This document shows, one piece after another, positions 1-64,000 of a stretch of DNA of 64,000 nt. The stretch spans positions 186,001 to 250,000 of the forward strand of contig JBBPEB010000005.1 of assembly GCA_039096225.1 (NCBI GenBank), given 5' to 3'. This DNA is from Blastocystis sp. Blastoise. Its lineage: Eukaryota; Protista; Bigyra: Opalinata. The notes beneath the pieces are model-generated. The model had not been told where the DNA came from. It searched no databases and saw nothing but the letters and a program-made list of their open reading frames with translations. The position numbers and the translations under genes were made by a program. Each line of letters begins with the position of its first letter. The first letter of the stretch is position 1.

Positions 1-1678
1 CCTTCTGAATTGTATTTTGAGGAAACAAATATTATTATTAGGAATAATAACTATTATGAACAATATTATAGTATAGATGCTATTGATACTATTATTACAA
101 GTTCTCCTTCTCTTCCTGAAGGTATTATTATAGATTCTGTAACTCAAAGAATTTATGGTACTCCTACAAGTGTATCTCCTAGAACTACTTATAGTCTTTC
201 GTATACAAATAATAATGAAGAAAAGATAACTATTGAAGAAATTAGTATTACAATCATTCTGCCTGTTTGTTATGCCGACGGAAATTGGCCAGAAACTAAT
301 CCTGAATCTACTGCTTCTATTTCTTGTCCTCAATATTATGAAGGTAATCAATCTAGATTATGTAGTTATAATGGTGAATGGGAAGAAGCTAATACTAATG
401 AATGTATATTTAGTTCTACTCCTTGTACTGGTACTACATATTATAATGGTAATGAATGTAGTGAGTGTATAAATGGTTATGTAACTTCATTAAATGGTAA
501 TAATATACAATGTACTCTTTGTAATGAAAATGAAATTGTTATTAATAATAAATGTTATCCTAGTGGTGCTACTTGTCCTGCTAGTACTATTGATTCCTAT
601 TTATATCCTGAAACGAATATAATGAAGAATGCTGTTGTTAATTGTACTAATGAAAATCAATATGGCTATTACAAAGTATTTTGTGATTACATATCTGAAC
701 CTACTTGGTCTAATGATATTCAGAAAGATCTTTGCTGTATGCTATTATATTTATTATATTTATTATTATATTTATTATTATATTTATTATCATCTATAGA
801 TCCTCGACCTGTTTCAATTCCTGGAAAAGCTTTAGAATCATTAGATTATTCTATGCAACTACAGACAACTATTGATGATATTTATTCTTTATTAGAATCT
901 TTAGCAAGAACATTTGTAAATACTTATAAGTATCAACTCACAGATCTTCTTCTTACTACAGATTATATAACTGGTGATGATGTATATTATTATTTATTAT
1001 TCTCGTTATAATATATTATATATATAGTCCATTACTTCTCTTCTTCTTCACGTATATTATGGTTCTAGTATAGATATCTATTCTGCTTCTTATTCTTCTA
1101 AAAGACAATTATATATGAATAGTATTACGAATTATCAAAATACTCCATTCAGTTCTTCTTCTCTTCTTAATAATCATACTACTTTATCTAATACTAATGA
1201 GTACTGTCAACTTCCAAACCAAGGTGTAACTATTCCATTAAATTATTATGCCATGATTGCTAAGGACACAGAAAATCAAAAACAAGAATATATAACATAT
1301 TTCTGTAAACAGGAACAATTAAATTATATTCCAATTCCAGTAAAATTTACTATAATTGAAAAAAATAACTTAAGTTTATTAGTAGTAGGATTTAAAGATT
1401 TCCCTACTATGTGGATTCAACCTGATATACTTATACCTATCTATACATCTATTTTAATATCTAGCAAGGTTCCTATTTCTCAATTAAGAAATAATATTAT
1501 AGCTTCTAGTCCTGGATCACTTATTGTTTATTTTTCATTTTCTTTACCTGATCCATTTAAATTTGAAATCACAACTGTTTCCAATTGTTTTGATGAAGAA
1601 GTATTAAAGAATCAATTAAAGAAGAATATCCCTATCAGCTTTACTTCTACTTTTTTTACGTTCATATTATCAAACTAA
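1..1678 (+). CDS. 3' part of an Ig-like (He_PIG) / Cys-rich cell-surface protein, multi-exon, 5'-truncated by the window edge
   Basis: He_PIG-type motif SPSLPEGIIIDSVTQRIYGTPT. Cys/Trp module CYADGNWPET...CPQYYEGNQSRLCSYNGEWE is shared with the paralog at 15866-21853. GT-AG introns near 738-799 and 982-1027. Stop TAA at 1676-1678. Confidence 0.75.
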
Positions 1679-3023
1679 TACTATGATTAATTGAAATATC
1701 ATTCTACCTATTTATATATATATATATATATTATCTTCTTTAAGTCATTTCATTATTTATTGAATACTCATCTTTTTGTTTTTTATTATATTTTTTTATA
1801 TATTTATTTTTTACATTGTCATATTGATATCTTCTCAATACCCTATATTATATACATATATATTTTCTGTATATAATATTCTTCATGTATATATAGTGAA
1901 TTATATACAATTGTTTATTACGTATTATATATATATACTAATAACTATTTATCATCTTCTTTTTATATTATATCTTTTATATTATATAACTTCCTTTGAA
2001 ATATAGTTTTTTTTATAATTATATATGTACAATTTTTTATTAATTCTTTTTGATGGTATTTGTATGTTATTTTATATTTTGTACCTATTTCTATATTAAC
2101 CAATATATCATATATATTTCTTCAAGTCAATATCAATTCTTATTATTATTTATATAAATATAGAAACACTTTATAATTAATAATACTATTATCATAAACA
2201 AGTTTTTTTCTTATTCTTATTTATATATATATCTTGCTGTTCTATTTATAGATATATATATTTATTATTACACACATAATCTATTAAGTGTATAATTTCT
2301 ATTATCTTATTATAAGAAAAGTATTATATTTCTTTTTATATTTTTGAAGTATTGTTTTTTATTTGTTCGAGATTAAACTTTATAAACATTTCGTTTTTAG
2401 ATTTTAATCTGTATTTTGCATATGAATATGTGACAAGAATACTATGATTATATGCGTATAAATAAGATAATATAATTATTTGTAATACAGTTGTTATTTA
2501 TATCTAACTATGTATACTATAAGTATAATGTGCTATATATATATTAAATATTAATTTGAAGAATACATAAAAAGTTTTAATAGTATCCAAAAGAATAAAT
2601 AAAAAAGATATAAATGAACAAAATGAAATGAGTAATGATACCTACGCTTGTAGACTGAAAGATCCTATTAATATGATTACACGCATATAACTAATAATTA
2701 GCAAAAACAACAAAGTATAAAAATTAATATGCAAAATAGAATACATGTATAAATACCAAATAAAAAAGTAAACAAATAAAAAAATCTAAATATATATATA
2801 TATATAAATAATCTATGAGAAAAAAAGAATAGCCAACTAGAAAGAGATATAGATCTATAAACAGAAAAGAACATAACAATATAATGAATTACAATGGAAT
2901 ATAATGCTGAATATGCCAATAATAATAGAAATAAAATTACTATATATATATATAAACTATACACAAACAAACAAAATATATAAGAATTTAATAACAACAA
3001 CTACACAAATCTATATATAATAT

Positions 3024-3120
3024 CTAAGAAAAAATATCTGAAAAGTCAGCAGAACTTGAAAAACCTGGTTGAGAAGCAAAAATAGCATGACTCTTATGAC
3101 GGCGTTTTGAAATCTTAGGA

Positions 3121-3157
<37 letters not shown>

Positions 3158-5918
3158 GAAAAGAGAAAAATATAAAAATGTAAAAAAAAATAAATAAATA
3201 AATAATATAATATAAAATAAAAACTATATATACTCTTCACTTAATTGAATATGTTCTTCTTCAATAGTTTCAGGTATATTATTATCAATATCATAATTTC
3301 CTGGTTTAACAATAGTGGGAAGAGATCTTAAAGGAACATTAAATGAATGTCTTTCTGTATATCCATTAAGAGAATTAAATAAAGATAAACTACCGTTATC
3401 TGTATCATTATTACTATCTAATCCACTACAACTACTGTCACTAAATATAGTACTTAGATTCTGTTCACAATTACTTTCAAATACATCCATGGAATCTAAA
3501 GAAGTATCAAATATATTATTATATTGAAAAGAAGGTAATAAGCCAGGTGCACTTTGAAATGAATTCTTATCTACAGATTTATGTTTTACTTTAGTATTTG
3601 TTAATGAATCATAGAAATAAGAAGAGGTACTAGTAGTATTAGTAATAGTATTATTATTATTATTAGTAATAGTATTATTACTAGTAGTAGGAATAGGAGA
3701 TAGAGAAGAAAGCTGAATATCCATTGGTTGTATATTATTATTATTAGTAGTAGTAGTAGTAACATTATTATTATTAGTAACATTACTATTATTATTATTA
3801 TTATTACTATTATTATTAATAGAATCATTTATAGCTATAGAAGAAGGAATAGGTAGTGGAGATAAAGAGGAAGGAATAGTCGCGGAAATATCATTATTAT
3901 CTAGAGTCTTATTAAGATTCGTCAATGTATTGGATGACAGAGGCAGCGTCATAGGTTTACTTAATAATACAGGCTCCGTGAGACGTTGAGAACGAATATC
4001 TGGAGATACCATATCATAAGATATAGGAGGACTTAAAGAATTCTATATATATATAGTATTTAACAAATATATAGATAAAATAAATATAAAAATAATATAT
4101 AATATTTAATATATATAGATAAAACAAATAAATATATATATATATACATTTGCATAAAGAGGTTCAGAGGACATCGATGTATAATGATTCTTGTTATTCC
4201 CGCGGTTATTATGGTCAATATTAAGAATAGGAGATGTAGTATATAGATTTGGTTTTGGCGATATATATAGGGTATCTATGGGATGTGGCGACATAAATGA
4301 ATCATTTTCTGAATAGGGTGAAAGATGATTTATATGTGAAGGGATGGTAGAGGAGGAATAGAAAGAAGGGGATGTATAATTTGGACGTTGTCGGTAGGGA
4401 TCTCGTATATTTAATGGAGATATATAAGAATCTTCTGATTGATTATAACTATCTTCACTATATAGAGAATGATCTAAAGAAGAATTTGAATATATATAAG
4501 GATCATTTAAAGAATGATGAGGATCCCCGCGGTAATTGGGTTCTTGAGAGAGTGATTTTGAATAATTATATGGAGATTGTTCTTGAAAATGATAATTATT
4601 TATATATCGTTGTGAAGTATTATAAGGATTATTATTCATAGTATTACTATTCATAGTATTCATAGTATTATTATAAGGATTTCTATGTGCATTAGAGGAA
4701 TAATCAGGATTATAAGGATCGATCTGAGAAGTATTATAATAATCATATTGAGTATAGGAGGGAAGATTCATATTTAAAGGTGTATATTCATTATTCGCTG
4801 AATTCTTTTCAGTATCTTTCTGACCAAATGCTCTTTTCACTTCTACCTATATATATATATTATATATTATATATATCATTATAAAATTAATTGTGTGAAT
4901 AATACAAAAAAAAGAGAATATATATAATAATAATAATATATATATATATATATACATTTTTTCCATTAATAATATGAAACGGTTGATTCAGAACAAAGTT
5001 CGCAACATCAAAAGATGCAAATATAACAAATCCAAAACCGCGGTTTTTCTTGGTTTCTGAATCAATGACGATATTACAACTTTCTATAGGACCAAATTGA
5101 GAGAAATATTGTTGAAAATCAGCTAGAGAATTAGATATATATAGAAATAATATAAGTTTATATAGAAGAATAAATATAATATTATATATATATATACCTT
5201 GAGTAGTATTTTGGCTAATTCCACCAATAAACAATTTACGATACACTTGTTTCATTTGTTGTTCATCTATAGAATAACACAAATATATATAACAATAATA
5301 AATAATATTTATATAAACAATAAAAAATAATAAATAATACTTATATATAACAATAATAAATAATATTATATAAACAATAAAAAATAATAAATAATACTTA
5401 TATATAACAATAATAAATAAACAATAACAATAATGAAAAAATATATATACTTGATATTGGTGGAGGAGCCATCTCTTTCGGTAATGCCCATCGAACATCA
5501 ACCTAAATAAATAAATAAAAAATAATAATACTAAAGAAAAAAAACTACAAATTATAAATAACTTAATATACTTTTCTATCATCAATGATATGTTCTTTAA
5601 CATCCATTGCAGCAACAGCATCATTTGAATTCTTAAAAATACAAAATCCAAAACCACGAGAAACATTACGTTCAGTATCTTTCATCACTACAGCCTGTTT
5701 GATAGGACCGTATTTTGAAAAATAGTCTCTCAATGAATCTATATGTATTAAACATTAACTACATAAATTAATGAGATAAATATACCATCTGAAGTTTTAA
5801 ATGAAAGTCCACCAACAAATAGTTTGCTATATAATTTATAAGTAATATAATTAAACAATCATTTATACTCTTTATAGAATTTCATTTGAGAATCTGGAAT
5901 ACTTTTATTTGTAGTCAT
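3024..5918 (-). CDS. Two-RRM RNA-binding protein (Musashi/DAZAP1/hnRNP A1-like) with a long Asn/Ser/Pro-rich C-terminus, multi-exon
   Basis: RRM1 KLFVGGL...SRGFGFC and RRM2 KLFIGGI...NRGFGFVIF...VEVKRA (RNP2/RNP1 motifs). ATG at 5916-5918. Spliced last exon ends in TAG at 3024-3026. Confidence 0.85.
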
Positions 5919-7504
5919 GGTGGAATTCTAGGAATATTTATTGATAAATACATATTTGATTACTACTCGTATATATATAAATGAATACAGATATATATCA
6001 AGCAACTATAAGGACTAGGATACAAATATACTAATAAAAAGGTTAATACTTTGTTGTTTTGGAAGTTTGTCAGTCGTTTTTCTTTTTTTTATTCTCTATT
6101 AGAAATAGTCCCTTTTCAATTGTATTTTCCTGTTGAGGATCAAAATAATCATGAAAATATGAAGAATCCCACTGAAAATTTATAGATTATTCATGAATTT
6201 CGAAGTCAAACTCAGATTTCCTATTTCACTAGTTTCTCTATATTGCCCATGTTTTTCAGAAAACTTGTTATCGAATTCATCTTTTTGTACATATATAATT
6301 ATTCCAAAAAAATTGGGTTTTGACTGAATTGAACTGAATATTTTATTTATGATGATAAGTGGATATTATTGCTATTTGGAACTAGAGGATACAATTTTTA
6401 GATAAAGAAGAAATCCTGAACTATTTCAACGACTCATTCTTCAATTATTTAGTATCCATTGTTGTATTGTTGTTGCCATACCTTAAGATATATATATTTC
6501 ATAGTGACGAATGAGTTAGAAATGATAAATTCATATGTTATAAACAGAGAGTATCAAAAAATTGACTAGTTCCATTCCAGACAAGAAATTCTTATTATCT
6601 AAATAAGCATTTTATTCATTGAAATAATTTATCGTATATTCTTGGTAGTGTAACGATGTATGTAAAATTTCTATTTTATCAAAATTTTAAAAGATTTTGA
6701 TTATTATTTCAATAAAATAATAATATATGGATCATTTTCATTTTAACAAATCATACGGAAGATAGTAATAACTGTTATAATCATCTAGATGAATTATTCG
6801 TATAATTATAAAGAAATTTAGAATTTTTAATATTATTTTGAAGAAAGTCCAGTTATTGTCTATTTGAAGTTATTCTTTATTTACCAATTATTTGTTCATA
6901 CATAAATAACAAAAATAATGAACGAATAAACAAAATTTTATGAAGAAATGTATATTCATGTTATTAATTGCAAGATCAAAAGAACATTTTTAAGGTGCCC
7001 AGAATCAGAAGAGCTCATACAAATATTAAATAGAGTATTTCTCGACACGAAAAACAATAATTCTCAATAAATTAGTTTTAACTGTTTTTTAAATAATTCC
7101 TTTCCTTCTTTCATACCCATAGAATCTTGAATTCAATATGAGTATTCACCAATTCGAGTAAGATAGCAAAACGTGTCATTGAATCACCAACATAGAAAAA
7201 GAAAACTAATTCGTATTCAGAATCAAGTTACATACTTATATGTGGTCCATGGCTTTAAATCATTATATCGTTATTTAATAAAGAATAAAATAGAATTTAA
7301 AAGTCTCGAGGATATAAATATCCGTGATTATCCATAAAATTTTGAATAAAATCTGAATTGAATTGTGCGTTTCAACAAGAAGCTATCTTTTTATTTTGAA
7401 TAACTTGTATTCGTTTCTTGTTGAATAATTCATTTCATTTTTGCATCGGAACATAAATTGTATAAAAATTCAATTAATAAATTGTTTATTTGAAAACAAG
7501 AAAA

Positions 7505-10226
7505 ATGGACATCGACAAACAGATCCAAAAAGATATTAATAATGCTGTCGAGTATATATATTCTGTAAGGCGCTTTTCTAATGTGCTCCATATATAGAAT
7601 ATTGCCAGAACAACTATACTTTGCCATTTTACGGAATAATCCGCAAGATACAAAAGAAAAATGTTTCTTTACCATAGATAATATATTCATTTATTGGAAT
7701 TTCTTCCGTGATTTCGGTCCTTATAATATGGCTCAAGTAGTTCATTTTTGTGATATAGTGAATATGAAATTAAAAGATGAAAGTATCAATGAAAGAGCTA
7801 TATATTTTTATACTAAAATATCTCCAAAATATCTTTGTAATTCTATATTTTTAATGGCTGCATATTCTGTATATATATTATTATTTTTATTATGTTTATT
7901 ATGTTTATTATATTTATTATATTTATTATATTTATTATGTTTATTATATTTATTATATTTATTATTTTTATTATATTTAGTATATTTAGTATATTTATTA
8001 TTTTTATTATTATTATATTTATTATATTTATTATATTTATTATATTTATTATATTTATTATTTTTATTATATTTATTATTATACTTATGAATAATATACT
8101 ATAGATGATTTATTTGGATTGTACTCCTGAAGAAGCTTATCAGCCATTCACACGTTACGAACCGTTACCTCCGTACCATGACGCATCACCAGGTGAATGT
8201 ATATAAAATTGTTCTTTATAGAATTTTTCTTTTTTTTTCTTATTATTATATTTATATCATAATATATATATATATACATATATATATATAATAATTTTAT
8301 ATAGGTACCTTTGTGTTAACAATATTAGATTGCTTAAAAGGCTTATATAAAGCTATTTATTATGGTTTTATTAATTTACCAACCTTTAATATAGAAGATT
8401 ATGAATATCATGAAAAAGTTGAGAATGGTGATTTTAATTGGATTCAAGAAAATCGATTCTTAGCGTTCGCAGGTCCAGAACAACCACCCTCTATGGAAGA
8501 TGGTATAGTATTACTATTCTTCTGTTTATTATTGTTATATAATCTTTTTCATTTTTTTATATACTTATTGATATTTATTTTATTTATTCAATTATATAAT
8601 TTATATTCATTATAAAATAAATATATGTTTATACTCTATTTATTCAAATAAGATTGTCTATAATTCTATATAGGTTACTATATACTTCCTCCTTCTTATT
8701 ATATCCCTTACTTCAAAGAACATAATGTCAATCTTGTAGTTCGATTTAATAAGCCACTTTATGATCCTTCTGAATTCACTCAATATGGTATTAAACACGT
8801 TGATCTTTATTACACAGATGGATCTGTTCCTGAAGGTATATTTATTATATTATGTTTACTTTATTTATTGTTGTTAAGTTTATTTTATTTATATTTATTT
8901 TATTTATATTTATTTTATTGTTATATTTATTATTGTTATATTTATTTTATTTATTTTATTTAATTTATATTTATTTATATTTATTTTATTTATATATTTA
9001 TATATTTATTCTATTTATTCTATTTATTAATAAATCTAAAAAATGATCATAATCAATGTAGAAATATATTATTAAAATATATTATATTATATAGAAGACT
9101 TATTAAATCAATTTATCTCTATCTGTGAGAGTACAGAAGGTGCGATCGCCGTACATTGTAAGGCAGGATTAGGACGTACAGGCACGTGCATTGGAGCCTA
9201 TTTTATGAAACACTATCAATTTACAGCTGAAGAAGTTATTGGATATATACGTATATGTAGGCCAGGAAGTGTTATAGGACCTCAACAATTCTTTCTTAAG
9301 GTAAGTATTCTATTTTTATATTTATATATTTATATATTTATATATTTATATATTTATTCTATTTATATATTTATATATTTATTCCATTTATTATTATTCT
9401 ATTTATATATTTATATATTTATTCCATTTATTATTATTCTATTTATTCTATTTATTATGCTATTAATATTATTAATAATAATTAATATATTTTTTTATCA
9501 TAATACTTTATTTATATATCAAATCTAGCAATTAGAACAAAAATTATGGGAACAAGGAAAATTATATAAAGAGAAATATGGACATGTTCCTGGTGATATT
9601 CGCGGGAATTCAGTGGTTGTTTTCAATAATGTATTTGAATCAATATATATTCAAATTTATTTTTTTACTATTCTCGTTATTTTTTAATATATATAATATT
9701 ATATAATACATATATATATTCTATTTTCTTTTATATATATTAGAGTTTCTTATCAACAAGTATAGAGAATGAGAGTGATATAATTACCAATACAACTATG
9801 GATTCTGATGATATGGATTATTTACTCGAAGAAAAGAAACATGATCGATCTATTAATGAAGGTATATATATATATATATTTATTATTTATTATTTTATTA
9901 ATTATTATATTTTTCATATAATATAATTCATGTTTATATATAATTATATATATATTTATTATTTAGATGTTCTATCTCCTTCTTCTCCTTCTCCTCCTCT
10001 TATTACGCGTCCCTCAAGCCCTATAGAAACAATGACGACGTCTAAAGGAACTCCTCTAGTAACTCTATCTACTATAAATAACTCCGTATCGTCATCAACT
10101 AGTATACCTTCTGCATCCTGTATAAATAATTCAAAAGATACTAATTCTGTATCCATATCGAATACTAATAATAAAGACAATTATAAAAATAATAATAAAG
10201 ACAATAATAATAATAATAATAATAAC

Positions 10227-10258
<32 letters not shown>

Positions 10259-10453
10259 CACAACTCCTGACACTACTAATAATGTTATTTCTTTATTTAA
10301 TGACGCACTCTCTCAAGGTTCGTCAAATGCAGAACAAGAGTATATAATACTATTATCATATAATATTATATTTATTATATATATAGAATTTATGGTACTC
10401 CACAATCTAAAGGTATTTCTTGATATATATTTATATATAATATTTATAATAAT

Positions 10454-10484
<31 letters not shown>

Positions 10485-10538
10485 GATCAAGAACAAGGTG
10501 ATGTATTACGATTATTAAGAACACCAAAAAAGAAATAA
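7505..10538 (+). CDS. CDC14: CDC14-family dual-specificity protein phosphatase, multi-exon
   Basis: Y-x-N-F-F-x-DFGP, [27 protein letters not shown], catalytic [12 protein letters not shown] (~9148-9183), [14 protein letters not shown]-terminal QGDVLR. The spliced start reads [24 protein letters not shown]. Confidence 0.95.
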
Positions 10539-11149
10539 ATTCATTTATTTCTTTTATTTACATTATTATAGTATATTCTACTGTTATTCAATTTCCTAAT
10601 TCCTGATAATATGTATATTGCTATTTATTCTTGTAATCTTTTGTTTCTCACTCATTATTTATCAATTTTTTATTTTCACTTTTCTCTTTTTTTTTCTTCT
10701 TCATTTATCAACATGTCTCTATTTTTTTTCATTATTTTGAATAGAATTAGTCAATATTTCTTTATTATTTATATTTTTGTATTTAAATTGTATATATTAA
10801 TAAATTTGATTAAGTGTATGACTTTATATACATATGCTTCTGTTTTTCTCATGTTATATTACTAAATATTAAAATCCTATTTATCGCATTTAGATCAACC
10901 AATGATTAATAATGTATCCAATATTGAACAGAAATTCCAATGATATATACTTAAAATCGATGTCGAATTTAATCAGATTTTATTAAGAAACAAAAATAAT
11001 TCTTATTCACATCTATTTTTACAACTATTTTTACATTTAAAAAAAATACATGCAGATATATATTTAAAAAAGAACTTTTTAAAAAGAAATTTATTTTTTC
11101 AAAACTCCACTATACAATAATTAAGAAATTTATTACTTCTTTGTAAATC

Positions 11150-11676
11150 ATGTTGAAAGCATCTATTGTGAGAACAACGTTAAAGGCGTTTTCTCGTAAT
11201 GTATTGTTCCCTCACTTTTTAATTTGCTATTAAATATTATAGATTTCATCAAAATCGACTAGGAATATCTCCTTAATTATGAATCAGAAATCAATTATCA
11301 AAAACACTCAAATACAATTTCAATCTTCTCGGTGGTTTCGTCGATATTATGAAACTTTTGTTTCTCAGCATTATAAAGTATGTTTGGAGTTTAAACAATG
11401 AAGTATCTTCATCAATTTGTTACTTTTAGATCAACGAGGAACAAATTGTCGATTACTTGAAAAGGAAAGACTTTACTTATAAAGAAAATCAAAATGAATT
11501 TATCATCAGGGAATGTACATTTATATTAATGTATAATATTACTTTTTATTCTTTATTTTAGGCTGTTTTTGTGAAAAACCAACAAATAACAAATTAGATA
11601 ACTTATATAAATTGTAATTTGAATATTAATATTTATATATTTTTAAATATATAATCGTTTTTTCGAATTATACTAG

Positions 11677-11719
<43 letters not shown>

Positions 11720-13392
11720 TATATTGATAAGAATAGTGGTTCATTTTTTTGTCATCGTTGTGGTGCCCAAGGGTCGTGGTTTGACTTTAAATCTAGACTA
11801 GGAGATATTAAAAGTATATATATATATATAGATATATATATTATTATGTAATTCTATACTATCAATAGAATTATTCTTTATTCCATTAATTAGTATATAT
11901 ATTAATTCTATATATATATTCATAAATAGATACAACATTACCATTGTCACGTGCAAATGGTCTATCCTCCAATCAATATCTCTCATCAAACCCAGTAACC
12001 AATAATAATACTACAGGGAAAATTGTGAATACAGATGAATATAAACAATATGTTACTGACTTATTAAATAATAATAAATATCCTCAAGTATATATATAGT
12101 GTGAATATTCATTGTATTTTATTATATATTATTATATTATATTAATTTTATTCTATTATTCATATTATATTAATTTTATTCTATTATTCATATTAAATTA
12201 ATTTTATTCTATTATTCATTTTTTATTCATATTCATTTTATATTCATATTCTGTTATATTATTTATATTCTCTTCTATCATATTCATATTCTATCTATAT
12301 ATAGGTACTATCCCATCTTACCGAGAAGAGTATAAAGGGCCGATGTCTGTCTCCAGAAACACTTCGAAAATACTGCGTTGGCGCCAAGAAATGTGTGTTT
12401 TACGAAGAGGGAAACAAAGTGGAAGAAGATTGTGTTTTATTTCCTTGGATTTCTATTGGTATATTATTATTGTATTTTATAGGATTATTGAATCTTTTTT
12501 TTATTATATATTTACTATTCTCTATCTATTCCATATTTATTACTTCCATTAATATATATTTCTCTACAGAAGATGGAATCCCCGTGATTAAACGATATAA
12601 ATGTCGGTCTATTATTGAGAAGAGTCACATGCGCCTTAATCCCGCCGGCGGGGAATGGGGACTCTTTGGATGGCATACCAGTATATATATATATACATAT
12701 ATATTTATATAATTATATATAAAACTATTTCATAATGAGAAATAGTTGCCTATTATTATAATATTTATTTATTATCAAATAATATCAGTTTCTTTATATA
12801 TATATATATAGTACCTAAGAAAGCAACTACTATTGTTATAACAGAAGGAGAATATGACGCTATGGCCGTCTATGAGGCGACCGGTATCCCCACGGTATCC
12901 CTCCCCAACGGCGCCCAATCCCTACCCGTGCAAGTCCTCCCTCTCCTCGAATCCTTTGATACTATATACTTATGGATGGACTTTGATCGTACTGGTATAT
13001 ATATATAGTGTTCTATTTATTTTATTCATTCTATTTATTATTTTATGTATATTTATTATTCTATATATATTTGTTATTCTATATACATATTTTATATATA
13101 TATTTGTTATTATAGGTCAAGATAATGCAGAGAAATTCGCTAATAAATTAGGAAGAGGTCGTGTTAAAATTGTACATGCTCCCACGCAAAACCCTCTTTG
13201 TGCGAAGATCAAAGATGCATGTGATGCGTTACGATATCACGTGGATATCCGCCAATTAATTGAAAGTGCTACATTATTACCTCATCATCAAATTATGACT
13301 TTTAAAGAACTAAAAGAAGTATATATATATATATATATTGTTCTTTATATATTTATTGAAGAATTATTAGTAGTAGTAGTCGAATAGTTTAT

Positions 13393-13433
<41 letters not shown>

Positions 13434-13795
13434 ATTTATATTATGATATTATGCATCCAAATGAGTTGAAAGGTATTCCATTTCTTACTCTTCCTTTCTT
13501 TAATAAGACTCTTAAGGGACATCGAAAAGGAGAATTAACTGTATTAACAGGTCCTACGGGATCAGGGAAAACCACTCTACTCTCACAAGTATATAAACTA
13601 TTATTATTATTATCTTTTTATTATATTTATTTTAATGAATAATAATATATATATATAATCCCCTATATATACATATATTTTCCCTCCCCTTTACAGATGT
13701 CTCTGGATCTTGTTCGACAAGGAGTACCGACTCTCTGGGGATCTTTTGAAATACCAAATAGACGTCTGTCACATATTATGATTCGACAATATACT

Positions 13796-13831
<36 letters not shown>

Positions 13832-14692
13832 TATATATTTGATATAATTATAAATATTATATTATATATATTATATATAATAATTAATATTATATATATT
13901 CTTCTCTCTCTCTCGTTATATATATATAAAGGTCGTCAATTATCGATGGATACCAGTCGTGAGGAATATGATGAATTAACTGATAAGTTCACGTCGTTAC
14001 CTCTGTACTTCCTGAGATTCTTTGGAAGTACACAGGTAGATCAGGTATTCTTATATAACCATTATTATATATATATATATATTTATTCTTATTCTAAAAT
14101 AATACATATATTTAAGATTCATTATTATCATTATTATGATACATATACTTATTCTATATATATATAGGTATTAGATGCCATGGAATATGCTGTATATGCC
14201 TATGATGTTGAGCATATAATATTAGATAACTTACAATTTATGCTCGGTAATACATTTAAGGGATTCGAAAAGTTTGATGCTCAAGAAATGGTATATATAT
14301 ATATAGTTATTCTATTGATAATTATATATATATATATTGTTATTACAGATAGTTTTATATTATATATATTGTTATTATATATAGTTATATATTATATATA
14401 TTATTATTCTATTGATATTTATTTTATATATATATACTAATAATTAATTCACATTGTAGGCAATTCACGCATTTCGTCGTTTCGCCACTCAACAGAATGT
14501 GCATATAACCCTGGTTATTCATCCTCGAAAGGAAAGTGAAGAGAATGCGTTAAATATCTCCAGTGTCTTTGGCACTGCAAAAGCAACTCAAGAAGCGGAT
14601 AATGTTATTATTCTGCAAAATACCATGTCTGGAGAAAAAATCATAGAAGTATGTTTATTTTATTTATTTATTTATTTGTTTATTTATTCTAT

Positions 14693-14743
<51 letters not shown>

Positions 14744-14749
14744 TTCTAT

Positions 14750-14800
<51 letters not shown>

Positions 14801-15449
14801 TTTTATTTATTTATTTATTTTATTTTATTTATTTATTTATTTATTAAAAATTATTATTATTATTATATACATATTTCCTTTATATAGATAAAAAAGAATC
14901 GATTTGATGGTGAATTGGGTTCCTGTAGTTTATCGTTTAATAAACAATCACTTACTTTTAACGAAAATGTATATATATATATATATCATTATTCAAAATC
15001 ATAAATATCATTATTTATTCTATATACCATAAAAACATTTAAATATATACATACATTCTATTCTGTCTTTTGAATAGAATTCCAATAACAAGGGGAATCA
15101 AGATGGAAATCAATCATATTATAATAAACAGAATTCATTCAATCGACAATTTAATAATAATACAAATAACTTCAATAAAAATAAATCATATTCAAATAAA
15201 AACTCATTTAGTTTTTCAGGAAGAAAACCTGTTACACCTAAGACAAGCGAATCTCCTTCTACTTCAAAGAACTCAATAAATTCTCAAAATACTCCAAGTA
15301 TGGAACCCATTATTACAGAAGGACCTGCAGGAAACACTCAAAATAACTCCGTATGCTTTACATTTATTCTTTCTTAATTCTTCATTATATTTCCTCTATA
15401 GGACCATCCTTCAATATCCAAAACAGCCCATGAAATCTTAATTGAATAA
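11150..15449 (+). CDS. TWNK: Twinkle (T7 gp4-like) mitochondrial primase-helicase, multi-exon
   Basis: Basic/hydroxylated N-terminus [17 protein letters not shown]. Zn-binding CxFC...CHRC. TOPRIM TEGEYD and LWMDFD. Walker [62 protein letters not shown]. Stop TAA at 15447-15449. Confidence 0.95.
14660..14845. repeat. (TTTA)n microsatellite in a Twinkle intron
   Basis: Near-pure TTTA run. Confidence 0.9.
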
Positions 15450-15865
15450 ATTTGTTTACATAACTTTGCTGATTTTTGTTTTCTTTTATATTATAAAATT
15501 ATCGACAAATACTTGTATTCATCATATTCCTTGAAACTCTCAATTCTAAACATTTTGGCCTCTAAACAATTGTTTTATTCACACACATTGTTTTAATTAT
15601 ATTTCAAATCATTCTTTTGTAGATCAAATATAGCTTTCAATATATATTCCTCTTCTATGACCATTTTAATTGAACAAAACACATTAAAAATAAAACAATA
15701 TCCAAAAAATATTTTTAAGAAACACCATAATCGTCATTATTTCCATTTCAACCACTGAAATCTTAGAAAACACATGGAACAAAATTATAGAAAAAGAGTC
15801 AGTATTTTATTTTTTTTTTTTTTTGTTATTTTTTCTAAAATAATATTAAAACACATTTTTCTAGT

Positions 15866-18800
15866 ATGAAATTGTTTCTTATTCTCGTTTTATTCACATT
15901 TCTCTGTATGTTAGTATCTCTATTTTCTATATATATATAAAATAGCACTTAGTTGTGAGATTGATGAAATCGAGCTTGTTGTTTTGAAACATTATACTGA
16001 ATTCCCTCAAGAGGAATCATTTGAAATATGGCAAGGATCACAATCCAATGGTACGCAGATTCTCAAAGTTCAAGGAACAAAATTAGACGAACAACTTGAT
16101 AGAAATTTTACTATTTGTACCAAGCCAATACCTCATACTATATATATGTATGATAATTATGGTGATGGTTGGGGTTCTATATCAGGAGTTCCTTATATTA
16201 GAATAACAATGAATTCTGCTGAAGTTTTCAAAGGTTGGATGTACTATAAACCAGGAACATCCTATAAAGAAGATTCTAAGACATTCTTACGTATATATAT
16301 TCATAATTTATTTTTTCATTTTTTTAAGTTTCCAATATATTATTGAATTTATAATTATTTTACTTTATAGCAAGATTATCTGTTGATTACGGTTCTCAGT
16401 GGCTTTATACGGATGAAGGTCAAGATAATCTCCTTTGGACATATGATCAATATGATGATTCAACATGGCATGTAGTTTTAGGTGGTCATTTTCCTTCATT
16501 TACATCATTAACTCGTTATTATCGTTATCATGGATTATTTAATATTGAAAATACATTTAGTACATTGATGTATAACTTGAAAGTCAATGAAGGATTTATT
16601 CTATATCTTTCAGGAACAGAACTATATCGATATAAATTACCTGAAGGACAACTTAATAGTACTATTCCTTCTTTATTTCCACGAGATATTCGATTAGAAG
16701 CTCTTTCATTTACTATCAACAAATATTTATTAAATAAAAATACTAATTATACTTTATGTATAGAAGTGCATCAATATAATAATACACAAGATATCGATAT
16801 ATTTGATGTTTCTGCTTCTTTATATGGTCCTGTTATAGATAATCAATGTTCTAATAATCGATTCTTTGATGGTAAATCTATAGGTATATTTTCAACAGGA
16901 AAAGAGATTAATACAGATATCCTATTTGATAATATATTATCAACATATTTAATAAGTGAAACTACATCAAAATTAAATGTTACTTATCAATATAGATCAG
17001 GAAGAAGTGAGTTATTAAATAGTTATAGTATTACATGTGCTACTATTGATACATATGGTCACCCCTCAAAATGGAATCTTTATGGATCTAAAGATGGTAT
17101 TCTATTTGATCTATTAGATATTCAAGAAAGCATTGTGTTCCATCATTCCTCAGAAACACAATTGTTTTCCCTTCGTAGTAATATGCAGAGTTATTCCATA
17201 TATCGTTTTGAATTTCTTGAAAGTAGTGTTCCTAATAAAGTAGCTTTAGGTCTTCTTGGAGGACATATATGTCAATATCCTTATCTTTCTTCTGATTTAT
17301 ATTATAATGAACATAATATAGAAGGATATAGTTATGTAACCAATGTTTTACTTTATCCTATTACTCAGGGATATCATTCTTTTTCTTCTACTCCATCTCT
17401 ACCTACAGGATTAACATTAAATAATCATACAGGGTTAATATCAGGAATTGTTAATATTCCTATTCAACAACAATATCGAATTCTTGCATATAATATACGT
17501 ACAGGTTTACCAAGTTATTATAATATCACTATACATATGAATTCATGTTCATTACCTGAAAAATCACTTATTCATTTCAGAAAAACAAATAAAGATATGA
17601 AAGTGGAAGAGTCATGGAGAGTGGAAACTTTAAATGGAACAGTATTATATATATCTCCTAAACAAGATGCAAATTTAGATACAACAGACTCTATATGTAT
17701 AGATACACAAGTAATAAAAGTGATATTAGAAGATTCTTTTGATGAAGGATGGAATAAAGAAAGTCGACTTTATATAGAACAAATGAATAATAATCATGAA
17801 TATATTACTTTAGGAATACTATATGAATATATTTCTTATTCTAATATATATTATTTCGATACATCTTTTCTTGTTCCATCTTCTTCTTCTAAATGGTCGT
17901 ATATTCAAGGGAATATACCCGATAAGTGGGCATCTTTAGTTGAACCTTCTGAATTCGAGCCATTTTCATTCTTAAATCCTATTAATACTACTTCTACTTA
18001 TTGGTTATTTAGACATCTATTTACATATATACCTCTTGAGAAAGAAACAGGAATAGAAATAAAAGTATATTGTAGAGCTGGATTTGTTCTTTTTATTAAT
18101 GAAGAAGAAGTATTTCGTTATTATATATCTAATGGACCTATTACAGTTAATACTACAGCTATTGCAGGAGAACTAAATCCTATATATTATACTATTACAC
18201 TTCCTCTTTCTTCTCTTCTTAATGGTACGAATATACTTGCTATAGGTATATTCAATTTACAAGGCAACTTACCTCCAACAATTCAATTTGAAACCATAGT
18301 AAAACGTATTATGTATAATGATTTAGGTATTCATCAAGATCTCTCAGTTACCTCTACTCCCGCGGGAAATCATATTGAGAATATTATTGATTTTGATGTC
18401 AATAGTTATTGGTCTGCTAGTTTATATCCTTATCAATCTGCTTCTATTCACTTTTATTATGGTAAATATCGATTCTTATATATTAATAAGTATTGTATAA
18501 CATCTTCTCAATTACCTTCCTCATCAGATCTTTCTGATTGGGCTATTTATGGAGGGCAAAATGGCGGGGAATCCTATGTTCTTTTAGCTAATGTAACGAA
18601 TGCTTGTTTTTCAGAACGAAAGAAAGAGATTTGCTTTTATCTTCCTCAAAATCATTATTCTTATAATGAATATCTACTCTATATAACAAAGAATGCTAAG
18701 CCTTCAATAGAACCTTATAGTTATTCATTTACAGAAATAATGTTATCTACTATAGATATGAACACTGTGTCTCTTCCACCTCTTTCTTATTCTCCTTCTA

Positions 18801-21800
18801 CTCTTGTGGGATATATTAATAATACTATTTCTACATCTCTACCTAGTTCAGAATACTATAATTATTTTAATATTACTCCTGAATTACCTTCTGGATTCTA
18901 TTTAGATTCTTCTACTGGTATTATCCATGGTGTTTCTACTCAAGTATTCTCAAATGAATATACTATTACAGCACTAAATCCTAAAGGAAATGAATATTCT
19001 ACTACGATTACTATAACCATTACTCTTTGTGATAGTACAAATAATCTTGTTTTATTAACTATTTTTGGAGGTAATGATGCCGACCAAATGGGTATTGAAT
19101 TTATTCAACAATCTCTATCAAATGAATCCAATATTCACGGTTATTCAGACAATTCTAGAACTCAATCCGTATACTTAAATATCACTCATTTCTGGAAATT
19201 CCAAAAACATACATATCCTCTTTGTATTCCCACGGGATTATATATATTTAATGCTTTCGATTCAGAACATAATGGTTGGGACCAAGGTTATTTCAATCTA
19301 CAAACGAATTCAGGTATAAATCTACTTGATGGATCTATGGGCAAAAATGAAGATAAAATATCTTTTCCTATATATGTAGGGTATCTTTTTGATATGAATC
19401 AACAAATATGGCATTACCAACATGGTGTGTCAGATATTAATAGCCAATGGATGGATCCAAAATATGATGATTCGACATGGGAGAAGAACACAATTAGTTA
19501 TTTAAGTCAACCCACGGGAATTAGTCAATATTATCGTACTTCATTTAATTTAGAATCTCTAGATAAGACAGCTGTTGGATTACAAATACTCGTGAATAAT
19601 TATGCAGGTATGATTCTCTATATAAATGGAGAAGAGATTCGACGTGTAAACATGCCTAATAATATAATCAATGCTACTACTCTTGCAACTCATGAATATT
19701 CTACCTATAAACTGGTATCTCTTTCTTATTTATTATCTAATCTTCCTCTTCATAAAGGAACGAATACTATAGCTATTGAATTTCATATGTATAAAAGTTT
19801 ACCTGCAAAGAATTACTTTAGAGTAGCTATGAGATATATAGTAGATCAAGAATATCGAGTATTAGATGGAGTAGGTACAACAAATCAAAATAGTATTGAA
19901 GATCATGAACCTATATATTTATATGATAATCGTATTCAAACTGTCTCTATTTCTGGTCCTTTATGTTCTGGAAGTATATATACATGGACATTCAACAGTG
20001 ATTCTTCAGAACAAGCTAATGTATATAGCGTTAGTAATGGTCAATATTGTAATAATAGAACCCCTTCTGGATGGATTCTTAAAGGATCTGTCGATAATAT
20101 ACATTGGGATATATTAGATGTACAAGAAAATCAACTATTCAAATATTATCATGAAACGAAATATTATACTTTCTATCCTTCTTCTAGTTATACTATATAT
20201 CAATTCATCACTACAGAATGTGAAAATACAGATATATATATAAATGAATCATGTGGAAATGAAATCTATATACAATTAGCAGATTTAGGTTTCTATATGT
20301 ATAATAAAACACCTTCTTGTATAGCTACTACTCCTTATACAGCTGGTTATGATGGTATTTATTCCTATGTTGCATGTGATATCGGTTATGAAGGCGTTAA
20401 ACGACGTTTATGTTCTAACGGTCAATATCAAAAAGAAGAAAATTTCTGTACATTGATAGCTCCTGTTTCTATTCATTACTCTACTTCACATATAATTATG
20501 AATAAAATGATTCAAGAACAATATTCAGCCGATATAATCGCTGCTGAATATATAATTCAGATCTCTCCAGATCTTCCTAAAGGTCTTTCTATTGATAATC
20601 ATACGGGTATGATATCAGGTATACCTCTTGTATATATGAATGAAACTGAATATATTGTTAGTGTCTCTAATTCTATAGGATCTTTTAATACTACTATTAC
20701 TATAGCTATTACTCAATTAATTTGTGCTTCTGAAGGGGATTGGTCACTTGCCGAAGGTGGTCAAACAATATCTTTACCATGTGAAGATACTATCAATTAT
20801 GAGGGATCTAGAACACGAACATGTGATCGTAGTACTTCTACAGGATGGGGAGCTCCTAAAGATTTGTGTTCTTTAATTCCTGCTTTTATTCAATATCCCT
20901 CTAGTAATATTAATGGATATATAAGAAAAGCAATAGAACCTATGAAACCAACAATAAAAGGCGGGAAATTGAATGCAATTCATATATCTCCGGATCTCCC
21001 CGCGGGATTTTCTTTTGATATTCAAACGGGTCTTATTGGTGGTATTCCTATAACAATGTTTACTCAAGTATATAATATAACAGCATCTAATGCTATATCT
21101 TCTTCTTCTTTCCTTCTAACAATTAGTATTTCTACTTATTATTGTCCTCCTGAAGGAGAATGGCCTCAAACTATGGCGGATACTACTTGTTATATATATT
21201 GTAAAGAGGGTGAGTTAGGAATCCGTACAAGACGTTGTGTACTCTCTAGTACGGAGAACGATGCTTATTGGGACCAAGAGGATAATAGTTATTGTATAGA
21301 TAATCAAAGTATATATACACTTCAAGAAGAATCTATTCTTGTGAATCTCCAATTAATCTTAGAAAATGTAACGTATCTTGATTTCCATAAGCCAATGCCA
21401 ACCGAAAGATTCCGTGCTATTATAGCTCATCACGTGCTCTCTCTTTCAATTCCTTCAGAACATGTATATATAACAGAAGTATCTTTTGACCATGCGAATA
21501 CATTAGTTACGATTACTTTAAATTGCTTAGCTACTCAAAAAGAAGAATTAACTACTAATTTATCTAGTTATATAACTATAGGTAGTTCTGATTCATTATA
21601 TAAAGAGATGCAAGCAGCAATTGATACACCTCTTCAATATATATCTGTAATTCGTTATGGAGAGAAACGATTCTGGTATTATGGTGAAAAAGAGGACCAT
21701 ACTCTATCAACAATCCTTTTTATTATATGTATTATAATCGTGGTTTTATCACTAGTATTATTAGTCATGCTTAGAAGATATTTACCTTGTTATGATTATA

Positions 21801-21853
21801 CTAGAGCTGCAAAACATTTGGAAATGAAATTGGAAACAGATACTTTACTTTAA
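15866..21853 (+). CDS. Large type-I membrane surface protein with repeated carbohydrate-binding-like / He_PIG Ig modules, Cys-Trp (HormR-like) modules and a C-terminal TM helix; 3 exons
   Basis: Signal peptide MKLFLILVLFTFL. Repeats of D-x-x-x-(D/E/N)GW, W...YDDSTW, P-S-x-W-x-L-x-GS-x-D and P-x-LP-x-G(L/F)...TG-x-I-x-G. TM segment ILFIICIIIVVLSLVLLVML. Exon 3 (16371-21853) is in frame with the 1762-aa ORF. Confidence 0.85.
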
Positions 21854-21969
21854 TTTATAGTATATATATACATTTATGTATACTCTATTTATTGATTTGT
21901 TTTTAATTGTTTATTTTCTATATTTTTATATTCTTAATATTATTTATTGTGTTATATGAAAAAAAAAAA

Positions 21970-21977
21970 TGTTTGTT
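21970..21977 (+). promoter_or_regulatory. Candidate Blastocystis-type polyadenylation downstream element TGTTTGTT
   Basis: Exact motif ~117 nt downstream of the stop at 21853, on the sense strand. Equivalent sense-strand copies lie at 2966-2973 (-) and 24062-24069 (-). Confidence 0.4.
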
Positions 21978-22046
21978 TAGTTTTCAATAATTCACAAAAA
22001 AAAAGCAAGAATAAAATGAATTACAATAATATATATGTTTATATGT

Positions 22047-23787
22047 TTATAATCGACCATAGACTTCATATTCATCAACAATAAAGTTATTTATAGCAAG
22101 AGGATCGTCTGTATTTACAAATAAAGCGCTTTTAAAAGGAGTATTCATATGACTATATGTATAAGAGAATCCACAATTACTATTTGCATTCTTATTACAA
22201 TGATTATGAATAATAATATTCTCAAAGTTTGGACCTGTTTGTGAATGTGTATATATTGAATTTTGAGGTTTAATAGACTCATATTGTGTAGGAGGAATAG
22301 AATGTTCATTTTGAAGTGTAAATATAAAAGCATCTGCGTCTATTATATATCCTATAGATTAATAGTATTCATATATTAAATTATAGACAAAGAATATATA
22401 TATATAAGAATAATAAGAATATATATATATACTTCCATAAGTATCATTTTCCCAGTTTTGTGACGTATATCCTCCGAATATATTCTGTTGGTTATTATGT
22501 CCTAATTGACGAATCAGAGTAATAGTTTCTCCATGGTTATCACAATAACGATGGAATTCACTTGAAGAATAATCATGCCCACTTGCTCTATATATATATA
22601 TATATTATTATAGATATAAATTATTTTTAGAATAATAGAGATATAAGAAATATAATAAATATTTAAAAATAAATATTTAAAAATAAATAAAAATTTTAAA
22701 TAAAAATAAATATTTAAAAACAAATAAAAGCAAATAAAAACAAATAAACATACCTAAATAATAACTTCCATTTCTTTTCTTCTCCTACCCATTCTCTTAA
22801 TTTATGAATATATCTAGGAGCTTCTTTCTGTTCATGTAATATAGTAGAATCAAATAATTCATCAAAGAAACTATAATATAAATGATGATAATCTTCTTCC
22901 ATCATTATACTAGAACAAAGAGATTGAAAATTATATTGATCTAATTCATTCTTATATTTATCGATATCTATTCTATATTCTGTATTATTTCTATTCTTTA
23001 TATAATCTTCTAATAAATCTATACAACTATTCTTTATATCTATAGAATATTGACGAGTTATATAATTATATTCACATCTATTCTTCATCAACTTATTCAT
23101 TATTACTTCTATTCTATTATTTCTCTCTATATATTCATTCACTAATATATTTGATTTACCATCAAATGTTATTAGTAGAGAATACTCCTTCCAATCTACT
23201 TGAATATTATTCTTTATTCCATCTAAATCCATAAATTGACAAGGTAATTGTATACCTAAGAAGCAATAAAAATCAACAAGTTTCTTTAGATATTCAGATG
23301 AGAAACCACTCGCATCTAAATCTTCATTGATAAGTAAATTCATACACATCAAACCAATTGAAGTATCATAATCAATATATATAGAATCCTCTTGATCTAT
23401 TACTTTATTCTCATAAAGTGTATATAAATAACTGTCTGGATTCTCTTTGATAATCGATAATGGAATCTTCACTTTTTTTGAAGTATTTTGAAATATTATG
23501 CGAACTAAACGTTTCGTATCTAATGGCTGATCTTCAAGTACTGTTTCTGATTGCTGAGTAGCAACAACACCATGTAATATACTTAACGGACTACTTTGTA
23601 AGCATTTTATTCTTGTACCTACACATTCAGTATAATTTTTTAAATGTTCTATCATAGTTTTAGAACTCTCTTGGTTCCAATTTGATAAATTTGAATGCTG
23701 ACTTTCCATTATTTCAATATCCTTTATAACCTGTGATATCTCTGAAAGGAGTTTATACTCTATTTGGCTTGAATTGTTACTTTGCAT
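22047..23787 (-). CDS. BTB/POZ-like plus C-terminal TLDc domain protein, 3 exons
   Basis: BTB-like IIKENPDSYLYTL...IYID. TLDc motifs WKLLFRASGHDYSSSEFHRYCDNHGETITLI, IFGGYTSQNW, DAFIFTL, YGRL. Stop TAA at 22047-22049. Confidence 0.85.
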
Positions 23788-24165
23788 TGTGAAATTTTTT
23801 TAATAAAATCAAATTTAATTTATTTGAGAAGAACTATTTATTTTAAACTCAGTCATCATACTTTGTAGAGAAATTATTTTATATTAGTTTTGAAGTAGTT
23901 AGTCATATGTTAATACTATCAAAATTATATGAAAAAGGCAATTGAATAAGAGATAAAGAATATAGATTAACAACACACTATTTAACGAATATCTATATAT
24001 TTATTATAATGAAAAATATTTACATATTTTCTAATATAGAAAAAGGGTATATCCTATAAGGAACAAACATGCGTTAACATATATATGTATATAATAATGA
24101 AGTATCATATAAATTAATTAAAATATATATATATATATATAATCATGTAGAAAAAGAGAGATTGG

Positions 24166-31481
<7,316 letters not shown>

Positions 31482-33984
31482 GGTTTAAATTGGATAATAA
31501 ATTATTTTTTTAAAGATTGTTTTTTTATTCCCATAGAAATCCGTTTCAGAAAAAAAATTGTTGTTAGCATCTTGTGATGAATAGAATTGAGTTCCTTCTG
31601 CGTCATAAAGTTTAAATTTTGAACTTTATTTGATTGTCACAACATAATGAAAGTATGTTTTTTATATGTCAATATCTCTTCCATTTTCATTCTGGCATTA
31701 AAATGGTGAAATAAATCATAATGACAATTTTTTGACCGTTTATTTGAGAATTTCGCATAATATCCGCTATTATTATTCCTTAATTCATTGTATTATTATC
31801 ACTTTATTAATATAGAAGAATAGTGAAAGTTTAAATTGTTGATGAATTGTAATTATTAGTTTTTTGTAATAGGGGAAGATCCATGATGTTTCAAGTTCTT
31901 GTTTATGCATATTTATATAATTTTAGTTACAAAATTCATATGAAAATATTTTTTCAAATGAAAAAACATTTTTTTGTATGAAAGAAAATATATCAAATCT
32001 ATGTACGATTGATTGATTGCTAGAATAATGTAATATTATGTATGAAACAAACAAAAAAATATATTTGAAATAAATGACTAAATAAAAAGGAAAAATAAGT
32101 ATATAATAATTTTTTAGTTTAAGAAATTGACTGAAAAAGAGTTAGATGTGCACTATATTTTATAGAAAAATGTTTTTTGTGTGTATATTACATACTTGAC
32201 ACATATGTAATTATAATTTTTGAATTTGGAATTGTTGTTCAGATACCATGACAAGTCATTATTAATATTTTCTTTAAATTAATGAGTCAAAATATATAAG
32301 TTAGCATGTAAGTCAATTTAAAAGACAATAAATTAGAAAATAACGTTATAGTTTTTCTTTGATAGCTTGTTTGAATAGTGAATTGCTTTATACTTTGTGA
32401 TATCGTCATAGAAAAACTGTGATTCGTCAATATCAGTATTCAATATTTTATTATATTCAAATGACCTACTTGTTTGATGGATCATGTAAAATAAATGTCA
32501 AGTTTAAATTAAATAGTGAGATTCAATGTCTACTGCATTCCCCATCAATTGTTATTATAATAATAAATGAAAATAATAAAAAATAATGAATCTTTGAAAA
32601 AACACTTAATAAAAACAATTCTTAAAACCAGAGATTCTTTGAGTTTAATGACTTGCTGAACAGAATCTCTTGATATTGTTCATCCAGTGATTTTCAAACT
32701 CTACTTATCTGCTAGTCTCAGGGTGTGCCAAAACTGCGCTTTAAGCGCAAAGTGCGCTTTTCGATGTTGTTTTTGCGCTTAAATCTTTTATTTCATTTTT
32801 CTTTTAATTTTTATAAATCTACATAGAATAAAACGTTTAATAATTTTTAGAGGATCGAGATAAGCTCAATAATGATGTTTTTGACATTTTACACGAGGTT
32901 TGTGTTTGTTGATGTAATTTGATTTGTTGTTGAATAAATAATAACCTTACACATATTATAATTAGAGAGCAAATTGAATTTTTTAGCATTTTTAGAATGT
33001 TAATCATGTAGTTATAATGATTGATTGTCTTTAAGTATTTAACAATTAGGAAAAAAGCGTGATTATGTGTAGATCTTAATAATATAGTAGTAGTAGAATC
33101 ATAATAGCAATACATGCTTCAAATTTTTACAAAACTTTGAATTCTTTTAAATTGGCTAAATACTGATTATTAGTGGTCAAAAAATTTTCAAACTCAGCTC
33201 ATCAAGACGCATTAATTTACACACTTTTCATGAAAAAAAGACCGGGTGACATAAAAAAGTAATTCATTCATTGACTATTATACTATGACATGACAGTTTT
33301 TAACTTAAAACATATTATTTTGATATATAATGTATAAATGTTTTGAAATAAGTCATCTAAGAAGATTTTTGTGACACATGTTGTGACAGATACATGACTT
33401 AAAAGTTCATAAGTCATCAAATAACAACAAGTATGATTCCTATATTTGACTATTTGTGTTAATTTGGGTGACAAATAAAAATTATTTTGTGACAAAAGTC
33501 AATTGCTTAAGATATTCTTTTGTATATTATTTTAAAGACTTTTATTTATGTTTATAATGAAAAATAATGTCAATAAATACTAAAAAATATTATAAAAAAT
33601 AATAATGTAATTAAAAAGTTTTTATTTTTATAAAATATCATGAAGTAGTCTTGTAGGGACTGTACAGATACATCCTGACAAGTAATAAAAATTAAATAAA
33701 CGAAAAGCATATTAAAATATTATTTTTCAAAAATCAAACAAAAAACAATAAAATGAACAAAAGCTGGATTTGAAAAAACAATACGTCCAACAAAATGATT
33801 TTTAATAGCCTTATAAAATGGTTTTAAAATGTATTTTATATGTAGAATAAGTCACACAACACATTTATAATATTTATATTATAAAATATATTGTTTTTAT
33901 GTTTAAAAATAAAAAAATAAAAAAACGGTTAGTAGTCACTAGCTTTGCAATTATTATATGACTTGATGAAAAATATTATAAGGG

Positions 33985-34063
33985 AGTTGTTTGGTCAAAT
34001 GGTCAGTGCGTATAAAATTTTTACATAGTGGACGGATCGAATCTTACGAGGAACTATTTTTTT
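33985..34063 (+). pseudogene. Degenerate tRNA-like / Pol III promoter relic 1
   Basis: A-box-like TGGTCAAATGG (33992), B-box-like GGATCGAATCT (34034) and a following oligo-T. The stems are too mismatched to fold a functional cloverleaf. Confidence 0.4.
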
Positions 34064-34347
34064 AAACTTTTTCTTTTGACTGCTATTTACAATGATTTTA
34101 TTTAAAATCAACTTTGTTTCATTTTTATTATCTGTAAACATTATTTACATCATTGATATCTGCTTTTTAGTTTAGAATCAACATATCAACAAACTTTTTT
34201 TTCAAAAAATAGTAATTATTGTTTAAAAACAATTCTAAGTATTTCTAGAATGTTATAAATGTAATAAAAGAGCATAAATATAATATTTGAAGATATCAAA
34301 TAATTTTAAACTTATTATATAGAACACATGAAAAAATAAAATTGAGA

Positions 34348-34425
34348 AATCGGTTGGTATAGTTGACCAGCGCTGTAGCTATTATGGTAATTGTCGCTGG
34401 ATCGAATCTCGCAAGAGGCATTTTT
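34348..34425 (+). pseudogene. Degenerate tRNA-like / Pol III promoter relic 2
   Basis: D-arm-like TGGT-ATAGTTG-ACCA, T-arm-like GCTGG-ATCGAAT-CTCGC and oligo-T after 34420. Shares GGATCGAATCT with relic 1. Confidence 0.4.
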
Positions 34426-34610
34426 ATTTTTATTTCTTGGAAAAACATCTTTTTATGAAACTTGTTCTTTTATATATTTATTTTGATTATCTCTTGATAC
34501 GATCATTTATTTTGGTTTAATTTAATTAACTTAGTTTATCAAGAGTATTCGCCTTGAGTATTTATTTTAATTTTTATAATCTGCTTTACTTAATTACTTT
34601 CTTTCTTTAG

Positions 34611-39700
<5,090 letters not shown>

Positions 39701-42700
39701 TTTTGTATATTAATGCTTAAAGTAATTATTTCATTGCTTCGTTTAGTTTGAATATGTTTGATGGCTTATATCAAATAAATGATAGCTTTATTTGCTCATT
39801 TATAAAGACATTTTTTTATATTTAGGTTAACTTTGTCAAAAATATTATGATTTATGGCCATGTATACAAATAAGGTGAAAAGCCTTTCATTCAGTCTGAT
39901 GACAAAACTCATGAGTATCATATTTTGTTACAAAAAACTTCCTTATGTGTTTGATAAATTCAGCAGAATTAAGCATGGCTGAAAAAGTGTCACAAAATTT
40001 GGTGGCAAGTGTCACCAAAGTCAGGAAAGGACTGACTATTTGATTATTTTTAAAACTTCAGTCATTCTTTAAAAATTTCAATGATAATTTCATTCTTTTG
40101 TTAAAGATTCAAATCAGAATAAGATTATTGCCTATAATATTTTTTCAAACTTGCTTTCTATCTGCTTTCTGAACTAATAATGGTTTATCATTAAGATTCA
40201 TATTGGTTTTTGTTGCATTGTGAACTCCTCTTAAATACTAGTCAATATCTACTACATGATGATTTCCCATTGTTTGTTGATTGCTTTGTTACGTACTTGC
40301 TCGTTATGATCAGTGTTCAATACACATATCTTACAATGTGCTACGTGATGGATACTTATCAGTTACTTATTCTTGGAATGATTACTTGCAATGTATAATT
40401 TTATGAATATTTACAGTTTGTTGCCTTCCATTTATTATTTACATCTGATTTGGTTACTCACCAAACTTCCTTACTTCTCTTCTTGAATTAGTATACTCAT
40501 TTTCTTTTTGTAACTTTGCGATTAATGAGATCTTTATTTATGTTGTTTGTATGTTTGATTTTATTCGACTAATGTGCTTTTGATTGCTTGTTCTACTTTA
40601 TAAGTGCTAATTATTTTGTTTTTGTTTTTTATTTTTCTGATACTTCCTTTTTTCATACTGTATTATAATGGTATTTATATATAACGATGACATTTTCTTA
40701 TAGATTTACTTATTATGAATTTTCTTATTCTTATTCTAGTATTTAATAAATACTTAAACACTTCATCTCTGCGATTAATACTTACTATGGTTACTAACAT
40801 ACATAAGTTTCTACTGAAGATAGTAGCAGATTAGTAACAATTGATGTTTATTTCTTTTCATCCTTAAATCCTTTTGTCTATATTACAATATTATCATGTA
40901 CTCTTATTCTATCAAGTTTACTATTATAAGTTTTTGAATGTTTTAGTATCTTATTGTGTAATTCTTTAATATGCTATTATACAGGAAAGTATCTATATGA
41001 TATTTCTTTGTTGTAGTTTTCTGTATAAAATTTTTGAATTTCTTTTTATTCTTTGTATATATTTTCATCTTGGTTAATTATTCTTCAACTTCTCTTCATG
41101 TTATCGTTAGTCTACTATTATATATTGAATTTTTAGTTATAAACCTTATCTTATTTCCTTATCTTATTTCATCTTTTGTTCTTTTAAGGTATTATAGCAT
41201 TACATTAATTGTATTAGTTTTCTGGTTTTTCAGTCTCTTCCTATCTTCTTCGTATGGTATCTTTATATTTATTAGACTCTTCATTTCTTCTGGTGCTTTT
41301 CAATTATTATGTGATCATTCGTAATACTTCACCTGCATGTTCTTTTCCCTTTATTAAAGAGTTTCTAGATGTGCTATTTTTATATTACTTTTATATTATC
41401 CTTAGTTGATATTCCTTTTTCTCCTATGATAGAATTCTTTATGTTCTTATGTTATTCTAATAGTCGTTTCATATTTCTCTATTAAACATACTATGAGATT
41501 TAATGACGATTTTCTTTTCCTTTAATAATTACAAATTCCTCATTATTATATATTATTATATATCTTAGTTTTATTATTCTAACAGATTTATTTTTATATT
41601 TGTTTCTATAATTGAAAACATACTCAATTAATTTATTTTCATATTTCATTCAAATATACTCTTCATATACATATTCATATCCTTCATTTATGGTTTTCTT
41701 CGTTTTCTCATGTTCTATATATTATCCCATGGTCTACTTGTTTTTGTGCCTATTTTTAATCCTATACTTCCTCATTATCTCTATTTCTTTATCCACTTTT
41801 CTTTTATTTCTAGTGCTTCTATTGTGTATATTGTGTGCTCATTATTAGACTTATTCATTTTAATACTGCTTCATCATTATCTCTCTTCATATTCTTTAAT
41901 GCTCATGTTTATTGTATTTCCTATTTACACAGTTATTATTTCAGAAGCATTTTCCATTTCTTGTCTAAATAATATGGGTTTGAATATTTTTATTAGTCCT
42001 ATTTCTTACTATCGTTTTTTATAATTCTTCTCGTTCGTTTCCTTTCTTTTTCTTTCCAACAATTTCTCTCTTGGCACTACTCATCATGGATTTTAGTAAT
42101 CAAAGTTAGGATTTGTTCTCATTGTTGTATTACTATTATCTATATACCACAAAAGATATTTTTATTATTTCTCTTCATTCTAAGGTTTTGCTCTTTTTGT
42201 TACTTAAACATATTTATATGGCTACTCTTATTTATTATTATTGTGTACATTCTCTTCTTCTTATTTAATTTTTTATAAAAGCCTAGTATCTACACCTTCT
42301 ATTCCTTCTATTCTTTCTCATTTCTAATTACTCTCATTTTCCAAAAATGATATAATTATATAATAGGATCTATGTCTCCATATTTCTTTCGTACTGTTAT
42401 TTAATAAAATACTATCTCTATTTACTTTAAACCATTTCAACTCCCTTTAACTTATTATCTATATACATCTTACATTCATGCTGATATGAATACTATAATA
42501 CTATTTGTATTTCTTCTATTTTGTTGAATACGGTTGAGGTAGTTCTCGAATTGTTTATTTTCTAAATTTATTTTCATTTCTATTACTTTAGATATTATAT
42601 CTTCTTAAGTGCATATGTACATAATTAATATGCTTATATATATTTACACCTGCTTTTTCCGTTATCAGCCGTTACTTCATATTATTTATACAATGTCTAA

Positions 42701-44126
42701 CTATTATATACAATTTACTCCGTTTGTTCTTTTACTCATGATGATATAATATAGAAATCAACTTCTTATTACTTCTTATGGTTTATTTATTGTATTTCTA
42801 TTTATAGATTTATATATATTTTTATACGAATATTGTTCTCTCTTCATGTTATTGTCTTTAAAAATATACTAAAAATAATTATTATCGTCTCTTCTACTCA
42901 TTTATCACTGCCGATTATAAATTCAGTTGATATATGCATTCTTCCTTCTTCTTAACTTCAAATTTTATTTACAAGTTTTTAGTTATCTTCTTTATGATCT
43001 ACATATATAAATATATTCTCATTAAGTCTATGTCAATCTTTCCAATAATTTTTCTTCTGATAATCTTTCAAATGCTAACCTTTATATAATATCATGAATC
43101 TTAATCTAATACTTATTTCATGCTATTATAATATAAAATCCACATTACTTTCTATTATATCATATATTCTAATACTCTTTCGGATATATATAATCCCTCA
43201 TATGATACTTAATATAGATATAACACATCTTGCTCTTTCCTTTTGAATTCATGTATAAATATAAAATTGTTGGTGTAAACGATTTAAGATTCCACTTTAT
43301 ATATATGTTTTGGAAAATAGTATATTCTTTAGGAACCAATTGTTATCACTCTCTTTGTGATATTTGATTGATAAGTCAGGTAAATGATTTTAGTAGTTAT
43401 TTGGTTCTTTCTATTGATACATTATGATTGAAAATATATTTTGCTATTTATTTATATATTTAATCTTCTTGATTAGATATACTATTTGATTTAAGAAGAG
43501 TATACTTTATAGTTGTATATTATACTTTTGATTGAATAAAGATTCTTATTAGTATTGGATATTGTTTTAAAGTATTATACTAGAGAGATTAGTATATATG
43601 AAATAATTACTTCTAAAATAATATTTATTTTTCATATAAGTAATAATATTTCTCAGTTATTCGTTTGATCTGAATATAATAGTACTTGAAAAAGAATATA
43701 ATTAGAAAAATAATTGAAACAAGCGTTTCACGACTGGCTACGCCAGCCTACGCTTGAGTTTAGATAATTATTATCTCTCAATTGTTATATCTTACATTGA
43801 ATTTTAAAAAATGAATATTTATTCTTATGTTTTTGTTATTCATTTCTGTTTTTATTTTTTTTTTTTAGGATTAAAACTATTTCATATTTTATAAAATATT
43901 ATTTCAATTGCTTTTAATTGTTATCTTCTAATCTTAATTTTCAATTTAGTATTTTAAATAATTTAATTCATACATATTGATAATTCTTACTTAACATTCT
44001 ATATGTTTTTGAGTATTATTTCCTTTTTTTTTTTTAATATTCTTTTTAGCCATTTTTATTATTGATTATATATATTTATTGTTTATCAATGATAATTAAT
44101 TAACTCTTGTGTTTTATTTTTGATCT

Positions 44127-44311
44127 TATTTCTATTTCTATTTCTATTTCTATTTCTATTTCTATTTCTATTTCTATTTCTATTTCTATTTCTATTTCTA
44201 TTTCTATTTCTATTTCTATTTCTATTTCTATTTCTATTTCTATTTCTATTTCTATTTCTATTTCTATTTCTATTTCTATTTCTATTTCTATTTCTATTTC
44301 TATTTCTATTT
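44127..44311. repeat. (TATTTC)n hexamer microsatellite, ~30 units, inside the transposon
   Basis: Uninterrupted run; it produces the spurious ISISIS and FLFLFL ORFs. Confidence 0.95.
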
Positions 44312-45149
44312 AGTTTTTAGTTTTCAATATTAATTCACTTTTCTTTGTTATTTCATTTATAACTTTCTATGTATTTTATCAATTCATTTAGTTTTATAAA
44401 TATTTAGTATTTTAAATAATATCAATATGATTATAAAATACTTTTTCTTTTAAAACATATTATTATCACTTATACCCTACCTTTAAATATTTATGTTTTA
44501 TTTGAATTAGTCTATATAATTATTATTGTGAGAAATAGCTTATTCTCTTGTCTAAAAAAAACATTATATATTCTTTTCATATATTGTTTTGTTTTATTTT
44601 TAAAATATTATAATTTTGATATCTATTTGTTTTTTTATATTTTATCCTTTCCTTTTATATATACTATTATATAAATATTTTAGAAATTTTATTATACAGC
44701 TTTTCTCAATTAATAAATGTTTAATTATATAAATAGTAATCATATCTTGATATTATTTGATAAATATTATAATTTTTCTTTTATTATACTTATTTTAGTT
44801 TGAATTATTAATACAAAAGTACTCTTAATAATTAAAAGATATTTATTACTTTATATAATAAACAAAAAAATTAGAGTCTTATTTTAATATTTATCATTAA
44901 TAGAATCTATTCGTTTTAAGTAAAAGAGAATATTTATAGAGAAATTATCTTTTCATTATTTAAAATTAATTAATTCAAGTTTAATTCAATTTTTATAGTG
45001 TTATCAAAATCATTCTAGAAATAAAAAATAAAAACTAAAATATAAAACAAAAATTACATTTCATTTCATAACTAAATAGATTTAAATACTTTGGAAACTT
45101 TACCTATTATACATACAATATAGCTTCTAAAACAAATAAGTTATCATAA

Positions 45150-45900
45150 AAAAACTCTAAAAGACTGTAACGTTTTTAAATACATATACTCACTTTTATT
45201 TTAACTAATTTTATATTCATATACATATATATTTGATTTATTATTTTAATTTGTAAAAAATAACTTGAATCTCTTTTGTTTTAAGTCACAATTACAAAAA
45301 ATGAGTTCTTTTGAAAGACAAAAAACATTCTTTAAACAATAATAATTTTGTATTTAGTGACATAAAAACGTATTGTACTGTTTTAGAAACAATTAAAATC
45401 TTTTTACCCATTTTAACACTCCTATCAAACAGTCAACCATGTTTAATTAAACTAATTTTTAATATTTTATATTCTATAATAAGTCTATTTATTATTATTA
45501 TAAAAAGTGACTTGAATCTCTTGACATAACTATTGTAATTCTAAAGAATCAAATTTTTGAACAACTCAAAATGTTTATTTATTGTAGATTTTAATATGAA
45601 ACACTCATAAAACACTCAATATATACTTATTGTAACCATTTTAGAAAAATAGACTCATTTTAACATTTTGGTCAAACACACAACCACCTTTATTTCAAAC
45701 AATTCTTTTATTATTATAAACATTAAACACTCTAATACTCATTTTTATAAAAAGTGTATTGAATCTCTTCACTTAAGACAGTCAAACAGACAATTCAAAA
45801 TTATTTTACCCTTTAAACTCATTATAAAGTGATAATATTTATAGAATTGCTTTGATATGTGGTTTAGGACATATTTAACTACTTTTTTCAAAATTATGAG
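45150..45900. repeat. Degenerate 247-bp tandem repeat, ~3 copies
   Basis: TGAATCTCTT at 45266, 45513 and 45760 (exact 247 spacing). ATTTTAACA...TCAAACA...CAACCA at 45410 and 45657. Boundaries are approximate. Confidence 0.75.
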
Positions 45901-46039
45901 TCAACATGTGCATATACTCATTCACTCGTCTAACCCAATTTTGACTAATTTTTTGAGAAATGCAATACATATAAGGTCTAGTTTACAAATATATAAAAAT
46001 TATTTGTCAAATATGAATTTGATTTGTCAACTTTCGGAA

Positions 46040-47500
46040 AATTTTTAGAAAAACGATTTTTCAATTTTCAGTTTTTTAACATGTTATACTATTGACTCTA
46101 CTGAACTCATTTCTTAATTAATTTTAAATGTTAAAATTTATATCGTTAATATATTTTATTCTCTATATTTATTTGTTAAAATTATAATAAATAATAAAAT
46201 ATTGACTGAGAAATTAAAACGATAAACTATACCCTTTTTTCAAAAAAAATAATTTTTATGTTTTGCATATATAATTTTTTTTCTCAAAAGTTATTTTATA
46301 TTTTGATAATATTTTTATAAATTTATAAGCTATAGGTTGTCTAGTTTATATATAAGTTTTATTTATTTTTTAAAAATTAATATTGATGGAGAAATTGTCA
46401 AAATAAACTATAGTATCAAAAATGTTTTCTTTTTTTAAACGATTTATTTCACTAATTAAAGACTAATAAAAGCATATTTATTTATTTAAAGCTTATTTAT
46501 GACATATACAACTCATAAAGACTCATAACTAACTTTTTAAAGCAAACATTGTCTGTATCAGTTCAACATGTTGTCTTAACTTTTTCAAATAAGTCACGTA
46601 CAGTGTCTATGAGTGGTTCTAAACACATATTAAAACGTTTTAAGAGTTTATTGAGTTAACATTGTCTGGTGATCTGTTGTTAAAGTCTTTTAAAAACAAA
46701 ATAAAATTGTAAAATATGTTTATTTTGGTATGTAGTTTTTAAATATAAAGTCAAATGTCAAATAAAATTGTTAATGATGAAAATATAAACAAAAAACAAA
46801 TGAAAACTTTTTAAGAAAATTTTTTGAAAGTCATTTTTTATTGAGTTCAACTATTGACTCTTGTCACCTGAGTTTTCAATTAATTAAAAAAATTGAAAAA
46901 TATGTATCTGCTATGACATGTCTAGTTTCTAAATATGTTTTAACTTTTTTATTTTATTAAGAATTGATTGAGAAATCACAATAACAAACTATACCCTTTT
47001 TTGAAAATTTTCATTTTTATGTTTTTCATATAAATGAATGTTTCTCAGTCAATATTCAATATTTAGATAAAATAAAAAATATGTATCTGCAATAGCTTAT
47101 CTTAATTATAATTATACTTTTATTTTTAAAAAATACCCAAAACTCAAGGAGAAAGACGAATAACAAACTATACTATCAAAACATCAAAATTTCTATTATC
47201 AAATATTTTCTTATTAAAACTTTTTAAACAACTAAAAGATATACTTATGACATGTATTGATTCTAAATAACTTGAATAAACTCAAATAAGTTTATAAAGA
47301 AGGAATGTGTCGGATATCAGTTTGTCTTTTGTCGTTATTTAAAGGAATTATTGTTGTTTTAGAGTAGTTGAGGTCAGTATCATTGCATATGAAATGTTTT
47401 TAGAGTTTATAGTTAGTGATGTGTGTATTGATATGTTGTCAAGTTCTTAATATAAACAAATTTACCCGTCAAAACTATTCATTAGACTAACCCGTCAATA
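46040..47500. repeat. Degenerate ~762-bp direct duplication, each copy containing ~180-bp subunits
   Basis: ACTATTGACTCT at 46088 and 46850. AAACTATACCCTTTTT at 46224 and 46986. AAACTATA-N-TATCAAAA at 46405 and 47165. Confidence 0.8.
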
Positions 47501-48164
47501 AAAGTCAATTTTATAAAAATAAATATAAAGAATGTGAGTAGATATAGAAAAAATAAGAAAACAATAAAAAATAAAAAACGAAAAATAAGTGTTTTTATAA
47601 AAATGAAAAATATTGGATAAAATAGAAATAATCCAATAATTTTGGTTAAAATTTTGTGCGAAAATGGTTTTTTGCATTTTTTAGCCAGAAATTTAGAGTT
47701 TTCGAAAAATTTCTTTAACAGTCATTTTTAGAATTGTGTTCCGGATTTTATGATGTTATTTTTATTTTATAAAAGTTAATAACAAAGTCAATAAATGTGA
47801 AAGTGTGTGAGACACCGTACGCTACATGAACTAAATTAAGGATATTAATATAGATAAAAATTATTAAGGAATAGTGATTCTAATTAAGAAACTATATACT
47901 ATTGATATAATCAAATATATAAAGGAATATTCAATGTCATCTATTTATAATTATATTTAAAAGATAACAGTATATCTTCTTGAGTTAATTAAAACAATAC
48001 AAATTATAATGTAACAATAAAACATTATGGAATACAAATAGTTAATATAATGAAAACAATATAAATATATAAATATTAATAGTAAAAGAAATCAATGTAC
48101 TTTGTAGTATAAATACAGTAATTAAGTAGTTGGATTAGATTAGTGATTTTGTTGCTAGATGTTA

Positions 48165-50900
48165 TCAATCGAGTTTCTTTTTCTTTAATTTATCTATATA
48201 TAATTAAGAATAGATTCTATATTATGTGAATTATGAATATAATACTTATAATATACATACGCTCTAAAACAGTAGTTATAAGTGATGAAGAATCAATGAT
48301 ATCAGAAGTTAATCCAATTGTCATTTGGGTTGTTGGATTAATAGTGTTTCTGTATTTGTTTTTTATATACACGAGATGACTGAAACCGCTCTCACAGAGA
48401 TATGAAGTTGCAAAGGGAAGAAAACATTTCTTGGCTATATCATATAATAATGGAAAACGACTCTTATGGCTTATATAGAACTCATCTATTGGTACGTTAT
48501 TAAATTCTTCTCTACATGTTTTATCAGCAAGTAAACAGAAATACTCTTCTTTAACATGAAACTCCATTTTATTTTCGTCAGCTACTTTTGAAAATGGATT
48601 AGTAATCCAATATAAAGAATGATCAATAAGATTAGTTGTTGGTGTATTTTTTGGTTTTTTTATGTTACTATTCGTTTTCTTCTGCTTTTTATTCTTTTGT
48701 ACTTCTCCTTGATTTGTATTATTACTTATTTCATTTGGAATGATTGCCCCAAGAGTTATTATACAATTGATATTAGCCTGAATTATATTTATATTACTAA
48801 TGATTCCATTGTATTGTCCTTGAATACTACTATTAGGGAAATTATTAAGAACACCAGAAATACTACCTAAAGTGTATCCATATACTAAATATGGAAAGTC
48901 AATTCTAATCGTTACTTGAGTTTCTATTAATTGCTGAGTAACTATGTCAACATAGGTTATTAAGCCATTTACAACTCCATTTGGAGATACGCAACCTTGT
49001 AATGATCCAAGAATATTAAATTGGTTTGATACTACTGATGTATTGTTATTAACATTACTATTCACTTCATGAGATATATTTGATGTATTATGTGTATTTT
49101 CTTGGTCTATTAAATATTCATTAAGGTCTTGAAGATACGATTCATCACTACCAATATAATTTAGTATTTCTGGGAAATAATTCAGTAAATTACGTCGAAG
49201 AGTTATTAGATGATTTTTGATATAAAATATGATTGAATTAATATCAAGCTTGGTTGTAGATACATAATCCTTAAGTTTCGTAAATGATGAATAATCGTTA
49301 TTATTTATTAGTCTTTCTAATCTCAACGATAATTTTATAAATAAATCCTTCATAATGTCTATTAACCCAAATATATATCTATGCTGTCCTTGCATTGATT
49401 TATTACAATCATAGAATAAACTGGTAACATCCTCAAGGTATAACATTGAAGCTATGAAGTTAGTATCAATAATGGTGTTATATAAGTCCTTCTTTTCTTT
49501 ATCCTTTTTTATTACTAGTGTTATTCCATTTCTAAGTAAATTAAATCTTTTAATTGATGAATGGCATGAAAGCCATCTTGTAGGGCAATAAAGGAGAAGT
49601 TTATAACTTCTAATATTTTTTTCCTTTTTTTCTTCCTTCTTATCATTACTATAAACTTCATGAATATTATTATCTATATTATTATCTGTATCAGATGTAT
49701 CTAAAAGGGATTCAACTACTTTATTATATTCTATCTCTAAAGAAGATATATTATTAGGGGAATCAGGTATGTTATCTTGAGGAGAGAAGATAGAAGAGGT
49801 TAATGAATATTCATTATCAATATTGTAATTATTGGATTCGTCTTGTCTAACAGCAGACTTCTTTATATATGAAATTATCTCAACAGCACTTTTGAATATA
49901 TTAGTGAAGTATTTTGGTAAACAGTTTACACAGAGTTCTTCTCTATGAAGAAAACAGTGGATGAACATACAATTCTTATTCTTCTCTAGTACTCGTGTTT
50001 TGAAGGAGTTTTTGTCTCCATTCATATTCGAAGCACCGTCAAAAGTAGCTGATACGCAATTATTCCACAGAAGGTTATTATTATTAAAGAAATTATCTAC
50101 CATGTTAAATATATTATCACCTGTTTTGGAACTAATCTGAAAAATACTTAAAAATGATTCAGTAAACTTTTTATTATATTCGTATCTAGCATAAACGAGT
50201 AAATAGGATTTCATTTCTATGTCAGTTGACTCGTCAAGCTGAATAGAAAATGATCCTGATTGTCTTATCCTATTTATTACTTCTTGTTGAATTGTCAAAG
50301 CAATTTCATCACTTTTTCTTTTGATACTGCTTGAGGATAACGGAAGATTAGAAAGGACTTTGACATTCTTTAACCTTTCATATTCTTCAATAATAGGTTT
50401 AACTAATTTTTCTCCAGTTCTGTAGCTGTATCCATTCTTTGAAATGGAGTAGGCGATGAAATATGAAAGCTTACTGGATAAATCTGAAAAGCTAAAGAGA
50501 GAATTTGAGTATTCTGTGTTTTCATTATGATCTTTTAAGAGTTCTTGAATGTCATCATATGTGTATTTGCTTAACCCATGTTTATTCTTGAAATGAGTGA
50601 AGAGTTTTGAGGCTTCATAACCTTTACACGTGAGAGTAGACTCACAGATTAAACAAAAATAGGAGTTTTTTGTTAATTTTTTAAATCCATAAACAACTGG
50701 ATTGGCATTATATCTTTTAACTCCTTCTTTTACTTCACTATAATATTTGGATTTAGGATTAATGTCTGGTTTATTATTCGTTTCTTCTGTAATTATGTCA
50801 TCATCTTTTTTTTTTTTCGTCTGTTGTAGACTTGTCAATCTATATATATATATATATATTACTATTAATATACTTGTAATTTTTTAAAGTACTGTTCCAT
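48165..50900 (-). CDS. hAT transposase, Buster/ZBED5/SCAND3-like; 3 exons; one extra A in an A12 run as assembled
   Basis: BED finger CLIC...HFKNKH. Catalytic D (QLDESTD), D (TFDGASNM) and E (YLCESGFS). CxxH motif HCFLHRE, TRWLS, WITNPF, and dimerisation domain LPFATSYLCESGFSHLVYIKNKYRN. Exon 1 (50874-50900) reads MEQYFKKLQ, followed by a 34-nt intron. A 3' intron gives a terminal exon HKLKKKKLD and TGA at 48165-48167. Confidence 0.92.
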
Positions 50901-51313
50901 GTGTTTAAACAATAAAAAAAGTTTATCTAATATAGAATGTTCTTTTTGGTTTAGCAAAACATTTTCCCTTATATTTTTGTTTTTCCCGTGTTTTCATCAC
51001 TTAAAATAACTATGAAAATCACGGTAATAAAAAAGTAACTTTGTTATTTAAGCGCAAAAATTTTGGTCCTTTCGCTTAACGAGTAACTACGTGGTGACCC
51101 CTGTCTGCTAGAATTAAAACTCCAATGAATTATTACTTTATGAATACGTCTTTATTTACAAGAATATGATTGGATGAAAAGGACATGAACATATGGCTAC
51201 ATAAGACGGTTGGACTCACATATGACTGGACTCTTTCAACTAAGACTCAATCGCTTCTTCTCTATATATACAACTTTTTTTCAAGTTTGACTGTGTGTAA
51301 TTGATCTTATACG

Positions 51314-52630
51314 ATGTCTAGAATTTTATTGGAATTCAGAATCCCTCTTCCATTCTCTGCTGAAGACGCTAAACAAGCATATCCTTATGGTAACACAGTA
51401 GCTCTTAAGCGATTATATGATTTTCATTGTGCTTGTGACTGGAGTATTTCAGAAAATTTTGATAATTCTGATGGAAGTCAAGAAGGATCACCCGTTTTCA
51501 ACTTACCTATTCCTCAAATGAAAGGTCAATATGATTATAAAGTGTATTTCTAATTAAAAAAAAATAATTTATAATTTCTGTTTATTATTTCTATTTTTTA
51601 CAGAACAGATATGGCTAGTATGTATCCTGCATTCGTTATTGCATGTGTTCCTGGACATCAATTAACTTGTGAAGAGGAGTGTTATACATCTTTACCTTAT
51701 ATCGAAGCTTGGAGTTCTTCAAAACTTGTAGGTACTGATAGATTTACTTGTAAGATTAAAACATTATTTAAAGATGATTTAGTATATATATATTTATTTA
51801 TTATATATTAATATTTATATGTATATTTATTATTTATTAATATTTATATATATATTTATTATATATTAATATTTATATATATATTTATTATATATTAATA
51901 TTTATATATATATTTATTATATATTAATATTTATATATATTTATTATATATTAATATTTATGCTTAACAATAGGGTACAGAAGATAATGTATTTAATTTA
52001 TCTGAAGATGAATTAGAAAAACGTTCTATTGAATTTCGTGATATTAATCAACATCATTCAACAGAAAAAGTGAATCCAGTCCTTGATATAAAGAATTTTA
52101 AATGTACAAAACGTGGATTTGGTCCTTTACCTGAGGATTGGATAGAAAATAGTTGTATATATTAATACTATTATTATTATAGAATAAACTATTTATTTTT
52201 ATTTTTTTAGGTATTCCTTCAAAGTGTACTATGTATAGATTAATCGATATCAAGTATGATTCTATTAATTATAATATTGAAATATTATAATTTATCTAAT
52301 AACATTAATATATAGATTCAATTTATTAGGATTATCTACTATTATATCTACTCTTCTCAGTAATCAACATAAACAATATGAACCTGAAGTATATATATAT
52401 ACTATCATTATATATTATTATTAAATGATATTTATATTAAATAATTTTTTTTAAAACTAGATATATATTAAATAGATATTTTTTTTCATAATTTATTATA
52501 TATATAGATTGCACGTGATATGGTGCGTACAATGGACGAATGGATTGATATGACTGATGAGGATATTAAACGTATTGAAACAGAATGTCGTGAGACACTC
52601 AAGGAACAAAGCCAAAAATTAAAGAAATAA
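51314..52630 (+). CDS. Phosphatidylinositol transfer protein (class I PITP, START-like fold), divergent; multi-exon
   Basis: LEFRIPLPFS, KGQYDYKV...LPY, DDLGTEDNVFNLSEDELEKRSIEFRDI, RGFGPLPEDW, MDEWIDMTDEDIKRIE. Stop TAA at 52628-52630. Confidence 0.88.
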
Positions 52631-53679
52631 TATATTTCAGAATAGCTTCCTTTATTCATCTATTTGGTGAGTTTTCTATATATATATAAATATTATTTTA
52701 TTGAGTATCATTTAACTAACTTTTGAAATCTTTTTGTTTATTGTTTTCTAAATTATTTAGTTATTTCTTTTGTTTCTGCATATATGATAGTTGATTATTT
52801 ATTATAATTGTTATCATTGTTTTCTATTTTTCTATTTAATAAGCACAAAATAGTTGAATTTTTAATCTTTATTAATTGTGTATCTATATGATTATTCACT
52901 ACTTTGATTATTTGTATATTATAACTGTTAAACAAATGATATACACATATTATTAATATAAATATGTATCTAAAAAATGAGACACATTTCATAATAATAT
53001 ATTTTATACCATAAAACATTACAAGTGATAAAAAACAATTTCAAAGAGACCATCTATACTTGATTCTATCAACACCTACCCATAGGGATCAATAAATTGT
53101 CTTATTTAATCAAACATGAACATAAATTCGACAGACATGAAATAACATTTAATAGCATAAAATTTACATCTCATTATGTAGAGTACAATATATAAAATAT
53201 ATACAACAAATAATACATTATGACTACTGAATAATTTTGCAACAATTCTTTAGCATTACATACGAAAGACTTTTAGTGCTTTAAGATTATTCTCGTATGC
53301 AAAATGTCTATATATTTAGATGGAAAAACAAGCTGAATTAAAAATCTCAATATAATATAAACAATAAAAACAGTAAGACTAGAATCTTTTTTGTAATTAT
53401 TCTCCAAATGAAAACAGAGATGACACGTCTAAAACACGAATACTATTTTGATGACATCATTCGATGAAAAAGTAGATGCATCAGAAAAAACCCAAAACGG
53501 ATCTCAATTCAATACTATTCTCGTAAATTAACGGGGAATCAATAAGATATGGAGATTTCAGTATTAATCCCGCGATTCCCGACTCTATAATCAAAGAAGC
53601 TTTCGGTACAAGTATTGATTTTATACTTTGTTAGAGTATTAGCTATTCTATTTAAATACTATCTAATACTAGAAATTGA

Positions 53680-55265
53680 ATGGGATCTTCCTTAGGCAAA
53701 GAAATAACAGTAGGAGAAACAAAACTCCGTATAAAAGATTTGTTATATGAAAGAGACAGATGGCATATATACTTATCACAAGATGTATATGATCCAAACA
53801 TTTCATATGATTTACATATTGCTACAATACAAGATGGAGATACTGAGACAGAAACTCTAGTTCTCAGAGATATGGAGATATGGAAACATTTTCCTGTTCA
53901 TTCAAATTTGGCAAAATATATTGACTCATGCATAGTACAAGATGGAAATATTAAACGAGCTATTATTGTCACTGAGCATTATGATGGTGAGTGGATAATT
54001 ATTTCATTTATATATATATTTTTTTAATGTATATATTTTCTTAGATTTATTATATAAATATATAAATCTATCTAGGTGGTAACTTAGAGAATTATGTTCA
54101 GAATTTATATCCCCAACGTTTAAATGAAAAAGCTATTTTAGCAATTATTCGTGATGTTGCTTGTGCAATCACTATTTTACATGAACAGAAACCCTCTGTG
54201 ACTCATCGTGTATTAATTGTATGTATATATCATTCTAAAATACTTTAGTAGTCTAGTGTCATTATAGTATAGCTAATATTTTTGAATTTATTATTGTAAT
54301 ATCTTTATATATATAGCCATCCAATATATTCTTCGATAATAGTGGTGCTTATTATAAATGTAAATTGGCTCCATCTTCATTATTAGGATCAGAATCAATT
54401 GTATTTATGTAATATTATAGTTCTTTTTGTGTTTTTATTATATATCATTTTTTAATATTTTTATTATTTTAATGTTTTTTAATATTTTTAATATTTTAAA
54501 TATTTTAAATATTTTAAATATTTTATAATTGTTATTTTTATGCTTTAAATAACTATATATATATATATAGACTCCTAGTAGTATTGAAGGAATAAGTTCT
54601 TTAGAAAAGGTTATTGATAGAGTTTTAGATCCTGGATATGCTCCTCCTGAATTATATAATATGTATATATATATATAATGAATACCTTATTTAACTTTAT
54701 TACTTGATAATTAATAGAGAATAATTTGAGTATTCATTTTATATTTATTATTAATAATAAATAGGAATCATGATATATATATATAATATTTTTTTTTTAT
54801 TTGTTCATAGATATTTATATATATTTATATAGTTATAAACTTCGTAAAATAACAGATAAAGTAGATATATGGGAATTAGGTATTCTCTCCTATTTCCTTG
54901 CATTCTACACGACTCCCTTCGTAGGGGATAATGGCCTCGTTAAAAGCGACTCTCTCGAAGAGGGACGTATCACTTTTGTTGATGAATACGCGTCACAATT
55001 CTCTATTGAATTCCTCGATTTTATTAAATATATGCTTGTTCCTGATTTTAAAAAGTATTTTTTCTTTTATTTATTATTATTTTTTTTATATTTTTTTTTA
55101 TTATTTTTTTTTATTATTTTTTATTATTTATTTTATTATTATTATTATTATATATATATATAGACGTCCTTCTATTCGTCAGGTTCTTGATAAATTAGCG
55201 ACAATTCCGCGTTTTAAGCCCTCCAAAGAATATTTAGAACTCACTGCTAAACCTGTTAAACCTAC

Positions 55266-55299
<34 letters not shown>

Positions 55300-56748
55300 A
55301 ATAAAATAAAATAATAATGAATCTATATAACTATCGTTGATTTTTATAGCCAATATCCAATAAGAATACAGATAATACAGAACGTGGTACGGATAACAAA
55401 AAGCCACAAGTAAAAGTATATATTGTTATTAATATAATGAACTATATATATTAGTCTATCCTTTATATATAGTATGTATTCTCTATACTATTTTCTATTT
55501 ATCTTTTTATTATTTTTATTTTCTTTATATCTATTTATATATATATATATCTATAGAAGACTCCTCGTGAAGGGAAGTCCCTTAAGGCGAAAGACATTAC
55601 GCCTCCCCTTCCCGATCGAAATGAGTCTTCAACACGTGTTCTATCAAATAAACCCTCTGCTAGTACTCGTAAGAGTAATAAACAAGGGTCTCTCTCTCCT
55701 ATTCCTTCTGTATCTCCTTCTACTCCTACTCCTAAAGAGAATTCAAAAGGAATAACAAAACAAAATACTATCGAAAAGAAAGATACTAAAGAAAAAGAAA
55801 AAGGGAAAACAAAAGAAATAAAGAAAGAAGTCAATCGTAATAGTGCAAAGTTAGTATCTCCCGCGGGAAAGAATTCCATAAAGAATCAAAATGGAAAGGT
55901 TTCTCCGACAACAACTTCGACACCTAGTAAGATAGAGAAGAAGAAAGAGAAAGAAGTAGTTGAAGAAATAGAAGAAGAAGAGAATGATTATGAGAGTAAT
56001 GAAGATGCTTCTAGTGATGGTACTTCTCTAAGTGATATGGAAGATGAATATGCAAATGGAATTAAACGAGAAAAAGGAGAAACAATGGATATTTTAAAAG
56101 CAAAAATGTTACATTATTTTGGTGGTAAACATAATTATGGTCGTTGGGTATTTAAGTGTACATCGAAAGTTCCAGAACCTCCTCACATGAATTACTTAAG
56201 AAAAATCATTCTTGAAGCATGGGAAACAAAATCTATTGATTTCTTCTATAAAGAACTTCAAAAGTATACTATTATTTTTGATTTATTTAATTTAGTCTAT
56301 ATATATATATATTCCGTTTTATAGAATACTTGTTTTTTAATAATTATTTTTTTTTGTCATAATTGCTTTTTTAAATAGAATTTTCTTACTATATTTATAT
56401 ATTTTATTTATTATTCTTTAGGCGTCCGTTATTAACAAGTGAAATAGTCGCTGTAAAGGCGTTAACTGCCGTTTTAAGAATACACCAATTAGGTAGTCAA
56501 GATATATTAGAAGGAAGTATTGAAAATATACATATATTTGAAGAAATGAATAAGAAATGGGGTATTATTGAGGTATATATAAGATTATTATTATGATGAT
56601 TATTATTATGATTATGATTATAAATGATTATTATAATTATGATTATGATTATGATTATTATGTTATTATTATGATTATTATTATGATTATTATTATGATT
56701 ATTATTATGATTATTATTATGATTATGATTATTATTATTATTATTATG

Positions 56749-56808
<60 letters not shown>

Positions 56809-58614
56809 ATTATTATTATGATTATGATGATTATATTTCCTATACAACATAGTATATACTATACATATATATTTCTGTCTTCTCTATAGGATGATGTCGA
56901 GTTAAGTGAGTGTTATAACTGGGCACCTTTCATTTCTCGTTTCGCTAGTATTATAGTTACTAAACTCCGTTTCCATTATCAACATAAACAATTTGATTTC
57001 CGTTATCAAGTGACAAATGAAGATACTATCGATACTGAAGAACGAGTATATATATATATATATATATTTATTTATTTTAATTTTTTTAAATTTGATTTAA
57101 TTTATTATTTTTCTATTTATTATATTATTATTATATTATATTAGCTCTTTTTTTTCTGTTCTATTTTATAATTATTTTATTATCTACTATATATATATAT
57201 AGGTGAATATAGCTTCTCGAATGACTACATTTATGGTATCTCTAGATTTAGCAGAGCGATGGGCCCTAGCGAATACGGATCCCGTGATTATTGGATGTAT
57301 TCGCCCACTAATTGATGAGTCTTATGCTATCTATGAGAGTGTTACAAGTATAATTAAATCGTTAATTAGACCTCAAGATGAAGATATTATTATTACTGAA
57401 GTTCGAAATCGATATGAAGAAGCAAGACAAAACTTTAGTATTATATGCTTAAGGGCAAAACAAATACAAGAATTATCATTATTTGACATGGTATATATAT
57501 TATCTGTTTATTTTGTATTCGATTTATTATTCATTGTTATATAATTATTTATATTTATTATAATACTTATAATATTTATTATCACTATATTGTATTATTC
57601 TTTGAAGGATATACATACTATTTCTTTTATAATTATATATATATATATCAATATATCTATATATATAGATTCCTACAATAAGTGAAGTATCCCCATTACA
57701 GGCACCTCCTAAGAATCAATATGAATCACGTATATCTCTATTAGAGACTTTAGAGACAATGCGTAGTGTTGAGAATATAGGAGGAGAAGAAGAAGAAGAA
57801 GATGATGATGATTCTAACATTACTCTTTTAGGATTATTATATAAACAAACAGCGAATGGAAAGATAAAACCCTTAGTAGGGGCTAATTGGCTTATGGAGA
57901 AAGGAGAACAATTATTACCTTCTTTAAAACGTATTATAGCTATTAAAGGGAATAATAAATGTTGTGAATGTAATCGTAGTATAGATAGTAGTAAGGCATC
58001 TATTAATCTAGGTATATTTCTATGTAATCGATGTGCTACCTTACATACACAATTACCTGTATATATATATATATATTATTATTATTATTGTTATTATTAT
58101 TATGTGTTTTTATAATATAATAATTATAGTTGTTAATATAATAATAACTTTATAGTTATTAATATATTTTTATTACTCTATACCTATAAAACTTTATCTC
58201 TAAACTATATATATATATATAGGAAGGTATAAGTGTAGTAAAAAAGCTTAAAACTGAAGATCTTCTTCCTCTCTGGATTGCTATACTTGCAGATATAGGA
58301 AATAGAAAAGCAAATCGATTCTGGGAATTTGATCTTCCCACGGGAATTAAACCTCAAGAAGATGATTCTGATGAAAGTATATATATATATAATTGATAAT
58401 ATTCATTAATATTTATAATACTCTTATTAACTATACTATCATTTAAAATAATTATTTTTTATATACATATTTTGTAATACTAATTATATTATATTTCTAT
58501 AGAATGGCTTACATTCTTTGAATATAAATATGTACAAAAGAGATGGATACATAGTAATACTAAAACTATTGAAGAAAAGTATATATATATTTATATATAT
58601 ACTATTTTATTATT

Positions 58615-58646
<32 letters not shown>

Positions 58647-59983
58647 ATAGGGATTCTCCTATGGATGTATTGTCTCCTAAGACCCTCCAAACAGAATTAC
58701 GAGAGACCAATGAAAGTGTAGATGTTGTCGACTTATTTGAGGATACCGCACAGAATATAAAACGTGAAGAATCTATTTCTGATGTGTATATAGTTATTTT
58801 ATTTTATACTTCATTATAAAATTTATTATTATTTTTATTATTCATTATAATGTAGATTATTATATAGATATTATATTCTTCTTTATCTATTAAATAATAA
58901 TTATTCATTATATATTCTATTATTATTCTTATTCTTCATAATATATATAATTCATATATATAATATATATATATAGTTTTAATAATTTGGAGATACCTAC
59001 TCCTACTCCTCAGTCTTCTTATTTACCTTATAATAATATGTCTATGTCTACTAGACCTATGATACAAGTGAATGGTCATCCAGTTTATTCTCAAAATATT
59101 CAGAATCAATCTATTCTCTCGACTACAGCTGCTCCTCCTTCAAATATGCCAACACAAAATATGAATTTATATAATCAATCGATGCTTAATCGACAAAATA
59201 TGATGGTAGGTAATCGTAATCCTTTAGGATCTCCTCTTCTTTCTGGTTTACAGAATCCTCTCTCTCCTTCTATGCCTATGATGAATCCTTCTGTATCTCC
59301 TACTCCTTCTCTCTCTTTACCTCCTCAAGTACCTCCTATGACGAATATGTCTATGTCTTCTTATTATAATATACCTAATAATAATTATTATAATATGAAT
59401 ACAAATAATATGAATACTATGAATACTATGAATATGAATACTATGAATATGAGTAATATGAATATGAATACAATGAATATGAATACTATGAATAATATGC
59501 CTATGAGTCGAAGTATGTATAATCCATTATATAGTAATATGCAAAGTATACCTCAATCTTCTATGTATCCTGGTACTACTCCTTCTCAACCTCCTTATAA
59601 TCCTCAATATATGATGAATACACAAAATCCTAGAGGAGCTACAATGCAACCTATACAATCATCACTTCTTAATATAACAGGTCCTTCTCCTATTCCTTCT
59701 TCTTCTTCTATTCAATCAAATACTATAGGTTTATTATCACCTTCTATGAAACCTAATCCTTCTACTCTCTCTCCTATGGCTATGAATGCTATGCCATCTA
59801 TGGATATATCTTCTGCTCCTACTTCTCCTATTCCTACTACTACTACTACTACTACTACTACTAATACTACTAATACTACAAGTACTAGTAGTACTACTAC
59901 TAATAATTATGTACCTCCTACTATTTCTTCTGTTATGATGAATCAACAACAAAGTACTCAAGGATCCTTCCAAGCATTCTCTC

Positions 59984-60040
<57 letters not shown>

Positions 60041-61639
60041 ATAATTACTAGTTCATATTATTTAACAAATGATTCTATGTGAATATATATATAGATAATG
60101 AAAATAGTGTAAATGCTCCCCTTCAAACCCCTGGGAAATCTGTTCAACCAGTACAAGTTAGCGGTTCTACTACATCAAGTAAGAAGTCTATACTTACAGA
60201 AGATACTTCTGAAGATGAAGATGATTATGAAACACGTGTTGAGAAATTAGAAAGAAGACAAGATGAAGCAGTTAAGAAGAAGGTTATGTCTGCTCTACAG
60301 ACGGCTCTTAGCGATATACAATTAACCGGTATTCAAATAGAATTCGAAGAATTAGAAATTCTAGATCGTATTGGTGTTGGTGGATTTGCTATTGTTTATA
60401 GAGGATTCTATAGGTATATTAATATATTATATTTATTATATTTATTATTATTTTTTTACATTTATTATATTTATGTATTTATTAAATTTATATAATAATT
60501 GTTTATTATTATTTATTATATTTATTCTATATATTATAAATAATATATTTATTCCATATATTATTAGAATATATTTATTTTTATATATTTTATAAATAGA
60601 GGTACTGAAGTAGCTGTAAAGAAATTACGTGTATCTCGAATGAGTGCGAAAGCTATTCGTGATTTCCATTCAGAAGTATTTATTATGAAAACATTACGTC
60701 ATCCAAATATTGTAATATTCATGGGACTCGTCATGGAGCCAGTTTGTCTTGTAACTGAATTTTGTCAAAAAGGCAATTTATTTGATTTATTACATGATGT
60801 TGATGTATATAGTAGTGAATCTGAAGAAGAGAATGAAGAAGAACATTATCATTATGATATACCTTGGACAAGACGTATACGTATAGCTTGTGATGTAGCT
60901 AGAGGAATGAATTTCTTACATACTTCATCTCCTGTTATTATACATAGAGATCTTAAAACATTAAATATCCTTGTAGATGAAAAGTGGACTGCTAAAGTGA
61001 GTGATTTTGGACTTTCGAGATTTAAAGTATATATATATATATTATTATTAATTTTATTGTATATTCTATATATATATGTAATTATTTATAATAAAGTATC
61101 ATTATATATATATATATATATATATATAGTCTGTAGCTGGATCTTTGATGACAGGACAATGTGGTACATATCAATGGATGGCGCCAGAAGTTATTGGCGG
61201 GCATGTATATACAGAAAAAGCAGATGTATTTTCTTTTGGTGTTATTCTTTGGGAAATGTTTACTCGTAAAGTACCCTATGAAGGCATGCAACCTATGCAA
61301 GTATATATATATATATATAGAGTTTTGAAAGAATTTATTTTTTTGAAAATTAATTATATTTAGGCATTATTTTTTTTTGTTTATTATTTTTAACATATAT
61401 ATATATAATAGAATCTAATTATTATATGTTATTCTTTTATTTAAATTATTCTATATGTTTAGGTTGCTGTAATGGTACATACAAATAAGAAACGTCTTCC
61501 TATTCCTTCGAATTGCCCTGAATGGTATGCTGACTTAATAAGAGATTGTTGGGCGCCAGATCCCGAAACAAGACCGAACTTCGCGGATATTTTAAGACGA
61601 CTGAGAAAGGCTGGACCCGTTCCCACAAATTATGTATAA
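53680..61639 (+). CDS. Multidomain protein: NAK-like pseudokinase - ANTH - ArfGAP-like - Met/Asn/Pro-rich linker - TKL (Raf/CTR1-like) kinase
   Basis: Exons I checked join in frame across GT-AG introns. N-terminal kinase fold with GYAPPE and KVDIWELGILSYFLAFYTTPF. ANTH FKCTSKVPEPPHMNYLRKII...VKALTAVLRIHQLG. ArfGAP CCEC...NLGIFLCNRC...GNRKANRFWE...YKYV. C-terminal kinase IGVGGF, VAVKK, HRDLKTLN, DFG, CGTYQWMAPE. Stop TAA at 61637-61639. Confidence 0.85.
56590..56832. repeat. Compound (ATT/ATG)n microsatellite, intronic
   Basis: Mixed ATT/ATG triplet run inside an intron of the kinase gene. Confidence 0.9.
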
Positions 61640-63234
61640 ATACATTTTTTTATTTTTTATAAATAATTATTCAAATCAATTTCTTATTTTTTTAATACAT
61701 ATATATATTGTTTTTTTAATACTGAATTACATATTTTATTCACAAATATATGTTTATGTTATTTATTTTGTTACTTGCCTTTTTTAAATGAATATATATA
61801 TATATATATCTTGTTTTTCTTTTTCTTTTTTCCTTATTCTATAATTTGATATATGGATGACAGTTTCTTTTTCTTTTTTTATAACTTTAAATTATATATA
61901 TGTGTATATATTTCTTTTAACAAAATGAATAATATACATTCTGATTTTTGTATACATTTTATACTCTTTTATTGATATTTATTTAGTATCATTTTTTATT
62001 TTACTTTATTTCTGAATTATTTTTTTTCTATGATCATCATTTTCTGTATAACTTATACATTTAGCCAATACATTATATAGAAGTTACAATTTATAAAAAT
62101 ATAGATTTCTTAAATTTGTTTTTGTTCTTATTTCTAAAAATGTATTATTTATAGCTTTTTTTAAATTAGTAATTCCACTGTTGGCACACTCTTTCAGATG
62201 ATTCATCAATCCAACAAATATTCACATAAGATAATTTAGTGTTACTAAAAGTGGTTAATAAATGGTTTCTAAAATTATTATGGATACGTGCATGTTCTTA
62301 AATGATAGGACTGCCATTAAACCAATACATTCACCATAAGTTTCGGTTTTAAATTTTCAAAATCATTTATTTTAATTTTAATACTACTTTCCTATTAAAT
62401 CGATATGATTTCATTTATGTGAACATAGGAGTGAACAGTATTCTGCAAAAAAAAAAAATTCAAATGTATAACACGTAAAAACCATATAATTTTTTCGTTT
62501 TCGATCATAGTAGCTCTGAGTACATGGTACTAGCAGCTATTCACTCATCTATAAAGAATGTCAAGTCACAACATATACCATCTTTGTCTTTCTTTCATTG
62601 ATGGAATTGTATATATATGAATAGCCAATCATTTAAACATAGTTCCATTCAGTAGTTATTTATTTTGAGTTAAGTATTTAGCAACCACTCAAATAAAATC
62701 CATAATAACCATACATTGTGTTTTCTTTTAATAATTGAATAGAGTATTTTGATTGACAAATGTTTTGTGTTTTGCATAGAAAGAACCACTGAAATGTATG
62801 AATATCCGAAAACCCTGAAAAAGTCAGATTAGAAATGGGTGGTGGTGGTTTGAATCCTTAATTGTTTGCTTTTTTTTATGGTTTTTAGATAGGAAATGAA
62901 TGGCCATCGCGTGTTTTCCCATTGAGTAGGGAAAATTTAATTGATTGGGTGATTGGGAATGACACCCTTATGGGTGATGACACATAGATGCATCATTCAT
63001 ATTTCAGTTCTGAATGGTTGAAGTTTCTCTTCTTTACCTTAAGCCCTTAAAATCTATACAGACACAAACAACACTCCTTTCGTAAATTGATTGGATAATA
63101 TTCGGCTTGATGACGATAGATTGATGTAAAATACCGAGGTTCATCGATGTTTTTCTCTACCATTCTATCTTTTCTCTACATTTCGATCAATTTACATTTA
63201 ATATTTATTTTAACTTCTTATTTGATATATCAAA

Positions 63235-63731
63235 ATGAAGTCAATTTATCTTTTCTTTGCTCTTGCTTTTATTGCATCAGGTATGTACTATATATAGTAG
63301 AAAGTCTAATAGATCAATTATAGTCAATGCTGTATGTACTGCTCCTTCTGTCGCAGTAACTGTTACTCATTATTGTACTACATATGGCTATGAAGAATTA
63401 TGGAATATTTACACTGGTGCTGTTGTTGATATTAACCAAAAGGTTGCTAATGGTCAAGGTGCCAATTATGTGACTACTGTCACTGAAGTTTGCTTATTAT
63501 TAAATACTGTCTATACTCTTGGTATCTCTGATTCGTATGTAAATTATTTCTTTGAATACTATCTTTATTTTACATATTTTAAATTTAATTTAATTTTTTT
63601 TATAGCTATGGAGATGGTTGGTCTTACTATTCTACTATCGCTGTTACTTATGATGGCTTCGATTATGTTTCTGGCATGGGACTAGCTAATGGCGAAGCTT
63701 CACCTAAGACAGTTCAATTTACTCGTATATA

Positions 63732-63816
<85 letters not shown>

Positions 63817-64000
63817 TTTAAATTTAAATCATAATATATGTTTTTATTTTTCTAGTTACTTCTATCCTTTCTTATGGATCTACTTGGAAGTATTCTACTG
63901 CTGCTCAAGTTGGTAATTCTTGGGCTGCTCCTAGTTTTGCTGATGCTACTTGGTCATCTGCTGCTACTGGTGCCTTCCCTACTATTGCTACCACTACTCG
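63235..64000 (+). CDS. 5' part of another surface-protein family member, runs off the window
   Basis: Signal peptide MKSIYLFFALAFIAS. The spliced product contains SDSYGDGW and W-AAPSFADATW, matching the N-terminal modules of 15866-21853. Confidence 0.75.

Follow-up and report, generated by a model that had tools for sequence, protein, structure and literature searches.

A 16.2-kb hAT transposon family in the gut protist Blastocystis sp. Blastoise, probably enlarged by nesting of a gene-fragment-carrying element

We describe a family of 16.2-kb hAT transposons from the genome of the tortoise gut protist Blastocystis sp. Blastoise, which appears to be autonomous and recently amplified and which is likely to have been enlarged by the nesting of a second element that carries fragments of host genes. 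The copy described here is located in a window of 64,000 nucleotides (the whole stretch of DNA that was analysed, to which all coordinates refer), has its hAT ends at 32719 and 51103 and measures 18,385 bp.

Ends, copies and size of the family

The outer parts of the element are as follows:
32708..32715, plus strand: left 8-bp target duplication, TCTGCTAG, followed by TCT (32716-32718) before the terminus
32719..33178, plus strand: hAT left arm, with a 5-bp perfect terminal repeat and GCGC/TTAAGCG subterminal motifs
50901..51103, plus strand: hAT right arm, including the inverted-repeat arm and the terminal repeat
51104..51111, plus strand: right 8-bp target duplication, the second copy of the duplication

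The paired CAGGG termini (32719-32723 and 51099-51103), the 15-bp perfect subterminal inverted repeat (32770-32784 and 51046-51060) and the TTAAGCG motifs (at 32741, 32776, 51048 and 51073) that had been described in a first-pass annotation were all found. The terminal repeat is perfect over 5 bp and matches at 8 of the first 12 positions, and no perfect inverted repeat longer than the 15-bp one occurs between the terminal 200 bp. The 8-bp flanking repeat of the same annotation is also present, but it does not directly abut the left terminus: the duplication of this copy is imperfect because three extra bases (TCT) separate the left TCTGCTAG from the terminus.

A search of the genome with the ends yielded 18 left and 19 right matches of 98-100% identity, which form 18 paired end sets, a recurrence far above what chance would produce. 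With the sister copies placed by their coordinates, the family counts at least 18 copies and occupies 0.9% of the genome. Sixteen of the 18 copies span 16,099-16,222 bp (16.1-16.2 kb) with the same fixed content, and the interior is colinear among copies at 97-100% identity. The 18.4 kb previously given as the size of the element is therefore not a property of the family but of this copy alone, which has gained a 4.1-kb mobile element and lost 1.96 kb. Two other copies contain a later insertion of 6.5 kb at a common insertion point (42570), with different right flanks. At 16.2 kb the family falls below 20 kb, the limit used for the class of "giant transposons" (PMC6431247); a single copy reaches 22.7 kb, via nesting.

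Perfect 8-bp duplications, all of them different, flank 16 of the 18 paired copies, while the copy described here has the 3-nt offset and one copy has none. In a comparison of 3.5 kb of the ends, substitutions were nearly absent among the sisters and a single site divided them 9:10. Judged from their sequences, the 18 near-identical copies are the product of a very recent amplification, which explains the near-identity. That the copies are instead segmental duplications or assembly artefacts could be argued from the fact that they are almost identical, from homopolymer lengths that differ between copies and from the use of R9 nanopore reads for the assembly (PMC10690189). Against this, the flanks are unique to each copy and 16 copies each have a perfect duplication of their own, which is not made by an assembler, and we consider this explanation extremely improbable. 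Likewise, the idea that each end is part of a different element is refuted by the 18 left-right pairs with their colinear interior, distinct target duplications and unique flanks. The 18 paired copies support the original proposal of a single transposase-encoding hAT in a protist, mobile as a unit that includes pieces of host genes. Of the two expectations for the genome search, paired copies with other target duplications were recovered but copies with other cargo were not, the cargo being the same in every copy.

Transposase and target sites

The enzyme is encoded at the right side of the element:
48165..50900, minus strand: hAT transposase gene, 2.7 kb, with two short introns (50873-50840 and about 48245-48194)
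50806..50817, minus strand: A12 run; with A12, as in this copy, the start is out of frame, and with A11 it is in frame

The earlier estimate of about 2.7 kb for the transposase thus holds. The spliced product is 882 amino acids long (P0015) and contains a BED finger, the DDE, CxxH and RW motifs, a C-terminal dimerisation domain and two large insertions. PF05699 scored above the cut-off and the catalytic motifs were invariant in the alignment. Comparison with Hermes gave no match by sequence, while the structural model of the enzyme matched Hermes (Foldseek E 2.7e-8). The best protein matches outside Blastocystis were ZBED5/7/8/9 and EPM2AIP1 (25-30% identity), and the enzyme appears to be Buster-like. 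One insertion of 170 residues had no match in the Atlas and was modelled with pLDDT <50. The A12 run may be an assembly error in this copy, 11 of the 19 copies having A11. The transposase gene is present in all 18 copies, and nine complete ones have it with an uninterrupted frame. The element thus appears to be autonomous, and the near-identical copies and intact frames suggest that it may still transpose. With its 8-bp duplications, short terminal repeats with subterminal motifs and predicted DDE transposase, it is a hAT.

The target sites fit the consensus nTnnnnAn of the Ac family (Hermes type), with T2 at 19 of 30 and A7 at 19 of 30 sites (P about 0.003 each); for the large element alone the counts were 12 and 14 of 19. 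The preference is a bias and not a strict rule. The Buster-type consensus nnnTAnnn was not observed, a central TA being present at 3 of 30 sites as compared to 4.2 expected by chance. The first approximately 96 bp of the left arm are 85% alike to a MITE of 332-333 bp with 11 copies, and left ends that had looked like a "sister family" proved to be this MITE.

In the mechanism that we propose, the DDE transposase would recognise the short terminal repeats together with the subterminal GCGC motifs, excise the whole unit and insert it elsewhere, generating an 8-bp duplication. The number of copies would presumably rise through gap repair or transposition during replication, both of which are established hAT biology.

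The inner unit and its gene fragments

The interior, from left to right, contains:
33179..40040, plus strand: inner mobile unit, with a length of about 8.8 kb in the sister copies
33985..34425, plus strand: two A/B-box-like stretches inside the left arm of the inner unit; not tRNA genes
35059..35907, plus strand: UTP20 5' piece with both exons and introns; identity to the contig-34 host gene 85%
35908..38545, plus strand: piece of a second gene; about 2.6 kb without a match at the UTP20 locus
37067..37073, plus strand: junction where 47 bp are absent here and present in 26 of 26 other copies of the segment
38551..38685, plus strand: AAT tract, the site where this copy misses about 1.85 kb
38690..39596, plus strand: UTP20 3' piece, 95% identical to the host gene
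40041..43719, minus strand: decayed segment, riddled with stops
43720..47846, no strand assigned: separate mobile element, 4,127 bp, inserted in this copy only

The inner unit has five GTGACA motifs at 33246-33489, and two TGTCAC motifs with two hairpins at 39988-40037. Its outside loci were mapped by coordinates. At 15 of these, the match to the left end begins exactly at 33179, and at nine loci without hAT ends the left end and the right tip are paired in the same orientation. Five of the nine paired loci are 8.2-8.4 kb long and match this copy only at the ends. Among the nine are contig 20:1051484-1059842, contig 17:776117-784386 and contig 24:893666-924756. End-to-end alignment gave nothing significant in the way of a terminal inverted repeat, and a possible 8-bp flanking repeat (33164-33171 and 40041-40048) has a chance level of about 3%. 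CACTA and MULE are candidates for the class of the unit; both transposase families occur in the genome, and the GTGACA and TGTCAC clusters are inverted relative to each other. None of the hAT copies found was without the inner unit.

The cargo includes host gene sequence, as the first-pass annotation had proposed, in the form of the UTP20 pieces and the second gene piece. In the later local BLAST searches of the cargo, 35263-35311 were masked. The parent of the UTP20 pieces is unlinked to the element and was identified by a protein-family search of the genome, with the best UTP20_N match and the only PF20416 matches located at 672-680 kb on contig 34. The approximately 1.85 kb missing at the AAT tract correspond to the start of the UTP20_N domain and are present in 17 of 17 sister copies. 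The frame of the 3' piece stops at 38967 in the element copies and is open in the host gene; the UTP20 piece is frameshifted relative to the parent. The second gene piece contains introns and has a homolog (P0012) in a metagenome with 30-50% identity; a search for its parent locus found none, and single cargo exons gave nothing decisive against Pfam, PDB and the Atlas. At 37067-37073 the sequence continues just as in the annotated spliced proteins, an apparent intron loss in this copy. The "tRNA-like relics" that had been suggested at 33985-34425 could not be upheld: ARAGORN recognised no tRNA, Rfam gave none at E values up to 10, folding was no better than for shuffled sequences and only A/B-box-like words were seen by eye.

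The mosaic of UTP20 and the second gene is also present at nine outside loci with 81-93% identity and would be older than the hAT burst; the UTP20 3' piece is missing from these copies. Most outside loci with both inner ends are without this cargo, and most with the cargo are without a matched right tip. Since cargo and paired ends mostly occur at different loci, the inner unit is a mosaic in its own right.

The cargo is located inside the inner unit, and the ends of this unit are found in pairs at nine loci that have no hAT ends; nesting, and not direct capture, is therefore the probable route by which the cargo arrived. In the order of events that we favour, a hAT of about 7.4 kb would have received a gene-fragment element of about 8.8 kb from another family, the composite would have spread as one, and later insertions would have enlarged single copies, by 4.1 kb here and 6.5 kb in two others. 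We regard it as rather unlikely that the hAT copied host DNA directly during gap repair (transduplication), using another element or the UTP20 locus as template, so that 33179 and 40040 would be template-switch points and not element ends. Such gap-filling capture has been described for TIR elements (PMC8277862), a terminal repeat was not found for the inner unit, and the UTP20 3' piece is 95% like the host and absent outside, as if it had been added later from the host. However, the 95% versus 85% contrast between the UTP20 pieces may merely reflect exon versus intron content, 15 independent outside loci start matching at the same base, nine pair both ends, and one would not expect a random template switch to pick up the two ends of another family.

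The suggestion that the element is a possible vehicle for gene shuffling was not supported, since the same cargo in all copies and the frameshifted UTP20 point to amplification and not shuffling, and the pieces belong to an inner unit that forms a family of its own outside hAT ends. We also consider it unlikely, more so than direct capture, that the cargo is retained for a benefit to the element or the host, for example as a transcribed fragment, as a source of small RNAs damping UTP20 or through Pol III promoters driving transcription of the element. Introns and reading frames can still be recognised in the cargo, proteins are predicted on it in the public annotation (P0010 and P0014), a sequencing run guessed to be RNA contains 45% of sampled words from 33000-41000, and one intron has apparently been lost precisely in this copy. 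Yet the guessed RNA run may be DNA, UTP20 is represented by an incomplete piece with a frameshift, this copy has lost the greater part of the UTP20_N domain, and the near-identity follows from the recent amplification.

To the right of the inner unit, the segment 41288-43710 matches DNA on contig 15 (71-72%) directly beside a related decayed transposase (69% identical) and is therefore taken to be an old part of the hAT lineage. The microsatellite and repeat arrays noted earlier do exist but are not hAT cargo, as they belong to the separate element at 43.7-47.8 kb in this copy. This insert has a terminal hairpin (43720-43756, z -2.7), a TATTTC microsatellite (44127-44311) and internal repeats, the genome has at least 40 related ends, and comparison with the empty site showed an overlap of at most 2 nt. 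It is a candidate Helitron-like element: the hairpin is present, but the end reads CTTG where CTRR would be expected, the TC start is absent and a RepHel gene was found in the expected position for only 3 of 39 related ends.

Relation to known elements and significance

The hATs are usually a few kb long, and the Blastocystis element is several times longer. A literature search on "giant hAT" returned nothing relevant, which is no proof of a size record. The hAT that carries histone H3 in Pseudocercospora fijiensis and Pyrenophora tritici-repentis also contains a transposase, makes 8-bp duplications and has amplified a host gene sequence many times (99 complete elements, 9.5-9.9 kb), but it is fungal and smaller, with 20-bp terminal repeats and an intron-less H3 copy (PMC6710886), whereas the cargo of the Blastocystis element retains introns, is a mosaic and seems to have been brought in within a second element. 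In wheat-pathogenic fungi, ToxhAT (14 kb) is another large hAT-type element of similar size with a cellular gene aboard; its gene is intact and moved between species, and the parts of PMC9594970 that bear on it report no near-identical 18-copy burst, whereas the cargo here consists of broken pieces amplified in a single genome. The Buster hATs and their domesticated kin ZBED5/7/8/9 and EPM2AIP1 share the catalytic motifs of the Blastocystis enzyme, which differs in its two large insertions and in the T2/A7 bias, as in Hermes, in place of a central TA.

Pack-MULEs, Pack-TIRs and gene-capturing Helitrons resemble the present family in having intron-containing mosaics of host fragments between their ends, multiple copies with distinct duplications and an unlinked parent gene, but those reviewed are non-autonomous and mostly 1-2 kb, with Pack-MULEs of up to 7 kb (PMC8277862, PMC6431247). 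The inner unit works like such elements, while the outer hAT would be autonomous. Of the traits of a Pack-TIR, the family shows a host gene fragment with an unlinked parent gene, but it is not non-autonomous, given the transposase in all 18 copies. The enlarged En/Spm (CACTA) elements of Chondrus crispus (16-20 kb) are cut-and-paste elements of the same size class from another superfamily, cited in PMC6431247, and owe their extra length to 4-5 ORFs and not to a nested unit with broken host genes. Transposase-bearing cargo hATs of 9.5-14 kb were already known in fungi; new here are the host, the size, the nested build and the pairing of a Buster-like enzyme with a Hermes-like target bias.

According to the genome paper, in which hATs are never mentioned, transposon content differs little among Blastocystis strains (PMC10690189); the Blastoise genome contains numerous open reading frames for transposases, which are of hAT, MULE, Helitron and CACTA type. 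The efficiency of natural cut-and-paste transposition is reported to fall above approximately 6 kb of cargo (PMC6431247), despite which this family has spread 18-fold at 16 kb, and at least one transposition of an even larger form has probably taken place. The data do not demonstrate the making of new host genes by the family. Only tentatively, as a possibility that we consider less probable than not, do we suggest a still-active hAT lineage that naturally moves 16-23 kb, grows by the uptake of cargo-bearing elements and amplifies the gene fragments captured by another family, with a Buster-like enzyme that, through its two large insertions and Hermes-like target choice, might be suited to long cargo. 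The family provides a clean natural series for the study of size limits, nesting and target choice in hATs and, for the gut protist Blastocystis, in which genetic tools are few, a candidate native vector.

Bounds and transposase of the window copy

The window copy extends from 32719 to 51103 (18,385 bp). On re-examination, both termini lay where the first-pass annotation had placed them, as did the 15-bp subterminal inverted repeat and the TTAAGCG motifs. The 8-bp flanking repeat was present on both sides, although the left one is set off from the terminus by three extra bases. Stretches described as tRNA-like were not recognised as tRNAs. The element inserted some 200 bp upstream of what, by eye, resembles a phosphatidylinositol transfer protein gene (51314 onward). 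The enzyme is encoded as follows:

50900 to 48165, minus strand, hAT transposase gene with two short introns

The transposase matches a Blastocystis sp. Blastoise protein at 100% identity. That the element encodes a hAT transposase was borne out: the BED finger, both aspartates, the CxxH and RW motifs and the catalytic glutamate are conserved in the alignment, the PF05699 profile match exceeds the cut-off, and the predicted structure matches Hermes. Two large insertions in the protein (window 48600-49150, corresponding to residues ~575-750, and 49600-49850) occur at the same positions in a 34%-identical paralog (P0002); they gave no Atlas match and are modelled with low confidence. The closest non-Blastocystis relatives are of the ZBED5/7/8/9 and EPM2AIP1 types, which are Buster-family derivatives. 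Among 30 target sites, 19 had T at position 2 and 19 had A at position 7 (P ~0.003 each), while a central TA pattern was not found. The T2/A7 bias is the Hermes pattern and the central TA that of Buster (PMC10512250, PMC3517528). The element is not assigned to Buster here.

Copy number, size and age of the family

A search of the genome (33.34 Mb in 34 contigs) with the end sequences identified 18 left and 19 right hAT ends at 98-100% identity, forming 18 pairs. Perfect, adjacent 8-bp duplications, each different, border 16 of the 18 paired copies, and the flanks are mutually unrelated; the exceptions are the window copy and a contig 16 copy (C16:443718-459931) that has no duplication. The unpaired right end, on contig 22 (C22:56001-67024), belongs to a truncated copy that breaks off 132 bp past an insert of 6.5 kb. 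These last two copies are possible inter-copy rearrangements. The paired ends with other target duplications expected in the first-pass annotation were thus found, but not the other cargo, since the interior is colinear among copies at 97-100% identity. Sixteen paired copies measure 16,099-16,222 bp and one 22,709 bp, so that the family size is 16.2 kb and the 18.4 kb first proposed is confined to the window copy. In total, the family occupies 300 kb, or 0.9% of the genome.

Comparison of the sister copies over 3.5 kb of end sequence showed single private substitutions at most, one site dividing them 9:10 and varying homopolymer lengths, which indicates a very young family; the window copy has three private substitutions there. 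An in-frame A11 run is found in 11 of 19 copies, and the transposase frame is unbroken in nine complete elements. The A12 run of the window copy may be a sequencing error, since R9 nanopore cells were used for strain Rus-B (PMC10690189), taken by inference as the Blastoise strain. Another 11 left-end matches (L019-L029) represent a MITE of 332-333 bp with the left terminus of the hAT, flanked by 8-bp duplications that are perfect in ten copies and shifted by one base in L019. Stop-free frames of 212 and 163 residues span two of 16 reconstructed empty sites (L008/L039 and L014/L033), where genes may therefore be interrupted.

The excess length of the window copy comes from a 4,127-bp insert at 43720-47846, which the sister copies lack and which is dispersed elsewhere in the genome (at least 40 related ends; one copy 100% identical). 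Both the microsatellite and the repeat arrays, earlier counted as hAT cargo, fall within this separate insert. Its one terminal hairpin is GC-rich and ends in CTTG, the overlap at the empty site is at most 2 nt, and the insert is a candidate Helitron-like element. The window copy also misses 1,960 bp: ~1.85 kb at an AAT tract, ~68 bp between 38967 and 39640, and 47 bp near 37070. The other 26 copies of the segment all have the 47 bp that are absent at 37067-37073. The window copy reads straight through there, as a distant homolog and the annotated spliced proteins do, so that this one transposon copy appears to have lost an intron precisely. By the published methods, only DNA reads went into polishing the assembly (PMC10690189).

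Cargo and probable nested build

Cargo exons were searched singly, and later searches left out 35263-35311. The best genome match to the UTP20_N family is on contig 34 (E 3.6e-41), within a 646-residue open frame, and contig 34 is also the sole place matching a more C-terminal UTP20 family; this gene is therefore the UTP20 parent. The host gene fragment noted earlier was confirmed, as window 35059-35907 and 38690-39596 match the parent at 85% and 95% identity, respectively. Element copies cover UTP20_N profile positions 3-269, mostly within the ~1.85 kb missing from the window copy, and the UTP20 frame is closed at 38967 in the element and open in the parent. The ~2.6 kb separating the two pieces has no match at the contig 34 parent locus and carries part of a second gene, whose unnamed protein has a 30-50% identical homolog in a metagenome; the parent of this second piece was looked for and not found. 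Retention of introns implies capture at the DNA level. The proposal of a gene-shuffling vehicle was not supported.

The UTP20 exon 38690-39345 has 15 more decayed genome copies at 80-90% DNA identity (contigs 3, 13, 14, 17, 18, 19, 25, 26 and 31), several near contig ends or paired 18-23 kb apart; capture or spread of UTP20 apparently took place on more than one occasion. CCGCGG-centred motifs recur in the exons of the second gene (36740, 37100, 37885, 37947) despite 24% GC. Of the sampled words of 33000-41000, 18% were present in a poly(A) gut metatranscriptome that a separate study produced in 2025.

Fifteen outside loci without hAT ends match from exactly 33179, the left end of the inner unit (33179-40040). 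Its right tip (39957-40040) occurs at ten loci, nine of which pair with a 33179-type left end in the same orientation. By match coordinates, five paired outside loci span 8.2-8.4 kb and resemble the window unit at the ends only; the UTP20-plus-second-gene mosaic is present at nine outside loci (81-93% identity). Further right, 41288-43710 matches at 71-72% DNA identity next to a transposase on contig 15 that is 69% identical and decayed. The simplest history would be that a ~7.4-kb hAT received, from a different family, a cargo-bearing element of ~8.8 kb; the composite would then have amplified. Alternatively, and less probably, the hAT may have taken the cargo by direct capture: comparison of the two ends of the inner unit gave no significant terminal repeat, and its possible 8-bp flanking repeat has a chance level of 3%. 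Nesting went on after the composite formed: one 6.5-kb insert, at the position of 42570, is common to the copies on contigs 16 and 22, whose right flanks nevertheless differ, suggesting that an enlarged form transposed at least once.

Mechanism and setting

The element forms a discrete unit: it has hAT ends, a hAT enzyme and target duplications, and its recent spread left the interior unchanged. The hAT family of 16.2 kb is real and recent; it is probably autonomous, and its cargo probably nested. hATs excise via a hairpin and insert with an 8-bp stagger. The element would be mobilised by its own transposase, gain copies through gap repair and have acquired its cargo by nesting, and the family may be active at present.

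Fungi have transposase-bearing hATs that carry host cargo, namely elements of 9.5-9.9 kb with H3 (PMC6710886) and ToxhAT of 14 kb (PMC9594970). Red-alga CACTA families reach 16-20 kb according to a giant-transposon review, whose bar of 20 kb lies above our element (PMC6431247). Genome-wide transposase matches comprised ~50 Helitron RepHel (most in 1,200-1,680-residue frames), 28 MULE, 37 hAT and 4 CACTA. The DNA-transposon load of this genome, apparently rich and recent, is not described in the genome paper (PMC10690189). The element does not represent a new kind; new here are the host, the size, the probable nested build and the target bias.
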